A stretch of DNA of 64,000 nucleotides from a virus, in IMG/VR virus record IMGVR_UViG_3300045988_180190. One strand, written 5' to 3'. The position numbers were made by a program, and so were the translations under genes. Positions 1 to 64,000 of the stretch are shown here, one piece after another. Below the pieces are notes generated by a model, which saw nothing but the letters and a program-made list of their open reading frames with translations, was not told the origin of the DNA and did not search any database. Numbering within the stretch: position 1 is the first letter of the stretch; every line of letters begins with the position of its first letter.

Positions 1-2
1 CA

Positions 3-218
3 CAAGGTGTTACTGGATTTTTATACAGTAAACCTGGGACTAAAACCGATGACATGCTTCATGCAATCAACTATGCTACGGTATTGGCAAAGTTAATATG
101 CGGAGAATCGCTATTTGAAGACGAAGCTGGATTAGAATTGTTTCGTAATTACTTTAAATATGGCAGGGATATGCGCCATATTATACGAAATAAACATGCT
201 ACTGTAGCTTCTGTATAA
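3..218 (+). CDS. 3' end of a gene starting upstream of the window (partial CDS); possibly the C-terminus of an RNase-H-fold nuclease (terminase large subunit or RuvC-like)
   Basis: Frame 3 is open from the window edge to TAA at 216-218 (QGVTGFLYSKPGTKTDDMLHAINYATVLAKL...HATVASV*). TDDMLHAINYA resembles the last acidic motif of RNase-H-like nucleases. Only 71 aa are visible, so function is a guess. Confidence 0.3.
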   Translation, partial: QGVTGFLYSKPGTKTDDMLHAINYATVLAKLICGESLFEDEAGLELFRNYFKYGRDMRHIIRNKHATVASV

Positions 219-248
219 TAGCATGCTACTTATTACAGGCCTATAACT

Positions 249-872
249 TTATTCCATATCGGTATTGATTTCTATTTCGGGAAATTTAGGAAGTGTTTCA
301 ATACCTATTTGTCGTAGTTGAAAGCTGATTGCGTTACAATTTTGCTTAATTATGTTATATTCTTCTGGATTTAATTGAAGCTCTTGGGTATCAAATGGCT
401 CATCCTGTAATAATACATTTATAAAATTACGTATAAGAGAGTTAAATTTATATGTAGATACAACTACGTCATCATTGCAAAGACTGACCTCATAAATCCC
501 CCAGAGTACTTCTGGAATAGATATGTCGTCTGTATCCAAATCTGTATCAGCAATCCCCGGGTCTCCCGTGGTTAATGTTTCACATATGGATTTAAACGTT
601 TGCAAGTCATTATAAAAATAGTCCGTGGTTAGCGCCACTAAAATCGCATTCAGTTTGTTTTGGTTGTCTTCGTGTAATTCAACTCCAAAATCCTCTTCCA
701 ACCAAGCAAAAAGAACAAGTGGGTCCACAGTAAATGTTTCTTCCCCGTATTGAATTAGGCAGATAGTAAGCAATACTGTGGCAAACGTATCTGGATTCTC
801 AAGTGCCAGATACGTTTGCTCTAGATTTAATTTAGGTTTCTGTTGTGCAGGTTGCTGTTTGTTAGCGGACAT
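249..872 (-). CDS. hypothetical protein (207 aa, acidic)
   Basis: ATG at 872-870. Abuts the stop of the upstream gene at 874-876. Convergent with the partial plus-strand CDS. No recognisable motif. Confidence 0.7.
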   Translation of the reverse strand: MSANKQQPAQQKPKLNLEQTYLALENPDTFATVLLTICLIQYGEETFTVDPLVLFAWLEEDFGVELHEDNQNKLNAILVALTTDYFYNDLQTFKSICETLTTGDPGIADTDLDTDDISIPEVLWGIYEVSLCNDDVVVSTYKFNSLIRNFINVLLQDEPFDTQELQLNPEEYNIIKQNCNAISFQLRQIGIETLPKFPEIEINTDME

Positions 873-873
873 A

Positions 874-1980
874 TTATGAATGCGCTACTACATGTAGTAC
901 GTTATTAAGATACTCTGAGGTTAACGCCGGGTCTTCCGATATACGTTCGGAGATACAAATGGCATCTTTAGTTTCGTCCTCAATAAGCTTAAAGAAGTTC
1001 TCAGAAGCAGTCTTATTATTTGTAAATGCCACTATACGATCTTTAATCTTTAGTAACTCTTCCTTAGGGACATAGGCATGTGCAATTTTAATATTTCTTT
1101 TACAGAAATCCAGAGCCTCTGCCATTGTCAAATCAGAATTCACATCCGTGTATGGATTTTTTATTTGGGGAGTGTCTATAGATCTTTCTGAAGCTGACTT
1201 ATTATAATATTCTTTATCCAGACGATTTGTCTCACGGTCAACATTATAGATTAAATCCTGGCACTCCATTAAGCAATCCTGCTCATTCAATGCGTCTGAC
1301 TGTATATAATCCTTAATCCATTGGTATTTTTGATTTCCCGTCTTCTTAAATCTATCCTCCAAAAGATCTATCATTCTTTCACCGTCTATTACCCAAAGAG
1401 CACCGTCTTTAGCGACTGTGGAGTTAATTTTAGCATACTTTTTTGACTCCTGCGGAAGTTGATCATATGCTTGCACAATATTTCGTGCCGCATGCACATA
1501 AATATTCGCTGGGAGTTTCCACTTAGCCTCAAGTAAGTCCGTGCTAGATTTTACAATATTTTCTGGAGTATCTATAGGAAAGAATCCTGCACATTTGCTG
1601 GTGTAAGCATACTTTGGAGTTTCATCCTTTGTATCTATGCTTGCGTATTTCTTATGCTTTTGGTCATTAAAATCGATAAGAAACTTCAAGGCTTGTTTAA
1701 GATCCTCACCAATAGAATGAAAGTCTGCAGCACGCTTCAACATTGATTCTAATTGAAGATTACTACGATCTCCTTTGGTAAAGAAATGTAGTGCGGATAA
1801 AAAGGTATTTTCCTTATTATCAATAGGATACTCTCTATTATCTCTATCTGCGAAGAGCTCCGAAGCAAGTTTCTCAAAAGAATCTGTGCTAGTGGAGCTC
1901 TCAGAGATAAATGTAGGTAAGGCATTGGATTGTTTTAAAAGCTCAAATGCCGCAAAGTTACTATCTGAATTTTGGTCCAT
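874..1980 (-). CDS. hypothetical protein (368 aa)
   Basis: Long ORF with ATG at 1980-1978, tightly packed with neighbours. No motif recognised. Confidence 0.75.
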   Translation of the reverse strand: MDQNSDSNFAAFELLKQSNALPTFISESSTSTDSFEKLASELFADRDNREYPIDNKENTFLSALHFFTKGDRSNLQLESMLKRAADFHSIGEDLKQALKFLIDFNDQKHKKYASIDTKDETPKYAYTSKCAGFFPIDTPENIVKSSTDLLEAKWKLPANIYVHAARNIVQAYDQLPQESKKYAKINSTVAKDGALWVIDGERMIDLLEDRFKKTGNQKYQWIKDYIQSDALNEQDCLMECQDLIYNVDRETNRLDKEYYNKSASERSIDTPQIKNPYTDVNSDLTMAEALDFCKRNIKIAHAYVPKEELLKIKDRIVAFTNNKTASENFFKLIEDETKDAICISERISEDPALTSEYLNNVLHVVAHS

Positions 1981-2021
1981 AAGTATTTTATATTAAATTA
2001 TCTGAATTGATCAGACCATTT

Positions 2022-2477
2022 TCAGTCGCTGGCGTCAATACTTTTTGTACATTCAAATGCAATCCATTCCCGTGTAATTTGCGCAATCTCGCGATTGTTT
2101 AATGGAGGAAGTCCGTTATAGTTGTTAGGATCGTCGTTATACACAATATAACCTAACTTACTATAATTTTTACTTTGAGGGTATGGTTCCTCAATTATTG
2201 AAAGATATTGTACGTTATTAAGACTATAAACTGGATTAAAATGCCAATATTTTTTATTTGCATTTGAGTGAATAAATAATTCTATATCCGAAAGTTCTAA
2301 GAATTTATCTGGGTGTTTATATCCTATAAACGGATGCTCCTTACTATAGGTAGCAATAAAAAAGACCGGGAGTTTTGTCTCCCGATCTTTTAAATCAGCG
2401 TAGTAATCTGAGCACCACAATTCTCTTGGATCTCCACCAAAAGGACAGCGTCCACAAGTCTGAGTTTCTTCATCCAT
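2022..2477 (-). CDS. hypothetical protein (151 aa) with N-terminal CxxC...C cluster
   Basis: ATG at 2477-2475. N-terminus MDEETQTCGRCPFGGDPRELWC. Confidence 0.7.
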   Translation of the reverse strand: MDEETQTCGRCPFGGDPRELWCSDYYADLKDRETKLPVFFIATYSKEHPFIGYKHPDKFLELSDIELFIHSNANKKYWHFNPVYSLNNVQYLSIIEEPYPQSKNYSKLGYIVYNDDPNNYNGLPPLNNREIAQITREWIAFECTKSIDASD

Positions 2478-2480
2478 ATG

Positions 2481-2597
2481 CTATAGAGTGTTTTTCGTTG
2501 TATTTTTGCTGCGCTCTGTGGCGTATCTATCGTAAAATAATTTTTGTCTTTGATAAGATTTATAGTGAGCCCAATCTTTTAGGCTCTTAGACTCCAT
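2481..2597 (-). CDS. possible small ORF (38 aa, basic)
   Basis: ATG at 2597-2595 and TAG at 2483-2481, ending 3 nt before the next ATG (MESKSLKDWAHYKSYQRQKLFYDRYATERSKNTTKNTL). Fills an otherwise empty 170-nt gap, but has no clear RBS. Confidence 0.3.
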   Translation of the reverse strand: MESKSLKDWAHYKSYQRQKLFYDRYATERSKNTTKNTL

Positions 2598-2647
2598 TTT
2601 TTTAGCTAAGATAACTGCCACAGCAGTACACAGTAATACCGAAATAC

Positions 2648-2920
2648 TCAAATTTCTATGGTATCTTTATCTTTTGAGTCGGGTGACTCTTTGTTTGTCG
2701 CAAAGCAATCATAAAACCCCTGCTCACAATTTTTAACAGTGGTCTTTAGCCCATTTACATACAGAGAATATCCTACTATGAATACTCCTATTATGCCTAT
2801 GAGCGGAATTGCTACTAACAATGCTACAATTATGCAGAATCCAAATAAACATAATTGTGCTAAACATTTGGTATATTCTAATATTTTATTCATATTCGTT
2901 TTTGGTGTAAATTTTTCCAT
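2648..2920 (-). CDS. small membrane protein (90 aa)
   Basis: ATG at 2920-2918. Long hydrophobic stretch LAQLCLFGFCIIVALLVAIPLIGIIGVFIVGYSLYV, long enough for two TM helices. Confidence 0.7.
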   Translation of the reverse strand: MEKFTPKTNMNKILEYTKCLAQLCLFGFCIIVALLVAIPLIGIIGVFIVGYSLYVNGLKTTVKNCEQGFYDCFATNKESPDSKDKDTIEI

Positions 2921-3034
2921 TTTTTCTGTCGTTTATTGCTTTTCTTTTCTTATTGACATGAACTTGGGTCGGAGGTGCCTTGATCTTTGATCTAAGACTC
3001 AGGGCACCCATTATGGATTTTGTTTTTTTCTTCT

Positions 3035-3700
3035 TCATACTTCAATTTTAATCCCATAACTTTTAAAAAAATTTGTACAAGCACATTGAATTTGAGATAT
3101 AACATTTTGAAAATTATGCACATCTCGAAATTTTATGGCAAAATATATGTTTTTGCTTGCTCTGCTAATAACCCAATTGACACATTCCTCCTCAGGATCT
3201 GAATAAACTGCCATTACATAATTAAATTCATGTTTCTTATGAATATTCAGATCCAAAGGGCGTTTAGTATCAAAAGATATTCCCCATTTGGAGATAGCAC
3301 TGTTGTCACATTGCGCGTTAAGCATCGACGCGCAAGTAAATAATTTTCCGAATATGACACTCGTTACATTGGATAATTTACTATAATCATCTTTGCCAAA
3401 TACTTTATTTGATTCAAATTTTAATTTGTGCTGTTTAAAACCCTTGTCGTCAATTACTTCTTGATATACAGTAAATTTTATTCCGAAATATCCGGAATAA
3501 AATTCATGTCCAGGAATTACCATAGACAAGAATTTTTCCCAAGCACACTTCCAACTACTATTTTTATAGTAATCACTAAGCTCCCACTCACTAAAAGTAA
3601 GATCAATACATAACTTCTCGTCATCTTCCTGAATTGGAACGATGGGTATTGTTACAGTATGCTGGAACACATTTATATAGTATTCTGGTGAAAATTTCAT
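3035..3700 (-). CDS. hypothetical protein (221 aa)
   Basis: ATG at 3700-3698 overlaps the TGA of the tmk-like gene (ATGA coupling). Confidence 0.75.
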   Translation of the reverse strand: MKFSPEYYINVFQHTVTIPIVPIQEDDEKLCIDLTFSEWELSDYYKNSSWKCAWEKFLSMVIPGHEFYSGYFGIKFTVYQEVIDDKGFKQHKLKFESNKVFGKDDYSKLSNVTSVIFGKLFTCASMLNAQCDNSAISKWGISFDTKRPLDLNIHKKHEFNYVMAVYSDPEEECVNWVISRASKNIYFAIKFRDVHNFQNVISQIQCACTNFFKSYGIKIEV

Positions 3701-4374
3701 AATAAAATTTTATTTATATAGTTATATACGTTTTCCGCAAGTGCAGTAGGTTCGCTATCTGCGTTCACATAATGCAAATTGCCCAATAAGTTTGGATAAT
3801 AAACTTGCATAAGTTGAATTTGTTCTTCGTATCTTAGGCGCAGCTTAGTAAACCATTGCAGATCCTTTTTATCCATTGCATCAGAAGAATGCAGCGAAGA
3901 TTCTCTTTTAGCTAATCTTTCGATTATAAGATTTGGTTTTAAATCCAGGTAGATTGTGCTGTCAACTTTTAACAATTTAGAAATTGTTGACAACATTAAG
4001 TCAACCAGCTTAGGGAATTTTCCGGGATACTCCTGCGGAATCATCTGATATACACAGCTAGACAGAACAAATCTGTCACACAATATAACAGGAGAAGACG
4101 CATTTTTAATTTCTTGTAGCAAAAAGTCTTCCAGCATTTCCAATCTTGCTGCAGAAAACAACAAGAATGCGCGGAGCTGTTTAAGCTCCGATGCTGAAAA
4201 GTCATTTGTCTTCAACCACTCACGTACAAATTTCCCAATGGGTGTCCCTCCGTAAGGCTCATTTACGCAGAGCGGTCTAAATCCATCTCTAGATTCAAAA
4301 ATATTGCATAAATTATTGATAAGTGTGGTTTTACCACACCCATCGCAAGCTTCAAATACAATAATTTTAGACAT
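3697..4374 (-). CDS. tmk: thymidylate (dTMP) kinase
   Basis: P-loop IVFEACDGCGKTT, then NEPYGGTPIG, LLFSAARLE, CDRFVLSSCVYQ and YLDLKP..RLAKR, in the order and spacing of bacterial Tmk. AAGGAGGA RBS upstream (4380-4387 region). Confidence 0.85.
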   Translation of the reverse strand: MSKIIVFEACDGCGKTTLINNLCNIFESRDGFRPLCVNEPYGGTPIGKFVREWLKTNDFSASELKQLRAFLLFSAARLEMLEDFLLQEIKNASSPVILCDRFVLSSCVYQMIPQEYPGKFPKLVDLMLSTISKLLKVDSTIYLDLKPNLIIERLAKRESSLHSSDAMDKKDLQWFTKLRLRYEEQIQLMQVYYPNLLGNLHYVNADSEPTALAENVYNYINKILL

Positions 4375-4385
4375 AACTATCCTCC

Positions 4386-4607
4386 TTATTGGTTATAATA
4401 ATCGATTCTTGGTTTTTGATAGCACCCAAAGCCGATCGATACCAGACTTCCGTCACATTCGCATTCCCGAATCCTTCGGGATACCGTTGCTCCGGCACAT
4501 ATGATAAAATTTTTGTCGAGGAGATTATTTGATTGGACAACATCAACAAGTACCTCACGTACTTTTTTTGATTTTGCCTGTTTGGATTTTTGTTTCTGTG
4601 TTGACAT
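4386..4607 (-). CDS. hypothetical small basic protein (73 aa)
   Basis: ATG at 4607-4605 with AAAGGAAA RBS. Lys-rich N-terminus and Cys-rich C-half (ECECDG...GFGC). First gene of the leftward unit, at a divergent junction with 4654. Confidence 0.65.
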   Translation of the reverse strand: MSTQKQKSKQAKSKKVREVLVDVVQSNNLLDKNFIICAGATVSRRIRECECDGSLVSIGFGCYQKPRIDYYNQ

Positions 4608-4653
4608 AATGTTTTTCCTTTTTTGTAATTAGATTAATTAATATTTTTTTATT

Positions 4654-4905
4654 ATGCCCTCGAAATCGAAAGCACAACAAAGATTCTTCGGTATGATATA
4701 TGGGGCTAAAAAGCACCATACCGAAGACAAGTTAACTGGCAAAGCTAAAGAAGTTGCTGATAAACTTACCAAGCGACAAACAAAAGACTTTGCGGAAACC
4801 AAAACTTCTGATCTTCCTGAAACGACTCAGGAAACCAAAAAGCAAGAATACAATAGAAAGGTTGCTTCTGCCTTATGGCAAGAATGTATCCGACTATTTT
4901 CTTGA
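4654..4905 (+). CDS. DUF3008-like small protein (83 aa)
   Basis: N-terminus MPSKSKAQQRFFGMIYGAKK...KDFAETKTSDLPE matches my memory of the MPxKSKAQQ...FAxTKxxxLPE pattern of DUF3008 proteins. One of only three plus-strand genes in the window. Confidence 0.6.
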   Translation: MPSKSKAQQRFFGMIYGAKKHHTEDKLTGKAKEVADKLTKRQTKDFAETKTSDLPETTQETKKQEYNRKVASALWQECIRLFS

Positions 4906-4921
4906 CAATGAAGTTAATACT

Positions 4922-4968
4922 AAAAAAAAACAGATAGGGTTGAAGGCTATAGCCTTCAACCCTATCTG
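4922..4968. terminator. very strong palindromic hairpin; factor-independent terminator for the leftward GC-island unit, possibly bidirectional
   Basis: Perfect palindrome cAGATAGGGTTGAAGGCT-AT-AGCCTTCAACCCTATCTg (4931-4968). It is preceded on the plus strand by A9 (4922-4930), which is a T9 run after the hairpin on the minus strand. On the plus strand it is followed by GGGGGTTTAAG, a weak U-tract. Confidence 0.8.
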
Positions 4969-4981
4969 GGGGTTTAAGAAT

Positions 4982-5030
4982 ATAGCCCACTATTATAAGA
5001 CCGCATAATACGGCAATAGTAGTGGGCTAT
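4982..5030 (-). terminator. second hairpin directly after the stop of the 152-aa gene
   Basis: ATAGCCCACTA (4982-4992) pairs with TAGTGGGCTAT (5020-5030), extendable by 3-4 more pairs. It starts 4 nt after the TAA at 5034-5036. Confidence 0.5.
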
Positions 5031-5033
5031 GTT

Positions 5034-5492
5034 TTACTCCAAAGAACCAAACCCAAGTTCTTTGAATACGGCTTCATCATCCACGCACTTTAGTGCTGGA
5101 GTCGAAATCCAACGTGTGATTCCGTTGGATTTTAACTGCTCAATCACCTGCGCGGCGATTCTCAGAGCCCCCTTGCCCTGGGGAAATCCCCCGCTCCAGA
5201 TCTCGCAAAGCTTACCCTTGTGAAACACAAGGGCTTTACTTTTCTCTGGATTTGCGGGTACTGCCTTCAGGCAGTATACATAAATCCCGGCACCGGCGGC
5301 CCTGGGCATTTTTGCCATTAGGACTTCCGCCTTCATAAAGGCGGAGTGGAGTTCCTTGTGGAACACTTCACCTTCAGCCAGGGGGCGTTCTTCCGGAAGG
5401 CTCGAGCCTATGACCCAAGCTCCCCCCATCTGATCGCGAACCGCAACCAGCGTGAGGGTGACAGCCGTTTTGCTTCTAGAGGACTTAGCCAT
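5034..5492 (-). CDS. hypothetical protein (152 aa) in a GC-rich island; weak GNAT-acetyltransferase-like C-terminal signature
   Basis: ATG at 5492-5490 with AAGGAGGA RBS. The C-terminal segment FPQGKGALRIAAQVIEQLKSNGITRWIS...DDEAVFKELGF resembles GNAT motif A plus the xYxKxGF ending, but the motif is imperfect and the protein ends early. Confidence 0.7.
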   Translation of the reverse strand: MAKSSRSKTAVTLTLVAVRDQMGGAWVIGSSLPEERPLAEGEVFHKELHSAFMKAEVLMAKMPRAAGAGIYVYCLKAVPANPEKSKALVFHKGKLCEIWSGGFPQGKGALRIAAQVIEQLKSNGITRWISTPALKCVDDEAVFKELGFGSLE

Positions 5493-5495
5493 GGC

Positions 5496-5813
5496 TCAAA
5501 ATCCTCCTTTCACTTCTTGGAAGGTTTGTTCTCCCTCTCCTACTTTCTTGGAGTCATTACGGAGCGACTCCAAGATTTCGGCTTTATACTGGGACTTTTT
5601 CATGTCCCAGTATTCCTTGCAGGCGGCGTACCCCGCCTCCGTCCGAATCCTTTCGGATTCTTCAGAAGCTTTTTCCGCCGCTTCTCTTTGGGTGGCGAGA
5701 TAGTCTAACCCATAGGCTACGCCTATGAACAGGACTGCAACCGCCAGGGCGCCGCCAATACCGCCGGTGACCAGTCCGGTGAGAACGGCTACGGTGAACA
5801 ACACTTGTAGCAT
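5496..5813 (-). CDS. membrane-anchored protein (105 aa) in a GC-rich island
   Basis: ATG at 5813-5811 with AAAGGAAA RBS. N-terminal hydrophobic/Gly-rich stretch of about 40 aa (FTVAVLTGLVTGGIGGALAVAVLFIGVAYGL), then a charged helical tail. Its stop is 3 nt before the next ATG. Confidence 0.7.
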   Translation of the reverse strand: MLQVLFTVAVLTGLVTGGIGGALAVAVLFIGVAYGLDYLATQREAAEKASEESERIRTEAGYAACKEYWDMKKSQYKAEILESLRNDSKKVGEGEQTFQEVKGGF

Positions 5814-5831
5814 ATATTTCCTTTCGTTTTT

Positions 5832-5862
5832 GTAAAAGCATATCGGGATAATATGCTTTTAC
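5832..5862 (-). terminator. hairpin between the 1021-aa gene and the GC island (possible terminator or processing site)
   Basis: GTAAAAGCATAT (5832-5843) pairs with ATATGCTTTTAC (5851-5862) around a 7-nt loop. No clear T-run follows on the minus strand, so the function is uncertain. Confidence 0.35.
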
Positions 5863-5912
5863 AGGTTATATAGTTAAAAACATCCCTACAAATATATATA
5901 CCACAAAGTATA

Positions 5913-8900
5913 CTATTTTTTCACAACTTGCTGGGATTGCTCAAACAATTCACGGTCTACAGTACGTGCAGGCTGATTCCAACTAGTCATTTGCAAGACA
6001 ACACCTGCATCTACAAATATTTTTAATTCTTCTGGTTTTATAGGATATCCATCTTTCGTCATCACATCTTGCAACACGTCTTCTACAAAATCTCTATTTA
6101 ATGCATAATAAATTGTAGAACGCTCTGCCTCTCCAGAACTATTTCTGCGCACGTGTCCAAGTTTATGTTTTTTACAACAATAAGTTAATGTATACACCTT
6201 AGACATAACGTTTTCTGGCAACATTGTCTTACGAAATATATATTGTCCATTACCCCCATCTCCCGTGGGGTCAAAGGATAGATGCCTATTTACCTGCTGA
6301 AGTGTCATGCTCATAAGTAAATCCCTTAAAGCTGACGTGGGATTTATTTCTGATTTGCAAGCTACTATAACATTGTCCCACCACAGATAGCTAAAAATTA
6401 GATTCCCTTCGTAAATTAATTGAGTGCCATTTTCTGCAATTTGGTCATCCAAGGCAAATTCTTCGATGTTCACACTAAATAACCATTTAAAAAATCTACT
6501 GATTGTATCAAGAGTAAATTTAGTTACTTGCTTGTATGCCTGTGCGCTTAAACCATAATTTACACTATAAATATCTTTTTCATTTTCTTCTGTAACGTTG
6601 TCTTGTGTGACAAACACAACATATGGATTATTACTGTAGTTATTTAGCATTAACTTTAGATTCTTGCAACGAACATATACGGGATAGTCATTTAAACCGT
6701 CAAAGAGTTTTTTTGACCTTATAAATCGATCGTTGTTAGGGATATTAAATGGCGCAATTTGTCCCAAAGCTAAAAAAACAAATTTAACTAAATTGCGGGC
6801 ATTAACGGAGTCATGTATTAAAAGTGGTTTAGTTTCATAGCCTAAATATTGCCTATATAACACAGATATAATGTAACTAATTACATCTCGCACTCCAGAA
6901 TTTAAAAATTTAGAGTATTTTTTATAACTCATTCTTACTGGAATGTCAGAAGAAAAACAAAGCTTCAAGTCCTTAGACATGCAATTAGTAGCATCTGTAT
7001 TATTGTATGATAAAAATGCAAAAATATTCTGGCTTTTTAGGTTAAACTTTAAGGCTGTGGCCTGCCAAGCCATTGCTGTGTAAACACCATTTGACTTATC
7101 CCACCCCAAGGATAATGTGCCATATTTGCAAGGTGCCTTGTTTATATTATGGCGTATAACACTAAGAAGATTTTTATAAAATGGATTATCGCTACCATCA
7201 AATAATGTAGGTAAACTTAACTTAATATTTTCGTCGTCTTCGATTAAATTAGTAACAGTAAAACGGGTGTAAGCCTTTAAAGCAAGATCTTCAATAGCAG
7301 ATTTCTTTAACAAATCTTTTTTGCTAAAAGCTATTGCATACTCTTGACTTCCCCCCATTATCAAACGACCCTTATGAATTATTTCTTCAGAATCCTTAAA
7401 AATTATATTTTGATCCACTTTGATTATAAAGTTGGAAAGAATTTGCGTATTAGAAGGGTCATCTTTAGGTTCTAATATATATCCGTCTGAGGTCTCCCAT
7501 ATAATAAAGTTATTAAAATCCACCATGTCTCTAGACATTGTGGAAATTTTATTCAGTGCGCCTATATAATTATTTGATTTAGCCCAATCCATTAACCTAC
7601 GCTTGAATGGGAGCTGGTTTACATCAAAAATATCCATGAGATATTGTAACTCCGAAGATACCCCAGTGGAAGTTGTTTTTGATGCCTCTGTGATTAATGC
7701 CTTATATTTATTTTCTACAAAAGCATTAAAAGTGTATAAGTAATCATCTTCTTTATACGCATGGTAGTTGCATACATACAAGTCTGATTCAGAACAGTCC
7801 TTTAGCACTAAGGAGTCATGTAGTGACTTAATAGTTTGTAGGCTGCTATTATGGTCATTTAGAAAAATTAATTTTCTAAACGTACCAAGATTTGATCTAA
7901 GGTTATTAGGCTCGTTTAAATTTATATCTACTGCTAAATAACGTTGATCTTCAAGTTCTAAACATTCTTTAGCGTAATTATGTAGGACAATAGCCTCATA
8001 AATATTTTCGATAACTCTAATCTTAGTATTATTAAAATCAATATGTTGGCTTAATGCATAAATACCTGCAAAAGAATTTTTGTAATTATTCAGATATACC
8101 TGGTAACAATTATTGGTTTTGGGATTAATAAATTTTAAGCTATTGATGATATGATAATCAGCAAAATAAGGTATAACAATCCATTCTTTACTGTCATTAA
8201 ACAGTTTTCCGTTTATAAAAGAAGCAAAGCTGTTATTATCATTTTTTATCTTAAGGTCTCCTTGCTCTATGGAAACTACTTCTGGTGTATATGATAAAAT
8301 ATTATTATCAGAAATAAATTTTAACATATAAAACAAATGCACTGAGTCCATAGCAAACCCTATACCTTTTAAACTGCGTATATTACCTCTTCGCATCCAT
8401 TTTTGTGTCTCTACAAGAATACTAGGGTCTGCGGGGGTTGAGAAAAGCGATGCTACTACAAGATTTAGCACATTTCTGCGCTTAACTAGGATATGATGCA
8501 ATGCCTTTTCAATATATGCGGGTTCATGTAGTAGTTTGGTCTTTAACTGAACCCCATAGTATTTAAAAAATATTCTGAAGGCTTTTGCGTAATCTCCATG
8601 CATATAATGCGCCAACATATCAATAGAAGTCCCAGCTATAAAAAGATTACTTCTTAGTTGCTCTTCTGAAATACCTGAAGATTCCTCTAATTGCTTTAAA
8701 GCATTTATATTAAGATATCCAAATGGGAGTATTCTTAGTAAACTTCCATTAATTCTTGAATAATAACGCTCCATAGAGCCGGGAGATTCCACTGGCAATT
8801 CCTCCAATGTGGAATCTTTTAAAATGAAAGAATCTTCCGCTTCCTCCGGGACTTGGTGTGTCCGCGAAGAATTTGCAGCTTGATCCACTGTATCTTTACT

Positions 8901-8978
8901 GATAGCAAAGCCCAGATCCTTTAAAATAAAGTAGGGGTCAACGCTATCAATAATGTTTTCAATAGTTTTTATTCTCAT
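5913..8978 (-). CDS. large hypothetical protein (1021 aa)
   Basis: Uninterrupted ORF with ATG at 8978-8976. I found no Walker A or polymerase motif. The stretch IRVIENIYEAIVL...LIFLNDHNSS is only vaguely Toprim-like (the DxD is not conserved). Confidence 0.8.
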   Translation of the reverse strand: MRIKTIENIIDSVDPYFILKDLGFAISKDTVDQAANSSRTHQVPEEAEDSFILKDSTLEELPVESPGSMERYYSRINGSLLRILPFGYLNINALKQLEESSGISEEQLRSNLFIAGTSIDMLAHYMHGDYAKAFRIFFKYYGVQLKTKLLHEPAYIEKALHHILVKRRNVLNLVVASLFSTPADPSILVETQKWMRRGNIRSLKGIGFAMDSVHLFYMLKFISDNNILSYTPEVVSIEQGDLKIKNDNNSFASFINGKLFNDSKEWIVIPYFADYHIINSLKFINPKTNNCYQVYLNNYKNSFAGIYALSQHIDFNNTKIRVIENIYEAIVLHNYAKECLELEDQRYLAVDINLNEPNNLRSNLGTFRKLIFLNDHNSSLQTIKSLHDSLVLKDCSESDLYVCNYHAYKEDDYLYTFNAFVENKYKALITEASKTTSTGVSSELQYLMDIFDVNQLPFKRRLMDWAKSNNYIGALNKISTMSRDMVDFNNFIIWETSDGYILEPKDDPSNTQILSNFIIKVDQNIIFKDSEEIIHKGRLIMGGSQEYAIAFSKKDLLKKSAIEDLALKAYTRFTVTNLIEDDENIKLSLPTLFDGSDNPFYKNLLSVIRHNINKAPCKYGTLSLGWDKSNGVYTAMAWQATALKFNLKSQNIFAFLSYNNTDATNCMSKDLKLCFSSDIPVRMSYKKYSKFLNSGVRDVISYIISVLYRQYLGYETKPLLIHDSVNARNLVKFVFLALGQIAPFNIPNNDRFIRSKKLFDGLNDYPVYVRCKNLKLMLNNYSNNPYVVFVTQDNVTEENEKDIYSVNYGLSAQAYKQVTKFTLDTISRFFKWLFSVNIEEFALDDQIAENGTQLIYEGNLIFSYLWWDNVIVACKSEINPTSALRDLLMSMTLQQVNRHLSFDPTGDGGNGQYIFRKTMLPENVMSKVYTLTYCCKKHKLGHVRRNSSGEAERSTIYYALNRDFVEDVLQDVMTKDGYPIKPEELKIFVDAGVVLQMTSWNQPARTVDRELFEQSQQVVKK

Positions 8979-9007
8979 TTCTTTATTTATGTTTTGTTTA
9001 TGATCAT

Positions 9008-11545
9008 CTACACATCGTAAACATCATTCCATTCTTCTTCAGAAATATATGTCGGCGTTACATTGCCGTTGCTATCTTGTGAAAATACTAGGCGCATATA
9101 TTGTCCTGGTATTATTTTCTTGTCTGTGCCATACACATTAAATTGCAAAGACGTTAGTGGTGTCTGAGTTTTGATTTCATCGACAAAAACTTTTATTGAC
9201 TGGTCGTTGTCGCCAGCAACTGTGCCGCTTCCTTGCACTGTCGCGTCATTGGAATTGCCCGAAGCGTCCTTCACAAGCTTAGTAGTTGCATTGCGCGCGA
9301 TTGTGTAGTTTTCGAGCGCGAGCGAAACTTGCGAAGGCTTTAATGCGGGCGGGATAAGCCTGCCTGCCACATAGTCCGCAATGCTGTACGGCGAGCCTTC
9401 CGCGCTTACGTCAAAATTAAAAACGTACAAATTGCGCAACATCATCGGATGCGCCGAGGCAGGCTGTATCGAATAATTCTGATTGTAAGTATTTACAGCG
9501 TAATTAACAGTTCCGCTTAAAGAATCTAACGTTAATCCTTTGTAAGGACTTGTAGCTACTTTTGTTCCGTCAACGTATATATCAAAATTAACAGGCGTTG
9601 ATTCTAATTCTCTGCAAACTCCTATAATAGTATGCTCTTTGCCTAAAAATGTATCCTTGTCAAAAAGGTAAGATACTTCTGAATATGATATAGTTCCGTC
9701 TGTATTTTTGGAAATTCTTAACTGAATATTAGGGTTATTTATTACGTTGTTAAAACTTATTGAACCCCATAGTGCACCATTTCCGTTGTCTCCAAACTGA
9801 AATATTGTTTGAATTCCCTGGGTCGAGCCTTCCCACGAATCAACCCGCACAGTTGCGCAAATTGAAAACGGGAAATTGGGAATCGCAAAATTCGAACCAA
9901 AAAGTTTGGCGTTGTCAAAATACAAAGTGCCATACGGAAGCTTGGAAAGGTGTGAATCTAAAACTTTATTTTCTATTTCGTTAATAGCTCCTACAATAGT
10001 TTTGTCAGTAGTTTCAAGAGTATTATCCGTAATGTTTTGCTTTAGGATTAACTGATTATTAACTGCTGCAGCTGTGGGAAATTGGGCATCTGTAGCCGAA
10101 GTGGATAGGTCTTTTGTAACGCCGGTGCCGGCTAATCCACGACCTGTGTTTAGAGTTAGGAGCACGCCATCCCGGGCATTTCCAATGGTAACGTTATTAT
10201 TACTTCCACAATTTTTTGTACCGATATTTATATTTCGTGTATTTGAGCTACCTCCAATATTAATGGTTTGAATTCCATTACTAGTTTCGAATCCTAAGTT
10301 TAAAGTTGTTTGATAATCAGAACTTTTCAATATGGAAACCTGCGCATTATTACTGCTGGGCTCTGTAGAAGAGTCTGACTCACTATAATATTTTAATGTG
10401 TTTTGTTTATCTGCTGATAATTCATTGATAGCACCCACTACAGTTTTAGCAGTCGTGGCAAGTGTATCATCTGACTTGGTTTGATATCCACTAAGGTCTA
10501 CCGATCCACCAAGTGCGTCCCAAGCGCTTCCAGTCCACGCATAGTTTGTACCTGCGGGGTATGTTTGATATGCTTGCGCAACATTCCATGTGTCGCCTAC
10601 CGCAGCTTCTTCTGGGAGTTGATCATAGGTATCAACACTGCCTTTGTAAGTTAGTGCTGATCCTAAGTCAGTTTTTATTTGGTTAACCGCAACACGCACG
10701 GCGCTTGCAGTAGGTAATGCATTTTCCCCACCACTTTGCAAGTTTATGCTATCAACAATTGCAGTAACGTTAGGTGTAGAGTTATTTATTTTGAATCCAC
10801 CAGGAGCTGTAATATCGACGCGTCCCGTTGTTACAGTGAGTCCCTGGGTCACTGTGTCCTCGCGGAAAACACCAAGCTTCACTGCTGCTGAGGTACCCGA
10901 GGAATCACGCCCCATTTCTAAACCAGTAATACCGGCTTTGATGGATATATTGTTATTTGGCTGCTCTGCTGTCTCAATTGTTACAGTATTATCTCCTTCA
11001 GAATAATACTTAAGAGTATTTTGCTTTGCTGCTAAGCTGTCAGCAACAGCTTTTTCTGAAGCAACCTTGGTGTTAACCGCGCCTGCGCTTGGAATTGTTG
11101 TGGATATGTCAGTCTTTAATACTACGTCAGCAGTATTTGCTTTTGTAGCTAATTCGCCATCAATAGAAGTTTCTAAACCGGAAATAGCACTAACCAAGGT
11201 ATCTTCTACTAATTTAGATGTCGGAACATGCGTATCGTCATCTGTAAGTTTAATGGTGTCGATACCTTCTATAGTAACATCGTCTACAGTAATATCCGCT
11301 ACTGTAATGGTTCCTGTATTAAAGGTCTTAGCTCCGGTAATTGTTTGAACGCCATTGGTTGTTAAGAAACTACTGGTATCGACATTATTTATAGCTTCCC
11401 ATATTCCGGTACTATTATAGTATCTTAATACAGGAGTCGTTTCAGAAATATCTAACCATAAATATCTTAATTGTTCCAAAGATGTTGGAGCAGTGGGAGA
11501 AACAATTACAGGTCGTTTATCGTAAGTGATAATAGGAGTACTCAT
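9008..11545 (-). CDS. tail fibre protein (845 aa), modular, with a LamG/concanavalin-like region and a small C-terminal domain
   Basis: Two copies of the fibre motif T(A/D)KT(V/I)VGAINE(L/I). Shares two modules with the next fibre gene. The ICATVRVDSWEGS...IFQFGDNGNGALWGSISF region looks lectin/LamG-like. Preceded by a terminator. Confidence 0.8.
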   Translation of the reverse strand: MSTPIITYDKRPVIVSPTAPTSLEQLRYLWLDISETTPVLRYYNSTGIWEAINNVDTSSFLTTNGVQTITGAKTFNTGTITVADITVDDVTIEGIDTIKLTDDDTHVPTSKLVEDTLVSAISGLETSIDGELATKANTADVVLKTDISTTIPSAGAVNTKVASEKAVADSLAAKQNTLKYYSEGDNTVTIETAEQPNNNISIKAGITGLEMGRDSSGTSAAVKLGVFREDTVTQGLTVTTGRVDITAPGGFKINNSTPNVTAIVDSINLQSGGENALPTASAVRVAVNQIKTDLGSALTYKGSVDTYDQLPEEAAVGDTWNVAQAYQTYPAGTNYAWTGSAWDALGGSVDLSGYQTKSDDTLATTAKTVVGAINELSADKQNTLKYYSESDSSTEPSSNNAQVSILKSSDYQTTLNLGFETSNGIQTINIGGSSNTRNINIGTKNCGSNNNVTIGNARDGVLLTLNTGRGLAGTGVTKDLSTSATDAQFPTAAAVNNQLILKQNITDNTLETTDKTIVGAINEIENKVLDSHLSKLPYGTLYFDNAKLFGSNFAIPNFPFSICATVRVDSWEGSTQGIQTIFQFGDNGNGALWGSISFNNVINNPNIQLRISKNTDGTISYSEVSYLFDKDTFLGKEHTIIGVCRELESTPVNFDIYVDGTKVATSPYKGLTLDSLSGTVNYAVNTYNQNYSIQPASAHPMMLRNLYVFNFDVSAEGSPYSIADYVAGRLIPPALKPSQVSLALENYTIARNATTKLVKDASGNSNDATVQGSGTVAGDNDQSIKVFVDEIKTQTPLTSLQFNVYGTDKKIIPGQYMRLVFSQDSNGNVTPTYISEEEWNDVYDV

Positions 11546-11599
11546 TTAGTTTTAATGGAATTTATTTTTAGCTTGTCATAGTCATAATCAGAATGCAAC

Positions 11600-11629
11600 A
11601 AAAAAACTCCGAGAGAAATCTCTCGGAGT
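11600..11629 (-). terminator. factor-independent terminator after the 717-aa fibre gene
   Basis: ACTCCGAGAGA (11606-11616) pairs with TCTCTCGGAGT (11619-11629). On the minus strand the hairpin is followed by T7 (plus-strand A-run 11600-11606). Confidence 0.85.
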
Positions 11630-11653
11630 TGTAAGAAATAATATGATTTACGT

Positions 11654-13807
11654 TTAAAGCATTGAAACTGCAATATTAGCGCTGCTAACAGCAACACCTA
11701 AATCATAGTTTACAGTGTCACCGCTCATCGAAGTGATTGAAGCACCTGTTCCAAATATTACTTCGCGATACCAAACGTTATTAGTTGCATCATATTCAAA
11801 GACCGTACGGGACTTGGCGCCACCCTCTGACGCTATTGAGTCAAATACGACTTTATATCCAGCCAAGCTACTAACATTTGATGGTATGGTAATCGACCCT
11901 GTTTTACTCGTCGATTTAAAAGCAGTTTCACGATTTAATATGCCACCATTTGTGTTAATTGTATCTAACGTTGAGGTGGTTAGCTGTACGCTTATATTAG
12001 CATTAGCTACTGTTACAGCACTCGGAGGAGTACCAGCTTGTGTAGTAGCACCTAATTTTAGAGACCCACCACTAGCTGTACTTTCTTCATAATACGTAAG
12101 CGCATCTTGCTTTGCAGCTAAACCGTCATATACAGCTTTCGCTGATGGCAGTTGCTGATCGGTTGAAGAAGCGCTTAGCGTGGTCTGAATGGCAGAACCC
12201 GTTACTGATCCATTAACAGTTAACTGGTTAGCTACTGTAAACGTTTGTCCGGTAAACGTGGGGGCTGAAAACGATCCAGCTCCAACTTCGCCAGTAAAGT
12301 AAGTCTCTCCAGACGAAACTGAGCCTATATTCTGCGTCTTATTTTGCAATGCAGATATATCAGTATCAAGTTCAGTCAAAGCACCTTCAACAGTGTCAGC
12401 AGTTATACCATCTATAGAAATGCTGCTGTCTTGTTTTCCAGAATTGCTGGTATTGATTTCATTAATGGCACCTACAATTGTCTTGTCCGTGGTATCCAGA
12501 TTGTCATCATAGGTATTGGTTGTAACACCCGCAATGACAGCTGCACTTACATCACTGGCTGACTGATAACCTAAAACGCCTTTCCACGTAGCAGGTACGA
12601 TATTGGACGCATCAACTTTAGCAGCACCATCGGCAGTAGTTTTAACTGCGGTAAGAGCTGTATCTAAGGAAGTTAAAGCATCAGGGATTGTAGTTTCTGT
12701 CTCACCTTGAATGTTAACCGATATTGTAGCATCTTGCTTGCCTGCAAGTGAAGTTTGCAAGGTTCCAATTGCCGCAGTATTATCAGCAACGTCTTTTACG
12801 AGACCGGATTCTGCATTACCGACAGTGGTTTGCAGTGTCCCTATGTTTGTGGTGTTAGTTGCAACTTCACCGTCTAATTCGTTAATAGCGCCGACAACCG
12901 TTTTAGCGGCAGTAGTTAGCGAATTGTCATTTTTCGTTTGATAAGCGCTTAAATCAACCGAACCTCCAAGAGCATCCCATTTGGTTCCATCCCAAGCATA
13001 GTTTGTACCTGCGGGATAATTGCCATAAGCTGCCTCGACGTTATAAACGTCACCAACCTCTGCATCATCCGGAAGAGCATCATAAGTCGCAACGCTTCCT
13101 TTGTAGGTATAAACCCCTGAAATGCTGGACTTAACTTCGTTGATAGCAGTTACAACCGCATTGGTGCTGGGTATGCGTCCCGTATTTCCCGTTGAAGATG
13201 GAAGTGTTTCATCAATGACGGAACCGGTAATACCGTTAGTAGTATCTAAGGTGACTGTTGCAGCACCTGTGCCATTCCCAATCGTCAGCGTAGTAAGTCT
13301 GGCGCTGGAACCTGTTTCAATGAAGTTTCCTATAGCATCCGCAACAGCTTTTTCAGACGCAACCTTTGTATCAACTGCGCCTTCCTCCGGAATGACTGTG
13401 GAAATGTCAGTCTTTAAAACTACATTGTCTGCAGTTGGAATATTTTCCAGTTCAGACTGAATACTATCTATATCGCTTTCAATAGCATTAATGCGGGTGT
13501 CGGTTTGTGAAATGCGTACCCAGTTTGCACCAGAATTTGCAGTAGCATCTTTATTAGCATCATTAGCACCACTATTTTGCAGAACATATAAGCCATTGTT
13601 CTCTGGAGTGTCATTACCGACATATACCAGCATGCCATAGTAGCAGAACATTTTGCCCGCATTTGCTCCTGCAGCAGATGGGGCTTGCCAAGTGGAAGCT
13701 GTATATAGATCCGCCTTGGTGTCCACCAGCATCTTTGCATCTACTGGCGCTCCTGAGGTTAATTCGATGGGTGCACCCGTTACATTTGTACCTTTAACTC
13801 TCGACAT
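11654..13807 (-). CDS. tail fibre protein (717 aa)
   Basis: AAKTVVGAINEL and TDKTIVGAINEI motifs. Gly/Ala/Thr/Ser-rich repetitive sequence. GAGGA RBS. Modules paralogous to 9008-11545. Confidence 0.8.
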   Translation of the reverse strand: MSRVKGTNVTGAPIELTSGAPVDAKMLVDTKADLYTASTWQAPSAAGANAGKMFCYYGMLVYVGNDTPENNGLYVLQNSGANDANKDATANSGANWVRISQTDTRINAIESDIDSIQSELENIPTADNVVLKTDISTVIPEEGAVDTKVASEKAVADAIGNFIETGSSARLTTLTIGNGTGAATVTLDTTNGITGSVIDETLPSSTGNTGRIPSTNAVVTAINEVKSSISGVYTYKGSVATYDALPDDAEVGDVYNVEAAYGNYPAGTNYAWDGTKWDALGGSVDLSAYQTKNDNSLTTAAKTVVGAINELDGEVATNTTNIGTLQTTVGNAESGLVKDVADNTAAIGTLQTSLAGKQDATISVNIQGETETTIPDALTSLDTALTAVKTTADGAAKVDASNIVPATWKGVLGYQSASDVSAAVIAGVTTNTYDDNLDTTDKTIVGAINEINTSNSGKQDSSISIDGITADTVEGALTELDTDISALQNKTQNIGSVSSGETYFTGEVGAGSFSAPTFTGQTFTVANQLTVNGSVTGSAIQTTLSASSTDQQLPSAKAVYDGLAAKQDALTYYEESTASGGSLKLGATTQAGTPPSAVTVANANISVQLTTSTLDTINTNGGILNRETAFKSTSKTGSITIPSNVSSLAGYKVVFDSIASEGGAKSRTVFEYDATNNVWYREVIFGTGASITSMSGDTVNYDLGVAVSSANIAVSML

Positions 13808-13826
13808 ATAAAATTCCTCTTAACGA

Positions 13827-15122
13827 TTAATTAAATTGAACTCTTAATTGTGATACACCTTGCAGAGCTCCGTTAAACGTATATTTTTTATACGCAACTT
13901 GCGTAGCTGTGCTATTAACATCTTTATTAATGTCCGAAGTCGTCCACTGTAAAAGCGACTCGGCTTTACCGCCGCCCATATAGTTCCAATTGCTAGCGCC
14001 AACGTCTGCAACTTGGAAACCAGTGATAGCATTCCATGTAGCGGGCACTTCCACGCTCCATTTTTCTGTAGCGGTTTCACCAGCCATAGTGTAAGTTAGC
14101 GTGGAATTATTTGAAGCTAATGATTGCTTTGTCATTGTTGATATATCGCCGTTTTGCGTATTGGCATAAACCGGATATACGCCATTTATAGTGAGCGATT
14201 TAGCTCCAATGGAACCCGATGCTAACGGTGTTTGATAATTGTTACCCTTATTGGATTTCGGCTGAACACCGGCGTCATAAGACACATTCATCGTCCAACT
14301 TTGTGCACCGGCAAGCACCGTATAAGATTCTACAGTTTGCGTATCGGTAAGGTTAGTAGACGAAACCGCTTCCCCTGGCAACCCTGTGCCTGTATAAGTG
14401 TACGAGTTCGGCAGACCAGAACGATACTGCGAGTCAGACTGATATTGCGGGTTAATCGAACCGCGATTAAATTTTGCCGTAAAAGTTAAGGGCGCAATGG
14501 TGCTGCCAATTTCTTTTAATACATTATTTGATCCGGTGTTAAATGTAAAGCTAGACGATGGATTGGTAAGCGTTGGGAATAATTCTTTTACTAAAAGCAG
14601 TTCCCAAAGTTCTTGGTTGGTCATATCCGTTACGGACGTACCTGCGTTAATACCACCTACCGTAATCGATGCCGCTGCGCTTAGGGTAATCTTTTCCTGC
14701 GTGGAGACCCAAGCCGAACCACTGTAGTAATAGAGGATATTGGTATCTGTGGTGATGGCAATATTGCCTGCTTCTGCGTCTTCCGGAAGATTTTCTTCAG
14801 AAGCTACTAGCGTGATACTACCGCCTCCGCCTCCGCCTATTTCTATCCAGGATGATCCAGTATAAGCATAAAGGATGACATCGCCGCTGCTGTTAACGAC
14901 ACCTAAGCTACCGGTTGAAGCTGTGGTAGGAAGGGATTCAAACGAAGTAGCGTAAAATACATTAGCTACTATCGGTTGCATCGCCGATCCATTCCAGCGC
15001 GCTAAAACATTCGTAGCAGGGTCAAGGTATAATCTATCCGTTGTTTTTAGTGCTTCGGGCAAAGAAGCAAAAGAGTAGATAAACACCGGAGTTTTACTAA
15101 TTGATATAGAACCAGTTGCCAT
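13827..15122 (-). CDS. tail fibre / receptor-binding-like protein (431 aa)
   Basis: Three N-terminal copies of an aromatic x(Y/W)xGSxW motif (LARWNGSAM, LYAYTGSSWIEIGG, LYYYSGSAWVST) that also occurs in the neighbouring fibres. G6 linker, then a beta-rich C-terminal half. Confidence 0.65.
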   Translation of the reverse strand: MATGSISISKTPVFIYSFASLPEALKTTDRLYLDPATNVLARWNGSAMQPIVANVFYATSFESLPTTASTGSLGVVNSSGDVILYAYTGSSWIEIGGGGGGSITLVASEENLPEDAEAGNIAITTDTNILYYYSGSAWVSTQEKITLSAAASITVGGINAGTSVTDMTNQELWELLLVKELFPTLTNPSSSFTFNTGSNNVLKEIGSTIAPLTFTAKFNRGSINPQYQSDSQYRSGLPNSYTYTGTGLPGEAVSSTNLTDTQTVESYTVLAGAQSWTMNVSYDAGVQPKSNKGNNYQTPLASGSIGAKSLTINGVYPVYANTQNGDISTMTKQSLASNNSTLTYTMAGETATEKWSVEVPATWNAITGFQVADVGASNWNYMGGGKAESLLQWTTSDINKDVNSTATQVAYKKYTFNGALQGVSQLRVQFN

Positions 15123-15196
15123 AATGTTATAATGTTATTATATTGAAAAGTTTTTATTTTAAAGATACATATTTTCCGATAAAACAAAAGCAAAAA

Positions 15197-16018
15197 TTAT
15201 CCATTAGAGGCAAATTTCTGCAAATATGTTGTAGATAGCAACGTATAATTTCTATCATCCTCATTTACAACCTGCAATTGCACGGATTGATCGGAAGATA
15301 ATAAATTAAACGTAATATGCGTAGCTTCACCATAAGACAGTAATCTTTCGATAACTTTTTCGGATACAATATGGTTATCTCCTAATAAACCTATATTAAA
15401 TGTATATGAATATTTATTTAATATATTTATATTATCTGTAACCAATAATGTAACCGTAATATCCGTTAAAGTGCCTGCTTCAAAGAAAATTTCTGAGGAG
15501 TTGGACATTAAGGGTAACACGACTTCTCCATTTGCGGATACGTTTGTTTTGCCTTCAAAAATTGAAATTTTTGCCGATTGATTATCTAATAAAGCCTTTA
15601 GTTCATTAATTGCGCCGACAATTGTTTTAGCCTCAGTCTCCAAACTATCGTCAGTAATATTTTGCTTTAAATCTAAAGCTTCCTGCGTCGCCGTTGAAAT
15701 CGGTTTATCAATATCGGCAGTATTGTCTACATTAGATAAATCAATAAAGTTTTTATCTACAGTTACATCGCCTTTATGGTTGTCACCTTTATAATCAATT
15801 ATAGAAGTAACGACATCCGTGGTAGGAACTAAAGCAGCAATCTTTTCTATATAATCGCGAAAAGGCAAGTCCTCAGGCACATCTTGACCTTTGGAAATTA
15901 ACATTTTACGCATTAAATCTTTAGTCTGCATCAGGTATGCAAACTTTTCAGACACGCTTCCGCATTTTGTTACTAAAGACTTTGCTTTACAATTTGTTGG
16001 AGTTAAACATTCGGACAT
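15197..16018 (-). CDS. tail fibre-associated protein (273 aa)
   Basis: Contains EAKTIVGAINELKALL, the same fibre motif. Its ATG overlaps the upstream TAA (TAATG). Confidence 0.65.
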   Translation of the reverse strand: MSECLTPTNCKAKSLVTKCGSVSEKFAYLMQTKDLMRKMLISKGQDVPEDLPFRDYIEKIAALVPTTDVVTSIIDYKGDNHKGDVTVDKNFIDLSNVDNTADIDKPISTATQEALDLKQNITDDSLETEAKTIVGAINELKALLDNQSAKISIFEGKTNVSANGEVVLPLMSNSSEIFFEAGTLTDITVTLLVTDNINILNKYSYTFNIGLLGDNHIVSEKVIERLLSYGEATHITFNLLSSDQSVQLQVVNEDDRNYTLLSTTYLQKFASNG

Positions 16019-16722
16019 TAAGGATTGGTCTCCTGATCGTTAGGTTGCTCACCATTTATTTTATCCAATTCTTGGCTTACTTTACAATATCCTAAAGCCA
16101 TCAACTGTTTAGAAATATCTGTACTGCTACATCCACATGATTTATTTGATCCACAACCATTTCCCTTTGCTATAAGATTCCCACCTTGAAATGCTGTTGA
16201 TAGGTATTTATTATTTATACAATATCCTTGGATAGGATTGGATTTAACGGTTAGGGTAAATACACGAATTTGCTCATAACCATCCGTAGTATCGTCTTCT
16301 TCATTAGCATCTTCTATGACCTTCTTAAATACCCTTACAACATACGTACCTCTTGCCAACATTAATTGGTGGTGTTTTATTCTTAAATATAAATTTTCGT
16401 AGGCATCGTTATTGTCATCGGTTTCGTAGTAGATAATTACTTCTGTAGGATCTATGGAATCATCATCCATAGAAGCTGCCGCAGAAGTTTTATCTAGCAC
16501 CACACATTTATTTCGGGCATCCTCTTTAGAAATAAATACCTTAAATCTCAAAGCATCAAAATCAGTCGTCGCAGCGTCATATGGTCCATCAATAAATATA
16601 TTTAAATCCCCATTAGGGTCAGTATACTCTTTGTCATCGGAATTTTTTGTGGATTCTCCGTTTTCCGATGGATCCATAATTCCGGGCAAAGCGGTAACAT
16701 AGCAAATTTCTTTGTTGCTCAT
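16018..16722 (-). CDS. hypothetical tail/baseplate protein (234 aa)
   Basis: Long ORF inside the tail block. Acidic, with C-terminal GNGCGSNKSCGCS. Confidence 0.7.
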   Translation of the reverse strand: MSNKEICYVTALPGIMDPSENGESTKNSDDKEYTDPNGDLNIFIDGPYDAATTDFDALRFKVFISKEDARNKCVVLDKTSAAASMDDDSIDPTEVIIYYETDDNNDAYENLYLRIKHHQLMLARGTYVVRVFKKVIEDANEEDDTTDGYEQIRVFTLTVKSNPIQGYCINNKYLSTAFQGGNLIAKGNGCGSNKSCGCSSTDISKQLMALGYCKVSQELDKINGEQPNDQETNP

Positions 16723-16724
16723 AC

Positions 16725-17174
16725 TTATGAAATAGTTACTGTTTCGGAGGGTTGTACTTCATCCATTAATTTTAGATTATCTACAAGTAATTGTGCATCA
16801 GATTTAATTATTTGCCAACCTCTTTCTGCTAAATCCGGGGTTTCAAAAAATAATTCTATCTGATTTGTGCGGTAAAATGGGGATATTAACCCTTGAATGT
16901 CAGCCTCATTCATTTGGTCAATAGTTTCAATTGTAGGTAAATCTGTAATATCTTGAACCGAAGCAATACGGTTAAACATATCTCCCTGATTAGGGTCTAG
17001 TCCGGTACCTGTAAGCTGCATTACAAAAATGTACCCTCCATCTAGCAATCCTGTGCCAGAGGCATTTACTTTTACTGGAAATCCGCTGATATTAGCTAAC
17101 CAAGATAAATCTGTCTTGTTTGTGTCAAATTTAGTTAAAGTTATGCTTGTGTTATCTGAACTTGCACTGCTCAT
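16725..17174 (-). CDS. hypothetical tail/baseplate protein (149 aa)
   Basis: Start moved to the ATG at 17174-17172 (MSSASSDN), 5 nt after the upstream stop at 17180-17182. Confidence 0.65.
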   Translation of the reverse strand: MSSASSDNTSITLTKFDTNKTDLSWLANISGFPVKVNASGTGLLDGGYIFVMQLTGTGLDPNQGDMFNRIASVQDITDLPTIETIDQMNEADIQGLISPFYRTNQIELFFETPDLAERGWQIIKSDAQLLVDNLKLMDEVQPSETVTIS

Positions 17175-17179
17175 AATGA

Positions 17180-18901
17180 TTAACTTTCTGGTGTATAAAA
17201 TTGGGGATCCACCCACTGGTAATTTCCTTTATTAATTTTAAAAATCGGAAGCATACTAATTGGGCAAATCGAAATTGCTGCCTGCTGTATTGCATTTAAA
17301 ATTTTTGAGATATTATCATATAACGTACTTAAAACCTCAACATTAATTTCTATAATTACTGCATTTGGAATGATATATTTAAAAAACCAATCGATTTGAG
17401 GCAAATTTTCATAATCATTCATTATATATTGTAATTTAGAATCGCTCCAATCAACGCCATTCCTAAAACTTATCCCGTAACTCGCATACCCTTGACCTCC
17501 GTCCCGAGCGCCAGGCAATAAAAAAGCTTTATATCTTTCACCTACGGTGGTAAGTTGATAACCCTTCTCAGGTGTAATATAGGCGGTAGCATTTTGCTGG
17601 ACCACAGAGTGCCAATAACCATTATTCTTCCATACGATGTCCCAAGAGGAGCTTATGCTTTTAAATGGCAATCCTCTAGACCTGCTTGAGTCCCCCATAT
17701 TAGGTGTTGTCCAGCAGGCACCAGGAACATTTGCCTCAGTACGACTTGGGTCCCACCAAGCTTCCTTCCCATTATTATAATACACATTAATTGGATTTAC
17801 TAGGTAGTCCCCTGGGTATAGTGTTGTGGATTGGGTTAGGTTTGTTTTCCCTTTTGTTATAATGGTAAATTGTTTTATTTTATTGGATGTGTCACCTTGA
17901 TATGAAGGTTGTGCAACATTAGTTAATTTATAGGCATAAAATCCATTTCCCAGTTCATTTACTCCTTCAATATTTTCTTTCGTAATGTCGCACTGGACAC
18001 TCACAGCAGTTCCGCCAAACATAGCATTTAGCGTCTTTCCAAAATTTTCAACACTCTGATCAGATCCCTTAACGTAATTACTTGCCTGCTGTGCTTCAAT
18101 ACCTACTGGTATATTATTTAATCCAAGTATAGCATTATAAATAGACTTACGCTTTTTATTCTGACCCCTGACTTTTGCATTAAAAATAAATGATCCGGTT
18201 ATACCGTCATATTGAAAATGTGTAACAAAAAAATTCCATAATGAGTCAATACGCGCTGACTCGTCTAGAGATTCATCAGTAAAATGACTCAAGTTTAGCC
18301 CCATGGAGAAAGGCAATAAGAACCCAACATACTTCTCAGATTGTCTGAAGTGTACTCCAGAGGTAAATTGCTTTATGTCGGAACTACTTTGGTTAAGAGA
18401 ATTCCAAGTCTGAATAGTAAATATCTCAAGGTCCTTTAGGTCTGAATCCTCTGTTGAGGTATCAAAAGGTAATAGTAATAGGATAGATTGTGATGAGACA
18501 AACTGGTCTGGTTTACCTAGATATTTCTTTAAAGAATCTCTTGTAAAGGAAGTAAAGGTAGAAGTATCTAGATTAATTGCTGTATTTAAATCCAAAGAAT
18601 CGGTAGAATCGGTGGAATCGGTATTTTCGCAAATAAGCAATTTAGCATCTTCCAGTAAAAATGTATGTTCCCTATTTGTAATATATAAGTTGTTATCTTT
18701 ATTATAAATGTTATCCCATATATTGTTTAAGCTAGTAAACACGGAGGACAAGATGGGCATTTTAGACATAGCTTTTGCCGCCTGCCTTGTTTTACCTTTA
18801 AGTAATTGATACCAGAATGAACCACATTCCGCAAAGTTCGTATCGGAATTAACCGCTAAATTTCTTGCAAAATATGATTGTAAAGTGTTGTCTTTTTCCA
18901 T
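17180..18901 (-). CDS. baseplate-associated protein (573 aa)
   Basis: Lies immediately downstream of the gp25-like and J-position genes. Contains the in-frame TDSTDSTDS repeat. Function assigned from position only. Confidence 0.7.
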   Translation of the reverse strand: MEKDNTLQSYFARNLAVNSDTNFAECGSFWYQLLKGKTRQAAKAMSKMPILSSVFTSLNNIWDNIYNKDNNLYITNREHTFLLEDAKLLICENTDSTDSTDSLDLNTAINLDTSTFTSFTRDSLKKYLGKPDQFVSSQSILLLLPFDTSTEDSDLKDLEIFTIQTWNSLNQSSSDIKQFTSGVHFRQSEKYVGFLLPFSMGLNLSHFTDESLDESARIDSLWNFFVTHFQYDGITGSFIFNAKVRGQNKKRKSIYNAILGLNNIPVGIEAQQASNYVKGSDQSVENFGKTLNAMFGGTAVSVQCDITKENIEGVNELGNGFYAYKLTNVAQPSYQGDTSNKIKQFTIITKGKTNLTQSTTLYPGDYLVNPINVYYNNGKEAWWDPSRTEANVPGACWTTPNMGDSSRSRGLPFKSISSSWDIVWKNNGYWHSVVQQNATAYITPEKGYQLTTVGERYKAFLLPGARDGGQGYASYGISFRNGVDWSDSKLQYIMNDYENLPQIDWFFKYIIPNAVIIEINVEVLSTLYDNISKILNAIQQAAISICPISMLPIFKINKGNYQWVDPQFYTPES

Positions 18902-18903
18902 TG

Positions 18904-20835
18904 TTATGATAATTTTTCTACAAGATTTATATTCTCCTTAGGAAGTATTACAGACAATGATCGAGCCCCAGCGCCATATAGTTGTAATTTATAATCTATC
19001 TCTTGTGGATCGAACGTAGTTAATTGCTGCTTTGTAGTAGTGCCTGTAAGCTGTACGCCCTTTGCATCCAAGTATGTTCCAGCACTGCCCAACATTAATG
19101 TAGACTGCATGCTTATATTTTGTACGCCAGTCGCTCCCATAGAAATCATTATATCAGAAATATATGCGTCTGAATAGCTAAGAGGGAATACTAAACTATT
19201 CATTAACTCATAAATCTTCTCAATTGCCGCCTGACGATCAAAAAATTTATTTGTTTCCTTCGTGTAGTTAACTGTAAAGTTTTGCACAAAGTAATAGTAA
19301 CAGGATTTCACCTCTGTAGATATCGCTGGGTCACAGGCTGGACTTGCCACAAAAGTAGCTAAAGATTCTACTATTGGATCATACTGATAGTCATACCGCA
19401 TCCAGATGTAGCTGTCTACTGTACCATCTTCGTTTTGCTCCTCAGTGACATAATCAGTAAGATCCATTTGTTTAAAGCTACTCGGGAACGTAAACTGTGT
19501 CCCTCCTTGCGTTGGAGAGAAATTAAATGCGGTATAAAAATTTTTATCTGAGAAATTATAGAATTGATAAGGTATGTCATCGGAAAGTGGAGGTGCAGAG
19601 CTACCTTCCGAGTAATCGGCTGTGGGTGGGAATGTAGAATTATAGCTTTTACGCACAATCGCTGGATTAAGTTGCACACTAAGAGTGGCTGCGTCTATTT
19701 CTGTAGAAGTGGAGAAAGCATCCTCCCCCTCTCCGGCAATATTTAAGTTTAAACTACATACAGGATAGTGATTTAATCGAATAAAGGTTAAATCAGAAAG
19801 CGAAGGTGATTTATTTAATATACTCGGTTTTGTAGTGCCATAAAATCGATTAAATCCTGCATTGGGTGATACATAGCATTTAAAATACTCTGAGCACGTA
19901 GGTAGAGTTGACATCCCTCTCGCCCAGATATCAATAGCTGGAGAAAATGCGTATAAAGGATTATTTTCTGTCCTTACCATTTCAGCATCTCCCACTTTTG
20001 TAGGAGACACACCCGTAATCCCGGGGTATTTTTGCTCCACAAACGATATAATATTATTTCTAGTAGCAAAATTTGCAGATGGCTGTATTTTTTGCGCAAT
20101 TGTAATTAATTCAGCAAGAGTGGTGGGTGTTGTATAAGGGGCTATATCATAAGTCGCCACTACAGATTCTACGTCATCAAAAAAAGATAAATGCTCATTA
20201 ATCCCAGCTTCATCACCTGCATTAACTTCTGCATTCGAAGGTCCGACTATCGGTATATCGACAAAATATAAATTTGGTTGAAAGTTATTTGAGGACTCCC
20301 CAACATTTACAGTATTGGATACAGACAAAAAGAAATAATTACTGCTTGTATCAACGTATCCAGTATACCCATAAGGATAAATTTTAATGCTTGCATTTTT
20401 AGGAGTTGCATAATTAAAGATATAATTGTCGTTAAACTGCAATAATTCACCTTTGTCCATTACATAGGGTTCCCTGCCAGTATTTCCAGGTCCATTGTAA
20501 ATAAAGGATAAACGCGCAACACCCGTGGTATTTGCATCTACAAGGCTATCAACACCCAGTCCCCTTAGAAATTCAGTGACAAAACCACAGTCACAAACTA
20601 CGCCATTAATAACATTTAATAAATCCATATCGGACAAAACACATTCTAGTGCTGTCTCGATCTGAGCCACAATCTTACCAAATCTTTCTATCAAGAATTT
20701 GCCCACTACGGAATTAGGGGAAAATCCGGTATCTGGAAATGATTGAATTAATAAGATGCGCATTCTATCTTCACATTCTTGTAGCTTCGTGGGAGATAGA
20801 GTATCTGAGGAGGATATATAGTCGGTTAAATTCAT
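18904..20835 (-). CDS. baseplate wedge protein, gp6/J-like by position (643 aa)
   Basis: Start moved to the ATG at 20835-20833 (MNLTDY), since the track start is GTG inside the upstream gene. A large ORF directly after a gp25-like gene is the usual position of baseplate J. No motif-level confirmation. Confidence 0.7.
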   Translation of the reverse strand: MNLTDYISSSDTLSPTKLQECEDRMRILLIQSFPDTGFSPNSVVGKFLIERFGKIVAQIETALECVLSDMDLLNVINGVVCDCGFVTEFLRGLGVDSLVDANTTGVARLSFIYNGPGNTGREPYVMDKGELLQFNDNYIFNYATPKNASIKIYPYGYTGYVDTSSNYFFLSVSNTVNVGESSNNFQPNLYFVDIPIVGPSNAEVNAGDEAGINEHLSFFDDVESVVATYDIAPYTTPTTLAELITIAQKIQPSANFATRNNIISFVEQKYPGITGVSPTKVGDAEMVRTENNPLYAFSPAIDIWARGMSTLPTCSEYFKCYVSPNAGFNRFYGTTKPSILNKSPSLSDLTFIRLNHYPVCSLNLNIAGEGEDAFSTSTEIDAATLSVQLNPAIVRKSYNSTFPPTADYSEGSSAPPLSDDIPYQFYNFSDKNFYTAFNFSPTQGGTQFTFPSSFKQMDLTDYVTEEQNEDGTVDSYIWMRYDYQYDPIVESLATFVASPACDPAISTEVKSCYYYFVQNFTVNYTKETNKFFDRQAAIEKIYELMNSLVFPLSYSDAYISDIMISMGATGVQNISMQSTLMLGSAGTYLDAKGVQLTGTTTKQQLTTFDPQEIDYKLQLYGAGARSLSVILPKENINLVEKLS

Positions 20836-20839
20836 AAAT

Positions 20840-21400
20840 TTAAAATTCTGTTGATAGTTCAATTTCACCTATTACCGTTTGGTCGTCAAACGTGAATTGC
20901 AAAGTTAATATAGCTTTATCGTAGGAAAATTTATAAGGTGTTACAACGATATTACTAATAGTATTTACGTAAGTAGTATTAGGTGTTACCGTTGAATCTA
21001 TTGTATCTTGTTGTGAGGAAAAGTAGTTAGCAAGAGCATTATTTAATGCTCCAATAGCTTGATTCTCAAAAAATTTAGTATCTGAACCTGCAAAATTACA
21101 AGTATGCGTAAGATAACTGGAATTCACTAATGCATAATTTAAGGTATCTTCCTGTAGGGTTGTGCCCTCATCCTCATTTAGAGGATTACTTCCCTGTCTC
21201 GTACCTATGTTTACCATGGAATCCTGAATAGTCGAGTCTTTTCCAGAATTTAAATTGTCGAAATCAAATGTTATATCTTCTGTCTTACCTGGTTCTACCG
21301 CACTAGCAAAATTTAATTTAACTCCCCTATTATATATTGGGGAGCTTGATTCTGCAGGGTTGGAAACATTACAAAGATACTTAAATTGTTGAGTTATCAT
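20840..21400 (-). CDS. gp25/GPW-like baseplate wedge protein (186 aa)
   Basis: Size, position and a loose match to the gp25 pattern (MVNIGTRQGSNPLNEDEGTT... and the C-terminal ILTLQFTFDDQTVIGEIEL beta-strands). The match is weak. Confidence 0.6.
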   Translation of the reverse strand: MITQQFKYLCNVSNPAESSSPIYNRGVKLNFASAVEPGKTEDITFDFDNLNSGKDSTIQDSMVNIGTRQGSNPLNEDEGTTLQEDTLNYALVNSSYLTHTCNFAGSDTKFFENQAIGALNNALANYFSSQQDTIDSTVTPNTTYVNTISNIVVTPYKFSYDKAILTLQFTFDDQTVIGEIELSTEF

Positions 21401-21405
21401 TACTG

Positions 21406-21732
21406 TCAGCTCTGGTTCATTTGGTTATTTAACATAGAAGTTGCTTGAAGTAAGTTGCTATTGTACAGTTTTTTATCAAGAGCAGAAGCATATAGCAATT
21501 TTCTTGAAGCATATCTGCTGATCGCATCTCGTTTTAGTGCAAAAGCAAATTGGTACTCTATCGCGTCTTTCGATTGTTCTGCCTCAGAGGCTTGGGACCT
21601 TAAGCTTCCCAATGTACTCATTATATTTCCATTATTTCCGGATACGAGTTCACTGAATGACTTATAAGATTTTCCTTGTATAAAATCCGTTACATTGCTT
21701 ATGGTTTTCGAAGCTAAGTCATTAATTGTCAT
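21406..21732 (-). CDS. hypothetical protein (108 aa), translationally coupled to the sigma factor gene
   Basis: ATG at 21732-21730 overlaps the TGA at 21731-21729 of the sigma gene (ATGA). Looks helical. Confidence 0.7.
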   Translation of the reverse strand: MTINDLASKTISNVTDFIQGKSYKSFSELVSGNNGNIMSTLGSLRSQASEAEQSKDAIEYQFAFALKRDAISRYASRKLLYASALDKKLYNSNLLQATSMLNNQMNQS

Positions 21733-22667
21733 GAGGCATATACCTCCTCTAAAGTTTGTGACATTTGATTTAAATCCTTGGCAAAACGATTAGCTAATCG
21801 AGAAATTGTAGGCAGGGAAACGTTATATTTCTGAGAAATTTGTTGAGGGGATAATACTTTAGCACCCCCAAATCCAGTCAAGTGTTCGAATACTTTTTTT
21901 TGCTTATGGTCTAGGTCATTATAGACATATAACTGAGCTTCATTTACAAAATCAGGTGCTTGTGCTGCGGTTTCATCCACAGCACCCTGAGATTCATCTT
22001 CAGCGTCTGCGGAAGTAAACATCTGATTTTCACTCACTTGTTTTACAGACTTATTGCGTATATCTACCAACTTTTTCAAAGATACCCCTGCGGCATCGGA
22101 AAGTTCAGTTAAGTCTGGATCTCTGCCATGCTTATCTATAAATTCTTGCTCTGCCTGATTTATAGCTTGAGCTTCGTAAATGTATCTCTCTGGTATTTTT
22201 ATAGGATTACGTAGGTCACGAGCAACTCGTGTCATTTTTCTTAATTGCGATGACACATATGTAGGAAGATTAACATTGTATCCGGGATCAAACTCTTTTA
22301 TTGCCTTTGCGGCTATAAGTTTAGCTTTTGATTCAAGCAGGGGATCCCCTATAGCATTGTTAGACGCAAGTGAATAATTAATAGTATCTTTCAGGCTGTG
22401 TAAAACTTGAGATAACGCTTTTTTGTTTGGATTGGATTTATAAATCCGGTAAGCTTCCCCATAAGTTAATTTTGAATTATCGTTAACAAACGACTCAGGA
22501 TCTTTATCCATGTAAGAAATAAAATCCATATTATCATTTAGGTCCTCATCGACCACTTTTATAGAGTCAAATGAGTCATTCTCTTTAGATTTTTTAGAAT
22601 CCAAAGTAGGAAATGGTGATAATATGGACATGGTAGATTGCGGAGTATCTGTTGATAATTTAGTCAT
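21729..22667 (-). CDS. sigma-70 family RNA polymerase sigma factor (312 aa)
   Basis: Region 2 (LIAAKAIKEFDPGYNVNLPTYVSSQLRKMTRVARD), region 2.4/3 (NPIKIPERYIYEAQAINQAEQEFIDKHGRDPDLTELSDAAGVS) and a region-4 HTH (LSPQQISQKYNVSLPTISRLANRFAKDL), in canonical order. Confidence 0.8.
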   Translation of the reverse strand: MTKLSTDTPQSTMSILSPFPTLDSKKSKENDSFDSIKVVDEDLNDNMDFISYMDKDPESFVNDNSKLTYGEAYRIYKSNPNKKALSQVLHSLKDTINYSLASNNAIGDPLLESKAKLIAAKAIKEFDPGYNVNLPTYVSSQLRKMTRVARDLRNPIKIPERYIYEAQAINQAEQEFIDKHGRDPDLTELSDAAGVSLKKLVDIRNKSVKQVSENQMFTSADAEDESQGAVDETAAQAPDFVNEAQLYVYNDLDHKQKKVFEHLTGFGGAKVLSPQQISQKYNVSLPTISRLANRFAKDLNQMSQTLEEVYAS

Positions 22668-22682
22668 GAGTAATTTAACTGT

Positions 22683-22713
22683 ATACTACACAATGCTACT
22701 AAATAGAAGTCAA
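22683..22713 (-). promoter_or_regulatory. candidate sigma-70-type promoter upstream of the sigma factor gene
   Basis: On the minus strand: TTGACT (22713-22708), a 19-nt spacer, then TAGTAT (22688-22683), about 15 nt before the ATG. The spacer is long, so this is tentative. Confidence 0.25.
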
Positions 22714-22728
22714 GAAAAATATCAAGCC

Positions 22729-22959
22729 TTATCCCCCACAGCACTTACGGGAAGAAGAAGACCATTTTCTACGATGAGTAACTGCGGGTTTTGATTTAAA
22801 CGCCGCAGGAGACTTGGGCTTAGACATTAATGTTTTAGCTTCCACTGGGGTTGTTGTAGTGCCATTGTATATAGCTTCTCTTAAATCGAAAGGTACAAAC
22901 GCACCGGTGGGAACATTAAAAACTACTTTTGGTGCATATTTTTGGTTTTTATTAGACAT
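22729..22959 (-). CDS. hypothetical small basic protein (76 aa) ending RKCCGG
   Basis: ATG at 22959-22957 overlaps the end of the upstream gene by 8 nt. Confidence 0.6.
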   Translation of the reverse strand: MSNKNQKYAPKVVFNVPTGAFVPFDLREAIYNGTTTTPVEAKTLMSKPKSPAAFKSKPAVTHRRKWSSSSRKCCGG

Positions 22960-23626
22960 GACTAGGATGTTTTAAAATTTCTTGAAGCTTTGCAACTATA
23001 ATATTATTATATTTTCTTCTTATAGTAAACTTAGAACAAGATTTACAAACTTTATCATTGCGGATTTCTGAAAAATATTTGGATAAAATATCAGACGCCT
23101 CTTTGGTTTTAATATTTATTTCAGGCGGGTAGTTTATTAGTCCAAGATTAATACAATTTACTAATATATTAAGTAAGTCTATAAATAGGTCTACCCTGTC
23201 TTTAGGATAAAAGTATGGTAACATTTTAAACAAAATCTTACGATTTACATTACCCAAAACACAACTCGGACATACTCCTTGATCTGGATGAGTATTCAAC
23301 CACTCTTTTTGCTCTTTGACTTTTAGTTCAGGTAGATCTTTTAAGATAATATGCCGCAATCCTTCTGAATAATTAACAAGTTCCTGCTCTGAAGATATCA
23401 TTAACTTGAACATATCCTTATAAACAAGAGGCACTAACTCAGGGGGAATTGAATCTATTGGTTTGAGTACTACGGGATTACTTGAATCGATACGTAATCC
23501 CTTGCTAGATATAATTTTTTCCTTTAGAGCCTCATCGTCTACCAAGATATTAAGTTCACCATTTACTATAACTACAGAAAAGTTTAAATCTTCTTTTGTT
23601 GATTTTAACTTAACACTTAGTTGCAT
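22952..23626 (-). CDS. hypothetical protein (224 aa) with two CxxC-x6-RK(Y/I) motifs
   Basis: GVCPSCVLGNVNRKILF and KVCKSCSKFTIRRKYNN. Paralogous in layout and C-terminal motif to 24091-24711. Confidence 0.7.
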   Translation of the reverse strand: MQLSVKLKSTKEDLNFSVVIVNGELNILVDDEALKEKIISSKGLRIDSSNPVVLKPIDSIPPELVPLVYKDMFKLMISSEQELVNYSEGLRHIILKDLPELKVKEQKEWLNTHPDQGVCPSCVLGNVNRKILFKMLPYFYPKDRVDLFIDLLNILVNCINLGLINYPPEINIKTKEASDILSKYFSEIRNDKVCKSCSKFTIRRKYNNIIVAKLQEILKHPSHV

Positions 23627-23627
23627 A

Positions 23628-24089
23628 CTATTCCCCTTGCCTTTGAATCCGTTCTACTATGTTAAAAATCAAGTGTACCAGAATTGGTTGAGAGGCCACA
23701 AATGCTATCAATACAGGAATATAAAGTATGTACCCAGTTAGTATAAAGGCACATAGATTGACCCAAAAAACAATATGATAACATAAACAAAATCTACATG
23801 TTACCAATTCACCCCAAAAATTACCTAGCCTAGCCTGTGCCCAACCCTGAGTTGTGTCGCTCCCTTCCCAATCTTCCACACTCCAGGTTAATGGAGATCT
23901 CGCGGGATGAGATTCCCCCAAAAGCTCTACATCAGAGGGTGGCATCCAGAAAGTATTATCCATTTGCTTTATACCGATCCATTTTGCAAATGCACAAATT
24001 AATGTTGGCAAACTACTTTTAAACCAAGTAAATAATAATGAAGCAGATGCTAACAATGTTATAGCATAAAGAAATATTATATCCTTCAT
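23628..24089 (-). CDS. integral membrane protein (153 aa)
   Basis: Three to four hydrophobic helices (IIFLYAITLLASASLLF; CYHIVFWVNLCAFILTGYILYIPVLIAFV) with a CRFCLC motif at a helix start. Confidence 0.7.
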   Translation of the reverse strand: MKDIIFLYAITLLASASLLFTWFKSSLPTLICAFAKWIGIKQMDNTFWMPPSDVELLGESHPARSPLTWSVEDWEGSDTTQGWAQARLGNFWGELVTCRFCLCYHIVFWVNLCAFILTGYILYIPVLIAFVASQPILVHLIFNIVERIQRQGE

Positions 24090-24090
24090 T

Positions 24091-24711
24091 TTAGACCTCC
24101 AATTTTTCTATTAAACTTAAATATTTACGTTTTATGCTATTTAAAGCACACGTTGTGCAACCCTTGCCACGCTTTGCATTTGCCTGTTCATCCAGCATCA
24201 TTTTTGCTAAAGTTTTTGATTTCTCATAAAATAAATTATTAGATATTTCTTCTGCACTTTCAATTTTTGCAAAATTTAAAATATCGAGAATTTTCCGTGC
24301 ATAAGGCTCACCGTCTTTTGAGTTTAAAATAAATTCCCTGCAAATATCCGAGTAAATACGGTCTATTGCGAACTTTCTATCCAAGTTTAAAGTTTTTAAT
24401 TCTTGTTTGGTTTTTAAGATTTCCGACAAATCAATTTTTTTTAATAAATCCGGAAGACAGCTTAAATTCGAATTATCAAATAACCATTCTGTTACTGTTA
24501 AAATAGCATTATTTAAGAGTTTGGGTAATATGGTATCAAACTTAAAATTAAATAACAGGTTGTTTTTTGATAAGTCTTCTAGCGTATACCATTTAGAATC
24601 TAAAGGCTTTTGGCTTTCGTTATCAAAAAGATAAATATTTAATGTGTCTCCTTTAAATACAACCTCTGATGGATTTATTTCTTTGTTGTTTAAATATATT
24701 TGCAATTTCAT
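24091..24711 (-). CDS. hypothetical protein (206 aa), paralog of 22952-23626
   Basis: Start moved to the ATG at 24711-24709, which overlaps the upstream TGA (ATGA). C-terminal KGCTTCALNSIKRKYLSLIEKL matches the CxxC-x6-RKY motif. Confidence 0.7.
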   Translation of the reverse strand: MKLQIYLNNKEINPSEVVFKGDTLNIYLFDNESQKPLDSKWYTLEDLSKNNLLFNFKFDTILPKLLNNAILTVTEWLFDNSNLSCLPDLLKKIDLSEILKTKQELKTLNLDRKFAIDRIYSDICREFILNSKDGEPYARKILDILNFAKIESAEEISNNLFYEKSKTLAKMMLDEQANAKRGKGCTTCALNSIKRKYLSLIEKLEV

Positions 24712-25457
24712 TTTACAAACGGGGGTTCCGAGCAATAAGCTATCCGTGATTGTAAATCCGACAGCAATTTACTCCTTTGTTCTATTTTAAGGTTAATTAA
24801 AAATAATAAAGTAAACAAAAGCAAGATTTTTTCCGACTTAGGAGCTTGTTTACTATTATTCAAAATCGGTATAAATGACAATAAGTCTAAAATTGTAGTA
24901 TTTAACAAACACTGATGTATATCCCCGAACGCAAGTGCTATTTCCGCTATATCATTTGGGGAAATCTCCTGCCAATCCGTTGCAAGATTTCCAATGACAT
25001 TCGATGTATCGTATACATACTTCAATTCTTTATCTTTTAACAAATCAGCCGTGTTTGATGCAATTGCAGATAACTGGCTGGTAAAGGTTAAAAGTTTTAA
25101 CTGAGATATAAACTTTTTATATTTATTTTGAAAATATTCTGCAGTTTCCCTTGATATGGGTAACTTAATACATTGAAACGTATATGGAAGCAAAAGCTTT
25201 AGGGTAAAACATGAAAAATTTATTTTTCTCTTATTGTTGTCAAACAATATATTGATTATATTGTCCGGAAACAATGTCGTGACCAATTCTCTTTCAGTTT
25301 TTATATATGTGGGATATCCATCTGTAACAGCTTGAAATTTTTTCCAAATCTCTTCGATGTTTGTATTAGGAAAACTAATCATCAAAGACTCCGGTAAATT
25401 AACAGGTCGTAATTTTGCAATATAAGAAATAGGTGTAGGTATTTTAAAGCTAAACAT
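24708..25457 (-). CDS. hypothetical protein (249 aa)
   Basis: Start moved to the ATG at 25457-25455 (MFSFKIP), 1 nt after the upstream stop. Confidence 0.65.
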   Translation of the reverse strand: MFSFKIPTPISYIAKLRPVNLPESLMISFPNTNIEEIWKKFQAVTDGYPTYIKTERELVTTLFPDNIINILFDNNKRKINFSCFTLKLLLPYTFQCIKLPISRETAEYFQNKYKKFISQLKLLTFTSQLSAIASNTADLLKDKELKYVYDTSNVIGNLATDWQEISPNDIAEIALAFGDIHQCLLNTTILDLLSFIPILNNSKQAPKSEKILLLFTLLFLINLKIEQRSKLLSDLQSRIAYCSEPPFVK

Positions 25458-25458
25458 T

Positions 25459-28275
25459 TTAAGAGTAATCTCCAGATATTTGATATTGTACATCGCACTG
25501 TCCCCCGCCATAATCCACACCACATTCTCCGGGCATGGTGGAGCCGTCGGGGAATGTTACTGTCATACCCCTAGTAATGGTTTTTGTAGTACTAAAGGTC
25601 AGACTTGGAATATTATTTTGAGCGGGCAATGTCCATGTTGAAGTATCACCTGCCGATCCGGTCTCCGCTCCGGACCAATTCGGTTCCAGGTCTTCGTTCA
25701 ACACAGGGGTGGTTGTTTGTCCGTGATTATAAGTTAACGCACGTTGGCTTTGTCCATTTAAGGTTATCATGGAATTTGAGTAATACACTGAACCTCCTGA
25801 AGTTGTACATCTTATGTATATTTGGGTGGTGTCGGGATTATACCCAATTCCTGATAATCCCTGCTCGCAATAATCCGAACATGGCCTACTTCCCGTAAGA
25901 GTCCGTAAATTGTACGACTTAATGGGAAGACGCGTACCGGCGTCAACCCATTCCACCTGGGCGCAGGGGGTGTAACGAAAATCATATTCATTTTCCCACG
26001 TAATACGAATACCATCTTGAACAGGTCTTTTACCACTTACAATAACGGTTTTGTAACTTAAGCCATATGGAACCGATTGGCCTCCGCCGCCTCCGCCGCC
26101 TCCTGGCTTATTGTTATTGCTTCCACCGGAACCTGTAAGATCGGTTATTTTATCATCTTCAAGATTAGGGTTACCCGTAATCGTACCGTCGTACCATTCG
26201 CTGGATGACAAAGCTTGCTGTAATTCTTCTTTCCATTTTCCAAGCAGAAACGGCACTCGTTTAGTCGCACCATAATCCCCGCCGGTATTTTCCGTATAAC
26301 CTACACATTCTTCCGAATCTTGAAAAAACTCTTTAGCAGGTTCATAAAAAGAGTCTTGCTGAATTTGCAGTCGGCAATAATTGGAAGGCGTTACAGTCGT
26401 AACTGTGCAGGGCGTATAGGAATAAGATGGCTCACCCGCACCACAAACACACCCTGCAATAGGATCATAGACGCACCCACGCGCCGGAATGGAAATTTCC
26501 CCGCAACAATCCGCTAACTCCGATGACGCTACGGTCGGTTGACAGGTCTGTCCATTTGGGGCGTTGCACTGCGCTTGAATATCTAGAGTGGCTAAGTTTC
26601 TGGCGAAAACGATGCCCGCAAAATCATCATTATACATGCCTCCCGGATAAGAATATCCATTGCAAACGCTGACATTTGCTGACTCACAATTCATTAAAGC
26701 GTTTTTTACGGCAGGCTGTTTGATAAATTCGTCCGGAATATCCGTGTTAGGAAAAGTAGTGGGATCATCCATATCCACAACGCAAAAATATGCGGTTGAT
26801 GAATCTTCATAATAAACATTACAGCCTGCAAAGTTTGGATCGTCGGGCACTTCGCTTTCCGGAAGTTCTTCCTTCAAAGCCTCCCAGCACTCTTGAATAG
26901 CGTCAAATAAAGCACCGCTAACGATTAGATTGTCACGCATTACGGGAGAATTTAATAAAAACTGTGCATAAGAAGGGCGTATTACAACTAAAGTTTTTAA
27001 ATCTCCCGAAGGATCAGTCCAATTAGGTATAGAAAACATGCTATGCTTGGACCAGAGTTCGTCATCCTTCCAAATGACATCTCCTGATGGTGATGTATAT
27101 GTATTGATATCCTCGCAACATATATCCGTTGCTTCCGCACTCTCCTGCCACAAGGAACACAAAGCCGGTTCCACAACTTTGTAAACGTCGCTATCAGAGT
27201 CGGGAGACAACGTAGCTAAAACATTATAGTGCCATTGAAACACTTCGTTAAACGCCGCCAAGTCACGTTGAGACGGACCGAACGTTACCGTCATCGAGGT
27301 GTCAAATCTGTAAACGCAACAATCAAATACAATAGGACCGCTATCAGGATCATCTGGATTAACGGCGGTTGTACAAAAAATATCTGATACGCAAGGTTGT
27401 CCATTAGTCTGGTTAATATTATTTTCTATTGAAGTTATATCTTTAAAAGCTTCCGCCAATTTTTTTTGGGCTTCATCAGTGGATCTTCCAAGCCGTGCAA
27501 ATGCTGCAGCCGTAATAGCCGAAAGCGCGTTGCCAGAAGGTCTGCCGTTTGAATCTTTATCACGACTGAGACTAATTGAGTTGCCTCTCATTGGGAAGTT
27601 TTGATCATGCGTAGTTCCGGGCATTTTTACGGGAAACCAATAAGCAGGCAAATCATTGTAAAACGGCATATTACTAAAACTATTACCTGGATGAGATACT
27701 TCTGTCCAACTTCCTTGATCGTTTTCCTCCGTCAGCATCCAAAAACAATTTAAATCGGCATTACTTCTTATGGTCCGTCGCAAAACCTCATCCTTAGTAT
27801 ATGTTGTAAATGTTGTTTCGCCCGTTTCGCTATCTATGACCGCTTCCGGTTGTTGAATTGTGATCGTTGCGCATTGACACCCAGTATCCCCTGGAGTAAA
27901 TGTGATTCCATTACAATAATATAAGATATTTTGTAAAGTCTCTCCCAAGGTGCCGCTTATTCGTACTGGTACAGTTCCCTCCCATGTGCTCCCCGGTGTG
28001 AATTGTAACGAAGATAAAGCCTCATCGGAAATGCCCAGAAAAGTTTCACCGGTGTCCACCTGACTTAACACATAAACCCTTCCCACACTGTCGGAAGCCA
28101 TGGGGATGGTGATGGGATTAATTATCGTTTTCTTCCTGATAACCTGAAACGCAGGGGAACGGTTTAAGACAGTAACTTGAGAAATCTCCCCTTCTTCTGG
28201 CAAGTTAACATCAGAGTTAAACAGCCCAATGTCCGTAATTCTTTGAATATAATCTTCCCAACTTATGCAAGCCAT
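25459..28275 (-). CDS. very large Cys-rich structural protein (938 aa)
   Basis: Start moved to the ATG at 28275-28273 (MACISWEDY), 7 nt after the upstream stop. Many paired cysteines (ADCCGEISIPARGCVYDPIAGCVCGAG..., FDCCVY, DICCEDI) and a G7 linker. Confidence 0.75.
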   Translation of the reverse strand: MACISWEDYIQRITDIGLFNSDVNLPEEGEISQVTVLNRSPAFQVIRKKTIINPITIPMASDSVGRVYVLSQVDTGETFLGISDEALSSLQFTPGSTWEGTVPVRISGTLGETLQNILYYCNGITFTPGDTGCQCATITIQQPEAVIDSETGETTFTTYTKDEVLRRTIRSNADLNCFWMLTEENDQGSWTEVSHPGNSFSNMPFYNDLPAYWFPVKMPGTTHDQNFPMRGNSISLSRDKDSNGRPSGNALSAITAAAFARLGRSTDEAQKKLAEAFKDITSIENNINQTNGQPCVSDIFCTTAVNPDDPDSGPIVFDCCVYRFDTSMTVTFGPSQRDLAAFNEVFQWHYNVLATLSPDSDSDVYKVVEPALCSLWQESAEATDICCEDINTYTSPSGDVIWKDDELWSKHSMFSIPNWTDPSGDLKTLVVIRPSYAQFLLNSPVMRDNLIVSGALFDAIQECWEALKEELPESEVPDDPNFAGCNVYYEDSSTAYFCVVDMDDPTTFPNTDIPDEFIKQPAVKNALMNCESANVSVCNGYSYPGGMYNDDFAGIVFARNLATLDIQAQCNAPNGQTCQPTVASSELADCCGEISIPARGCVYDPIAGCVCGAGEPSYSYTPCTVTTVTPSNYCRLQIQQDSFYEPAKEFFQDSEECVGYTENTGGDYGATKRVPFLLGKWKEELQQALSSSEWYDGTITGNPNLEDDKITDLTGSGGSNNNKPGGGGGGGGQSVPYGLSYKTVIVSGKRPVQDGIRITWENEYDFRYTPCAQVEWVDAGTRLPIKSYNLRTLTGSRPCSDYCEQGLSGIGYNPDTTQIYIRCTTSGGSVYYSNSMITLNGQSQRALTYNHGQTTTPVLNEDLEPNWSGAETGSAGDTSTWTLPAQNNIPSLTFSTTKTITRGMTVTFPDGSTMPGECGVDYGGGQCDVQYQISGDYS

Positions 28276-28282
28276 ATTCCAA

Positions 28283-30688
28283 CTACAAATTATCGGGGAT
28301 AAAAACGCAATATTGATTTTCACACTGGCTTGAGCATTCGCCATCAAGAGTTATAGATAAAGACGAACCTCCGCCTCCACCCATCCAGTCTGCACACATA
28401 CAAACCGCCATAGCATTATGAGCAATGACCGCCTGCCTATCTGCATTTGTTGGTGTATCCGCAAAATACGTATTAGCTGGTATTTCAGGTGGATTTATAT
28501 TATTAGAAAAAGGTACACAGCTTCCAATTTTTACAGAACAGTCCTCCTCGTAAATTGTAATATTTCCATACAAGCAACTAATGCTAGATCTGGCTTGAGC
28601 TAGAGCCTGCTCGTTTACAAGTCCTTGAATATCCGAGGGAGTCATCACGGAACCTTCATCTATTGTATCCTGGTAAAGTTCTATAAAAGATTTTGCCGCA
28701 ACTGACGCAGAAACAATACCTACACTTTCATCTGCAAGACGCTCGGTAATTTGAGAGTAACCGCCTGTGTTCTGTTGGGAGTTAAACGGATATCCTTCTG
28801 ACTCAACGGAAGTTATGGAACACTGATCTGAACTTGAAGTAAAGTTATACTTGGCAGATATTGGACTATCCGCATTGTGAACACATGCGGAGGAAGAATA
28901 GCTATTAGCTCCTTCTCCGGTGGGATAATTCGCTATGCCCATTGGATAACATTGCCATGGGTCATATGTAACGGATACGTTCTCAGTGGGACCTTTAACT
29001 TTCTGATCCTGCGGATAATCATGCTCCCAAAGAAATACGCCGTCCGGATAAAATGATCTGCGATACTGCAATCCCGCATCGGAGAGATAATCCTGAACGC
29101 TCATTGCTAGCTTAAGTTGGCTGTCTGGAACGTCGGTATTCACTGCTTTTGCTATAATAAGATTATTAGCATTATTAGTGATATAAAATCTAAAGTAGTT
29201 TGTGGTGTCCCCTATGTTCTCGGTATCCCTAAATATTATAACGTCACCAGAATTCTCTGCGGCTGTCTGTGCTGTTAATTTATCGCAATATAGGTTAATC
29301 GTATTATTATAAATTCCGCAATTATATGAGGTATAAGCACTCTTTCTTTGGTCAATCTGTTCGTATATATTATTATAAATAGTCCGAGCACTACTGTTGG
29401 ATAACTCAAAATTTAATATATATGAATGTTTTCCAGAAGAAACCGGACTAGAAGGTGTCAGTGTCATGTCAGATGTATTTTCGGATATGACAAAGATATT
29501 TGAATCTATTGTAGAATTTATATCATCATCTATCATAGACTCATAACCCGTAGGGCAACTTATAGATAACGCAGTATTTCCGTAGTTACAAGTAGAAGCA
29601 CTTTGTAGTGCTGTCTTGGCTTGCTGATTTACCGAAGTTAATAAGTCGTAGGCAAGCTCTTTTAATTTTGTCTCAATTTCAGAGGTATCCCCATATAATT
29701 TTAAATTCCAGTTTTGATTCACAAAAAAAGCACTATAGAAAGTCGATAGGTTCTTAACAAAACTTCCTATAGGCATTATTTGGGGATCTCCTAAAACATT
29801 TTGAACTAAATTACCTTGATTTATTGAATCAGGCAAAGAACCACAGGAAACTTCATATCTTTCATTACCATAAGTACAAGATAGCCCACTTACGGCTCTT
29901 GCAAATAATTGAGATTTTAATGATTTATCGTAGGAATTAAAATTATTATTAGCTGTCCTTATATTTCCTTGGGCAGTTACTTCAAGATCATCTGAGTTAA
30001 AATTAACTGTAATATCTCCTTCAGGAATAATGGATTTCCTGGAACCTATGGTCAAAGATTCTAGATCAATCGAAGTCTGATCTTCTTCTGACTGCGCCTC
30101 AGAGGGACACTCTAACTCGTATGGGTTGTTCTCATAACCGCAGACTATCTGAGATAGAGCAAGTTCTTTAGCAAGAATATTCATTTCCAGCTGGGTTGAT
30201 TCCTGGCGGGAACTGGTTGGATTTCTAAGCGTAGTAATAAATGTTCCCTTCCCTATGGTTACGCTATCATTCAAAAATCCATAATATTTCGTGTCCGCTT
30301 GGCTAAAATAATCATCATAAGCTTCTTTGCATGTTATAGTTATTTCATCATTCCCTACTGGAACTATAACATCTGGTTTAATATTAACCTCCGGTGTGGC
30401 ATCCGGTACAACTAACCCTGTATCATCCAATACACAAGGATTATATGGATTTGGATCACAAGAATTATTCTTTCTTAATGCGCGAAATTCTTCTATAATC
30501 TTTTTCACCTTAGACCTTGGATAATTACCTGAAGGTGAAATAGCTGAGTCTATACCACAATCATTTAAAGCTTCTGTCTTTTCAGACAGAGTGGTGAGGT
30601 ATTTTAAATGCTTATTAGATTCAGATTTTAAGGTGTTATCTGAATCATTAAGATTTCCGTTTTGATTTACATTAAAACTCTTTGCCAT
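28283..30688 (-). CDS. very large Cys-rich repeat protein (801 aa)
   Basis: Five spaced copies of helix + C-x-Y-(G/E/N)-N-x6-C (CGYENNPYELEC, CTYGNERYEVSC, CNYGNTALSISC, CGIYNNTINLYC, CLYGNITIYEEDC). G5 linker near the C-terminus. Confidence 0.8.
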   Translation of the reverse strand: MAKSFNVNQNGNLNDSDNTLKSESNKHLKYLTTLSEKTEALNDCGIDSAISPSGNYPRSKVKKIIEEFRALRKNNSCDPNPYNPCVLDDTGLVVPDATPEVNIKPDVIVPVGNDEITITCKEAYDDYFSQADTKYYGFLNDSVTIGKGTFITTLRNPTSSRQESTQLEMNILAKELALSQIVCGYENNPYELECPSEAQSEEDQTSIDLESLTIGSRKSIIPEGDITVNFNSDDLEVTAQGNIRTANNNFNSYDKSLKSQLFARAVSGLSCTYGNERYEVSCGSLPDSINQGNLVQNVLGDPQIMPIGSFVKNLSTFYSAFFVNQNWNLKLYGDTSEIETKLKELAYDLLTSVNQQAKTALQSASTCNYGNTALSISCPTGYESMIDDDINSTIDSNIFVISENTSDMTLTPSSPVSSGKHSYILNFELSNSSARTIYNNIYEQIDQRKSAYTSYNCGIYNNTINLYCDKLTAQTAAENSGDVIIFRDTENIGDTTNYFRFYITNNANNLIIAKAVNTDVPDSQLKLAMSVQDYLSDAGLQYRRSFYPDGVFLWEHDYPQDQKVKGPTENVSVTYDPWQCYPMGIANYPTGEGANSYSSSACVHNADSPISAKYNFTSSSDQCSITSVESEGYPFNSQQNTGGYSQITERLADESVGIVSASVAAKSFIELYQDTIDEGSVMTPSDIQGLVNEQALAQARSSISCLYGNITIYEEDCSVKIGSCVPFSNNINPPEIPANTYFADTPTNADRQAVIAHNAMAVCMCADWMGGGGGSSLSITLDGECSSQCENQYCVFIPDNL

Positions 30689-30759
30689 GTAACAAAAAAA
30701 TAAAGGTGGTATTATATCTCATACACTACCCAAAAACTCAATCGCCCACTTGTCAACTC

Positions 30760-32211
30760 TTAAATTTCTACTCGTGTAAATCCAAGTTCTGTACTTAAAT
30801 TTCCAGCCGACAAATTATGGCTTACAGTAGATAATATACCTTTAAACAATTTTCCTCCTCCCCGAGCACTGACTTGCACGAAATCTCCAATATCTGCATC
30901 TATATTTGACATAAATGGGCACACAAGCCCCGCAACCGAGGTGGAATACTTATGCTTAAAAAATTCCTGTCTAGCTAAATACGATAAAGTTTCATTGCTG
31001 GATTTTATATTTTTCTCTGCTTGTTTTATTGCTTTATTAGCTGTCTCGATTGTTTGACTAGGGTTCCTTGCTGCATCTGGATCTGTGGTAGTATTGCTAT
31101 CTACTCCTACAGTATACCCCACAGAAAACCATCCCGGAGCCTCTAAGTTATATACCCTTCCTAATTTTTCTTCTGCCTTTTCCGGATAGCTGGCTGAAAT
31201 CCAAGTAGTATAACCGTTTGTAATTTTATTTTGTTCAACAATAACAGGTGACTCAGCTACGACAATGGTTGGAGGAAGATCATTACCCAAAGCACGCCCA
31301 ACGGATAATTTTGCGGTAGTAACTGGTAATGACAATTCAGTTTGGTCACTTCCTTCATAGTCCCAACTCTTAAATATTCCCATATCCCCTGTTTTATGAT
31401 TTGGAATATACCACAATAAGAATTCAGAGGATAGTTGATTTAATAATTTCGAAAAAATTCCTCCACCCCTATCAAATATACAACTTGCTATCGTATTATC
31501 TATTGCGCGACTAACAGTATCATTTATATTAGCATTTCCGTTTAATATTGCAGTAGTGTCGTCGCTTTGGGTTAAAAATTGTCTAGCATATCTAAAAAAA
31601 GAATCATTAATACCCTTCTGGGATTCTAATGCAGCTAAAGTTCCGTTAGATAATCCCACTGAGGATATTTGATATTGATTCTTCGCGTTTGACACCAGAT
31701 CCAAGACACGCTTCGCCACGGAAGCATTATTCCCTCCTGTATTTTTTAGCTGCCACACCCAAAAGTGATCTTGAGACTTAGAACCTTTATAGTCTGAAGC
31801 TATATTGTACATTTCTTGATTCAAATCTATAAATTTCATGTACAGAGAAGGGTCCACTAAGTCTACTAGAATATCCGGGCTGGTTGCAGATATCGAAGCT
31901 ATTAAGCCTCCTGAAGTTGAAGCTACAATATCACAAGAGGTGACTACAAGTTTTGAATAAGAAATTTCACTTGACTCCCCATCGTACATACTCAATTGCA
32001 AATCACCCACTGAAGGATCCTCAAAAATCTTAGACTGCATCGTTTTACCTAAGTCCATAATATCCTTAGTAGTGAGTATGCTACCGTCAGTGTCCCCGGA
32101 ACACACTGTTGCAGTCACTGCAATTGGGCGGTTAAGAATGCAACTTACACTTGCGGATACACACTTATATCCGTTTACTGTTACAGTAGGCTTACGTAAA
32201 ATCTCTTCCAT
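30760..32211 (-). CDS. tail/baseplate hub-region protein (483 aa)
   Basis: Start moved to the ATG at 32211-32209 (MEEILRKP). Function assigned from position downstream of the tape-measure-like gene only. Confidence 0.7.
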   Translation of the reverse strand: MEEILRKPTVTVNGYKCVSASVSCILNRPIAVTATVCSGDTDGSILTTKDIMDLGKTMQSKIFEDPSVGDLQLSMYDGESSEISYSKLVVTSCDIVASTSGGLIASISATSPDILVDLVDPSLYMKFIDLNQEMYNIASDYKGSKSQDHFWVWQLKNTGGNNASVAKRVLDLVSNAKNQYQISSVGLSNGTLAALESQKGINDSFFRYARQFLTQSDDTTAILNGNANINDTVSRAIDNTIASCIFDRGGGIFSKLLNQLSSEFLLWYIPNHKTGDMGIFKSWDYEGSDQTELSLPVTTAKLSVGRALGNDLPPTIVVAESPVIVEQNKITNGYTTWISASYPEKAEEKLGRVYNLEAPGWFSVGYTVGVDSNTTTDPDAARNPSQTIETANKAIKQAEKNIKSSNETLSYLARQEFFKHKYSTSVAGLVCPFMSNIDADIGDFVQVSARGGGKLFKGILSTVSHNLSAGNLSTELGFTRVEI

Positions 32212-32216
32212 GAAAT

Positions 32217-32657
32217 CTAATCTTCGGTATAAAATTTTGTCTGTAATGCCACCGATAGAAGGACCCAGCACAACTTTTCTTCAAATGTATCAGCAGCTAT
32301 ATAATCTGAAAAATATCCGGCTTCCGATAATACCTCGCGTAGTGCCTTAGCGTCAATCCCTTCGAGAATTTGTCTTGGTGTTTTAATGGTATCCAACTGT
32401 CCATTAGAAGCAAAAGGGATCAAAGCTGGGATATAAGTTTTATTTTGCCAGTTAATTGGATCTAATTTTTCCTCTATCCACGGAAATGCGTTCATATAGG
32501 ATATATACATTCTATTGTATATATCGTTATTAGTATTTAATTCCTTAAAAACAATACCTAAGCTAGAACCTTCTTCGGGCAACTGCGTGTTATTAAGTAC
32601 GACATTGTCCCCCATGAAATCCTTTGTGGATATATTATGAAAAAATACGTTAATCAT
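32217..32657 (-). CDS. hypothetical tail protein (146 aa)
   Basis: ATG at 32657-32655, tightly packed with its neighbours. Confidence 0.7.
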   Translation of the reverse strand: MINVFFHNISTKDFMGDNVVLNNTQLPEEGSSLGIVFKELNTNNDIYNRMYISYMNAFPWIEEKLDPINWQNKTYIPALIPFASNGQLDTIKTPRQILEGIDAKALREVLSEAGYFSDYIAADTFEEKLCWVLLSVALQTKFYTED

Positions 32658-32661
32658 AGAA

Positions 32662-33102
32662 TTAATCTAAACTTATACCGGATAAAGAGAAAGTCAAAAT
32701 ATTAAATTTATCGTCTACGCCAGTTATGCCATAACCAGTTAATAAAAATTTATGTGTACCATCCCCTCTTGTGGATAAAGTAATTGGTTTACCCAGTTGA
32801 GAAAATCTATTTTCGTTAAAGTAACTCTGTATAGTACCTTCGGTTTTGGCAGGGGAAGTTACCGGACCTAATAATGCAAGTCCATCTACGTGCGTTTGCC
32901 CAAATGCCTTTCCAGTTGCCGAGGCTATTCTGATATCGTTAAAGCATAAATTGGTAGCAACATTATCCGTACCCTGGGTATTTGCACCTACAATAAACAA
33001 TCCTTTTCCAGATATCGATGGATTTAATTGATAATACGCGCTACCACCGGATTTATAAATCAAGTAGTAGCATCCTTTTGTTCCAAAAAAACTTCTTGCC
33101 AT
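32662..33102 (-). CDS. hypothetical tail protein (146 aa)
   Basis: ATG at 33102-33100. Looks beta-rich. Confidence 0.7.
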   Translation of the reverse strand: MARSFFGTKGCYYLIYKSGGSAYYQLNPSISGKGLFIVGANTQGTDNVATNLCFNDIRIASATGKAFGQTHVDGLALLGPVTSPAKTEGTIQSYFNENRFSQLGKPITLSTRGDGTHKFLLTGYGITGVDDKFNILTFSLSGISLD

Positions 33103-33121
33103 AAATATAAGTCTTTAAATA

Positions 33122-35062
33122 TTACTTTCCTGCATTCTGATTTTGTTCTTTGTTCGAAAGAGTAGCATTGCCGTTGTTATTAGTGAAATAATTATATATT
33201 TTATCAATTAAATTCACAAGTTTTTGCAATACATCCACCAAACCAGGCTGTTCTTCCTTTTTCTCCGTCTCTTGGGATTTATTATAGTTTTCTACTGCTT
33301 TTTGATCCATAGAATGGGTGATTCCATAGCGGTCAAGGAAGTAATCTCTGCCATCCTCTCCAGATATCTTTATTTGATCAACATCTTTAAATGCTTCAGA
33401 TTCAAATAATTTATACATCTTTTGCTCGTCATACCCCATTTTCTTAAGAGCCTCAGGGATATAATCTTTTTCTTCTTGCATTAAACCAGTACCTGCTTCT
33501 ACATTATAGTCATATAGATTTTTAAAGTCTTCCGCTGACATGATATCAAGTTTTGATACCTGTTTTGCACCTAGCACATTCATAATCGCGGCATTTTCTC
33601 GCGTTTTACGCTCACGTTGCTGCGATGATTTACTAAGTGTTCTTAATTGAGAGGCAATACCTGGGTCCACCATTTCCAGAAACTTATACTCGTCTTCCGA
33701 AGCTGTTCCCGCATAAACCTTTTCAGCTATACCCACTATTTCTTTACCTTGCTTTTCCCCATAATCTTGAATGGCATTAATCGCTAAACCTTCCATTAAT
33801 TGATTCTTAATGGCTTGATCTTTTGTTCTGTTAACGACATCACCGAATCGGGTAGAGGCAGCCTGGCTCGCAAGTTTGGAGGGATCCTGGGAACCTCTTG
33901 CCATCAATCCTCGTTGTATTCTTGCAAAATCCTCATAGTTGTTCCCCAATATATCTCTTAAATTATTTTCTGTGAGATTACCATTAACCATTAACTGGTT
34001 AATTTCAGCAAGTTGTTCATCACTCACAGCTCCCTTTGCAGCCATAGCTTCTAATGCAACTGCTCTAGCATTTAAAGCTATACCTCCTTGTTGCGTATCC
34101 ACAACGCGTTTCATTGCCACATATTTATTTGACTCAGTAGCCGCGTTGTAGTCTACTCCCTTCGAAGACATCTCCTTGGATACGGAGAACGCAGCAGCCG
34201 TGGCATCCCTGGCATACATAGACGCAACATTAGCATCGTAACCGGCAGCCATTAAATTTTGTATCTGCCCATTGGCATGTGATACAGCACTTTGAATATC
34301 TGCCATCTCAAGACCATCAGCCACTAGCTTAGATATGTATGACTTAAATGTTTTCGCAGCTTCCTCAAAGTTTTTGCCTTTGCCACCTCCCAGTATGGAT
34401 ACCTGATTGAGAATTGCGTAAACATCATCACCCATTCCAAGTATATTCTTCCCTATGGACAAAGTCTCCATAGCGGCTTCCATAACCTGCCCGCTTTTAT
34501 CTTTTATGCCTTCTACATTTGTTACTTCTTCGCTGCTAATAGCCCCAGACTGATTTAGCCAGTTAGCAGCTAGAAACACATGAGATTGATTTAGACCTTT
34601 TTTAAACGGAGAGGTTCCATCGGCAAAATTTTTCCAATATTCTTGCAAGTTTGTGCCCACCATAAGAGCATCTAACTCTGCTTTAGGCGTGCGAAGCATT
34701 CCATAGTCTCTGCGACCTATAATCTTTGCAGCTTCCTGCGCTATTCTGACATCACTTCCCCCCATAAGCGACGCTATAAGTGGATTCATTGAAGCTAAAT
34801 TTCCAATGGCTGACAAAGTTGGGGAATTAGATAGTCCTGATATAGAAGCTAGAATTCCCGGACCTCCACGGCTGGAATTATCTGCCACAACTCCATTAAT
34901 AGCATCTCGTATGGCTTCAGAAGCTACCGAAGACACACCAGTTGTAATAGAAGGGTCACGAAAAAAATTTGAAGCAGCCTCTAGAGCTCCCCTTATGAGT
35001 TCATCAAAATTAAAATTTTCGAATCCACCAGAACCCGAATTACTTGTCGTTGTGTCATCCAT
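33122..35062 (-). CDS. tape-measure-like protein (646 aa)
   Basis: Long Ala/Gly/Met-rich, apparently helical protein between putative chaperone-position ORFs and baseplate genes. No lytic domain recognised. Call rests on position and composition. Confidence 0.7.
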   Translation of the reverse strand: MDDTTTSNSGSGGFENFNFDELIRGALEAASNFFRDPSITTGVSSVASEAIRDAINGVVADNSSRGGPGILASISGLSNSPTLSAIGNLASMNPLIASLMGGSDVRIAQEAAKIIGRRDYGMLRTPKAELDALMVGTNLQEYWKNFADGTSPFKKGLNQSHVFLAANWLNQSGAISSEEVTNVEGIKDKSGQVMEAAMETLSIGKNILGMGDDVYAILNQVSILGGGKGKNFEEAAKTFKSYISKLVADGLEMADIQSAVSHANGQIQNLMAAGYDANVASMYARDATAAAFSVSKEMSSKGVDYNAATESNKYVAMKRVVDTQQGGIALNARAVALEAMAAKGAVSDEQLAEINQLMVNGNLTENNLRDILGNNYEDFARIQRGLMARGSQDPSKLASQAASTRFGDVVNRTKDQAIKNQLMEGLAINAIQDYGEKQGKEIVGIAEKVYAGTASEDEYKFLEMVDPGIASQLRTLSKSSQQRERKTRENAAIMNVLGAKQVSKLDIMSAEDFKNLYDYNVEAGTGLMQEEKDYIPEALKKMGYDEQKMYKLFESEAFKDVDQIKISGEDGRDYFLDRYGITHSMDQKAVENYNKSQETEKKEEQPGLVDVLQKLVNLIDKIYNYFTNNNGNATLSNKEQNQNAGK

Positions 35063-35327
35063 GCGGTACTTGTTGCGGTTTTTTCATTTTTACTAACCCT
35101 GCTTTATCTAAAGTATCAAACAGTTTAAGCATTTCATCGATCTCTGGAACTCCGGTAAGTCCTAGACGTTTGAAAATTTTATCCTTTATCTTATCATGTT
35201 TTAATGCCTCGACATTATGGGTCTTTAAATTAAAAATTGTATCAATTTTTTTGTTAATATTAAGAATATTCTGCTGTACTTGCAAGTCTCCTGTGCTATT
35301 AGCTAAACTATTAACACCTATATCCAC
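35055..35327 (-). CDS. hypothetical protein (90 aa), tail-chaperone position
   Basis: Only a GTG start is available (35327-35325). Overlaps the next gene by 8 nt. Confidence 0.5.
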   Translation of the reverse strand: MDIGVNSLANSTGDLQVQQNILNINKKIDTIFNLKTHNVEALKHDKIKDKIFKRLGLTGVPEIDEMLKLFDTLDKAGLVKMKKPQQVPHG

Positions 35328-35431
35328 GCTAACTTGATTTCCTAAAATATTAAATTGGCGTGTAAGTGCTTTAAATATAACTAAATTCTTAACAAAAGAA
35401 TGCCTACTTATAATATCTGGTTTAAAGTAAC

Positions 35432-35470
35432 CCCCTAAATAAAGTGTAAGCCAAATTCGATATTTAGGGG
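35432..35470 (-). terminator. hairpin directly after the 267-aa gene (possible terminator or attenuator)
   Basis: CCCCTAAATA (35432-35441) pairs with TATTTAGGGG (35461-35470) around a 19-nt loop. It starts 3 nt after the TAA at 35474-35476. The downstream T content is modest. Confidence 0.4.
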
Positions 35471-35473
35471 TAC

Positions 35474-36277
35474 TTAAAAATCTTCATTAGCAACAAATTC
35501 AGCCAATAACTGCTGCTTTTTTTCAAAAATACAAGCAGCGTCTATAATTAGAGACCAAAGTTGTTGATTAATCGAGCTTAAAGCTGCTATTCTTTGGTTG
35601 AGTACATCCACATAATCCATATAAGAGATATAATGAGAATCTACGTCATAGAGTGGAAAATCAACTTTAAAGAACGGTTTGTAATTTAATGAAGTAAGCA
35701 TAACAGCTACGTTTGACTTAAATACAAAAATACACAGCTCATCAGGTGTCATTTCCTTACCCCTATCGGATAAAATAACTTGTTTTATATAACGAGAAAT
35801 AAATTCTTGTTCGTATACATATTTTGACCTAAATGTCAGTACAAAGTTAAGTTTTGGATAATTAATATCTAATTCAAATGGAGAATCACTCAGTAGCTTA
35901 GATATATAAATATCTTTTTCCGTATCCGATATAGTTACACGCTCCAATTTCTTAGATAATCTATCTGAATTTAAATACTGCACATTTGAAAATGCGGCAT
36001 CCTTATCCATATGAAAACGATTAGCTTTTTCCCCCGCCTTTTCCGAAGCTTCTTCATTTTTTATAAGATCCTCCGCTGCGTCTCTATTCAGCTTCAGCGT
36101 ATCGATATAATCCTTAGCTAGCTCCTTATCTATATTGATTTGGGTAGTATTCTCGTCTATCTGAGTAACAGTAGCCTTATCTTTCGATTGATTTTGAGTA
36201 ATATAATTTACTATCTCATCTGCTGTTATATTCAGATTATCGTTTGTATCTTGTTGTATTTTAATGTTGTTTTCCAT
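35474..36277 (-). CDS. hypothetical protein (267 aa), tail-chaperone position
   Basis: ATG at 36277-36275, 2 nt after the upstream stop. Confidence 0.7.
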   Translation of the reverse strand: MENNIKIQQDTNDNLNITADEIVNYITQNQSKDKATVTQIDENTTQINIDKELAKDYIDTLKLNRDAAEDLIKNEEASEKAGEKANRFHMDKDAAFSNVQYLNSDRLSKKLERVTISDTEKDIYISKLLSDSPFELDINYPKLNFVLTFRSKYVYEQEFISRYIKQVILSDRGKEMTPDELCIFVFKSNVAVMLTSLNYKPFFKVDFPLYDVDSHYISYMDYVDVLNQRIAALSSINQQLWSLIIDAACIFEKKQQLLAEFVANEDF

Positions 36278-36279
36278 AA

Positions 36280-38697
36280 TTAATTAATAAACGTGTCTGG
36301 GTTATATTGTTTTAATGAATACATTGTTTTTTCAATTTCATTGTTGTTTGTCAACAATTCTTTACCCTTATACTTTGTAGGAGAGTTTAAATCTTTATTA
36401 GTAGGTACATATGTATTTATTTTTACATTCTTACCAGGATAAGGGGTATTTCTTTCGTTTACTGAAAAATCATCTGTTAATTCTGACATGTCAAATGACT
36501 GGTATCCTTCTGCCGGAGAATCTATATATTGGTAAGTTAAAGGATTAAACAACTTATTTTCACCAGAGTCCAGCTGAGTATTATAATACATTGTGTCTCT
36601 ATATACAAATTGTGCATTATATGTATTAAACCATCCGCTCTCTTGATTGGAATAAGCATATTTCTCCATTTGATCTACATCGCTAGCGTCTGAGTTACTT
36701 GTTTTCTCAAATCCTGTACCACTTGGATAATTTGCAGCATTTGGATCATAATTTACCAAGGTCTCCTGTTCAGAACCCATAACTACAGCTGGCTTACGCT
36801 GTTGTGTGTAAATTGACTTAGCATAAAATACGTTAGCCATGGATTTAATAGCGTTTAATTTTAAAGTATATCCAATTACGCTTAATGCTTTTCCAACAAC
36901 AAACTGCCCTATTCCAGAAACTAGGTCAAATAAAACATACCGACATCTATTAGCGTAGTAATAAGCGTCAGAAAATATTGTTCCATTTGTACGCAAACTA
37001 ATATCAGAACCTGTATCTTTAGTAGCACCACCGTGGGAAGTGGTTAAGATGATGCCGCTGCCATTAGCATTTTTCAAACGTTTTTCATATTCTTCATCTT
37101 CCCCTCCCGATTGATCTTTTTCCATTGCAGATTCTATTACTATTGCCCCTTTGGAGCAAAAAGCCTCTAGCCATGTTCTAGCTTTTAATAAAATTCCCTT
37201 AAACATAGCAGATAATTCTATATTATTTCCAGCATTAGCCGTAATATCTCTTCCTGCTGACAAATTTATATTCTCTGCGGCACATAAGTTAATAGATTTT
37301 GAGGAGCTAATATTTACACTTCCCCCTGACATATGTATGGCACTTCCGTAAGCATCATACAAAACAATAGAACCATCCTTAAATATACGAATTGTAGCAT
37401 AGGACTCAAGCATCTGGTTAAATTGAGTAGTATAATTTCCACCGGTATTACTTTTTTGGAAATTTCTGTCTTTGCAATAGGGGTCTGGAGGTGGAGATTC
37501 AGACTCACGAGGAACATCAAATACATTCGCAGCATAGAATCCGGCTAATGCGTAGTAATTGCTAAGCCATTTTGCATAGTCTGCTAATTTGTATGAAGTT
37601 TCGTATAATTCTTCACCGTCAAGAGGTGTCCAAACCTCGTAGGCATCCAGGTGGTCTTCTGTGGCAGCCTGTATAGACTCCAACCTATCCTTTGCTACAG
37701 GAACTGGTATTCTAACAGTCTTTTCAAATACAATATCACTTATAGACTGCATTATGACGGATCCATCTTGATTTACATGAAAATTATAACGTCCTGCTTT
37801 ATATTTCTCGGAGTCGGATTCCGTAACTAAATTCTTACCTGGATCTGTAATATAAGTATGAATAAAATTACCTATCTTACCGATAAACTTAGTAAATCTC
37901 CATCTAGCATCCCACAAGAAATTACTTTCGTCTTCAGTATCTATTTTAATATTATCTTTAGAAGTAATCTGAATTCCATCGATAGGCTCCCCCTCTTGGG
38001 AGTTTCCCAAAGCCTCATATTCATTAGAGGTCCCTTGCCATAAAACATTTAACCCACCTCCAGAATTTATTATTTTAAAGTCACCAAAAGAAGTTAGATG
38101 CTCATAATTTCGACTTAATATTCTAACTAGGTCATCAAGAATATAAGTTTCTATCATAGCTAATTCGGAGCCTTTCATACGACATAAATTATATAAAAAT
38201 TCTACACCAGCTCCAGTTTTAGTTACATAAGATGACTCACCATCCACTAGATTAATAGGATAAGTTCCTGTGGTGCGCAAAACGCCACGTTTATCATTTT
38301 CTTCTCTCTGTTCTAAAGCAATTCCTCCAAAATTACTTTTATCTGAACCTGTATAGTTAGTGAATGCAAGTTTACTATCTATTTTCTGTGTAGCAGAAGG
38401 AAGAAATCCTATAACATAATTTGCCTGAGAATTATTTTTGGTGGTACAAGAAAGTACCAACACTTCTGAACCCTTTTCAGGAAAGGTCATACTGGATAAC
38501 CCGAGCATTTGCGTAAACATATTAACCACAATAATAGCGGTTGTAGGTATCATTCTCTCATCTTTTACAATGACAGAATTTTGATTTGGGTTAACACTTT
38601 GAACCTTTGCGGTAAATAAGTGCGTGTTGGGGATATTGCTATCAGAAATGCTATGATTCTGATTTGCACGTAATGGTGAATCTATAATATTTGACAT
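36280..38697 (-). CDS. baseplate central spike / hub protein, gp5-VgrG-like (805 aa)
   Basis: Start moved to the ATG at 38697-38695 (MSNIIDS). The N-terminal OB-fold signature HLFTAKVQSVNPNQNSVIVKD...FPEKGSEVLVL...ANYVIGFLPS resembles phage_base_V/gp5. A later beta-helix-like repeat is SVNISSSKSINLCAAENINLSAGRDITANAGNNIELSA. Confidence 0.7.
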   Translation of the reverse strand: MSNIIDSPLRANQNHSISDSNIPNTHLFTAKVQSVNPNQNSVIVKDERMIPTTAIIVVNMFTQMLGLSSMTFPEKGSEVLVLSCTTKNNSQANYVIGFLPSATQKIDSKLAFTNYTGSDKSNFGGIALEQREENDKRGVLRTTGTYPINLVDGESSYVTKTGAGVEFLYNLCRMKGSELAMIETYILDDLVRILSRNYEHLTSFGDFKIINSGGGLNVLWQGTSNEYEALGNSQEGEPIDGIQITSKDNIKIDTEDESNFLWDARWRFTKFIGKIGNFIHTYITDPGKNLVTESDSEKYKAGRYNFHVNQDGSVIMQSISDIVFEKTVRIPVPVAKDRLESIQAATEDHLDAYEVWTPLDGEELYETSYKLADYAKWLSNYYALAGFYAANVFDVPRESESPPPDPYCKDRNFQKSNTGGNYTTQFNQMLESYATIRIFKDGSIVLYDAYGSAIHMSGGSVNISSSKSINLCAAENINLSAGRDITANAGNNIELSAMFKGILLKARTWLEAFCSKGAIVIESAMEKDQSGGEDEEYEKRLKNANGSGIILTTSHGGATKDTGSDISLRTNGTIFSDAYYYANRCRYVLFDLVSGIGQFVVGKALSVIGYTLKLNAIKSMANVFYAKSIYTQQRKPAVVMGSEQETLVNYDPNAANYPSGTGFEKTSNSDASDVDQMEKYAYSNQESGWFNTYNAQFVYRDTMYYNTQLDSGENKLFNPLTYQYIDSPAEGYQSFDMSELTDDFSVNERNTPYPGKNVKINTYVPTNKDLNSPTKYKGKELLTNNNEIEKTMYSLKQYNPDTFIN

Positions 38698-38740
38698 ATC
38701 CGATAATCTATATAGCAATTATTATATTGCTTTAATCAAT

Positions 38741-38776
38741 ATACAAAACAACCTTGAGAAAAAAATCTCAAGGTTG
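38741..38776 (-). terminator. factor-independent terminator downstream of the sheath/tube genes
   Basis: CAACCTTGAGA (38749-38759) pairs with TCTCAAGGTTG (38766-38776) around an A6/T6 loop. On the minus strand it is followed by TTTTGTAT. Confidence 0.75.
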
Positions 38777-38864
38777 CAACCTTTTTATCAAGGTTAATGG
38801 GGGAAAAGTGCGGTAAACAACCGGGAGAAATGGAGAAACACCCTCAAAACCCGCACTAATCCCT

Positions 38865-39329
38865 TTAAATAACGTCTAAACTACCTGCCACAAACTCTGC
38901 ACTCTGTGTAATATACAGCTGACCCGCTTGCATACTGAAGGAGAGAGATTGTAATATTGCACCAGTGAACTTGGCCGTTGCACGACTAATTATTTTTGGG
39001 TCGCACTCAAGTTCAGAACCTAAATTTACATTAATAGAACGTAATTCACCGCAGGCGGCTCCGGCTGCTATGTTAGCAAACGGTGCAAAGAATCCCTCCT
39101 TGCTAACTAAAGCTGTACAATTAAAGCCAGCTTGAGGATTACCCATTACCAAATAAACCGCCGATGAACCTATTTCATACATAGGTGTAACTTGGTGAGC
39201 AGTATTCCCTTGAAAACTTTGCACCATTGCAATATGTCCCTGACCAAGGTCTACAGCAGCATTTCTAGCTGCAATTACCTCACCAGTTTTAACGTTCGTG
39301 TTATATCCTAAAACATTTGTTACTGCCAT
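38865..39329 (-). CDS. tail tube-like protein (154 aa)
   Basis: Strong AAGGAG RBS. Size and position immediately after the sheath-like gene. IAMVQSFQGNTAHQVTPMYEIGSSAVYLVMGNPQAGF resembles the tube-protein beta-sandwich pattern. Followed by terminators, as expected for a highly expressed gene. Confidence 0.75.
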   Translation of the reverse strand: MAVTNVLGYNTNVKTGEVIAARNAAVDLGQGHIAMVQSFQGNTAHQVTPMYEIGSSAVYLVMGNPQAGFNCTALVSKEGFFAPFANIAAGAACGELRSINVNLGSELECDPKIISRATAKFTGAILQSLSFSMQAGQLYITQSAEFVAGSLDVI

Positions 39330-39345
39330 TATAAAATCTCCTTAA

Positions 39346-40872
39346 TTAAAGTCCGAGATATGTGTTAAGAGATATCTTTAGCACATTCAATGAAATTGCA
39401 ACATAGTAATCTCCAGATAGGTTAATTCTATCCGCAAATTGAGTATCCCTCACAGCTTTAATAGATTCTAAATCTACATCTACTAACATTGGACCTATTT
39501 TGCGTTCTTCTATTGATGATCCCTCCTGGGTTTGCTCCAATAAGTAATCACCTAACCTATTTTCTAACTCTTGTAGCAGACTTCTAGTAACATTGCGTCT
39601 CCCGGGATACTCTTTAAATAAATCTTTAACGCCGTAGTTAATATTGTATACAATGTCACGTATATTGTCTTCGTAATAAAGCACTCCATGAGAAGAGTCT
39701 GTAGTTAGCTGATGTCTTACGTAAGGAACTGTGTGATCATCATCTTGAGCAATTATCCATACGCCATTTGCAGCCACGTCATTAAGCTGATTGTCTGTCC
39801 AAGAGGCGTATGCAGCAGGTACTGAGGATATCCAGGAAAGTTCCATTCTTGACATTCCTTGTTGAGGTAGAAGATTAGAGCGCATACAAGCTATACCTGC
39901 AGCTATATACTTATTTGCAAGTTCTACTTCTTTTGTGCTTCCATCTTCTGCGCTCATTAGGTAATATGCTCCTGGGGACCAAACATTTACCACGCCATTA
40001 TATGCCCAAGTATTACTACGCTTTTTTGCATCTTCTCCAGAGTCATCTGTTTTAGCCGTAGAAGCATAGAGCCCTCTCCATCTTTGGATATCCGGCTGTG
40101 AAGCTTCCAGTACATATGACTTCGCGGTATTTAACACGGAAAGCGTATCGGTATCACACCACAAATTCATAAATAAATCCGTTCGTGATAATTTCTTAAA
40201 GGAAGCTGTATAAGCTGCAAGTTCTAACTGTGCTTGTTCATCACTTTGGCTTGTAAAAGAACTGTCAATAGCATCTACGTAGAAACCTTTCCCTTCTCCT
40301 GCCACATATCCTATAGAAGCTGCAAACGCTAAACTATTAAAATTACTATCGGATGGATCTGTGTCAACAAGTCCTAGATATGTTGTGATATCAGAAGTCG
40401 AAGTAATTGGCTGTATAGAAATTGGATTACTTGGATCATTAAAGTTTACATTAAAAGCTTCTTTTGGAACATTAATATAAACGTCTTGGCGAGTTTCCTC
40501 TTCTCCAAGTTTATTTATAGTTAGTCTTATAATTTTATCTGCTCCTTTAGACGCTGTAATCCAATTCTGCACAACTGGCGTACCAGTTGCATCAACGAAT
40601 GCTAATTTACTTTCAGTAACAAACTGTTGTAGGAAATCTGATACTGGTGTGAAATTTGACAACGGTAATATAATAGATTCCTCTTCCCCGATGTCTGCTA
40701 CCGTCAGCATTGTCACGGGAGACATCTGTGAAAAGAAATTCTTTGTAGTAAACGAAGGCTTACACACTCCCACAAGACAGGCTGCATTGCGGTCTGTAGT
40801 ACCATCTGATACGACCTCTCTGTTGTTATAAATCAACATTTGAGGTTTATGTTCTGAATAATTGCTAATCAT
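39346..40872 (-). CDS. tail sheath-like protein (508 aa)
   Basis: A 500-aa ORF immediately upstream of the tube-like gene. The call rests on size and synteny; no motif was verified. Confidence 0.75.
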   Translation of the reverse strand: MISNYSEHKPQMLIYNNREVVSDGTTDRNAACLVGVCKPSFTTKNFFSQMSPVTMLTVADIGEEESIILPLSNFTPVSDFLQQFVTESKLAFVDATGTPVVQNWITASKGADKIIRLTINKLGEEETRQDVYINVPKEAFNVNFNDPSNPISIQPITSTSDITTYLGLVDTDPSDSNFNSLAFAASIGYVAGEGKGFYVDAIDSSFTSQSDEQAQLELAAYTASFKKLSRTDLFMNLWCDTDTLSVLNTAKSYVLEASQPDIQRWRGLYASTAKTDDSGEDAKKRSNTWAYNGVVNVWSPGAYYLMSAEDGSTKEVELANKYIAAGIACMRSNLLPQQGMSRMELSWISSVPAAYASWTDNQLNDVAANGVWIIAQDDDHTVPYVRHQLTTDSSHGVLYYEDNIRDIVYNINYGVKDLFKEYPGRRNVTRSLLQELENRLGDYLLEQTQEGSSIEERKIGPMLVDVDLESIKAVRDTQFADRINLSGDYYVAISLNVLKISLNTYLGL

Positions 40873-40946
40873 AAATCAAAATAAACGTTTATTTTAAAGA
40901 ATATAATTATATTCAAACTTTTTTTACAAAAAATGCAATACATAAA

Positions 40947-41657
40947 TCAATGAGGCATAAGCTCAATAGCAAGTTTCCTAAGCCTTGCAGATTCAATTCT
41001 TGTTCTCCAAGCTGCCTCCCAATTTATTTGAATAATAAAATCTGATCTAAATAGCTTTTTATTTTCAGTTGGATTAATTGCTCTAGGAGTGGATATCTTC
41101 AATGGAGAATATTTTTTTAATCTTAGCAGGTAGCACAACTGTTCCGTTAAACCTGTAAAATGTGCGGCACATAACTGTGACATCATGGCACAATCTCCTA
41201 GGGTTTGCGCATAAGAAGAAAATGTGATTGTAGTGGATGCATTTAACCCCATCATAAACCCAGAATTATCTTCCAGCATTCTAGTCTTATTAGCTATAGT
41301 ACCTATATCAGACAAGCTAATATCTCCAACAGAAATAATAATCTTTGGATTTTGTGTACTTCCCAAATATTCTAATTTAGCTGCGTCATCTAAATAATTA
41401 TAATCAGCTGTTATGTCGATAATTGATTTATTTTTACCCTCTGGGTCTAAAATATAATCACTATAGGTATAATCAAATTTGTGAGCAGTATCTTCTAAGT
41501 ATGTTTTAAAATTTTCTTTGTCCGAAAAAAATATTTTAGTAATCATTAAGAAGATACGTCTTAAATTTAAAATATCCAAATTAGGAAAACAACCTAATTC
41601 ATTATTTAATAATTCAAGCTCAAATGCTGATGTTGTTTTATCTTTTGGAGTTCCCAT
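40947..41657 (-). CDS. hypothetical neck/tail-terminator-position protein (236 aa)
   Basis: Start moved from the GTG at 41681 (which lies inside the IS left end) to the ATG at 41657-41655 (MGTPKDK). It is preceded by GGAGAAAGG (41671-41663). Confidence 0.7.
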   Translation of the reverse strand: MGTPKDKTTSAFELELLNNELGCFPNLDILNLRRIFLMITKIFFSDKENFKTYLEDTAHKFDYTYSDYILDPEGKNKSIIDITADYNYLDDAAKLEYLGSTQNPKIIISVGDISLSDIGTIANKTRMLEDNSGFMMGLNASTTITFSSYAQTLGDCAMMSQLCAAHFTGLTEQLCYLLRLKKYSPLKISTPRAINPTENKKLFRSDFIIQINWEAAWRTRIESARLRKLAIELMPH

Positions 41658-41676
41658 AATTACCTTTCTCCGAAAG

Positions 41677-41697
41677 CCCACAAGCTTTAGCTGTGGG
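41677..41697 (+). repeat. IS left-end subterminal hairpin (IP-L)
   Basis: CCCACA-a-GC-TTTA-GC-TGTGGG: 6-bp stem, 1-nt bulge, 2 bp, TTTA loop. Overlaps the tnpA stop codon at 41687-41689. Confidence 0.8.
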
Positions 41698-42139
41698 ATG
41701 ATTTTTGATTAAAATATTTTGATTCATTTTTTTGCTGCTCAATATAAGTTTTTATTGTAGCTTCTCTTAAACACCCGACTGTATCTACATAATATGATCT
41801 AGACCAAAGTGTTGGAAGCTTACGTTTTAATTCTGGAAATTCTGATCTTAAAAATCTTGAGGTGTATCCTTTTATTTGACCGATTATAAATTGTGGTGCA
41901 GACGATGGCTCAGCAGATATAAAGAGATGTACATGATCTGGCATTATTTCTAATGCTTTAATTGTCCAATTCATGGCTTCACATTTTTCTTCAATTAATA
42001 TTTGCAATCTCGTAGAGATTTTATCCGTCAACACAGGTCTTCTAAATTTGGGAGACCATATGAAGTGATAGCTACAATTGAAAACAGCTGTGTTTGAAGT
42101 TTTCCATCTAATTTTTGAAATTTTATTATTGACACTCAT
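41687..42139 (-). CDS. tnpA: IS200/IS605 family Y1 (HUH) transposase TnpA (150 aa)
   Basis: YHFIWSPKFRRPVL, the HUH motif MPDHVHLFIS, and the catalytic-Tyr region LWSRSYYVDTVG. Confidence 0.95.
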   Translation of the reverse strand: MSVNNKISKIRWKTSNTAVFNCSYHFIWSPKFRRPVLTDKISTRLQILIEEKCEAMNWTIKALEIMPDHVHLFISAEPSSAPQFIIGQIKGYTSRFLRSEFPELKRKLPTLWSRSYYVDTVGCLREATIKTYIEQQKNESKYFNQKSSHS

Positions 42140-42174
42140 AGTATTATTTTAATAACTTAATATATAAAATATAA

Positions 42175-43233
42175 ATGATAAAAACTTTTAAAGTCAAACA
42201 TAATCGTGACTTGTCTGTAGAGCTCCGAAAAGCACTGCAAGTCTCAATATTTGCTTTAAAACACAAGTGTACATCTTCAGCCCAAGTTAAACAATTTGGA
42301 TTAAAATCGATAATTTCTAACCAGATAATCAGAAAGATTATTCGTAATAAACGAATAAAGTCTATACATAATGCGAATCTTATCATACCTCAGCAAGGCA
42401 TTACATACAAAAACAACATTGTTAGAATTCCCTGTTTGGACCTAAGTATAGACTTTTTTATTTCTGGCTTTTTAAAAATAAACCAAATCGAACTTAACTC
42501 TGAATATGCTTTTATTAGCTGTGATTTTCCGAGCGAACCTACGAGAGATAGCACTAATTATATAGGTGTGGATTTGAATACAACTGGACATATGGCTGTT
42601 GCTGCAAACCCTCTAACAGGCAAAGTTTGGAAGTTAAATAAGAAATCTAGTTTCACTCGGTCTAAATATAGACAAATAAGAAAAAAATTGTCCAGACAAA
42701 AGAAATTTAAAGTTATTAAAAGATTAAAAAATCGTGAACAACGTATTTGCAAAGACTTAGACCATAAAGTATCCACTTTTTTAGTCACGCTCGCTAAAAC
42801 ACAAAATTGTGGTTTGCGTTTAGAAAATTTAACTAATATTCGTAAAACATCAAAAAATAAATCTAAAGCATTTAAAGCTTCTTTGAACAATTGGTCATTC
42901 TATCAATTTAGAACGATGATAGATTATAAAGCCAAGTTGCTTGGAGTTAAAGTAGAATATATTGATCCGCGTTATACATCTCAAGCTGATAGTAGGACCG
43001 GACATATAGGAATACGCAATGCAAAGACATTCAAATCTGTTGATACCTCAACAGTTGAGCATGCTGATGTTAATGCTGCTTTTAATATTGCATTAAATCA
43101 ATTAAACATAGCTCAATTGCGTGCAGAAAGAGATGCACGCAAAAGCCATAAGGAAAATACTCCTTTAACTGACTTGGCTTTAAAGGCTCCTTCTAATAAA
43201 AGCAAGAAGACCTTAGAACCCAACGCGCTTTAG
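42175..43233 (+). CDS. tnpB: TnpB (IS605 OrfB-type RNA-guided nuclease), compact 352 aa, zinc-ribbon cysteines absent
   Basis: RuvC-I IGVDLN (D133), RuvC-II GLRLENL (E217) and RuvC-III HADVNAAFNI (D298). The PRYTSQ motif is followed by ADSRTGH...FKSVDTSTVEH where CxxC...CxxC is normally found. Confidence 0.9.
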   Translation: MIKTFKVKHNRDLSVELRKALQVSIFALKHKCTSSAQVKQFGLKSIISNQIIRKIIRNKRIKSIHNANLIIPQQGITYKNNIVRIPCLDLSIDFFISGFLKINQIELNSEYAFISCDFPSEPTRDSTNYIGVDLNTTGHMAVAANPLTGKVWKLNKKSSFTRSKYRQIRKKLSRQKKFKVIKRLKNREQRICKDLDHKVSTFLVTLAKTQNCGLRLENLTNIRKTSKNKSKAFKASLNNWSFYQFRTMIDYKAKLLGVKVEYIDPRYTSQADSRTGHIGIRNAKTFKSVDTSTVEHADVNAAFNIALNQLNIAQLRAERDARKSHKENTPLTDLALKAPSNKSKKTLEPNAL

Positions 43234-43270
43234 CCGTTGGAGTATGTCAGTGGTCTAAGCAAGGTTTAAT
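43100..43270 (+). ncRNA. predicted omega (right-end) RNA of TnpB: scaffold over the tnpB 3' end and RE, guide from the flanking phage sequence
   Basis: By analogy with characterised TnpB systems. A perfect 9-bp stem TTGCGTGCA/TGCACGCAA (43117-43142) lies inside the coding sequence, together with the RE hairpin at 43220-43240. The guide would start at 43251 (TGGTCTAAGCAAGGTTTAAT). The 5' boundary is not determinable by eye. Confidence 0.35.
43220..43240 (+). repeat. IS right-end subterminal hairpin (IP-R)
   Basis: CCAACG-c-GC-TTTA-GC-CGTTGG: same architecture as the LE hairpin with a covarying outer stem. Overlaps the tnpB stop codon at 43231-43233. Confidence 0.8.
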
Positions 43271-44182
43271 ATTGGATATATCAAATTTATATTCGGGCTG
43301 ATTCCTAGGAACAAGTCTCATTATCCCATTAAACTTGTACGGAACCTTGCCCATAAAATAAAATTCTTCACTATATCCCTCAAACAAATAACGATCATCC
43401 GTAGTTTTGTTCACAATCAGGTCACCAACTATAAGCTTAGGATAAGAAATACCTGTGATACTTACAATTACTGGATCAGTAGTTCCCTGTCCAGACTGGT
43501 CGTCGATATGCTCATGCTTTATACTGTTTATAACGAGTTTTGTTTTAATAGGGTTACTATACCCTCCCTCATAAAGCTTGCCCAAGGCTACTTCATCTGT
43601 AACAAATCCAAGCTGGTCTCCCCCGAGAATATCAATATTTAAAGATATGTCCTCTTCATTCGGATTTACAACCATACCTCTATTCCCCTTTGGTCTACAT
43701 ATATAAAAATCATTGTAGTCTGCGGACAATAAATCCGACTTAATCATCTGCCTTAGTGTAGCGAATTGCTCGGCACTTAAGGTATTATATATACCAACAG
43801 AAGGAGAAGTATCTATCTCAGTATTTTTACGCCTATCAAATAAAGCACACTTATAATGCCATCTAAAAGTCTGGTTGCGATTTTTAAAATTTATGTCAAC
43901 AGAGGTATGCGAAGAATTGATATTAACGACAGCACTATTTGCGTCTCTATTTAGATAAACTTCTTTGCCGGTGGAAATGTCAGTTATCATTCCTGTTTCT
44001 GGATCTACAGAAACCTCTGTTAGCTTAAACCAATCTGTATATCCATCACGGGATTTGTAAACATTTATACCAAATCTAGTAAAATCATAGTATTCTGGAC
44101 ATAATGTCCATATGATACGGCAAATATTTTTACCGTAAGCTGGTAAAACTTGAATGGACTTAAATGCACATTTACAAGACAT
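43247..44182 (-). CDS. hypothetical head-completion/neck-position protein (311 aa)
   Basis: ATG at 44182-44180. Its TGA stop (43249-43247) falls within the last 4 nt of the predicted IS right end. Confidence 0.75.
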   Translation of the reverse strand: MSCKCAFKSIQVLPAYGKNICRIIWTLCPEYYDFTRFGINVYKSRDGYTDWFKLTEVSVDPETGMITDISTGKEVYLNRDANSAVVNINSSHTSVDINFKNRNQTFRWHYKCALFDRRKNTEIDTSPSVGIYNTLSAEQFATLRQMIKSDLLSADYNDFYICRPKGNRGMVVNPNEEDISLNIDILGGDQLGFVTDEVALGKLYEGGYSNPIKTKLVINSIKHEHIDDQSGQGTTDPVIVSITGISYPKLIVGDLIVNKTTDDRYLFEGYSEEFYFMGKVPYKFNGIMRLVPRNQPEYKFDISNIKPCLDH

Positions 44183-44183
44183 A

Positions 44184-44687
44184 CTAACCTATAGCTCCCC
44201 AAGCCCTAGAAACATTAGCGGCACGCTTATAGTTTTTTACCATCTCGATAAACTCTATCTTAAATTCATTAGCCGCGTTTTTTGAAAATTCTATTAACGG
44301 CTGATAAATATCAGTCTGTACGCCACCAGCACTTGACTTTACATATTTACGCTCTAAGAGTAATCTCTTGCTGAGCAATGCTTGCCAACAAGCTCCTACC
44401 TTAAACATATAAGAAGTACCCATTGTTCTATAGTCCACTCTAATAGTTTGAGGAGGATATGCATTGAATGCTTCCACTGCTCTTCGCATAGCATCCATAA
44501 GTTCAAAGTCTGAAAACCAAAAGTCATCCGTCGTTAACACGGTCTCAGCAGGTTCTGCGTCGGCTAGCATTAGGCGTATGTCCTCAAGCTGAACTTCGTT
44601 AGTGGAAGTAATTGGAGGTGTAGTTAACCCATCGGATTTACTGCAAGGTGAGGAGCAGCAATTAGAATTGTTAGAAGGTGTAGACAT
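44184..44687 (-). CDS. hypothetical head-completion/connector-position protein (167 aa)
   Basis: First gene after the capsid-gene terminator. Function assigned from position only. Confidence 0.7.
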   Translation of the reverse strand: MSTPSNNSNCCSSPCSKSDGLTTPPITSTNEVQLEDIRLMLADAEPAETVLTTDDFWFSDFELMDAMRRAVEAFNAYPPQTIRVDYRTMGTSYMFKVGACWQALLSKRLLLERKYVKSSAGGVQTDIYQPLIEFSKNAANEFKIEFIEMVKNYKRAANVSRAWGAIG

Positions 44688-44710
44688 GAAACAGATTATA
44701 TTATTATAGT

Positions 44711-44742
44711 TTTATATTGATTACATTCTAACGAATTGTCAA
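44711..44742 (-). promoter_or_regulatory. candidate sigma-70-type promoter for the neck/tail unit
   Basis: On the minus strand, TTGACA (44742-44737) lies right after the capsid terminator, with CAATAT/AATATA/TATAAA alternatives 17-20 nt downstream. The -10 assignment is ambiguous. Confidence 0.25.
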
Positions 44743-44778
44743 AAATAAAATACGCCCAAGGGTATCCCTGGGCGTATT
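44741..44778 (-). terminator. factor-independent terminator after the major capsid gene
   Basis: AATACGCCCA (44749-44758) pairs with TGGGCGTATT (44769-44778), plus inner GGG/CCC pairs. On the minus strand it is followed by TTATTTTT. Confidence 0.8.
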
Positions 44779-44797
44779 ATTAAGAGTTGGAGTCTGA

Positions 44798-45829
44798 CTA
44801 GCCCCCAGCCTTTGTGCCCTCCGCGAGAGCAATCTGAGGCTTGATTTGTGGGTAAGCATTCATCGCAGCCTCTCCACCACGGAGAACAACCTTGGCAACG
44901 CCTGCGGTGTTAGCAATGAGCATACCTATAACTTCCTCAGCGCAGCAGGATATGCGATCCTTTTCACGCTTTACGTACATTACCGGCTTATAGAGCTCGG
45001 CGCATTTTCCGAGGTAATCTTCTTCCGTAAAGGCCATTATAACATTATCTGGAACAATGTCGGTCTTGAAAGTGGATATCCACTTCATACCGTAAACATT
45101 TGTACCGTCAAATGCCTTTGCACCTTCTTGGAACACCTTGCTAGTTAGGTCAACACCAAATTGGAGGAAGTTGTTATACTTTCCGTTTGTAAGTTGGCTG
45201 AATGTGACCTTGTTGACAAGGTTTACGCCATGGTTAATGCTATGCTTTGTGAAGATATTAACAATCTCGTTCATCACCACTGGTTCCATACCACCAGAGA
45301 AGGTATAGACACCGTTGTTCTGAGCAGCCACGCTATCAGCGAGGTTGTACCATACGAGGTCTTCTGTCTTAACCATGTTCTTTAGACCGGTATCCATTAT
45401 TACCTTGCGGAGGTCGAATGGATAAGTATCAAGTGTAACACGATTCTTTTGGAATTCTGGTGTCGCGATCTTGAAGAAGGTCATTGGAGCCTTGTCTGCT
45501 CTGTAGTACTGTGTATGTGTTCCTTGGTCAAAGGGAAGAACAGCTGCAGGATAGTTTGTGGGCTCAATGTAGAACATAGCTACTGGGTAGTCTGTGTTGA
45601 ACATTGGGACAAGTCTTTTATCACCCGAACCATTAAAGGTTTCAAAATGACATATTTGGCGTGTCCATCCTTTTTCGAATACTTGTTTGCGGATAAATGA
45701 AGTACCTGCGGACGAAGCCATCTTGCAAATACCCTCTCCACAGCTACCTAATTCTTGAACAAGCCTGTCGTTAAGTGCTTCACCTGAAACACCATTTAAG
45801 CTTAAATCTATATCTTTATATTCGTCCAT
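44798..45829 (-). CDS. major capsid protein, HK97-fold / lambda-E-size class (343 aa)
   Basis: Position after the protease, scaffold and decoration-like genes. The approximately 340-aa size, elevated GC and biased codons suggest high expression. A terminator follows directly. General HK97-like pattern, with no residue-level confirmation. Confidence 0.75.
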   Translation of the reverse strand: MDEYKDIDLSLNGVSGEALNDRLVQELGSCGEGICKMASSAGTSFIRKQVFEKGWTRQICHFETFNGSGDKRLVPMFNTDYPVAMFYIEPTNYPAAVLPFDQGTHTQYYRADKAPMTFFKIATPEFQKNRVTLDTYPFDLRKVIMDTGLKNMVKTEDLVWYNLADSVAAQNNGVYTFSGGMEPVVMNEIVNIFTKHSINHGVNLVNKVTFSQLTNGKYNNFLQFGVDLTSKVFQEGAKAFDGTNVYGMKWISTFKTDIVPDNVIMAFTEEDYLGKCAELYKPVMYVKREKDRISCCAEEVIGMLIANTAGVAKVVLRGGEAAMNAYPQIKPQIALAEGTKAGG

Positions 45830-45866
45830 AAAATTTAAATCCTTATTTTAAGTTTACAGGCTAAGA

Positions 45867-46625
45867 CTATGCTACTTGATGATTCCAAGCAGTTTCAAAC
45901 TGCAGCACAGTGCGTGTATCTGACGATTCTGTCCATACGACAGGACCACCAACTACAACGTCATAAGAGCTATCGACCTTACCCATACTGACATTAGCAT
46001 CTCCTGACACATTTACAACACCTGCTGTAACGTAACCTATGATGTCGTCTCCAGCTTCAGCAGGACACACGAGTACAGCGGTAATTGTTGGAGTCTGTGG
46101 ATCTGGTGTAACAATGGTAGCATTTCTAGGACAGTTACCTATAGGCAATGTCACGCTAGGTACCGATTTGGCAGTAAGGGGCATACCTGCAGTATATACT
46201 TTGGTTGCATCGTAGAAAGGAGTCTGAAGCTCGAATTTGTCAAGCGTAGATACCGCCATATTCTTGCCAGATCCATCCCATTCGTCGGAATCCTGGAAAG
46301 CGAAATACACAGGAGTTCCTGTGACGGGAGTTGTGGTCCAACGCCATTCTGCATCTACTAATGTGCCTCCATTTGCAGGAGCAACTTTGCCTTCGTCAAT
46401 AGTGTTGAGAGCGGGAGGTGTAGCACTATATGTGACTTGTACAGGAGCACCGTCAACTGTTAATTTAGCACTCGAAGTCACCCAAAGAGGCTGCCCACTG
46501 TAATATGAAACACCCTCTGCATTAGGTAAAGCACGGGTAAGCTTGCTTACGTCTGTAAGACGGCTACCAGTGTTTACATTAAGTTTGCGTGTAGTACGCT
46601 TATAAAAGCCGATGTTACCAGCCAT
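45867..46625 (-). CDS. head decoration-like / second abundant head protein (252 aa)
   Basis: Lies immediately upstream of the capsid gene, in the position of lambda D. Beta-rich with Thr/Val/Pro/Gly composition, and GC elevated like the capsid gene. Confidence 0.7.
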   Translation of the reverse strand: MAGNIGFYKRTTRKLNVNTGSRLTDVSKLTRALPNAEGVSYYSGQPLWVTSSAKLTVDGAPVQVTYSATPPALNTIDEGKVAPANGGTLVDAEWRWTTTPVTGTPVYFAFQDSDEWDGSGKNMAVSTLDKFELQTPFYDATKVYTAGMPLTAKSVPSVTLPIGNCPRNATIVTPDPQTPTITAVLVCPAEAGDDIIGYVTAGVVNVSGDANVSMGKVDSSYDVVVGGPVVWTESSDTRTVLQFETAWNHQVA

Positions 46626-46648
46626 GTTATTTATTCCTTTTGTTAGTA

Positions 46649-47167
46649 TTAACTAAAATTTTGTCTTTCAAATTCCTCTAGTTCAGCAAGCACTGACTCA
46701 GGAATTTTAGCTTTATTAAAATTCGTGGAAGCGGTTTTTGTAGCAGGCACAAATGATCCACTCATTATATGGTCATTTGAAATTAATGTGTCTGTTACCT
46801 TATCCAATACAGTAAATGCAAGTTTTGGAGAATTTTTTAAAGCCTCTATATTGTATTCTATATCCGAAGAATCAATAAAATTTGACCTCGCTAGTTTTTT
46901 AACTATACCAGTAAGTAGATCCTCATCAACAGATATACTTGCTTGCTTTTCTAAGTTAGACATATTAGAAATCTCAGCCTTTAGCTGCATATTTTCTGCA
47001 ACAGCTTTAGACAAAGCAGAAGAAGCATGCTTAACTGAAGACTCTAATTCTGCAATCTTTGCCTTTTGCTCAGCAATAAATTGCATTGCTTCTTGTACCA
47101 TTGATTGGCATTCAGTAGCAAATTTTTGTAACTCGGAATTATTTATAGTTTGGATGTTTTTTTCCAT
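46649..47167 (-). CDS. scaffold-like coiled-coil protein (172 aa)
   Basis: Heptad-like helical N-half (KIAELESSVKHASSALSKAVAENMQLKAEISNM). Lies between the protease and capsid genes. Confidence 0.7.
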   Translation of the reverse strand: MEKNIQTINNSELQKFATECQSMVQEAMQFIAEQKAKIAELESSVKHASSALSKAVAENMQLKAEISNMSNLEKQASISVDEDLLTGIVKKLARSNFIDSSDIEYNIEALKNSPKLAFTVLDKVTDTLISNDHIMSGSFVPATKTASTNFNKAKIPESVLAELEEFERQNFS

Positions 47168-47205
47168 CGAATTTTAAATTATTAATTATAATAAGATAAT
47201 TTTAT

Positions 47206-47245
47206 AATTATCCGCAAGATAAAAATAACATTCTTGCGGATAATT
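47206..47245. terminator. 13-bp hairpin between the two scaffold-like genes (attenuator or terminator; strand ambiguous)
   Basis: AATTATCCGCAAG (47206-47218) pairs with CTTGCGGATAATT (47233-47245). The T-run (TTTTATTTTTT) follows it on the plus strand, not on the gene-bearing minus strand. Confidence 0.4.
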
Positions 47246-47255
47246 TTTATTTTTT

Positions 47256-48776
47256 CTATCTAGCTATTTCAGCAGCCTCCTTAATGGATTCTTCGAGAAT
47301 AGCGTCGTCGTCAAAATCATCATCCTCGTCATCGTCTTCGTCGTCCTCATCATCTTCATCTTCTGATTCAGAAACTTCTACAACGTGACCATCAGGATCA
47401 TCATTTGCCACAGCGTCTAAAATCAATGCAAGCTTTGCGGAATCATCATCGGTCAACTCTCCGGATTCCACCGCTTCTTCAATCTCTCTTACTATATCAT
47501 CAAGAGACAGCTCTACATCTGCAGTATTCTCCTCTGCAACTTTTGTTGCATATGCTAACTTAATATATTTCTGTGCTAAATCTGCATATTTAGCTGCTGC
47601 TTGTTTAGAGAGCGGTTCGACCACGGTCTGATCTGCTATAGCGTTTGCTTGTGGCTCAGGCACACCTGCTTGTGGGGCTATCGGAGCGGGTGGGACTGCT
47701 GCGGCTTCAGGTGCTGCTGCGCCTTCCTCACTCATAAGGTTCATTACTAATTCCTCCGCAACACGTGGGTCTATTAATCCCTGTTGCACAGCTTGCTCCA
47801 AGAACATTTGTGCCTCTTCGGGTGATAAGAGACTATCATTATCCGTCTGCGCTGCTTCAACTGCCATCTGAGCTAAAATCTGCGCCTGTTCTTGTGTGAT
47901 CTCATTGCTAGCAACCATCTCATCAAGTGCTGTTCCGAATGCGTCTAATCCCTCTATTGTCGGATCCCCTTCTTCTACTGCTGCAGAATCATTAATGTCC
48001 TGAGCATCTAAAGCTCCTTGGGCATAGGCATGTTTTAAAAATTCTTGGTCTCCAAACTGTTCCATATTCTGCCTATGTATCTCAGATGCTCTAAAGTACT
48101 GTGACGCAAGTTTAAATTGTTGCTTTTGTTCTTTCTTTGGGAGTCTGCTTATTGCAGTTAACATTGCAAGACTAGCTAATTTAAGCTGCTGTTCCTCAAG
48201 TTCTGAAGCATACTGTAACTCTTCGAATTGTTGAACTTGTTCGGCGGCATATTTAATTTCATTGAGAGTTGCTAGCTGCATCTGTTTTCCCTTTTCTGAG
48301 TCAATAGCTCTTTGCAGGGCAATCCTTCCTTCCTCTGTGTCAGTAAGAACGCTAGCTACTTTAGCAATAACGTCATAGCTTAAAACTATATCATTTGCAA
48401 TATTGTCGGGGGTAGCAGCAGTTTTTTCTGTTGTAGCTTTCTCCGAAGGTTGAGTATTAATGTTTGCGAACTCTAAAAGTTTCTTTGTAGTATTGGCAGC
48501 TTTCTCGACAATTTTCTTTTCTTTTTCTTCCAATCCACTCCCACCAGATTTAGGGGACATATCAGAAGGCTGAGCTGCGTTTGTTTGGTCGTTCTGCAGT
48601 TGTTCCTTAGGATTTTGTCCAGGGGTGGGATCCACCGTTGACTTTGTGCAAGTAGGTTGAGGGGCTTCTTCGTTCGGGTCTGCAGGTTCCGCAGATTCAG
48701 AAGCGTATTTAGAAGCCTGATTTAATTTATCCATAAGCGCCTTTAAGTTAGCTCTCTTAATAGAATTTTGTTTCAT
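47256..48776 (-). CDS. acidic helical head protein, scaffold/internal-protein-like (506 aa)
   Basis: Gln/Glu/Ala-rich helical sequence with an extreme acidic tail, SESEDEDDEDDEDDDEDDDFDDD. Confidence 0.75.
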   Translation of the reverse strand: MKQNSIKRANLKALMDKLNQASKYASESAEPADPNEEAPQPTCTKSTVDPTPGQNPKEQLQNDQTNAAQPSDMSPKSGGSGLEEKEKKIVEKAANTTKKLLEFANINTQPSEKATTEKTAATPDNIANDIVLSYDVIAKVASVLTDTEEGRIALQRAIDSEKGKQMQLATLNEIKYAAEQVQQFEELQYASELEEQQLKLASLAMLTAISRLPKKEQKQQFKLASQYFRASEIHRQNMEQFGDQEFLKHAYAQGALDAQDINDSAAVEEGDPTIEGLDAFGTALDEMVASNEITQEQAQILAQMAVEAAQTDNDSLLSPEEAQMFLEQAVQQGLIDPRVAEELVMNLMSEEGAAAPEAAAVPPAPIAPQAGVPEPQANAIADQTVVEPLSKQAAAKYADLAQKYIKLAYATKVAEENTADVELSLDDIVREIEEAVESGELTDDDSAKLALILDAVANDDPDGHVVEVSESEDEDDEDDEDDDEDDDFDDDAILEESIKEAAEIAR

Positions 48777-48983
48777 GATTTTAATATATGAATTAATGAC
48801 ATTAATTTATTTTTGACAAAATATTCGTTGGGACGAATACTCATTTAGGTTTTTCCTAAACGATTCCCGCTTCCATAAGGGTGTCTATAAAATTTTTAGT
48901 TTTATAAACCTCACTCCCTCTCCACGAGCGATCACGGCATGTCTTACCGCTAAAATATGTGTTTGATTGTTGAAGATTATAAT

Positions 48984-50624
48984 TTAAATTGCAATACAAT
49001 TTTGAGAAATTGCATCAATTAATACAACTTCTGGCAAGTTTCCGTCATAATGATAGCTTGATATATCTTGTAAAGCAGCTAATTTATAGAAAGCATAAGT
49101 AAATGCCAATTGTTCTGCAATACGCTTATCCTCCTTGCTCAATTCTATTTCTGGATTTAAAGATGCGGTCTTTAATTTAAAAAACTTACCGCAATCCTCT
49201 TTGCGCTCTACGTCAGAAGGCACTCCACCATGAATAATTGTAATTTGTATTATCCTCGGTTGCTTTTTTTCTTCTTTATAAGATAATTTATCTTCTATCT
49301 CATCCATAATTTTTTGGACGGGATCCGTGTTGTTCAGATCGTACATAGCCTCGATAGGATCTCCTGCCTGAAATAAGTCTTCAATACCATCTCCGCAAGG
49401 CATACAACCCCCGGACTCTATAATATCTTTTACTTCTGAAAAAACAGTTGGTATAATAGCTATTTCCGCGTATTTAACTATGTTATCCTTCTGAATCTCA
49501 CTGGCAAATTTTGGGTTGCCATCAAATATTAAATCTACAAATGGTCGGAAAGACAATATGCTAGCTCTCTTCTGAAGCTCGTAAAACAAAGTTTCAGGTC
49601 TCAAATTTTTTAACTCGCTTATATTCTGCTTTGACAAGGTATAATCCTTTTCAAAATTTATATACTTTGCGTTTTTAATATAGATTGACCTTGGGTCTGT
49701 TACTTTATCTGATGAGGCATTGATATCAATAAATTCTTTTTCCAAAGAAGCTAACTTTTTTAGAATATCCGATTTTTGTGAATCGTTAAAATAACTATCA
49801 ATATCACCCCTCTGACGTTCAATACTGGAACCAAACTTTAATAAATCATAACCTAATATCTCAGGGAGTAAGACTGATGGAATGCAGGAGTCATTCTCCC
49901 TAGCAGATTTTAATATAGCGTCCTTATTGGCGTCATTAAATCTATATTCCAGATAATCGGCTATTCTATCTGCAGGTTTCGCTACGATAGATAAGTCAAA
50001 AAAGGTAGGTGTATCATTATGGACATATGCCCATTTATTCACAGGCTTTCCATCCCATTCTTTTATATATTTTCCAGCGAATCTCTTCATCCATGGTTCA
50101 TATTCAGAAGAATTTTTGCAAAGTTTACCAGATATGTTATCTCTATCATGGGGCACACTGCATCCCATACTGCTACTCAATGGCTTTCCACTCAGTGCAG
50201 TTTCATATTCTTGCGCAGCCTTTTTAATGTTTGCCCATGCTACCACCTCTATCCTGTGCATGTCATTATTATAAGCTGCAGCTTTTATGATGCCGATTCT
50301 ATTCTTGGGTGAAGAGGAATTATGTTCTCTAAATAAATTAGCATTGGTTTCAAAAGTCTTATAGTATTTCTCATTAGCTTTCTTTGGGAAACCATCTGCG
50401 TTTTTATTAAATCCATAAGTTTCATCATCACCAATAGCTGTAATGTGTATAAGAAAATGATCTTTGTCAGGTTTGCAATCCTCTAATAGTTGTCTAGATA
50501 TTGCACTAGAAGAAGCCTTCTTAATATTCGTATAGAAGTTAGTGTCTCGAATTACCGAGACCATAACTCCGTCAAGCGATGAAAAAAGCTCAGAATTTGA
50601 GTCAGGGTATACTAACTTTTTCAT
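48984..50624 (-). CDS. prohead protease-like protein with a long C-terminal extension (546 aa)
   Basis: The N-terminal 200 aa fit the HK97-type prohead serine protease pattern: HITAIGDDETYGFNKNADGF...LFREHN...RIGIIKAAAYNNDMHRIEVV...SSSMGCSV. Synteny supports this. The extra approximately 330 aa may be scaffold-like. Confidence 0.7.
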   Translation of the reverse strand: MKKLVYPDSNSELFSSLDGVMVSVIRDTNFYTNIKKASSSAISRQLLEDCKPDKDHFLIHITAIGDDETYGFNKNADGFPKKANEKYYKTFETNANLFREHNSSSPKNRIGIIKAAAYNNDMHRIEVVAWANIKKAAQEYETALSGKPLSSSMGCSVPHDRDNISGKLCKNSSEYEPWMKRFAGKYIKEWDGKPVNKWAYVHNDTPTFFDLSIVAKPADRIADYLEYRFNDANKDAILKSARENDSCIPSVLLPEILGYDLLKFGSSIERQRGDIDSYFNDSQKSDILKKLASLEKEFIDINASSDKVTDPRSIYIKNAKYINFEKDYTLSKQNISELKNLRPETLFYELQKRASILSFRPFVDLIFDGNPKFASEIQKDNIVKYAEIAIIPTVFSEVKDIIESGGCMPCGDGIEDLFQAGDPIEAMYDLNNTDPVQKIMDEIEDKLSYKEEKKQPRIIQITIIHGGVPSDVERKEDCGKFFKLKTASLNPEIELSKEDKRIAEQLAFTYAFYKLAALQDISSYHYDGNLPEVVLIDAISQNCIAI

Positions 50625-50626
50625 AA

Positions 50627-51355
50627 CTAATCTATATTTAATTCCTGCTTTAAGTTATCCCATAACCTCATTCCAGTTAGTCCACCTAGACCAGCAACTG
50701 CTAGACTTGGACTTCTGCGCACAAGCCCATTAATCACTTTATCCGTAGACTTTGGGGCATAAGCCTTGACTTTTGTAAGCAAGTTAGTTAGTTTCTCTGC
50801 AGCTTTGGGTGACTTAGCTTCTATAAAAGATGGTACTTTGAGCTTAGCTAAAACATTAGGGGAACTCTTTTCAAAGGGATTTTTTAGATTAAATCTATTT
50901 GATACATAAGCACCTACACGCTCTCCTGCAAGTGCTCCGCCTCCTCCGGATAGAACCGTACCCCAAGTTGGTATAACTGCATCCAACATTCCGGGATCAT
51001 TCATATCCTTTACAGTGTCTGCTACGTCATCATAATTAACTGGTTTATTATCTTCTAATAATTTTTCAGTTGCAGTAAATGACTCTGGAGAAGTATTCCA
51101 AAGGGTTGAAGCCCCTATTAAACCTGCGGAACCAAGAGCCGCAGCTAATGTAGGCAATAGTGTAGATCTAATTATGCGTTTGCGCCTTGCGGAAGGACTT
51201 TCACCTACACGGCGCTTATTGCTTGCAATATATGCCGCTATACCTCCAGTTCCAATAGTTGCGACTAGAGCGGGTATTAAGTATCTAGATAATGCTTGCT
51301 TACCGTTAGCTCTGAACTCCGGATTATTAACTATAGTTTCTAATAAATTTGGCAT
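50627..51355 (-). CDS. Gly-zipper / multi-helix hydrophobic protein in the head module (242 aa)
   Basis: Four Gly/Ala-rich hydrophobic segments (IPALVATIGTGGIAAYIA; LLPTLAAALGSAGLIGA; WGTVLSGGGGALAG; LAVAGLGGLTG). Confidence 0.7.
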   Translation of the reverse strand: MPNLLETIVNNPEFRANGKQALSRYLIPALVATIGTGGIAAYIASNKRRVGESPSARRKRIIRSTLLPTLAAALGSAGLIGASTLWNTSPESFTATEKLLEDNKPVNYDDVADTVKDMNDPGMLDAVIPTWGTVLSGGGGALAGERVGAYVSNRFNLKNPFEKSSPNVLAKLKVPSFIEAKSPKAAEKLTNLLTKVKAYAPKSTDKVINGLVRRSPSLAVAGLGGLTGMRLWDNLKQELNID

Positions 51356-51359
51356 AAAA

Positions 51360-53468
51360 TTATCCTTGTTTATTCTTACTTATACTATCTAGTAGTTTTA
51401 CAGTATTAAGATCCATTCCACCAAGTTCTGCGCCTTGACGTAAAAATGTTTTTAAAACTGTCTTATTCTTAGTGATATCAGGCATAAAGTCTTTTGCAGC
51501 TTGAAGCATATCAGCCAATTCACGTTTCTGATTAAAGTTTAATTTTGATAACACTGGGTCTGTAATCATTAAGTCGTTGAAGAACTCAGAGGATTTCACT
51601 TTGTTTATCTCATCTATAAGCTTCCCCTCAGTAGGATTAACTGTAGGTTTACTTGAGCTCCATTCCTTATATAGGAACTTATATGGATTTTTGGCCATAC
51701 TAACCGCCACTCCTAGTGCTTTTTCTGCATCAAATGGTGGAAGTTTAGGAAGTGGTGACCCCATAGGTGTCCTTCTAGGAGACGGTTTTTTTGGGGGGTG
51801 TTTTTTTGGGGAAGGATTTGGGTTTTTCTTAGGATCTCCTGGAGAACCGGTATCGGGAGTTGGGGGTAGGGGTGGTGTTGGCGGAGGTGGTGTTGTAAAC
51901 CCGTCTACTGTCCAGGTGTCGGCAGAAGGTAGCATCTGTGGTTGATCTACTTTGGCAAGATCAGTGGAGTGTGGCTCATGGACTAAGCTTCTTGAGTCGT
52001 CCGAAACCGCTGGGAGGTAAAATTCCTCTGGAGAATTTTCTGTATTCTCTGAATTCTCATCTGAGGTGTTTGTATCATCAGAATCACCATTGTGAATATT
52101 TGGGTCTACGTCGTCGTCTGGAATGTTGGGATCGTTTGACTCAATGCCCTGTGATCCAGAAGTATTCGTATTTTTTTCTAGATCTTTTTTTGTCTGATAA
52201 AATTCATTTATGTAATATTTAGGATTACTTTCTTGTAGATAGTCAACCACATAGTCTGGAGCTTCTTTTACAAACTCATTCCAATTACTATCTCCTACTT
52301 CTGGAAGATTCCGCTTGTATTCACCATCCTCAAGTGTTAAATAACCATGCAGTATTAGCCATAAATCCGCTAGATTATCTCGAGTTAAGCCATCTGGAGT
52401 TAAGTCATATGGGTCATTCGAGTCGGTTAGCTTATCGTCTTTGTGGTTTGCATCATCTTCCGAGCCTCCTGACGAACTTGCCGAAGCAAATTTTTGCTGT
52501 AGGGCTGAAGCTACAACACCTAAGTTCGAAAAATTAGTAAAATAGTCTAACAACGAGTTAGCCAAGTCATAAGGCTCATCGGGAGCTAAAAAACTTGCTA
52601 TCTTATGCCTCTCACCCCAAGTATTAGGAAGTTGCTCAGTGAGTATATACTCCCCTAATCCATAAGAATCCGAAAGTACTGACGCTAATTTTACTGCTGC
52701 GTCGTCGAATGTTGTAGATTGAATGTCAAATAAATCTCTTGTATCTTGAACAATCTCAAAGAATTCTTTGTCCCTCAACAGGTTTTGCGGGTTAAAAAAT
52801 TTAGCAAATTTCTTTTCTATGGAACTTAAATTATACCTAAGCTCCTCTTCCAAATCCAGGTAGTCTTGTGTGTCAAATTCCCAATCAGCTACTGTGCTAG
52901 AAGCTATTTTTTGGGTGTATTCTCCATCTACAAGATTATTGTATTGTATAATCTCTGCCTCTGATATTGGATTTGGCTTATACTCATCTTCATATAATTC
53001 GGTAAAGTCGCCTTCAGCCATATGAGAAGACTTGTCGCTCGCAGCCTTACGCATATCTTCTACGTCAAATTCAAAAAATTGGTCATCGCCATTATGTATG
53101 GAATCCTCTAAGAATTTATGCATCGATAAGACATTGGGCATTGAAACCTCAGCATATTTCTTCAAAAGAGATTCTGTGTCTATGGTGCTAAAACTTCTAC
53201 CTCTATCGGACGCAGTTTTAGAAGACGCATAAATACTTTGAGTTTTAAGCGTATTAATAGCTTTTGCTACTGCCCCCAACATTTCAGGAGACATATCATG
53301 TTCTCTTGCAAAATGCAAAAGCTCTTCCTCTGGATGAGAAGCTTTCTTCATTAAAGGAACAAGCTGTTTAACATGTTCGATAACAATTTGTCTATCTAAT
53401 ATTTTTGGATCCATGTCTAAATAACTATACTTTTTATTGGCATTTTGGAAATAATATCCAAAGTCCAA
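51360..53468 (-). CDS. large head-module protein with a Pro-rich basic segment (up to 702 aa; start uncertain)
   Basis: The track start at 53468 is TTG. The first ATG is at 53414 (MDPKILD). Contains TTPPPPTPPLPPTPDTGSPGDPKKNPNPSPKKHPPKKPSPRRTP. Confidence 0.7.
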   Translation of the reverse strand: MDFGYYFQNANKKYSYLDMDPKILDRQIVIEHVKQLVPLMKKASHPEEELLHFAREHDMSPEMLGAVAKAINTLKTQSIYASSKTASDRGRSFSTIDTESLLKKYAEVSMPNVLSMHKFLEDSIHNGDDQFFEFDVEDMRKAASDKSSHMAEGDFTELYEDEYKPNPISEAEIIQYNNLVDGEYTQKIASSTVADWEFDTQDYLDLEEELRYNLSSIEKKFAKFFNPQNLLRDKEFFEIVQDTRDLFDIQSTTFDDAAVKLASVLSDSYGLGEYILTEQLPNTWGERHKIASFLAPDEPYDLANSLLDYFTNFSNLGVVASALQQKFASASSSGGSEDDANHKDDKLTDSNDPYDLTPDGLTRDNLADLWLILHGYLTLEDGEYKRNLPEVGDSNWNEFVKEAPDYVVDYLQESNPKYYINEFYQTKKDLEKNTNTSGSQGIESNDPNIPDDDVDPNIHNGDSDDTNTSDENSENTENSPEEFYLPAVSDDSRSLVHEPHSTDLAKVDQPQMLPSADTWTVDGFTTPPPPTPPLPPTPDTGSPGDPKKNPNPSPKKHPPKKPSPRRTPMGSPLPKLPPFDAEKALGVAVSMAKNPYKFLYKEWSSSKPTVNPTEGKLIDEINKVKSSEFFNDLMITDPVLSKLNFNQKRELADMLQAAKDFMPDITKNKTVLKTFLRQGAELGGMDLNTVKLLDSISKNKQG

Positions 53469-53546
53469 GCAAATTAATTTACTTCTTTTGATACCCTCTC
53501 AAAAAAACATTTAAATTGCAATAAAATTTAACAAACAAAAATCAAT

Positions 53547-54449
53547 TTAACTTTTAGAACTTTCATATTTGGACATCTCAAGTTCCGTTATCGCGTCCAA
53601 TTTCTCTTGTATCTCTGGTCCTTTTATATCATGTATAGCATCCCATATTGACTCCCCAAGAGATCCAAGTCCTTCTGTGTCTGCATTTGCAGTGTCGGTT
53701 CCTCCTTGTTTTGCAGCAATTAATAGCCCCTTTGCGGAAGAAATGCTGTTGTGTCTTTGGTTTATATATCCATTGCGTACTAAGAAATGGGCATTAGCCA
53801 TTATTGCAGCCTCGAGCTGAGAAGCAGATACAGCTGCGAACTTTTCGTTTAATACATTATTAGCCATTTTTAACCCAGCAAAATAAGCAGCGTCCTCTAA
53901 TCCATTATTATACGCGGACCTTAAGATTAATGTACCAAATGATTCTGTTTTAGCGTAGTTATCATCCATTTCCACAAGTCTAGTTTGCGGATACACATGG
54001 TTAGCTATGAACAAAGACTCATTTTTTCTATCTCTAATATTGTAAAATATTTGTTCATAACATCTTAATGAATCCTCACTAATACCTGTAATGGAAGATA
54101 GCTTAGAGAATGGCGTATCCGTAATAAGAAATGCCCTAATTGTTTCCTCCATTGTATGACTGGAAGGATGATGTAACCCTAATGCAAAAATTAAATAGTC
54201 ATTCGTTGCGTCACCAAACTTTTCAAAATTATATAAATCTCTTAAATAAGTTTCATGCACTGCAGAAGGTAACCTAATGTTATCCCTAATTAAAGCTTTT
54301 ATAAACCTATACCCAAATGATAAATCTTTATACGCGCACATAAACTTATTCACAGCGGTAACTTGCCGCGTGAAATTAAGCACCTCTCTAAAATAAGACG
54401 AGGTATCGGGTAAATAATCTATTAATTCTCGTATGCGCTCAAAAGTCAT
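53547..54449 (-). CDS. hypothetical head-module protein (300 aa)
   Basis: Start moved to the ATG at 54449-54447 (MTFERIR), since the track start is TTG inside a hairpin. Confidence 0.7.
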   Translation of the reverse strand: MTFERIRELIDYLPDTSSYFREVLNFTRQVTAVNKFMCAYKDLSFGYRFIKALIRDNIRLPSAVHETYLRDLYNFEKFGDATNDYLIFALGLHHPSSHTMEETIRAFLITDTPFSKLSSITGISEDSLRCYEQIFYNIRDRKNESLFIANHVYPQTRLVEMDDNYAKTESFGTLILRSAYNNGLEDAAYFAGLKMANNVLNEKFAAVSASQLEAAIMANAHFLVRNGYINQRHNSISSAKGLLIAAKQGGTDTANADTEGLGSLGESIWDAIHDIKGPEIQEKLDAITELEMSKYESSKS

Positions 54450-54460
54450 AATTATTACAA

Positions 54461-54486
54461 TTACGCCCAAGTTGTCTTGGGCGTAA
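54461..54486 (-). terminator. 11-bp hairpin after the 810-aa gene (partial terminator or RNA-stability element)
   Basis: TTACGCCCAAG (54461-54471) pairs with CTTGGGCGTAA (54476-54486) around a TTGT loop. It lies only 11 nt upstream of the next ATG, so it is unlikely to be a full stop. It shares the core TACGCCCAAG/TGGGCGTA with the capsid terminator. Confidence 0.45.
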
Positions 54487-54498
54487 AGAGGATAACTT

Positions 54499-56931
54499 TT
54501 ATATCTTATTTGTTGTATTGGTAGATATCCCCGAGGTTTTTTGGATTAAGTCCAGCGTTAATTCGGATAGCTGTCTAAAGCAAGCCAGCACTGAATTCTC
54601 TAACCCTTTGATATCGTCACTTCCATAGTATTTTACGAAGTTTTGAGGACTTATTATTATTAGGAATAACAGTCTTGCCAACTTATCCATTCCATCTCTA
54701 AGAGAAGGAAGGAAATCGTTTATATACATCTGGGCGTCAGACACCTGAGATAATACGCTTACAATACCATGTTCAAATACACTACGCTGTCCACTTCTCT
54801 GGGCAAACTCCGCAAGCATATTTGGAGTAGCTGTCTGTAAGAAGTCGCTTGGGTCTTCTCTTGATACACCTTCGGTATTAGAAGCCGCTTCCATAAGAGT
54901 TGGAGTCATCATATCACCGTATCTTGGAGCTGGAGGTGCGTAGGACGTTTCATCCGTCATCAGTGCCCTTGTTTCTGGTATTTCATATGGTATATTTAAG
55001 TCTGAGTCAAAACCCTCAAAGAAATCTGGATCTGGATTTAAAATAATTCTATCCGCAAATTTCTTAAATAGGAATTTATAATCCTCACCGCGTTTTTGGC
55101 TATCATTTGCATGCTTAATTATATAATCGGCAGTTTCTTCGGAAATATTTACATTCCCCATAAGCAACGCCATAGCACCCATTACATTTACGTTTGCAAA
55201 TTTAAATCCTGCTATGTTTAAGTTATAACTGCCATCACCATTGTAATTGACATATCCATGTCCTACGCTGGAATGCTTGACCAAAGTATTGGCATATAAA
55301 GTTGACCAGTTACCGGGAACCCAATCTGCCTGAACTATTCCGATATTATAATCACTTTTCTTAAAGGAATACAGATTATTTATATCAAAATGTTTCTTCA
55401 TATCTCCAGCGAGATCTTTGTATTCAATTGGAAGTTCTATCCAACGCACACTGGGTAAAAATACCTTTAAATCATAAATCGGATATTGAGCAGACGGATT
55501 TACTTGTATAATCTCATCTGTTCCAAACACTTGTGTTCTCCAAGGCGAGAAATCATCATATCCATATGCTGGATATGCCTTTACGGTATATCCACCTGGT
55601 GAGTCTGCGTTATCTTTTACTTCTCCAATATAAAATGCTTCATCTGATATATAGCAATATTCCGGATCCCATATGCCATAGATCTTACCTGCTTCTGGCT
55701 TGACTTTTAGAACTTTTGATAAGTCTTCCTCCTTTTTATCATTATCTTTTTCCTCTATCGCTAAAATATTCCTAAAGTTACCAATAACAGGATCATGAAA
55801 CCCTGGAGCTTTAACATTTTCATCCTCTTGATTATATAATTCTTTAGGACTGTTAATATCATGATACTGAATTATTCCTTTACGTTCCGGATCTATCGAA
55901 ACTAAAAGGGCTGGAGTTTTCCCATAATCTGAGTTTCCCACAATAGCAACACACCTAACCGTAGACCCGTCAGTAGTTAAAATATCGTAAACAGACGGAG
56001 CGTTGGTAGAAATGCCTGCCCAATTCTGATCTGGATCTGCATCATAGATCATATTAAGCTGGTCTTCATCTCGATTATCTTCAAAAGAATATCCCTTCGT
56101 AATTTGCTCGGCTGCTGTCTTAACGGCATTCTTATTAAAAATACCTTTATGTAAGACTAATAAATTTTTCGGCTTTGCTGCTTCAGATGCCTTTTTCACT
56201 TGGAGAGCCCTTGCTTCTTCAAGCACGTCCATTGGAATATAATCAGATTCGTCACAAAGCCCCACTACGTTATTTGCAAATTCTTTATCAGATTTTAAAG
56301 CCTCTGCAAGTTTGTTCCATGCGTCTATTCCAGCGGATTTTAAAAATTTGTGTAATGGGCTATAATCTACATCCTTTGACTCCACAAATGTGTTAAATAC
56401 AGAATCATACATTGAAGTAAACGAAGAAAAATCGTCTTGATCCGTATCTGATAGATTTAGTTCTGAAGCAAACTTCTTAAGTGAAGAGGTTTTATAAAGC
56501 GGTGTGGCAATACGCATCATTTCAATGTCCTGCTTCCCTTGATTTGCTAGAGACATGTCCACAGCAGTACCATCTCCACTTTCTTCATAGAGTCCTATAA
56601 AATAATTACACCAATCAGGATTAAGGTACACGAACTTCTTTTCGTCTACATTATATAAAAATTCTGTTCCCTTTACTTGCCCGTTTACATAGAATACTGG
56701 GGCATATAGAATATGTTTATTTACTCTAAATACGTAAATTCCCACCATCTTTGTGAAAGCGTCATTTGTCTTGACAATCTCAAAACCAAGATAGTAGTCA
56801 TTTGTAAAAAATGGAGAAGCCTTATCTTCCATTACGGTTGATGAAGCTCTATAAAAAGCTATTTCAGCATCTGTTTCTTTAAGAGCAGAAGACGCAGCCT
56901 TCTTGAAATCATAGTCTTTTAAGGATATCAT
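54499..56931 (-). CDS. large virion protein (810 aa); portal candidate by size and position only
   Basis: Largest ORF upstream of the protease in the head block. No portal motif recognised. Confidence 0.75.
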   Translation of the reverse strand: MISLKDYDFKKAASSALKETDAEIAFYRASSTVMEDKASPFFTNDYYLGFEIVKTNDAFTKMVGIYVFRVNKHILYAPVFYVNGQVKGTEFLYNVDEKKFVYLNPDWCNYFIGLYEESGDGTAVDMSLANQGKQDIEMMRIATPLYKTSSLKKFASELNLSDTDQDDFSSFTSMYDSVFNTFVESKDVDYSPLHKFLKSAGIDAWNKLAEALKSDKEFANNVVGLCDESDYIPMDVLEEARALQVKKASEAAKPKNLLVLHKGIFNKNAVKTAAEQITKGYSFEDNRDEDQLNMIYDADPDQNWAGISTNAPSVYDILTTDGSTVRCVAIVGNSDYGKTPALLVSIDPERKGIIQYHDINSPKELYNQEDENVKAPGFHDPVIGNFRNILAIEEKDNDKKEEDLSKVLKVKPEAGKIYGIWDPEYCYISDEAFYIGEVKDNADSPGGYTVKAYPAYGYDDFSPWRTQVFGTDEIIQVNPSAQYPIYDLKVFLPSVRWIELPIEYKDLAGDMKKHFDINNLYSFKKSDYNIGIVQADWVPGNWSTLYANTLVKHSSVGHGYVNYNGDGSYNLNIAGFKFANVNVMGAMALLMGNVNISEETADYIIKHANDSQKRGEDYKFLFKKFADRIILNPDPDFFEGFDSDLNIPYEIPETRALMTDETSYAPPAPRYGDMMTPTLMEAASNTEGVSREDPSDFLQTATPNMLAEFAQRSGQRSVFEHGIVSVLSQVSDAQMYINDFLPSLRDGMDKLARLLFLIIISPQNFVKYYGSDDIKGLENSVLACFRQLSELTLDLIQKTSGISTNTTNKI

Positions 56932-57000
56932 GTGTGTATTTAAAATTTAATGTAAAGCAAGTTTACGAGATTTTATAGTAAAAACGCAATCTTAATTTAT

Positions 57001-57405
57001 CTAACTTCTAGCTATATCTTTAGAAAAATCGTCTAGATTAGATGTGAAATTAGGATCACCCGATCGCGAAATGGCATTGCGAAGAGCTTTAGCTTTTCCT
57101 CCCTGTCCTTGTGATTCAAGAATACTAACTTTCTTTCCCAAATCCGCGAGTGCATCACTCTTCTTGCCATAATCGCTTAAAATATTTTTAAATAGATCAT
57201 TATTATTGTCCAATAAGGTATCGTACTTACCAGACTCTCTGTCCTCCGAAGTTAAATTTGCCCCATAATTACTAGAGTCAAGAGTAGAATCCTTCTCATC
57301 CATATCCCCTCTGTCTGCTTGATTAAGCACAGATTCCGTAATCTGATTCTTAATCCAGTCTGGGCTCGCTGCGAATTTTTTAAAATTTAAAATTTTAAAT
57401 GACAT
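57001..57405 (-). CDS. hypothetical protein (134 aa)
   Basis: ATG at 57405-57403. Hydrophilic. Confidence 0.7.
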   Translation of the reverse strand: MSFKILNFKKFAASPDWIKNQITESVLNQADRGDMDEKDSTLDSSNYGANLTSEDRESGKYDTLLDNNNDLFKNILSDYGKKSDALADLGKKVSILESQGQGGKAKALRNAISRSGDPNFTSNLDDFSKDIARS

Positions 57406-57427
57406 AATAATTAGTAATTAATATTTT

Positions 57428-58483
57428 TTAGCCTGCAGCAGTTGTGCCATTATTGGGGGTTTGCATAGCTACCTGTGGAGCAGTTCCCCATTGCTGAATT
57501 CCCTTAGCAACCTCCTCATTAACCGGAGCACCTTGATATGCCTGATATACCTTATCAACATCCTTGGGAGTAAAGTTAAATGTGGAGGCTAAGGTGCCAT
57601 AATTATTCAGATTTTTTCCACGTATATTTCTAGCCATCAACTCATTATATGTTCTATTCATATTATTTTGATTTTGTAGATATGGCATCGCCTCAGCTCT
57701 TTGCTTTTGCATAAAATTATTATATGCCCAATTCTTTGGAATAATTACTCCCATACCACTCAAGAATTTTTGAATACCTACTTTTATTTGATTCCAGAAA
57801 TCTAAATTACGGAAATCTTGGTTTGCCTTATTTGTAAGTTGTTCAGAAGCCATAGCCTGAAAATTTCTAGATTGTGCCAAATTTTTCTGAACAGATTGCT
57901 GATAATTATTAGCATTATCTTGTAACGCCTTTGTGTAAGCGTTTACGTCATTAATATTCTTATTGTTTAATGTACCAGCGGCTAAATTATATCCTACAGA
58001 CTTATAAGCTTCGTTAGTATCTCCTAATGCGGATCCAGTTCTGTCAGCCTCATTTACTTGGTTCTGAAAATTACGTGCAGAATTCATAGACCTTCTACCC
58101 AATTCCTGCTGTAAAGATTGGCGAGAGTTAGTCTTGCCCCCAAACAGAGTAGTACCCTTTATGACACGATCAGCACGTGCCTTCCCCATTGAATTTTTAA
58201 ATCCATTTCCGCTTAACCATCCTATTCCTCCTTTTGCCGCGTCTACAGCCCAGGTAAGAGGACTATTCCACCCATAGTTTTCATTATAAACCTGGTTCAC
58301 AGCGTCTCCAATTCCTTGGGTTAAATCCTCTCTAGGGGTTAATGGCGCACTATTGTTTGCAAACTTTGCAAAATTAGACATATTCAGTCTGTTACTTATG
58401 CGCTGATGAGTTGTGGTAGAAGCAATCTTTAAGTGATCATTGTAATGCTTCGCAAATTTATTAAAATTTTGTATATTTAACAT
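57428..58483 (-). CDS. hypothetical Asn/Gln-rich protein (351 aa)
   Basis: ATG at 58483-58481, 2 nt after the beta-prime gene stop. Confidence 0.7.
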   Translation of the reverse strand: MLNIQNFNKFAKHYNDHLKIASTTTHQRISNRLNMSNFAKFANNSAPLTPREDLTQGIGDAVNQVYNENYGWNSPLTWAVDAAKGGIGWLSGNGFKNSMGKARADRVIKGTTLFGGKTNSRQSLQQELGRRSMNSARNFQNQVNEADRTGSALGDTNEAYKSVGYNLAAGTLNNKNINDVNAYTKALQDNANNYQQSVQKNLAQSRNFQAMASEQLTNKANQDFRNLDFWNQIKVGIQKFLSGMGVIIPKNWAYNNFMQKQRAEAMPYLQNQNNMNRTYNELMARNIRGKNLNNYGTLASTFNFTPKDVDKVYQAYQGAPVNEEVAKGIQQWGTAPQVAMQTPNNGTTAAG

Positions 58484-58485
58484 AA

Positions 58486-60762
58486 CTAAAATCTACCTGT
58501 TTTATCTACGTTTTCCGCAAAATCTGGCATAGACATTCTAACGAACGGGTCTATATTGTCTTTAATATTTGTCTTATAACCTCTTACCGCAGATTCTACA
58601 TAATTTTTAGCCTGGTAAGGAGCATTTGCTCTTTCCAAGAAATCTGTATTTCCCTTATTGGGAACCTCTCTAAGTCTAACATACACAGGAGAAAAACCTG
58701 GTTCATTATCCGAAACATAAAGCTCATCTGTAATACCCGTGCGCTTAATATGGTCCAGCATCTTATTTGTAAGTTTTGTTCCTATTGTGTAATGTAATAC
58801 TGGGGCTTGCAAGTATTTGCCTTTTAAATTAACATTTTTATCATTGAGCTTTACTTTTTTTGCATCTTTGTCCGGTACATAAGAAGCCTCTAAAGCATTA
58901 TAAGATACTATATCGCCAGGTAAGTAATCTCCTAATCCATCTGGATCGGTAATTTCTACCTTATCTACGATACCTCTAGCTAGGACTTCTAAATTTCTTT
59001 TATGCGCCGGTGCGTTACTATCGTCCAGTAGCTGTTTTCCCGTTTCCACGAAAACTCTCCTACCTTCCCCGAGTCCTCTTAGGCGTACAACGTCCTCTAA
59101 GTCTACTAAACCATCTGCTAGCTGGTCTCCCTGCTCGACTTCTTGACCTTCTTTAACTTCTATGTGAGAATCCGGGTCAGCATAATGCTCTATTCCATTA
59201 ACAACTATATAAGTTCCACCTTGAGGAGCTGGTGTTATTCTTTCCACTCTCCCATCTGATTCTGCTAGAGGGGCACGAGATTTATAGTGCTCTGGAGATT
59301 CAAAAAACTGGTTAATATAATTAAATCCCGAAAAGGTTCTCTTCTTTCCTTTGAATCCCCCAGCTTCGTGTTTTGAAGAATTATGTGACAAGAGACCATT
59401 TTTTAATACGAATAAATGTGTATCTCCACTAATTTCTATGTCAAAACAATGCTGCAATCCTACATAGCGAATCTGTGTAATCTTCGCAGGGTCACCCCTT
59501 ACGTCTAAACATAAATTTGAGTCAAATATTTCTTGCACTGGAAGGTCTTTTAATTCTCCGTATATTTTAAATCTATGTTGTCTAGTACAAACAACAGAAT
59601 ACTCTATATCATCAACAGAAAATATAACCTCATATACATTGCGAATATTCTGGTCTATAACAGAAATGATTTCCTCAGGAACTAGTGACTTACCATCTTT
59701 AGAGATACTTATTACCTTCTCCCCTGGTTTTAAATCCTTAATTTTTTTAAACTGCTGTGACCATAGCATAACTTCTGTATCTTGATGCAAGCATAGTCCG
59801 CCCTGAATAGCAGGCTCACTAACAGAAGTTGCCGCTGCAATTCCTGCATGGAACTCTCCAATTCTAGGCAATCTTTTATTGTAATCCAATCCAAAAGCTT
59901 CTGCAGAAATACCTTCGGGAGAAACTGTGGCAATTGGAGAATGCACTATCACAGTTTTTACACCTTTATTTTTAAGAGAATTTAGTACGTCACGATCAAC
60001 TATGGTTCCCTCAGCAAATCCTCCCGCCGGACGCGCAAGCACTCGTCCGTAAAGTGATGAGTCGTCTATGTCTAAGTCTATACCATTATTGGAAAGATCT
60101 TTTTTAGACGTAATCATCATATTTGCCACTGGGCGAAATAAACTTTTACCCCAACCTCCAAATTTAGCTGTACTTTTTTTGATAGCGATAGTTGAAGCTC
60201 TTGTACCATAAGTGCTAGCTAAATATTCTGGAATGGATAATCCTTCTCCAAAACTTTTCTTAACAAAGAAAGGAATCGTTCTACCCTTATAATCTGTATA
60301 GAGTGCTGGAGTTGTAATTAAAGCTTTTAACTGAAAGGGAGAACCTCTTGCTCCAGAGGATACAGAGTTATAAAGATTATTATGCTTTTCTTTAGCAGCA
60401 TTCAGTGTATCTTTCTCAAGCTTTGTAGCATAACGTTCGTATACCTCCATTATAGCTTTGTTCTTTTTGTTTTCATCTTTTATATTCCTCCTTAAAAACT
60501 GCACCTCTTTATGCATTTCTTCCAGTGCAGCTTCCTTATCAAATGGAGGTTTAAAATCCGAAAGTTTCAAAGTCTGTCCAGAGTAGTATACTGATTTACG
60601 AGCAATATCCATTAATTTATCCATTATATCCCTGTATCTGTCTGGATATTTTTCAGCAATAAGAGACTGCAACTCGTTTATTGACTTCGTGTCATATGTG
60701 CGAGTGTAGTCCCTTATATCCTCGGGTAAAACGGAATTAATTAAATATTGAATAGCTTTCAC
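58486..60762 (-). CDS. DNA-directed RNA polymerase beta-prime subunit, C-terminal half (phage multisubunit-RNAP type), interrupted by a mini-intein (758 aa precursor, about 620 aa spliced)
   Basis: Collinear with bacterial RpoC from SGARGS onward. Matching segments: SGARGSPFQLKAL; FGEGLSIPEYLASTYGTRAS (bridge-helix region); LYGRVLA; GEFHAGIAAATSVSEPAIQGGL[intein]SSKHEAGG (trigger loop, compare [28 protein letters not shown]); APLAESDGRV; VKEGQEVEQGDQLADG; KRNLEVLARG. The start codon is GTG (60762-60760). Confidence 0.85.
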   Translation of the reverse strand: MKAIQYLINSVLPEDIRDYTRTYDTKSINELQSLIAEKYPDRYRDIMDKLMDIARKSVYYSGQTLKLSDFKPPFDKEAALEEMHKEVQFLRRNIKDENKKNKAIMEVYERYATKLEKDTLNAAKEKHNNLYNSVSSGARGSPFQLKALITTPALYTDYKGRTIPFFVKKSFGEGLSIPEYLASTYGTRASTIAIKKSTAKFGGWGKSLFRPVANMMITSKKDLSNNGIDLDIDDSSLYGRVLARPAGGFAEGTIVDRDVLNSLKNKGVKTVIVHSPIATVSPEGISAEAFGLDYNKRLPRIGEFHAGIAAATSVSEPAIQGGLCLHQDTEVMLWSQQFKKIKDLKPGEKVISISKDGKSLVPEEIISVIDQNIRNVYEVIFSVDDIEYSVVCTRQHRFKIYGELKDLPVQEIFDSNLCLDVRGDPAKITQIRYVGLQHCFDIEISGDTHLFVLKNGLLSHNSSKHEAGGFKGKKRTFSGFNYINQFFESPEHYKSRAPLAESDGRVERITPAPQGGTYIVVNGIEHYADPDSHIEVKEGQEVEQGDQLADGLVDLEDVVRLRGLGEGRRVFVETGKQLLDDSNAPAHKRNLEVLARGIVDKVEITDPDGLGDYLPGDIVSYNALEASYVPDKDAKKVKLNDKNVNLKGKYLQAPVLHYTIGTKLTNKMLDHIKRTGITDELYVSDNEPGFSPVYVRLREVPNKGNTDFLERANAPYQAKNYVESAVRGYKTNIKDNIDPFVRMSMPDFAENVDKTGRF
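59380..59793 (-). mobile_element. mini-intein (138 aa, Hint domain only, no homing endonuclease) in the beta-prime trigger loop
   Basis: Cys1 (TGC, 59793-59791) in block A CLHQDTEV. Block B VCTRQHRF (TxxH). Block F CFDIEISGDTHLFVL. Block G NGLLSHN, with terminal His-Asn (Asn 59382-59380) followed by Ser+1 (59379-59377). Removing it restores the RpoC trigger-loop consensus. Confidence 0.85.
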
Positions 60763-60769
60763 TTTAAAC

Positions 60770-61375
60770 TTACACGTTTGGAGCTAGATCGATAGTGTTT
60801 CCATTAGTACTATCAATCGCCTTTGTGTTGTAATCTCCTATATTATTAATAGAATTTGACTGTATATCATAATTTGGTTCAGCATAATACCTTTGAGGAT
60901 CAGTATACTTGATCTTGTTGTCCCATACAACCTTCATTGGCTCATACTGATATGACACATTCACGGCATATCCTTCTGCAGAACCCGTAACGCATAAAGC
61001 ATATACAGCCGCACGCAAATGTTCTATTTTAAATAATGACCCTGGAGTTATGCTGATAGGCTCTCCTACCTGTATCCAAGTATTTACAGAAGACAATGAG
61101 CCTGATTCATTTGGCTGCTCTAGGGTCGCGAGCATATACAATGTAGCATTTAAACCAGTAGCATCGGATGAAGAATCATAGACCTCATTCTGCGCAGTTA
61201 GTGGATGAGTTACTAGACCATAAATTGTATTATCGTCTCCCGAAACGTTAACAGACATATCTATAAAATTTTCCGCCCCTAAAGCGTCGGTTGTTGATGC
61301 GTATACTGGAGAATAATAGGAAAACTCAGTAAATAATTTAGCAGTTGTTCTGCAGTAAGTGTTAGAACCTGGCAT
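60770..61375 (-). CDS. hypothetical protein (201 aa)
   Basis: ATG at 61375-61373. First gene after the terminator at 61439-61474. Looks beta-rich. Confidence 0.7.
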   Translation of the reverse strand: MPGSNTYCRTTAKLFTEFSYYSPVYASTTDALGAENFIDMSVNVSGDDNTIYGLVTHPLTAQNEVYDSSSDATGLNATLYMLATLEQPNESGSLSSVNTWIQVGEPISITPGSLFKIEHLRAAVYALCVTGSAEGYAVNVSYQYEPMKVVWDNKIKYTDPQRYYAEPNYDIQSNSINNIGDYNTKAIDSTNGNTIDLAPNV

Positions 61376-61438
61376 AATAAATAATTGGTTTAATGTTTAA
61401 TATTCATAACTATCTCAATATTCCCGTAAAAAAGCAAT

Positions 61439-61474
61439 AAAAAATATGGTAGTGAAATATATTTCACTACCATA
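61439..61474 (-). terminator. factor-independent terminator ending the secreted-protein cassette
   Basis: Perfect 30-nt palindrome TATGGTAGTGAAATA|TATTTCACTACCATA (61445-61474). On the minus strand it is followed by TTTTTTATTGCTTTTTT. Confidence 0.85.
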
Positions 61475-61498
61475 CCTAAGATTATTTATAAATATGTG

Positions 61499-62170
61499 CT
61501 ATTTAATAAGTTTTGCGTCAAGAATTCTTGCGGTTAAAGCCTTCTGCAGTGCTTGTATCTGCGTAAGAGCCTTAGCGTTTTTCTCTTGAAGCAATAGCAC
61601 GCCTTCTATCTTATTGCATATGGACTTAGCGTCACTCGGGTTTTCCAAAGCTAGCAAGTTACTTGCAAAGAATTTAAATACTTCACCATCTTTCCAATAC
61701 AAATCCGAAAAAGCTTCTGCAGGTGCTGTTAGGAAATAGGAAAAATCTTTCATTGCATATGCAATGTTCCCCTGCTGAGATATTTTCAGCTTATTTCCTT
61801 CTAGAATCCATCCGCCACTCTTTAAGTTGGCATAGAATGTTGGGTCTTGTGCGTCTTTTTCCCTAATAAATGTCTCGGGATGCAAGCAGCACAAAGTCCA
61901 GTCTGAACCCGTTAGCTTTAAGCCTGCACAATATGTGATGCAAAACATTTCACGTGAAGCATCATATACTTGTTTCTTTGCTTCATCCGAACTCTTGTAA
62001 GATTCCCAAGCAGCTTTTAGGTCGTCACCATTTGATTGGGTAAACTTAACTGTGTCTTCCCAACTTGTTGAGAATGCCGATTTAAACTCAGCCTTTAGTT
62101 CTTCTAATGATTTAGCATTTGCAGCTAAACAAACGAAGCAAGCGGTAATAGCTATAATAATTTTTTTCAT
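61499..62170 (-). CDS. secreted or lipoprotein-like protein (223 aa)
   Basis: N-terminus MKKIIIAITACFVCLAANAKS: a signal peptide with a possible lipobox ITAC, or an ANA-K cleavage site. Confidence 0.7.
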   Translation of the reverse strand: MKKIIIAITACFVCLAANAKSLEELKAEFKSAFSTSWEDTVKFTQSNGDDLKAAWESYKSSDEAKKQVYDASREMFCITYCAGLKLTGSDWTLCCLHPETFIREKDAQDPTFYANLKSGGWILEGNKLKISQQGNIAYAMKDFSYFLTAPAEAFSDLYWKDGEVFKFFASNLLALENPSDAKSICNKIEGVLLLQEKNAKALTQIQALQKALTARILDAKLIK

Positions 62171-62171
62171 G

Positions 62172-62456
62172 TTAGTTCCTATCTGTTATTAATGATTTAA
62201 TTTCTTCTAAAATATAAATTTTTTTAAAGCCTATAGCTTTATCATAATCCTGCCATTTGTACCAGATAAAAGTATTTGGGTACACATCAAATCGCTTCTT
62301 CCAAAACTCTAGTGGTAGCGATTGCTCGTACTTAAAAGTGAGCATATCATCTGCATAATCTATGAGATCGTTTAACTTATAAATATCATAATCAGGCGTT
62401 GAACCTAACAAGTATGCAAATGGCATACATAATATGCATAGTAATTTCTTTATCAT
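62172..62456 (-). CDS. small signal-peptide protein (94 aa)
   Basis: N-terminus MIKKLLCILCMPFAYLLGS. The ATG overlaps the upstream TGA (ATGA at 62453-62456). Confidence 0.65.
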   Translation of the reverse strand: MIKKLLCILCMPFAYLLGSTPDYDIYKLNDLIDYADDMLTFKYEQSLPLEFWKKRFDVYPNTFIWYKWQDYDKAIGFKKIYILEEIKSLITDRN

Positions 62457-63139
62457 AATTTAACCTTTGAATCTCCGTAGTATGTTGGAAGTATAGAAAT
62501 CCATCTCTTTACACCACTCGGTAGTAGCTCAGCTTTAGACATATTTTGTCTCCATACTATTATAGTGTTATTAGGATCTGTAAAGATTTCTCTTATATAA
62601 TCTCCTCTTTTTAATCTTCTTGTTGTAGAGTAGCGCCCAAAACCTGTGTAAACCGGGACATTAACAATGTCGGTAGCATCCACTGAAGGATAAAACCAAA
62701 CTCCTGTTGCAGTGTTGGAACCTAGAGAAGCTCCAATAGAACCGGTTGCGTAATTCGAAAATTGTACCCGTTGCCCAAAACACCTGTTGTAATCCCCGCT
62801 ACCTGAAGTAGAGAAATAGTATATTGTAGGACTTGAGTCTGTAATATTGGAGTGTCCATTTATATAGGTAGAGTATTGAAGTGAGAATGTTGCGGAGAAA
62901 TACAAAGTATTTCTATACTGGTCTATGACTTTAATCTCAAAATCCGAACAATATTTAGAGTCCGAATAAGGTGAAGGACTCATATCCACATATATGTAGA
63001 AATCCCTATATATTTTATTAACACTTGGTGACTTACCAGTTGTTGTATCATATACAAAGGGTTTAGTAGCCGAGTGCAGAGCTAGACTACAAAAGGCCAT
63101 TAAACCTAGAAAATATAATTTTTTAATACTTAAAAACAT
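62453..63139 (-). CDS. secreted beta-rich protein (228 aa)
   Basis: N-terminus MFLSIKKLYFLGLMAFCSLALHSATKP (signal peptide). Tyr/Ser/Thr-rich mature part. AGGAA RBS. Confidence 0.7.
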   Translation of the reverse strand: MFLSIKKLYFLGLMAFCSLALHSATKPFVYDTTTGKSPSVNKIYRDFYIYVDMSPSPYSDSKYCSDFEIKVIDQYRNTLYFSATFSLQYSTYINGHSNITDSSPTIYYFSTSGSGDYNRCFGQRVQFSNYATGSIGASLGSNTATGVWFYPSVDATDIVNVPVYTGFGRYSTTRRLKRGDYIREIFTDPNNTIIVWRQNMSKAELLPSGVKRWISILPTYYGDSKVKL

Positions 63140-63162
63140 AATAATTCCTATTATCTAAACAT

Positions 63163-63492
63163 TTATTGGGAATTAAGCTCATTCCATTCCTCCTCAGTCA
63201 GATAAGATGGGCTAATGCCCCCTTCATCCTGATTAAATACTAAATATACAAACTTGTCAGGAATCTCCTGATTGCCGTTAAATACTTTCATTTTAATGTA
63301 AGACAAAGCTCCTTCCAATGCTATAGCATTAGAAACAATCTTTATATTTGTTAGTGGAACACCATTAGCGTCTGTATCTATAGACAGTTCACCAGAAGAC
63401 TCTCCGGACGATTTTATATAACCGGAAGGATAAACAATCCTGTCATTTTGACAGGACGCTAAAGAAGTGGTATCTGTTCCAGAAGAAGACAT
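63163..63492 (-). CDS. small protein (109 aa) that duplicates the C-terminal domain of the 845-aa tail fibre
   Basis: KFVYLVFNQDEGGISPSYLTEEEWNELN aligns with QYMRLVFSQDSNGNVTPTYISEEEWNDVYD, the last approximately 65 aa of the 9008-11545 product. Confidence 0.7.
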   Translation of the reverse strand: MSSSGTDTTSLASCQNDRIVYPSGYIKSSGESSGELSIDTDANGVPLTNIKIVSNAIALEGALSYIKMKVFNGNQEIPDKFVYLVFNQDEGGISPSYLTEEEWNELNSQ

Positions 63493-63493
63493 A

Positions 63494-63997
63494 TCAATTC
63501 TTTATTAGACTAAAAAATTCTGATGCTATTGTTATTGTTCCACTTATACCGCCAAGTATACCTATTAAAAAAATCAATGCATTTTTAAAAAATGATTTTA
63601 ATATATCTCCCTTTTCTAATTCTGCCTTATGTTTTCTCGCAAAGCTTATCGACTCATTAATACCATCTTCTACGCTATGCCTCCAAGTTTTTAACTGAAT
63701 ACAAGTACCATTGGTCTTACGTACTTCTCTAGAAATATTTTTTAATCTAGGGAGCATCCAGTCCATCTTCTGGCGAATTAGGTCAAGAGTAGTTAGCACG
63801 TACCTGTCCTTGGCAGAAATATCTCCCATTTGTGCCATCATAGCCTCGGCCTCAGTACTTATGTCAAACTCCGGAACTCTTAATTCTTCAATAGAGGATA
63901 GTTTTAATGCAATTTGATCATCAGTCGCATATAACTCTTCTCTAAGGTTATCTGAGTCTGACTGTACTGAGTCATTTATTTCCACTGGACGGTTCAT
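63494..63997 (-). CDS. C-terminally membrane-anchored protein (167 aa)
   Basis: ATG at 63997-63995. Helical cytoplasmic part, then a single C-terminal TM helix ALIFLIGILGGISGTITIASEFF. Confidence 0.65.
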   Translation of the reverse strand: MNRPVEINDSVQSDSDNLREELYATDDQIALKLSSIEELRVPEFDISTEAEAMMAQMGDISAKDRYVLTTLDLIRQKMDWMLPRLKNISREVRKTNGTCIQLKTWRHSVEDGINESISFARKHKAELEKGDILKSFFKNALIFLIGILGGISGTITIASEFFSLIKN

Positions 63998-64000
63998 CTA

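Follow-up and report, generated by a model that had tools for sequence, protein, structure and literature searches.

An IS200/IS605-family insertion sequence in the stop/start junction of two genes of a large human-gut phage

Genes and ends of the element

In the window (the whole stretch of DNA that was analysed, 64 kb), two phage genes that lie just upstream of the tail sheath gene are separated by an insertion that carries a transposase gene and a gene for a homologue of RNA-guided nucleases. The boundaries of the insertion follow from empty sites and BLAST breakpoints, and the genes are arranged as follows.

39346..40872, - strand: tail sheath gene, 508 aa (context)
40947..41657, - strand: downstream phage gene, 236 aa, immediately upstream of the sheath gene; its homologues start MGTPK
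41664..43250, + strand: whole insertion sequence, 1,587 bp; its top (active) strand is the + strand of the window
41687..42139, - strand: tnpA, Y1 HUH transposase, 150 aa
42175..43233, + strand: tnpB, RNA-guided nuclease homologue, 352 aa
43247..44182, - strand: upstream phage gene, 311 aa

TnpA belongs to the Pfam family PF01797 (Y1_Tnp, E = 1.8e-38) and matches the IS608 TnpA structures 2vhg and 2a6m over its full length (E = 9e-29), with its HUH motif (DHVHL) and catalytic tyrosine (KTYIEQQ) aligned to those of IS608 TnpA; TnpB matches the Pfam family Cas12f1-like_TNB (E = 1.8e-17). The two genes stand head to head across a 35-nt spacer, tnpA co-oriented with the phage genes and tnpB antisense to them, as an earlier note made from the sequence alone had described. 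The stop codon of tnpA falls within the left hairpin, and 29 nt separate it from the ATG of the 236-aa gene. The same note placed the insertion between neck and sheath genes. The sheath is supported by the predicted structure of the 508-aa protein (AF2 pLDDT 83, pTM 0.85; Foldseek E = 6e-13 to 3hxl), which also matches the sheaths of phage 812, phiCD508 and a pyocin, whereas the neck was a guess from gene order.

The ends of the element are made up of the following parts.

41660..41663, + strand: TTAC, both target and left cleavage site; GTAA on the gene strand, including the TAA with which the 311-aa gene ended ancestrally
41664..41672, + strand: left-end linker CTTTCTCCG, 9 nt
41673..41676, + strand: left guide tetranucleotide AAAG, for recognition of TTAC
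41677..41697, + strand: left subterminal imperfect palindrome, predicted TnpA binding hairpin, CCCACA-a-GC-TTTA-GC-TGTGGG; ATGA comes next
43216..43219, + strand: right guide tetranucleotide GAAC, for recognition of TCAG
43220..43240, + strand: right subterminal imperfect palindrome, CCAACG-c-GC-TTTA-GC-CGTTGG, with the tnpB stop TAG in its loop
43247..43250, + strand: right cleavage site TCAG, with 10 nt between the hairpin foot and the cut 3' of it; CTGA on the gene strand, which gives the 311-aa gene its TGA stop

Terminal inverted repeats are absent, and subterminal imperfect palindromes occur instead at both ends, on the same (+) strand. The left and right stems differ at two positions, with both changes compensated. 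A degenerate pattern of the hairpin architecture has two matches in 64 kb, both on the + strand and coinciding with the two ends (0 matches in 100 shuffles), and DNA folding gave z = -3.7 (left end) and z = -2.6 (right end). Among relatives, the architecture of the left hairpin is conserved while its stems covary. The pair of same-strand hairpins with covarying outer stems, the AAAG 5' of the left one, and the positions of TTAC and TCAG had all been read correctly in the earlier note. It missed the right guide GAAC, which pairs with TCAG as GAAT does with TCAA in IS608 (PMC5934647); this pairing, compensatory with respect to that of IS608, strengthens the case. Both guide/site pairs (AAAG-TTAC and GAAC-TCAG) fit the IS608 rule at the level of sequence (PMC5934647), and the left guide is identical to that of IS608 (PMC3201880, PMC5934647). 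Both guides are kept in relatives, in which guide and site also covary (for example AAAA with TTAT in L016).

More than 50 family relatives share TAGAAC, the hairpin and AGTATGTCAG, and diverge directly after TCAG; in the window, the right-end tail AGTATGTCAG occupies 43241-43250 and closes with that TCAG. At the other end, 13 nt separate TTAC from the left hairpin (17-19 nt in relatives), the linker being 6 nt shorter than in IS608 and in the closest sister elements. This short linker is evidently functional, since it is common to all mobile copies. Copies differ in its first two nucleotides (41664-41665), a hypervariable tip seen as CT, AA, AT and GA. The element combines ends for which the earlier label IS608-like holds with a gene layout that is divergent, as in IS605. 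Its type (IS200/IS605) is already known; the present copy is a further member in an instructive natural setting.

Alleles of the junction and copies at other sites

The IS-less junction that had been predicted, GACCAGTAATTATGGGAAC, occurs verbatim in six related contigs (L002, L004, L006 and L131-L133). The empty sites read TTAC followed directly by TGGTC, with no duplicated flank, and BLAST against L001, a relative with 96% identity, places the breakpoints at 41663 and 43251. The TTAC used here is complementary to the last base of the final codon and the stop of the 311-aa gene (G-TAA). Because the terminal TCAG reads CTGA on the gene strand, this gene keeps its stop at the same position and its sole change is from Gln to His: the insertion turns the last codon from CAG into CAC and the stop from TAA into TGA. 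That TGA (43247-43249) lies inside the element, and comparison with the IS-less L001, which ends in Gln, bears out the change. The ATG of the 236-aa gene (41657-41655) is 6 nt from the insertion point. Read from the sequence, both genes survive, the upstream stop being replaced and the downstream ATG retained; the empty sites and IS-less relatives thus agree with the proposed placement in a 2-nt stop/start junction with both flanking ORFs open. The further proposal that the left end of the element supplies a Shine-Dalgarno sequence is weak, as most genes of the window have no such motif and neither has the empty allele.

The occupied allele was found in four contigs from different assembly collections (including ENA accessions ERZ28663791 and ERR1110353), and since separate collections show the same junctions, the IS-bearing junction is not an assembly artefact. 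Repeated assembly of full-length contigs suggests that phages bearing the element are viable. With all sites counted, 16 loci hold a copy of exactly 1,587 bp with 0-29 differences, at seven distinct TTAC sites; TTAC stands directly 5' of all seven, as it does in most family relatives. The copies at the six other sites, all in related ~170-kb human-gut myovirus contigs, are 98.2-100% identical, so the element has moved recently. Where flanks and element were compared, divergence is far greater in the phage flanks (68-77% nucleotide identity at L140; 42-79% at the protein level at L147 and L148) than in the element, and two different sites (L141 and L146) hold identical copies.

Some features could instead suggest a dead relic or an assembly chimera, devoid of present activity, in a genome that would itself be a rare or defective variant: few of the contigs spanning the junction carry the occupied allele, the left linker is short, and the zinc-ribbon cysteines of TnpB are missing. 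We regard this as extremely improbable given the recurrence of the same junctions in separately assembled contigs, the near-identical copies at seven sites in diverged phages, and two ORFs that are intact and under purifying selection. Partial absence of the element, different ends, copies without TTAC and TCAG, and unconserved hairpins had been named in the earlier note as outcomes that would speak against an IS200/IS605-family insertion 3' of TTAC, without target duplication and ending in TCAG. None of these was found; the empty sites, the relatives that share the ends and the copies at six other TTAC sites agree with it. We conclude that 41664-43250 is very probably an intact, recently mobile IS200/IS605-family insertion sequence in a contractile-tailed human-gut phage of ~170 kb.

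Stop/start junctions account for four of the six characterised sites, and at three of these sites the CTGA of the element replaces TAA in frame. On the + strand of the window there are 297 TTAC sites, 268 of them inside coding sequence and only 4 at junctions of this type. The best explanation of this recurrence at stop/start junctions is that the element is specific for TTAC and that, in a ~90% coding genome, insertions that disrupt genes are selected against. Not every insertion is neutral, since the copy at L140 interrupts a coding sequence after nt 10.

A stronger reading would make the terminal CTGA, a left end open in two frames, an internal outward ATG and the inverted tnpA selected features of a lineage adapted to phage operons, by which insertions at gene boundaries are made harmless. 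It would accommodate the in-frame stop replacement at three sites, the co-orientation of tnpA with the phage genes at all seven, and the position of the two hypervariable tip nucleotides 6-10 nt upstream of downstream start codons. At L140, L147, L148 and L149, an ORF that starts at the internal ATG (41727-41725) runs outward across the left hairpin and shares its frame with the downstream gene. The divergent layout is also a minority in the wider family (8 of 39), and cellular genomes contain no close copy of the element or close relative of its clade (best match 55% amino acid identity). However, archaeal and bacterial relatives share the TCAG end, so CTGA is not a phage-specific adaptation, and the constant orientation of tnpA is a direct result of a target, TTAC, that is complementary to G-TAA. 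The in-frame read-out may reflect the preference of gene callers for the longest ORF, natural starts being retained at most sites; the divergent layout is also present in cellular genomes (L063, L069 and L070); and in a genome that is 90% coding, survivorship accounts for the site pattern with no need of adaptation. We therefore consider such adaptation unlikely, and favour target specificity and selection.

TnpB, the right-end RNA and a proposed mechanism

The right end of the element, with the flank that follows it, may encode a guide RNA.

43100..43250, + strand: putative omega/reRNA scaffold-like region, which overlaps both the right end and the 3' end of tnpB
43251..43270, + strand: predicted omega RNA guide segment TGGTCTAAGCAAGGTTTAAT, the 16-20 nt of right flank, by analogy with ISDra2 (PMC8612924)

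A covariance model built from 25 relatives, with the window left out, matches 43100-43250 end to end (78.5 bits, E = 3e-19) and stops exactly at 43250. A stem within the scaffold (GCGTGCA/TGCACGC) covaries in the family, and Rfam holds no family for this region. The AF2 model of TnpB (pLDDT 81.5) matches Cas12f (Foldseek E = 2.7e-17) and ISDra2 TnpB (8h1j, E = 3.4e-12). The RuvC residues D133, E217 and D298 are present, align to Cas12f motifs and are invariant in a 44-sequence alignment. Both ORFs are intact and under purifying selection, with dN/dS = 0.08 for tnpA (vs L008) and 0.15 for tnpB.

All four cysteines of the TnpB zinc ribbon (CxxC...CxxC) are absent. The zinc-ribbon segment contains 0 cysteines in the TnpB of the window, in L008 and L009, and in P0023-P0030; in a scan of 112 segments, those of the window, L008 and L009 were the cysteine-less ones, and 108 of the 109 others had at least 4. 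This phage clade of TnpB has lost every zinc-ribbon cysteine yet stays under purifying selection, and the loss makes its nuclease competence uncertain.

On the IS608 paradigm, TnpA would excise the + strand as a single-stranded circle and insert it 3' of TTAC without duplication, locating the cleavage sites through the tetranucleotides 5' of the hairpins (AAAG for TTAC, GAAC for TCAG). The predicted excision products are a donor joint of CCCATAATTAC with TGGTCTAAG and a circle joint of GTATGTCAG with CTTTCTCCG. While inserted, the element probably acts as an extra cistron, because tnpA is co-directional with the operon and that strand has no strong terminator within the element, its sole terminator-like site being a weak 5-bp stem. 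Late transcripts would read through the element, and ribosomes would reach the tnpA stop 29 nt from the next phage start, with tnpB and the predicted 3' guide-RNA scaffold antisense to the operon. By analogy with ISDra2, TTAC is the expected TAM for TnpB (PMC8612924), and a TnpB-RNA complex would, by analogy also with IS605-family elements, cut the IS-less allele at TTAC followed by TGGTCTAAGCAAGG. Recombination after the cut would then restore the element or pass it on, also from one co-infecting phage genome to another, and RNA-guided homing of this kind is plausible.

One alternative is that the element persists and spreads in the phage population mainly in this way, by TnpB cutting at TTAC and TGGTCTAAGCAAGG followed by recombination, and not by TnpA transposition, much like the free-standing homing endonucleases of T-even phages. 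In its favour are the closest IS-less relatives (L001 and L134). These read TCAC instead of TTAC at the site (stop TAA to TGA), and this T-to-C change is their only difference from the window between -44 and +140 nt of the junction; the 20 nt following the element are perfectly conserved in them. TTAC is ancestral by parsimony, because a more distant clade has it, and its loss would block both insertion and TAM recognition. Homing as the main route would also suit an intact tnpB with its three RuvC catalytic residues under purifying selection and a scaffold that matches the family model up to the element end, and non-restorative homing into co-infecting phages has been proposed (PMC13565253). 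However, the same element is at seven different sites, for which transposition is required, since homing cannot produce such spread. The TAM change amounts to one event, in a stop codon under weak constraint, and the chance figure of 4 in 185 attached to it is post hoc. The zinc-ribbon cysteines are missing from TnpB, and a metagenome scan of the junction found the occupied allele in only four contigs against eight with empty or variant alleles. We regard homing as the main route as possible, though on the doubtful side, and keep TnpA transposition as the route between sites.

The most far-reaching reading joins these proposals: a phage-restricted lineage with a zinc-less TnpB would circulate in large human-gut myoviruses as an operon-compatible selfish cistron, landing on the junction G-TAA, bringing its own TGA, being read through via tnpA and homing by guide RNA, with relatives escaping through TAA-to-TGA swaps that kill the TAM. 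This is distinctly improbable as a whole; if it were true, the phage population would hold a natural RNA-guided gene drive together with its resistance alleles.

Relation to known systems

For a peel-and-paste insertion in a phage late operon, the occupied, empty and target-mutated alleles are all present in public human-gut data. Compact genomes can tolerate TTAC-specific elements, since the target is complementary to G-TAA and a replacement stop comes with the element end. The locus is also a possible system for homing by TnpB and guide RNA between co-infecting phages, which has been proposed and for which we found no demonstration in the literature searched. A compact 352-aa TnpB under purifying selection without zinc-ribbon cysteines may interest researchers and engineers of nucleases.

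The closest parallel for the ends is IS608 (ISHp608, from Helicobacter pylori), which also inserts 3' of TTAC without duplication, has AAAG directly 5' of its left hairpin and is cleaved 10 nt 3' of its right hairpin by the same guide-to-site pairing logic (PMC3201880, PMC5934647); the 150-aa TnpA, with its HUH motif and catalytic tyrosine, is a further likeness. In IS608, however, tnpA and tnpB are co-directional and overlapping, whereas tnpA is inverted here; TTAC lies 19 nt from the left hairpin (PMC3201880) instead of 13 nt; and the right site and guide are TCAA and GAAT instead of TCAG and GAAC. The present element also differs in its TnpB without zinc-ribbon cysteines and in being carried by a phage and not by a bacterial chromosome. 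IS605, also from H. pylori, shares the family, the transposition chemistry and divergently transcribed tnpA and tnpB, but its target is TTTAA or TTAAC (PMC13565253) and not TTAC.

The analogy for homing is ISDra2 TnpB with its right-end RNA and the homing of IS605-family elements (Karvelis 2021, PMC8612924; Meers 2023, PMC10055086). As there, TnpB is encoded beside the right end, the TAM is expected to coincide with the TnpA target, and the 3' end of tnpB is overlapped by a conserved structured region that reaches as far as the element boundary and no further. Sequence identity to ISDra2 TnpB is low, the link being by fold only (8h1j, E = 3.4e-12); the motif is TTGAT in ISDra2 and TTAC here, and the zinc-ribbon cysteines are absent here. 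Seg and Mob, the free-standing homing endonuclease genes of T-even phages, and IStrons are likewise selfish elements between conserved phage genes, polymorphic among relatives and compatible with functional host genes. In the present element, specificity would come from an RNA guide and TTAC and not from protein-DNA recognition, and neither an intron nor splicing plays a part, its harmlessness coming from its position and its terminal stop codon.

Boundaries and ends of the element

The boundaries of the 1,587-bp insertion (41664-43250) are fixed by three independent lines: empty sites, comparison across the family and other copies. When relatives of the two flanking genes were collected from human-gut contigs (seven from IMG/VR and eight from metagenomes), the element was absent from all of them, and in six of these IS-less contigs the empty junction predicted in the earlier note, GACCAGTAATTATGGGAAC on the gene strand, is present verbatim. 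An exact IMG/VR search for the predicted junction gave no match, one flanking base being different in the relatives, and the empty junctions were located via protein-anchored loci. A BLAST comparison with L001, the closest IS-less relative (96% nucleotide identity), places the breakpoints at 41663 and 43251. A third junction allele occurs in seven IS-less relatives (L003, L005, L007, L128-L130 and L135); it is homologous to window 41658-43251, lacks TTAC and has an AT-rich spacer of ~40 nt (TAA ATATCGAACGGGAAATTTAAATATTTAAAATATT ATG) instead of the 2-nt spacer.

All coordinates of the earlier note proved correct when the window sequence was read again.

Features of the element and its target (coordinates, strand, feature, basis)
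41660-41663, plus, TTAC target, sequence
41664-41672, plus, left linker CTTTCTCCG, sequence
41673-41676, plus, left guide AAAG, sequence
41677-41697, plus, left hairpin CCCACA-a-GC-TTTA-GC-TGTGGG, sequence
41687-42139, minus, tnpA, Y1 transposase of 150 aa, Pfam Y1_Tnp E = 1.8e-38
42175-43233, plus, tnpB, 352 aa, Pfam Cas12f1-like_TNB E = 1.8e-17
43216-43219, plus, right guide GAAC, sequence
43220-43240, plus, right hairpin CCAACG-c-GC-TTTA-GC-CGTTGG, sequence
43241-43250, plus, right terminus AGTATGTCAG, last 4 nt TCAG, sequence

Searched as a degenerate pattern, the architecture shared by the two hairpins has only these two matches in 64 kb, both on the plus strand, where none is expected by chance, and each hairpin has a more stable fold than its shuffled controls. 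More than 50 relatives, found on viral contigs and in the genomes of archaea and bacteria, have the same right end, TAGAAC-hairpin-AGTATGTCAG, and diverge directly after TCAG; left ends across the family read TTAC, 13-15 nt, (G)AAAG-hairpin-ATGA. A covariance model trained on 25 relatives, with the window left out, matches 43100-43250 end to end (78.5 bits, E = 3e-19), and Rfam gave no meaningful match. The reading of this region in the earlier note, an IS200/IS605-type insertion at a stop/start junction, is thus correct in essence, being supported by the empty sites, the family comparison and the further copies.

The first two positions of the element (41664-41665) vary between copies whose identity is otherwise 98.2-100%, the tip being CT, AA, AT or GA. 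If this dinucleotide were carried over from the right flank of the previous donor, it should change with the site; the identical copies in the phage loci L141 and L146 lie at two different sites and have the same tip, so that a donor-flank origin is rejected as a general rule. The shared tip indicates instead that the variable dinucleotide is passed on through transposition, which is not predicted by canonical IS608 chemistry. A mini-hairpin, CTTTC-TCC-GAAAG, could form within 41664-41676 and would sequester the AAAG guide; its stem is shorter in copies with other tips. Excision is predicted to produce a donor joint of CCCATAATTAC followed by TGGTCTAAGC, and a circle joint of GGAGTATGTCAG followed by CTTTCTCCGAAAG. 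Samples that contain the element include ERR1110353 and the one sequenced in the run underlying ERZ28663791.

Further copies and their insertion sites

Copies of exactly 1,587 bp were found at sixteen loci with 0-29 differences; they occupy seven distinct sites, with TTAC before and TCAG at the end of each, and the element has recently been mobile among large gut phages. An exact IMG/VR search for its left end gave no match, and GenBank phages, queried with the DNA of the element and the proteins of the two flanking genes, returned nothing useful, the only match being 58 nt to a transposase of Geobacillus virus E3. Near-identical copies occupy other junctions of colinear, diverged relatives: the insertion site in L148 corresponds to the junction of the window's 812-aa and 267-aa genes, and that in L147 to window ~4.4-4.65 kb. 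In L140, a 99.2%-identical copy (2484-4076) breaks the homologue of the 311-aa gene after nucleotide 10, and the matching TTAC is unoccupied in the window (44172-44175). There, an ORF from an ATG internal to the element (window 41727-41725) reads out in frame through the left hairpin, a 21-aa leader replacing MST; in L147, L148 and L149, too, the outward frame from this ATG runs on into the downstream gene without a stop.

Stop/start junctions of co-directional genes, on the gene strand, account for four of the six characterised insertion sites.

Empty and occupied alleles at four insertion sites
Window site: empty CAG TAA TT ATG; occupied CAC TGA (Gln to His)
L141 site: empty TTG TAA AA GTG; occupied TTC TGA (Leu to Phe)
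L148 site: empty AGG TAA AAAT ATG; occupied AGC TGA (Arg to Ser)
L149 site: empty ATGA stop/start overlap; occupied, six IS-encoded codons in place of the last two codons

TTAC reads G-TAA on the complementary strand and TCAG reads CTGA, so that an element entering such a stop codon provides a new stop in frame and changes the last codon only. The window has 297 plus-strand TTAC sites, 268 of them inside coding sequence and four of the G-TAA stop/start type; the probability of three of six such sites by chance is about 4e-5. The simplest reading of the junction pattern is target specificity together with selective removal of disruptive insertions. At all seven sites tnpA is oriented as the phage genes are, which follows from the target lying on the antisense strand. 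The TCAG end is also found in cellular relatives and so does not by itself amount to an adaptation to phages.

The zinc-less clade to which the element belongs has sister elements (63-68% amino acid identity in TnpB) at further sites in related phages: L008/L009 (3487-5057), L136, L137 and L138. The element in L136 is oriented opposite to the phage genes; tnpA has been lost from that in L137, whose right hairpin is degenerate. An empty site for the element in L008 was searched for and not found.

The late operon, TnpA and TnpB

The minus strand carries every ORF of 150 aa or more in the 64-kb window, with two exceptions: tnpB, and an ORF of 150 aa overlapping a minus-strand gene. The earlier note placed the insertion between neck and sheath genes. 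The sheath is borne out by predicted structure for the 508-aa gene downstream (pLDDT 83, Foldseek E = 6e-13); the neck assignment is an argument from gene order, the flanking genes having no detectable homologues of known function. Sequence searches of the 236-, 311- and 508-aa genes gave no Pfam, PHROGs or PDB match, and ten further neighboring ORFs had no PHROGs match except for a weak major-head match of the 343-aa gene upstream and one function-unknown PHROG for a 758-aa ORF. The lineage, with contigs of 164-174 kb from human-gut samples, has almost no matches in Pfam, PHROGs or GenBank phages, and its sheath is recognisable by predicted structure only.

Only one terminator-like stem, a weak one, lies on the gene strand of the element, and 29 nt separate the stop of tnpA from the ATG of the 236-aa gene, so that the element likely acts as an extra cistron in the phage operon. 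The proposal that the left end of the IS supplies a Shine-Dalgarno sequence to this gene is weak, as most genes here lack the motif and so does the empty allele; the dinucleotide completing GGAGAAAGG in the window is the hypervariable tip. The window has a GC content of 37% and few genes with a Shine-Dalgarno motif.

A different, tnpB-only element of ~1,357 bp is present in L001 (4074-5430), inserted just past the terminator of a capsid-like gene, with hairpins ctcaccagctcgtctggtgag and ctcactagcttgtctagtgag and a TnpB of 402 aa (HTH_OrfB_IS605, OrfB_IS605 and TNB domains, CxxC motifs intact). The window is empty at this site (about 44744-44753), so that one late operon is polymorphic for two IS200/IS605-type elements that are unrelated to each other.

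Judged from sequence and models, both proteins look functional. The alignment of TnpA with structures of IS608 TnpA spans the whole protein and includes the HUH motif and the catalytic tyrosine. TnpB can be aligned to the Cas12f motifs and retains the RuvC residues D133, E217 and D298, invariant in 44 homologues; its predicted structure (pLDDT 81.5) matches Cas12f (E = 2.7e-17) and ISDra2 TnpB (E = 3.4e-12). All four zinc-ribbon cysteines are absent from the window protein and the whole clade (P0023-P0030, L008/L009; 63-99% identity), the replacements in residues 268-296 reading YTSQADSRTGHIG...FKSVDTSTVEHAD; at least four are present in 108 of the 109 other relatives' segments scanned. With dN/dS against L008 of 0.15 for tnpB and 0.08 for tnpA, and of 0.11 between L008 and L009, the clade is under purifying selection despite the cysteine loss. 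A literature search for zinc-less TnpB gave nothing relevant. In a comparison with 185,579 species, the closest cellular TnpB reaches only 55% identity, and most relatives are in methanogens; no close cellular copy was found, and the clade was seen on phage-like contigs only.

Comparison with IS608, IS605 and ISDra2

In IS608, the guides are the four bases 5' of each hairpin, AAAG reading the left site TTAC and GAAT the right site TCAA, and right cleavage occurs 3' of the hairpin at a distance of 10 nt (PMC3201880, PMC5934647). The left pair of the element, AAAG/TTAC, is identical to that of IS608, and the right cleavage distance is the same; the right pair is GAAC/TCAG rather than GAAT/TCAA, a compensatory change where IS608 pairs T with A. 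The sole departure of the ends is the distance from TTAC to the left hairpin, 13 nt compared with 19 nt in IS608 and 17-19 nt in the sister elements. We considered the short linker as the mark of a crippled end and rejected this, because it is common to the mobile copies at all seven sites and is thus compatible with mobility. The likeness to IS608 is confined to the ends: tnpA and tnpB stand head to head across a spacer of 35 nt, which is the IS605 layout and not that of IS608. Within the IS200/IS605 family, the element is a new member that combines IS608-type ends with an IS605-type layout and a zinc-less TnpB.

In the ISDra2 paradigm, the right-end RNA has a guide of ~16 nt drawn from the flank, and the TnpA target serves as the TAM (PMC8612924); by analogy, the target of a TnpB-RNA complex in possible homing here would be TTAC, then TGGTCTAAGCAAGGTTTAAT. 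The closest IS-less relatives, L001 and L134, match this predicted guide perfectly but have TCAC at the TTAC position. Between -44 and +140 nt relative to the junction, they differ from the window by this T-to-C change (TAA to TGA stop) only; the background is ~4%. A more distant IS-less clade keeps TTAC and has one mismatch, at guide position 9. The TCAC pattern, a single event noticed post hoc, is suggestive of an escape allele.

Earlier work has already described phage-borne TnpB elements and insertion specific to TTAC (PMC8612924, PMC11437467, PMC13565253); new here are a well-documented natural system, the junction pattern and candidate drive-and-escape alleles.

Follow-up and report, generated by a model that had tools for sequence, protein, structure and literature searches.

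A complete insertion sequence of the IS605 type, autonomous and recently mobile, occupies a gene junction in a large phage. Its TnpB belongs to a lineage in which all four zinc ligands of the target nucleic-acid-binding (TNB) insert are replaced, yet the insert is under purifying selection. The element lies in a stretch of viral DNA of 64,000 nucleotides (IMG/VR record IMGVR_UViG_3300045988_180190), which is referred to as the window. As the TnpB is conserved, moves with its element and has retained a predicted guide RNA, it appears to be a naturally occurring, zinc-independent form of a well-known enzyme. The overall explanation, which we regard as probable, is a mobile IS605-type element that carries a homing TnpB with a zinc-independent TNB insert. 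This is a variation on the established TnpB/IS605 theme, and the unusual point is the loss of the zinc ligands under purifying selection. The coordinates of the features are collected in Table 1.

Table 1. Features of the element, of its insertion site and of the neighbouring phage genes (positions are those of the window)
Feature	Position	Strand	Remarks
Complete IS200/IS605-family element	41664..43250	+	1587 bp; divergent tnpA/tnpB layout, IS605-like
TTAC	41660..41663	+	TnpA target site and predicted TnpB TAM; abuts the left end on the 5' side
Left-end (LE) recognition module	41673..41697	+	AAAG at 41673-41676, then hairpin CCCACA..TGTGGG at 41677-41697; read from the sequence
tnpA, 150-aa Y1 (HUH) transposase	41687..42139	-	Pfam Y1_Tnp 1.8e-38; NCBIfam transpos_IS200 3e-41
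tnpB, 352 aa	42175..43233	+	RuvC triad intact; zinc-ribbon Cys absent
D133 codon (RuvC-I, IGVDLNT)	42571..42573	+	aligned to D of GIDLG in AsCas12f
E217 codon (RuvC-II, LRLENLT)	42823..42825	+	aligned to E of QMEDL in AsCas12f
TNB segment, codons 265-297 (inserted in RuvC)	42967..43065	+	zinc-ligand Cys columns are D272, T275, S288, T291
D298 codon (RuvC-III, EHADVNA)	43066..43068	+	aligned to D of NADYNAA in AsCas12f
Predicted omega-RNA scaffold	~43071..43250	+	overlaps the tnpB 3' end and the right end
Perfect 9-bp stem, 8-nt loop (helix 3 of the scaffold)	43117..43142	+	arms TTGCGTGCA / TGCACGCAA
Right end (RE)	43220..43250	+	hairpin CCAACG..CGTTGG at 43220-43240, then AGTATGTCAG up to the cleavage site
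Predicted guide-templating flank TGGTCTAAGCAAGGTTTAAT	43251..43270	+	antisense to the final codons of the 311-aa gene
Empty allele of the L027-L030 insertion site, TTAC + AAACGGGGGTTCCGAGCAAT	24713..24736	+	the same IS occupies the site in sibling phages L027-L030
311-aa phage gene, upstream of the insertion	43247..44182	-	the IS end now provides the stop codon and the codon before it
Downstream phage gene	40947..41657	-	likely true start ATG at 41657 (MGTPKDK), 6 nt away from the left end of the IS

The element has the marks of the IS200/IS605 family: subterminal hairpins in place of terminal inverted repeats, and insertion 3' of a specific tetranucleotide, TTAC, without target duplication. 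The hairpins at the left and right ends share one architecture, which consists of 6 bp, a bulge and 2 bp with a TTTA loop. TnpA has the motifs of a Y1 HUH transposase, with HUH present as HVH at residues 69–71 and Y132 in YIEQQ. The gene content is limited to tnpA and tnpB, and no conserved partner gene travels with them. IS608/IS605 of Helicobacter pylori is alike in its Y1 HUH transposase, its subterminal hairpins and its insertion 3' of TTAC without duplication, while the divergent tnpA/tnpB arrangement is that of IS605. The AAAG just 5' of the left-end hairpin presumably corresponds to the guide tetranucleotide of IS608, and we take it to pair with TTAC as it does there. In contrast to IS608/IS605, which reside in a bacterial chromosome, the present element resides in a large phage, has TCAG as its right-end cleavage site and encodes a short TnpB (352 aa) without zinc ligands, the nearest Cys-containing relatives of which are archaeal.

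The boundaries were defined by comparing copies. Related phages carry near-identical copies at 9–10 different TTAC sites, each copy being 1587 bp long. TTAC precedes the left end at all 9–10 of these independent insertion sites, and does so in L002 and L003/4 as well, in line with an earlier note on this DNA, in which the TAM was proposed to equal the TTAC target site. Position 43251 is the first at which the copies diverge, the flank differing with each insertion, and this places the right boundary at 43250, exactly where the same note had drawn it. The copy in another phage, L001, is 99.2% identical over window positions 41658–43250, while the backbone of that phage is only 65–80% identical; here, the element sits one gene over from its position in the window. 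Among relatives, the ends are kept in form. In L002, L003 and L011, GAAAG followed by the hairpin is retained with altered stem bases (CCAAGG/CCTTGG), and in the right-end hairpin a G-C pair is replaced by C-G. The right terminus, AGTAT(G/A)TCAG, is common to all members of the Cys-less clade described below, with sequences diverging beyond it. A TnpB-only copy (L005) has lost the right-end hairpin, to which TnpA would bind, and retains GTATGTCAG, the 3' end of the scaffold. When IMG/VR was scanned with a 15-mer pattern of the right end, most matches were due to chance, and at least two real family members (L120, L137) were among the matches listed. A search of the INPHARED phages for DNA near-identical to the element returned nothing, and tblastn gave remote TnpB matches only.

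The assignment of the larger protein to TnpB is supported by sequence and by fold. NCBIfam guided_TnpB scores 129 bits (cut-off 100) and Pfam Cas12f1-like_TNB gives 1.8e-17. The RuvC triad of D133, E217 and D298, the positions of which had been read correctly from the sequence, is invariant across 71 homologues and aligns with the motifs of AsCas12f, giving the D-E-D site of a TnpB. An AF2 model, which is confident (pLDDT 82.8) and draws signal from Cys-containing homologues, matches AsCas12f (E 9e-18, TM 0.64) and ISDra2 TnpB (Foldseek E 4e-12), with Foldseek E values to TnpB/Cas12f structures ranging from 1e-17 to 1e-8. When the input was the small alignment of the 8 Cys-less sequences only, pLDDT was below 50 for residues 265–316. 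AsCas12f, from Acidibacillus sulfuroxidans, is the best match of solved structure by sequence as well (E 2.5e-16). It differs in being a CRISPR effector with crRNA/tracrRNA and in having an additional N-terminal zinc-finger domain. Its TNB contains Cys (QRCSECG...FKCRACG), whereas that of the phage TnpB is Cys-free.

The zinc ribbon is taken to be a constant part of TnpB, Fanzor and Cas12f. A CCCC site is present in every TnpB and Cas12f characterised (PMC10097598). In the phage TnpB, the stretch between PRYTSQ and HADVNAA reads ADSRTGHIGIRNAKTFKSVDTSTVE and is devoid of Cys; the only Cys residues in the protein are at positions 32, 87, 116, 192 and 212, and the CxxC...CxxC zinc finger of TnpB is absent. 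Alignment to Cys-containing relatives (Q.CSRCG...FKCP.CGHV) shows that the four Cys columns are occupied by D272, T275, S288 and T291. The earlier note had claimed that the four Cys were replaced by Ala, Arg, Ser and Thr. The loss itself is confirmed, but the residues named were wrong by register, because the aligned columns hold Asp, Thr, Ser and Thr. A mere shift of the Cys, which the note had also considered, is not what the alignment shows: there are substitutions, together with deletion of the fourth column in most other clade members. In the literature searched, no active TnpB without these Cys was found.

The survey for further Cys-less homologues that the note called for identified 8 database clusters (P0001–P0008), all without the Cys, phage-borne and 64–99% identical to the window protein. 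In this phage-restricted lineage, TnpB is 339–354 aa long. Among the best 120 homologues, 111 have CCCC, as do 98 of 150 library representatives, the remainder of which are mostly fragments not reaching the Cys columns. The 80 closest cellular loci, mostly from methanogens and at most 55% identical, have four Cys in 79 cases and three in one; at this level of identity (≤55% for the best relatives), IS copies in cellular genomes gave no pointer to the host.

Across the Cys-less clade, dN/dS is 0.07–0.23 at all depths, including unsaturated pairs, with dS reaching values above 1. The TNB segment has a pN/pS of 0.27, next to 0.29 for the RuvC core, and as its synonymous divergence is high (pS 0.57), the constraint acts on the protein. 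The ORF is intact in every copy, TnpB-only copies included. Four ligands that are normally invariant could be lost in a single sequence at an early stage of decay, so that tnpB might be a decaying passenger in an element where only TnpA matters, with Cys loss as the onset of pseudogenisation. However, the low dN/dS over such distances, the intact ORFs, a TNB segment as constrained as the RuvC core and the covariation of the omega-RNA described below make decay hardly credible.

D272, which is invariant in the clade, could be a metal ligand. The insert might still depend on a metal or a partner, with D272 and residues elsewhere or at a dimer interface as ligands, or with a host or phage protein replacing the zinc knuckle. 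Consistent with this, a phage-encoded miniature Cas12 can need a host protein such as thioredoxin (10.1101/2025.01.20.633832), and the Cas12f relatives among the PDB matches are dimeric. Against it, the remaining three positions are Thr, Ser or Asn or are deleted, H277 is variable within the clade, TnpB offers no conserved Cys or His pair as alternative ligands, and an element made up of tnpA and tnpB brings no conserved partner gene. We consider such dependence quite unlikely. Large Cas12 effectors such as Cas12a have a zinc-free Nuc/TNB domain, which is a precedent for a RuvC-inserted domain working without zinc. Such domains are remodelled and far larger; in the minimal insert here, of ~33 residues, length and flanks are retained and the ligands alone are exchanged.

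The 3' end of tnpB and the right end are predicted to encode an omega-RNA scaffold, as had been proposed, and covariation supports this. RNAalifold predicts 43 pairs, 17 of them with compensatory changes, against 6.9 ± 1.9 in shuffles, where 0 of 500 reach the observed value; slid controls give 0–4 pairs. The 180-nt RNA folded as a single sequence has a z of -4.26 relative to shuffles, and synonymous divergence falls to 0.28–0.35 in codons 298–352. The perfect 9-bp stem, noticed earlier at exactly these positions, is paired in 100% of cells across relatives and shows both-sided changes in 4 of its 9 pairs. An Rfam scan of the element found no family match. In structural terms, a predicted omega-RNA over the 3' end and right end, with a guide flank that varies per insertion, is what a TnpB should have, and from sequence we infer that it would be expressed.

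The resemblance to ISDra2 TnpB of Deinococcus radiodurans is close in organisation. That enzyme has the RuvC D-E-D site, a TNB insert between β5 and α4 of RuvC, an omega-RNA over the gene 3' end and right end, a TAM equal to the transposon target and a guide taken from the right-end flank (PMC10097598); for the phage element, the RNA, TAM and guide are predicted. It differs in its CCCC zinc finger of C331, C334, C351 and C354 (PMC10097598), where the phage protein has D, T, S and T. Identity is ~16%, the length is ~408 aa (PDB chains) versus 352 aa, and the TAM is TTGAT versus TTAC.

Alternatively, the Cys-less TnpB could still bind omega-RNA and target but have lost the ability to make double-strand breaks. 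Its role would then be that of an RNA-guided roadblock or binder in the manner of TldR or Cas12m, or it might regulate transposition or the neighbouring phage genes. The zinc-finger losses described to date are in TldRs, nuclease-dead TnpB derivatives, some of them phage-associated (10.1101/2023.11.30.569447). The one other relative that has lost zinc ligands, P0142, lacks three of the four, and its RuvC site reads D-E-N. Moreover, purifying selection on TnpB and conservation of the omega-RNA would equally fit a protein that only binds DNA. TldRs, however, have decayed RuvC residues and a shortened C-terminus (10.1101/2023.11.30.569447), and they are immobile. The phage TnpB has neither the inactive RuvC site nor the lost transposon context of a TldR: D133, E217 and D298 are invariant throughout the Cys-less clade, the protein is full length, and tnpB stays with tnpA in a mobile IS where the guide follows each new flank, which is a homing arrangement rather than a fixed regulatory locus. 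Binding without cleavage is unlikely on this evidence, and a homing TnpB with a zinc-independent insert is the reading that we prefer.

Such a homing enzyme would have its targets in sibling phages. The IS-free sibling L012 aligns gap-free across the reconstructed junction 41663|43251 at 96.5–98.4% identity, and matches the guide at 20/20 positions after the TAM, with TCAC replacing TTAC. In three other IS-free siblings (L013, L015, L017), TTAC is followed by a 19/20 guide match with 1 mismatch. The uninterrupted junction of TTAC and TGGTCTAAGCAAGGTTTAAT foreseen in the earlier note is present, to within these changes, in all four. The window in turn carries an empty allele for the site occupied in L027–L030, deduced from the L027 flanks matched at 24695–24746, with 1 mismatch at guide position 7. 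In neither empty-site comparison is there a gap or a duplication. The TCAC of L012 was considered as an escape mutation under nuclease pressure and rejected, the chance probability being ~0.13 at 3.5% divergence; mismatches to the guide in the remaining empty alleles are likewise not significant relative to background divergence. Two variable nucleotides follow TTAC. An origin from the target, or by carry-over of a former right-end flank, was considered for them and rejected, as both empty-site comparisons lack them and they pass down with the IS sub-lineage whatever the site.

The 311-aa protein ends in ..LDH* with the IS, as against ..LDQ*; in the IS-free siblings, TTAC read as GTAA on the minus strand gives the TAA stop of this gene. 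At the start of the downstream gene, IS-free siblings read ..CAGTAATTATGGGAACTCC, and the IS left end puts GGAGAAAGG 5 nt upstream of the ATG. The 311-aa gene has no Pfam or PHROG match, the flanking genes, one of which the note takes for a neck gene, have no family matches, and almost none of 24 neighbouring phage proteins compared with Pfam and PHROGs matched. The host phage is large and encodes its own multisubunit RNA polymerase.

These features suggest a cycle in which TnpA would bind the two subterminal hairpins and insert the element 3' of TTAC without target duplication. The tnpB 3' end and right end would be transcribed to give the omega-RNA, with the multi-helix fold as scaffold and a guide templated by the flank from 43251 to ~43270. 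The TnpB–omega-RNA complex would then target TTAC followed by the guide sequence, a sequence found solely in genomes or daughter strands that lack the element. The RuvC site would cut this empty target, and recombination with an IS-bearing copy would restore or spread the element. As a result, the element would be kept after excision and mixed infections would be biased towards IS-bearing genomes. Here, we infer both RNA-guided cleavage of double-stranded DNA by the zinc-free TnpB and gene drive in phage co-infection. The idea of a drive is not new, and extends published work on TnpB homing (PMC10055086) and on plasmid gene drive by TnpB (PMC11870625). A wider reading, which is plausible but which we would rate at slightly less than even, is that the tiny phage-restricted TnpBs are zinc-independent and catalytically active, and spread as RNA-guided homing elements or gene drives among co-infecting large phages. 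Gene junctions of these phages house several distinct TnpB elements, and a genome would be carrier and target by turns.

The element provides an unusually clean natural presence/absence polymorphism of a TnpB element in a virus population, with a 1587-bp unit at many TTAC junctions and siblings that have the matching empty sites. As occupied and empty sites match in sibling phages, a TnpB gene drive of the plasmid type is directly testable in phage co-infection. If the preferred reading is true, a scaffold of ~340–350 aa that is free of metal would be available for engineering, and a ribbon-less lineage with RuvC triad and guide RNA in place would reveal what the minimal Cas12 core can do without.

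The TnpB encoded by the IS605-type element at 41664-43250 (the IS; its parts and other features are listed in the table) scores 129 bits against NCBIfam guided_TnpB (cut-off 100) and matches Pfam Cas12f1-like_TNB (1.8e-17). Its partner, TnpA, retains the HUH motif (H69-V-H) and Y132. An earlier note on this DNA assigned the RuvC triad of TnpB to D133/E217/D298, and this assignment holds: the residues are invariant in 71 homologues and line up with the AsCas12f catalytic motifs. The AF2 model built with these homologues has a pLDDT of 82.8 and its fold matches AsCas12f (E 9e-18), ISDra2 TnpB (E 4e-12), ISFba1 TnpB and Fanzor2. When the 8 Cys-less sequences were used alone, pLDDT was <50 at residues 265-316, a stretch that takes in the zinc-free insert, so that the predicted fold of the insert has low confidence.

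Features of the window
Feature	Position	Strand	Remarks
tnpA, Y1 transposase, 150 aa	41687-42139		divergent from tnpB; Pfam Y1_Tnp 1.8e-38
tnpB, 352 aa	42175-43233	+	only large plus-strand gene of the window
LE			GAAAG then hairpin CCCACA..TGTGGG
RE			GAAC then hairpin CCAACG..CGTTGG
Empty allele of the site of the L027-L030 copy	24695-24746		TTAC then AAACGGGGGTTCCGAGCAAT; 19/20 guide match, one mismatch to the L027-L030 flank
Major-capsid-like protein	44798-45829		24% identity to capsid proteins of Salmonella phage Arash and ~187-kb Vibrio phages
RNA polymerase beta'-like protein (Rpb1 domains 4 and 5) with Hint intein module	58486-60762		minus strand; interrupted by the intein module

Next to this intact triad, the zinc-ligand cysteines are missing. 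HMMER pairs window QADSRTGHI with AsCas12f QRCSECGNI, and FKSVDTSTVEHAD with FKCRACGYEANAD. When the best database homologues are aligned with the window TnpB, the Cys columns of CSRCG...FKCP.CGHV are occupied in the latter by D272, T275, S288 and T291; the clade members P0002-P0008 (64-69% identity) read ADS(R/K)(S/T)G...FKT(T/A)N-N(V/A)VEH and have a deletion at the fourth Cys column. Since these columns hold D/T/S/T in the window and the fourth is deleted in P0002-P0008, the cysteines were lost by substitution or deletion, as originally claimed, and not shifted; the replacing residues first named (A, R, S, T) were one register off. The Cys-less segment is thus real and shared across the clade.

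Lack of the cysteines is rare. Of the best 120 homologues, 111 have CCCC; the other 9 make up the Cys-less clade. From a 1.84-billion-protein library, the best 150 representatives include 98 CCCC proteins, most of the others being fragments that do not reach the Cys columns; outside the clade, only scattered partial losses are seen, and in the most extreme of these, P0142, the RuvC triad is broken too. The cellular comparison set contained one genome per species, and the 80 best loci, mostly from methanogenic archaea, are <=55% identical to the window TnpB. Four Cys are present in 79 of them (74 CCCC, 5 CxxC..CxC) and the remaining one is CCCY. Among the nearest Cys-containing relatives (48-55% identity), methanogens and other archaea form the great majority, joined by a few bacterial MAGs (Proteiniphilum, Acholeplasmataceae, Patescibacteria).

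Every clade member with readable surroundings lies on a phage-like contig, and most of the contigs carrying clade members have proteins in common with the window. The window itself is assigned to a phage because it encodes the capsid-like and RNA polymerase beta'-like proteins. Its genes form a minus-strand block almost without Pfam or PHROG matches, and related contigs are 100-180 kb in size. The phage structural and RNA polymerase genes resemble bacterial-phage genes. The Hint/intein module is another selfish element of the same phage group; intein or LAGLIDADG signals also occur in the polymerase homologues of the related contigs L003 and L233.

The protein is under purifying constraint, with a clade dN/dS (Nei-Gojobori) of 0.07-0.23 at all depths, near-identical copies included. 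This range also holds for unsaturated pairs such as L002/L003 (dS 0.40, omega 0.14) and L006/L120 (dS 0.21, omega 0.08). The Cys-less target nucleic-acid-binding insert (TNB; codons 265-297, pN/pS 0.27, pS 0.57) is constrained to the same degree as the RuvC core (0.29). Over codons 298-352, divergence at synonymous sites decreases to 0.28-0.35, which is expected if RNA structure overlaps the coding sequence.

Such a structure, a candidate omega-RNA, is predicted in the 180 nt preceding the RE end (folding z = -4.26). RNAalifold with 8 clade sequences gave 43 pairs in 7 helices, with 97.7% of cells paired. Both-sided changes affect 17 of the 43 pairs, compared to 6.9 +/- 1.9 in column shuffles (0/500 reach 17) and 0-4 when the 3' partners were slid 1-3 columns. 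The 9-bp stem recognized earlier (43117-43142) is recovered as helix 3, and 4/9 of its pairs covary despite lying in codons for QLRAERDARK. In L005, a TnpB-only copy, the TnpA-binding RE hairpin is lost while GTATGTCAG and the upstream helices are kept, a pattern that fits selection acting on the RNA for the sake of TnpB and not of TnpA. An Rfam scan found no family matching the predicted omega-RNA. Separately, only 27 nt lie between the end of the TnpB-only clade member P0007 (L009:1125-1319) and the phage tRNA-Gln and tRNA-Leu genes downstream of it, so its predicted guide would target the region just upstream of the tRNA cluster; five contigs, which come from different samples, have this locus.

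The RE boundary was drawn correctly, as copies at 9-10 independent insertion sites diverge directly after ...GGAGTATGTCAG. All their left flanks end in TTAC and the element is 1587 bp in each; more distant clade elements have AGTAT(G/A)TCAG as their common end. LE and RE architectures match, and in related elements stem bases are changed with pairing kept. The TTAC target and the AAAG adjoining the LE hairpin would correspond to the established arrangement of IS608. In L001, a copy 99.2% identical over window 41658-43250 sits one gene junction further along, among phage genes merely 65-80% identical.

The first two LE bases are a hypervariable dinucleotide (CT, AA, AT or GA) in copies otherwise >=98% identical, compared at window 41664-41665 and in L001, L019, L024-L027 and L231-L234. 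It follows the IS sub-lineage from site to site and is absent from empty sites. The L025 and L231 copies have a common left flank (…AATCGTTTAC) and different right flanks (AACGCCGTC… vs CTTTTGTGT…), which suggests a rearrangement or indel adjoining RE that would change the guide. On the minus strand (window 41655-41676), LE brings GGAGAAAGG to 5 nt upstream of the downstream phage gene's ATG; in IS-free siblings this gene starts 2 nt after the upstream stop, without a GGAGAAAGG-type motif. The IS may supply a ribosome-binding site, making gene-junction insertion tolerable. tnpA is co-oriented with the flanking phage genes in all near-identical copies but L233.

An IMG/VR search with the flanking 311-aa protein (43247-44182, minus strand) returned seven sibling loci. 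The IS-less junction that the earlier note had predicted is present in three, L013, L015 and L017, exactly as obtained on deleting 41664-43250. Their minus strand reads ...TTAGACCAGTAATTATGGGAACTCC, and their plus strand TTAC followed by the 20-nt flank (43251-43270) with one mismatch (position 9). L012, also IS-free, shares 96.5-98.4% identity with the window and gives a gapless alignment over the reconstructed junction. It has 20/20 flank bases but carries TCAC instead of TTAC, which turns the coding-strand stop from TAA to TGA. Reading TCAC as an escape mutation was rejected, a change within 4 given bases having p ~0.13 at 3.5% background divergence. The empty allele of the 311-aa gene ends ..LDQ*, in agreement with ..LNQ* in L001, and the insertion allele ..LDH*, the IS supplying the stop codon. 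With the empty allele of the L027-L030 site, the window genome both carries the IS and offers it a potential target elsewhere.

These features all fit the published TnpB homing cycle, in which the element-free site is cut and the element restored by recombination (PMC10055086). Here, TnpA would excise the IS and insert it at a TAM-like target; TnpB with the RE-derived guide would cut the element-free site, and recombination would then restore the IS. TnpB has been described as a gene drive in multicopy replicons (PMC11870625), and extending this to phage co-infection is a reasonable inference; these phages are clearly polymorphic for TnpB elements. In L012, a different TnpB-only element (L012:1074-2429) lies between the capsid-like gene and a 167-aa gene, encoding a 402-aa TnpB with a canonical zinc site (CNSCG...CPKCG); the corresponding window region, ~44688-44797, is intergenic and empty. 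Second TnpB genes occur in L005, L006 and L017. Several distinct TnpB insertions at gene junctions thus distinguish the sibling phages from one another.

What sets the window TnpB apart from those already known is its lack of a zinc site; ISDra2 TnpB, the structural reference, contains a CCCC finger (C331, C334, C351, C354; PMC10097598). Loss of the zinc-site region has been described in nuclease-dead TldRs along with RuvC decay (10.1101/2023.11.30.569447), whereas the window TnpB has lost the ligands with its RuvC triad intact and resides in a transposon. None of the papers searched describes a transposon-borne TnpB that lacks the zinc ligands and has an intact RuvC triad. The finding is thus real, and at the sequence level the original interpretation is supported; the value of the finding hinges on the predicted DNA cleavage by the zinc-free enzyme.

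Follow-up and report, generated by a model that had tools for sequence, protein, structure and literature searches.

The RNA polymerase (RNAP) gene described here lies on the minus strand of the window, by which we mean the whole 64-kb stretch of viral DNA that was analysed. Its GTG start codon (60760-60762) is separated by 7 nt from the TAA of an upstream 201-aa gene; the sequence-only reading of this DNA had placed the GTG right after an unrelated gene. The GTG start was supported because homologs in the family start at the same residue (consensus MKAIQLL...). The N-extein, which ends in ...SEPAIQGGL, was assigned by alignment to 8dy7_D and by family-invariant residues. The following features were assigned to the ORF:

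58486..60762 (-), predicted precursor of the RNAP β' C-terminal half, whole ORF with in-frame mini-intein (758 aa, GTG start)
59794..60762 (-), N-extein, aa 1-323, with SGARGS, bridge helix and first trigger helix
60340..60357 (-), SGARGS motif, aa 136-141 (S136, G137, A138 and G140 family-invariant)
60115..60234 (-), bridge-helix region, aa 177-216, IPEYLASTYGTRASTIAIKKSTAKFGGWGK..., aligned to the bacterial bridge helix
59380..59793 (-), class-1 mini-intein, aa 324-461, 138 aa (Hint and DnaE-intein matches, intein-free homolog)
58489..59379 (-), C-extein, aa 462-758, from SSKHEAGG through the remaining C-terminal β' domains

Subtraction of the 138-aa intein from the 758-aa ORF leaves a spliced extein of 620 aa. 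This aligned with β' residues ~666-1170 in a phmmer search of the PDB (E 1.6e-30), in which 77 β' chains were retrieved at E<1, and it covered positions 1493-2045 of 2070 in a custom HMM built from 67 phage β::β' proteins (E 1.5e-92). Identity to bacterial β' was ~20-27%, and the Pfam matches were below cut-off (Rpb1_5, 24.3 bits against 28.5; Rpb1_4, 21.1 bits against 24.8). An AF2 model was made of P0003, an intein-free homolog with 77% identity (pLDDT 85.5). Foldseek searches with this model placed bacterial β' chains from the PDB on top (E 1e-25, compared with ~1e-7 for phiKZ-type BFVD entries such as that of Erwinia phage Joad), with a TM (TMq) of 0.65-0.68 over the whole length. Similarity of β'-C to AR9-like phages was weak by tblastn. 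The sequence searches and the model together confirmed the assignment of the predicted product as the β' C-terminal half of a phage-encoded, bacterial-type RNAP. The collinearity with the C-terminal half of RpoC claimed in the sequence-only reading was thereby upheld, at a level well beyond chance.

The SGARGS motif, bridge helix and trigger loop, all said earlier to be covered by the ORF, were each located by residue-level alignment. The P0003 model contains a 36-residue helix at aa 177-212, and the family invariants of the bridge helix are G186, R188, K195, T198, G202 and K206. In the trigger loop, L323 aligned with E. coli β' M932, Ser+1 with R933 and the His with H936. The second half of the loop opens the C-extein (SSKHEAGG) and includes the conserved Lys-His pair; K326 and H327 are invariant across 43 homologs and retained here. 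The R933-equivalent arginine is replaced by serine, and the adjacent lysine is family-invariant. All family-invariant residues were retained (52/52, those of the bridge helix and trigger loop included) and extein dN/dS was 0.016-0.044, which shows strong purifying selection. A six-frame motif search of the window found neither a DFDGD-type (DxDGD) motif nor GNKG, in agreement with the earlier statement that the N-terminal half with NADFDGD is absent. In this clade the motif (GADFDGD) sits in a separate ORF, seen on a near-identical contig.

The mini-intein is inserted between the trigger-loop equivalents of E. coli β' M932 and R933. It comprises Cys1 (CLHQDTEV), block B (TRQH), block F (CFDIEISGDTHLFVL) and block G (NGLLSHN), is followed by Ser+1 and carries no homing-endonuclease domain. 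It resembles DnaE-type class-1 mini-inteins (E 4.6e-8), with which it shares HINT fold motifs, Cys1, the terminal His-Asn and Ser+1; the Pfam Hint match (E 1.3e-5) scored 25.3 bits, below the cut-off of 29.7. The intein-free P0003 spans the junction gaplessly (IQGGLSSKHEAGG), indicating that the insertion is precise and in frame. Judged by these sequence features, splicing is likely to be both required and active in the β'-C precursor. As a principle, inteins favour essential, highly conserved sites (PMC1635734), and across the β'-C family the bridge helix and the trigger loop were each found to be targets of independent inteins. Like the RNAP inteins of eukaryotes and their viruses (PMC1635734), the present one has invaded a highly conserved catalytic site, although those lie in second-largest subunits, whereas this one interrupts a phage β' at its trigger loop. 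The sequence-only reading had referred to a 'spliced sequence' without naming the 138-aa trigger-loop intein.

Among the 36 window ORFs, Pfam and PHROGs searches identified only TnpB, DUF2345, thymidylate kinase, a capsid protein and phrog_25354. The β'-C gene had been placed within a structural block, upstream of a 343-aa capsid gene, and this was substantiated by the neighbouring features:

57428..58483 (-), 351-aa ORF directly downstream of β'-C, candidate internal/ejected head protein (leader MLNIQNFNKFA)
57001..57405 (-), 134-aa ORF with N-terminal leader MSFKILNFKKFA
54499..56931 (-), 810-aa ORF with related leader MISLKDYDFKKAA and weak C-terminal similarity to a 622-aa protein of phage D181
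44798..45829 (-), major capsid protein, 343 aa, anchor of the structural block (phrog_2522, E 1e-4)

The capsid protein is homologous to gp226 of phage Arash (E 5e-22) and to the D181 capsid protein, and the gene order β'-C, capsid, tail is common to the window, Arash and D181. The 622-aa D181 protein is encoded by the next gene after β'-C in that phage. No family matches were obtained for the 351-aa ORF in Pfam or PHROGs. ORFs bearing leaders of the NF(K/N/R)KFA type are interleaved with the RNAP genes; the RNAP subunits themselves have no NFKKFA-type leader.

Searches with Pfam and the custom HMM found no other RNAP subunit in the 64-kb window, as had been read from the sequence. Partner genes were identified past its right edge on a collinear contig of 164 kb that is 94-96% identical, not on the window's own molecule. 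They were located after the custom HMM had picked up 70 aa of a β'-N tail bordering the loci of relatives; three upstream walking steps then led to the genes. The four partner ORFs (β-N-a, β-N-b, β-C::β'-N-a and β'-N-b) lie more than 9 kb past the window edge and are scattered over ~30 kb, with a portal gene between them. Matches were obtained for β-C::β'-N-a (custom HMM, E 7e-251; Pfam RNA_pol_Rpb2_6, E 8e-50, and Rpb1_2, E 5e-13), which ends in an intact ADFDGD (DFDGD-CQWGHVFVCIRNS); β-N-a and β-N-b gave E 4e-57 and E 1e-38, and β'-N-b is a small ORF (327 aa, including the putative C-part of a split intein) completing β'-N. The ~110 kb examined contained a single RNAP set. A degenerate DNA pattern (GDKxxGxHGNKG) gave at least 120 matches across IMG/VR, and the clade was not among the matches listed; its version of the motif, split by an intein, reads RSGNKL. 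Nor was it in the best 80 of 136 matches of a β-N alignment scan. Intersection of contig names showed no overlap between the β'-C family and the β motif outside the D181 clade, and a related-locus search with the D181/Arash fusion alignment, whose patterns were clade-specific, returned only that clade. A conserved promoter motif of >=14 bp for use as genome bait was not found.

Three further inteins occur among the partner pieces at active-centre motifs, giving four overall: at the β ETPE(G)-like motif, the β GDK...GNK motif, the β' DFDGD motif and the trigger loop. From its sequence, the intein after DFDGD appears to be naturally split, with an N-fragment of ~13 aa, shorter than in the natural atypical split inteins listed in PMC11766414. 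The reconstructed split intein gave a marginal phmmer match in the PDB (TFIIB intein, E 0.35). A group I intron was rejected as the cause of the β'-N fracture: there was no Rfam intron match, and relatives differ in the length of the spacer, which ranges from 1 to 6.5 kb. Neither the intein nor the extreme fragmentation of the polymerase genes had figured in the sequence-only reading.

The β'-C family comprises more than 400 metagenomic protein clusters, encoded on phage-like contigs 140-225 kb long, and also occurs in the cultured phages Arash and D181; the contigs closest to the window are 164-174 kb and thus not jumbo (>200 kb). The lineage, which had earlier been considered impossible to place, is by sequence and predicted fold bacterial-type, not phiKZ-type, with Salmonella phage Arash and Vibrio phage D181 as distant relatives. 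These two phages likewise have a separate β'-C (gp216 in Arash; ~606-620 aa; identity to the window protein 27-31%), and their RNAP genes form part of the structural module, followed as in the window by capsid and then tail genes. The fusion of β to β'-N in Arash gp206 parallels the β-C::β'-N of the window clade. However, β::β'-N is one 1525-aa protein encoded beside the portal in Arash, whereas the clade has four ORFs over ~30 kb plus inteins, and where Arash and D181 have AADYDGD as the catalytic motif, the clade has GADFDGD.

Multisubunit RNAPs of the phiKZ/AR9 type are two-barrel enzymes with β and β' split among several genes, as in the window clade with its five ORFs. Virions of these phages contain one set, which serves early transcription (PMC7824862, PMC7598289), and phages of the phiKZ type that have such a virion RNAP also encode a non-virion set (PMC7824862). 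The phiKZ-type subunits are highly divergent and the genomes exceed 200 kb. The genomes of the window's relatives are 164-174 kb; the window clade has a β-C::β'-N fusion and intein-mediated fragmentation and, so far, one set in the ~110 kb examined. The likeness to giant phages drawn in the earlier reading is only a functional one; in sequence and fold the subunit is far nearer to bacterial β', and the related genomes are smaller.

The β' break is at about the same place as that between γ/RpoC1 and β'/RpoC2 of cyanobacteria and plastids. The extein N-terminus aligned to residues ~10-40 of cyanobacterial RpoC2 chains (8gzg_Z, 8h3v_B, 8syi_Z), which also bear the bridge helix and trigger loop in the C-half, and the β'-N part of Arash aligned with cyanobacterial γ. 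Differences are the viral context, the fusion of β'-N to β-C and, in place of an SI3-type trigger-loop insertion, a removable intein. In IMG/VR, single-chain phage β::β' fusions (~2,000-2,300 aa) align to the window extein through their C-terminal third (24-29% identity), the whole core being one polypeptide there and five ORFs in the window clade. Literature searches on β::β' fusion phage polymerases were unproductive.

Taken as a whole, the explanation we consider probable is that β'-C is a spliced, assembled subunit of a bacterial-type phage RNAP that is probably packaged in the virion. The intein would have to excise itself before the trigger loop can fold, so that only the spliced 620-aa protein would be catalytically competent. 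Spliced β'-C would then join the other pieces non-covalently, in parallel to cyanobacterial γ/β' and phiKZ-type split subunits, and the β'-N pieces may be joined by trans-splicing through the split intein with its ~13-aa N-fragment directly after DFDGD. Given the surrounding head, portal and leader-bearing internal-protein genes, and given the presence of the Arash homologs in virions, the enzyme would probably be made late, packaged into the capsid and injected, and early genes transcribed without the host polymerase. On its sequence, β'-C is very likely a functional RNAP subunit. For virion packaging of the window phage's RNAP we lean cautiously towards acceptance, by analogy with Arash: packaging is plausible because virion mass spectrometry of Arash ranked gp206 and gp216 with the proteins detected most often (3516 and 1210 spectra; capsid protein, 1333; PMC10585845).

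Even for Arash, association with the virion is uncertain, since many clearly non-structural enzymes were detected, among them ribonucleotide reductases, RNA ligases and helicases, and the authors note possible carry-over (PMC10585845). This richness in enzymes would also fit a functional RNAP made during infection, for instance for late transcription, and not packaged, its position in the structural block reflecting co-regulation or ancestry only. The lack in the RNAP ORFs of the leader common to neighbouring candidate internal proteins points the same way, as does the single polymerase set in ~110 kb compared with two in phiKZ-type phages (PMC7824862). We nevertheless regard a non-virion enzyme as unlikely: gp206 had the most spectra of all proteins in Arash virions, Arash, D181 and this clade have all kept the placement amid portal, capsid and head genes at only 25-30% identity, and a polymerase whose genes are confined to a late-type structural operon would presumably be unable to serve early or middle transcription without carry-over from the previous cycle.

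Two further readings deny the gene a role in a phage polymerase. A decayed or exapted β' fragment, serving as a non-catalytic structural or internal protein after loss of polymerase function, would be consistent with the sub-threshold Pfam domains, the serine at the R933 position and the distance to the partners (>9 kb past the window edge). This is largely refuted, and very improbable, given the 52/52 invariant positions, dN/dS of 0.02-0.04 and the independent inteins that family members carry at the bridge helix and the trigger loop, as would be predicted for essential conserved sites. The decayed fragment without partners envisaged in the earlier reading is refuted by the complete set just outside the window on the 94-96% identical contig, with its intact ADFDGD and β catalytic domain. 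Capture or mis-binning of a bacterial rpoC fragment is suggested by little more than the closest solved structures being bacterial β'; with ~20-27% identity to these, co-oriented phage structural genes on either side and more than 400 clusters on 140-225-kb phage-like contigs in addition to Arash and D181, host or assembly contamination is refuted by context and family distribution and scarcely credible.

That a widespread lineage of ~165-225-kb phages carries a bacterial-type RNAP in its virions, with a core that in the window clade has to be stitched together post-translationally from five products carrying three cis-splicing inteins and one naturally split intein, is a speculative proposal that we hold to be rather doubtful. 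To our knowledge, phage multisubunit RNAPs have been studied almost only in jumbo phages of the phiKZ/AR9 type. The β'-C gene represents a different and apparently very abundant lineage, to which many phages with ~2,100-aa single-chain β::β' fusions can be added, with an enzyme recognisably bacterial in sequence and fold that is encoded inside a head-gene module. If packaged, this cellular-type polymerase would give phages another, independently evolved way of transcribing early genes without the host, and it would provide a minimal β/β' core amenable to study. Intein colonisation is extreme, one enzyme having an intein at each of four active-centre motifs, and makes intein regulation of host enzymes directly testable in this clade; conditional splicing, if true, could gate the polymerase, for example keeping it inactive until assembly, packaging or injection. 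The very short N-fragment of the apparent natural split intein could make it useful in protein ligation. For annotation, 'orphan' β' halves of this kind are a reason to look for partners, themselves in pieces, at distances of tens of kb.

The β'-C gene opens with GTG close behind another gene, as the sequence-only reading had described; the distance from the stop codon (TAA) of that 201-aa neighbour is 7 nt, and homologs start at the same residue (consensus MKAIQLL.NS.LPED), which supports this start. The precursor and the intein within it are as follows.

58486-60762, minus strand, β'-C precursor ORF (758 aa, GTG start)
59380-59793, minus strand, mini-intein with class-1 splicing motifs (aa 324-461, 138 aa)

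Removal of aa 324-461 leaves a 620-aa extein, which matched 77 bacterial β' chains in the PDB. The best match (8dy7_D, E 1.6e-30) aligned extein residues 7-487 with β' 666-1169, an interval that takes in the SGARGS motif, bridge helix and trigger loop. Pfam by itself was equivocal, with Rpb1_5 and Rpb1_4 both under their curated cut-offs, in addition to a Hint match. An AlphaFold2 model of P0003, a 77%-identical intein-free homolog (pLDDT 85.5, pTM 0.78), matched bacterial β' in Foldseek (E 1e-25, query-normalised TM 0.65-0.68) and superposed over its whole length, indicating that the C-terminal ~130 residues, unaligned by phmmer, also have the β' fold. The PDB matches and the fold thus bear out the collinearity with the C-terminal half of RpoC read from the sequence. 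The same reading had noted that the ORF lacks the β'-N half with the active-site motif, and had recognised no other RNAP subunit in the 64 kb; a motif search found a DFDGD-type motif in no long ORF of the window, and neither Pfam nor a custom HMM based on 67 IMG/VR phage β::β' proteins detected a further RNAP piece there.

The extein keeps 52 of the 52 columns invariant among 43 aligned homologs, including SGARG, bridge-helix G186, R188, K195, T198, G202 and K206, and the trigger-loop E, P, L, K, H and G. Its dN/dS was ~0.04 against relatives 85-89% identical in protein and 0.016-0.044 against a 99% relative; the intein was much more diverged (51% identity, dN/dS ~0.27). That the gene might be a decayed fragment is contradicted by these invariant columns, by the low extein dN/dS and by partner pieces on a 94-96% identical contig. 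It is a genuine, selected β' C-terminal half of a phage bacterial-type RNAP. The bare identification was already known, JGI naming family members 'RNA polymerase subunit beta''. Beyond routine annotation are the intein inside the trigger loop, a core whose five ORFs are scattered across ~45 kb and have inteins at four active-centre motifs, and, as one of these four inteins, a probable split intein with a short N-fragment after DFDGD.

The β'-C translation carries a class-1 intein signature, GGL/CLHQDTEV...LLSHN/SSKHE (slashes, junctions), in which Cys1, block B (TRQH), block F and, ahead of the +1 Ser, the final His-Asn can all be identified. The intein lacks an endonuclease domain and resembles DnaE-type mini-inteins (E 4.6e-8). 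In a residue-level alignment with E. coli β', L323 corresponded to M932, the +1 Ser to R933 and the next His to H936, so that the intein interrupts the trigger loop at its catalytic tip. P0003 reads uninterrupted across the junction (IQGGLSSKHEAGGFKGKKRTF), showing the insertion to be precise. The β'-C family comprised 447 clusters at E <1e-5 among the scored candidates, most members being 610-625 aa, on contigs of up to 225 kb. Many members contain inteins, 135-405 aa long, whose insertion sites are several neighbouring positions of the trigger loop (extein 320-329), the bridge helix (extein ~195-202) and the vicinity of residue 266. The family (P0001-P0120) is an intein hot-spot with independent inteins, some with LAGLIDADG domains, and P0015 has two. 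Inteins are known to insert where essential proteins are most conserved, as shown in RNAP second-largest subunits (PMC1635734), and the intein distribution therefore argues for function.

No RNAP-like genes were found within 10 kb upstream in the window's own clade; at the extreme edge of relatives' loci the custom HMM found a 70-aa β'-N tail. The upstream walk used IMGVR_UViG_3300045988_177658 (164,347 bp), which is collinear with the window at 94-96% nucleotide identity, and the partner genes were thus read on this contig and not on the window's own molecule. Both β and β'-N were found there, in four further ORFs. The region contains (contig coordinates):

66,459-67,262, β-N-a (HMM 15-262, E 4e-57)
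between β-N-a and β-N-b, a 399-aa ORF carrying an N-terminal leader
68,450-69,604, β-N-b (HMM 266-460, E 1e-38)
73,071-74,891, portal, homologous to those of D181 and Arash
~16 kb between the portal and β-C::β'-N-a, metabolic genes
90,980-94,357, β-C::β'-N-a (HMM 482-1412, E 7e-251)
95,376-96,359, β'-N-b, completing β'-N
108,925-111,198, counterpart of the window's β'-C gene

Pfam matched β-C::β'-N-a over cut-off (Rpb2_6, E 8e-50; Rpb1_2, E 5e-13). The right edge of the window corresponds to contig position ~105,600, so the nearest partner ends ~9.2 kb beyond it. On this contig the core polymerase is spread over five ORFs and ~45 kb. The ~16 kb of non-structural genes (L236:8950-10492, L230:2369-2806 and 4431-4745 in locus coordinates) encode ThyX, an MT-A70 methyltransferase and Cpn10-like, Lar-like zinc-ribbon and pentapeptide-repeat proteins.

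Two of the partner pieces contain cis-inteins. That of β-N-b (locus L394:2309-3460; ...IDAVVGPE/CIVFN...(≈150 aa)...WTGN/SEKIGVD) lies at the ETPEG-equivalent of β, where Vibrio phage D181 reads uninterrupted (...DPSRTPE-SGMAGID). That of β-C (L230:4840-8214, L230 being part of the contig; GDKM/CYHPDTD...(≈172 aa)...FSGN/STRSGNKL) lies within the GDKxxGxHGNKG motif and gave a weak Pfam Hint_2 match. In addition, β'-N-a ends in GADFDGD-CQWGHVFVCIRNS-stop (L230:8161-8217, contig ~94.3 kb), and the next RNAP ORF (L230:9236-10216, to ~96.4 kb) has ~237 residues ending in typical intein blocks F and G (GYDLTVPGYETFINYSGIVLSN), then TMNVHVPALPEAQ; past this C-fragment the C-piece continues TMNVHVP..., and the intein-free homolog L231 reads DFDGD-QMNVHVP. 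The arrangement is kept in seven diverged relatives, with spacers from ~1 kb up to ~6.5 kb in length, and a group I intron was not detected in the β'-N spacer. These sequences are most simply read as a natural split intein whose N-fragment has ~11-13 residues, and the two β'-N halves would probably be joined by trans-splicing. The C-fragment is recognisable as an intein at motif level only (Pfam E 0.075; PDB TFIIB intein E 0.35). Natural atypical split inteins are rare, such as AceL-TerL (25 aa) and GOS-TerL (37 aa), and engineered 11-aa S1 splits can splice (reviewed in PMC11766414). With the window intein, the two cis-inteins and this candidate, four inteins occupy four active-centre motifs of one polymerase.

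A tblastn search against cultured phages gave distant matches (27-29% identity), among them the 187-kb phage D181 and the 181-kb Salmonella phage Arash. The 1525-aa Arash protein gp206, although annotated 'β', is a fusion: residues 30-1028 are β, and residues 1139-1519 are β'-N and match E. coli β' 177-521. In D181 a homing-endonuclease gene cuts the same fusion into β-N and β-C::β'-N. From β'-C onwards the window, D181 and Arash share a gene order of a 600-800-aa protein, a ~500-aa protein, then capsid and tail genes, and the ancestral portal-β adjacency seen in both cultured phages is broken up in the window's clade. The lineage, rightly taken as that of a phage, can accordingly be placed after all: the closest relatives so far described, Arash gp216 and gp206, were annotated and detected without analysis, and synteny matches through to the capsid and tail genes. 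The parallel drawn with giant phages holds in that the phiKZ/AR9 virion RNAPs are likewise split, phage-encoded two-barrel polymerases; however, the window enzyme falls outside that clade, being much nearer bacterial β' in sequence and fold, with genomes of 164-174 kb. Many IMG/VR phage contigs (L077-L196) encode single-chain β::β' proteins of ~2,000-2,300 aa (up to ~2,870 aa), each spanning β, β'-N and β'-C; no paper on these was found in the partially covered searchable literature.

The window gene thus encodes a conserved β' C-half precursor, with the other core pieces nearby on the 94-96% identical contig. The mini-intein would excise itself, restoring the trigger loop, and the 620-aa spliced product would then associate with the β and β'-N pieces. 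The break between β'-N and β'-C falls where cyanobacterial γ and β' are separated, and a split is known to be tolerated at this position.

Packaging of the polymerase in the virion is slightly favoured by our analysis. Lineages at only 25-30% identity all keep it among portal and head genes, and a common N-terminal leader, M-x-x-(I/T)-x-N-F-(K/N/R)-K-F-A, opens at least seven ORFs that are interspersed with the RNAP genes. Three lie directly downstream of β'-C:

57428-58483, minus strand, leader ORF
57001-57405, minus strand, leader ORF
54499-56931, minus strand, leader ORF

Others are at L005:2165-2992, L230:10998-12176, L230:12216-13208 and L394:1091-2287. These ORFs are otherwise unrelated, none having a Pfam or PHROG match. 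As a lead only, the leader resembles the sequences that direct T4 internal proteins to the capsid, and it may serve internal or ejected proteins as a signal for capsid targeting or protease processing. In Arash virion mass spectrometry gp206 gave the most spectra (3516), with 1210 for gp216 and 1333 for the capsid protein, but many non-structural enzymes were also in that preparation (PMC10585845). Also against packaging, the RNAP ORFs themselves are without the leader, and a search of the ~110 kb covered found no second (non-virion) polymerase set.

Just upstream of β'-C, two small minus-strand ORFs (61499-62170 and 62453-63139) have signal-peptide/lipoprotein-like N-termini (MKKIIIAITACFVCLAANA... 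and MFLSIKKLYFLGLMAFCSLALHS...) and may encode membrane or periplasmic accessory proteins inside the structural block. In the fractured β'-N spacer, a stretch that matches the Rfam abiF RNA motif at close to threshold (L230:8416-8453, plus strand; 36.4 bits vs gathering 37; E 1.5e-4 in a 1.5-kb search) lies just upstream of a 165-aa ORF. An 812-aa protein (36280-38718, minus strand) has a sub-threshold DUF2345 match (E 1e-5, 25.9 bits vs a 30.7 cut-off); VgrG-type proteins contain DUF2345, so a role in the tail spike or baseplate is possible. The structural block is otherwise on the minus strand, and its one sizeable ORF on the plus strand (42175-43233) encodes a TnpB-like 352-aa protein (Pfam Cas12f1-like_TNB, E 1.8e-17, and a weak RuvC-like match); this has the look of an IS200/IS605-type element inserted between the tail and head genes. 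The window's far end has a thymidylate kinase gene (3697-4374, minus strand; Pfam E 8e-23).
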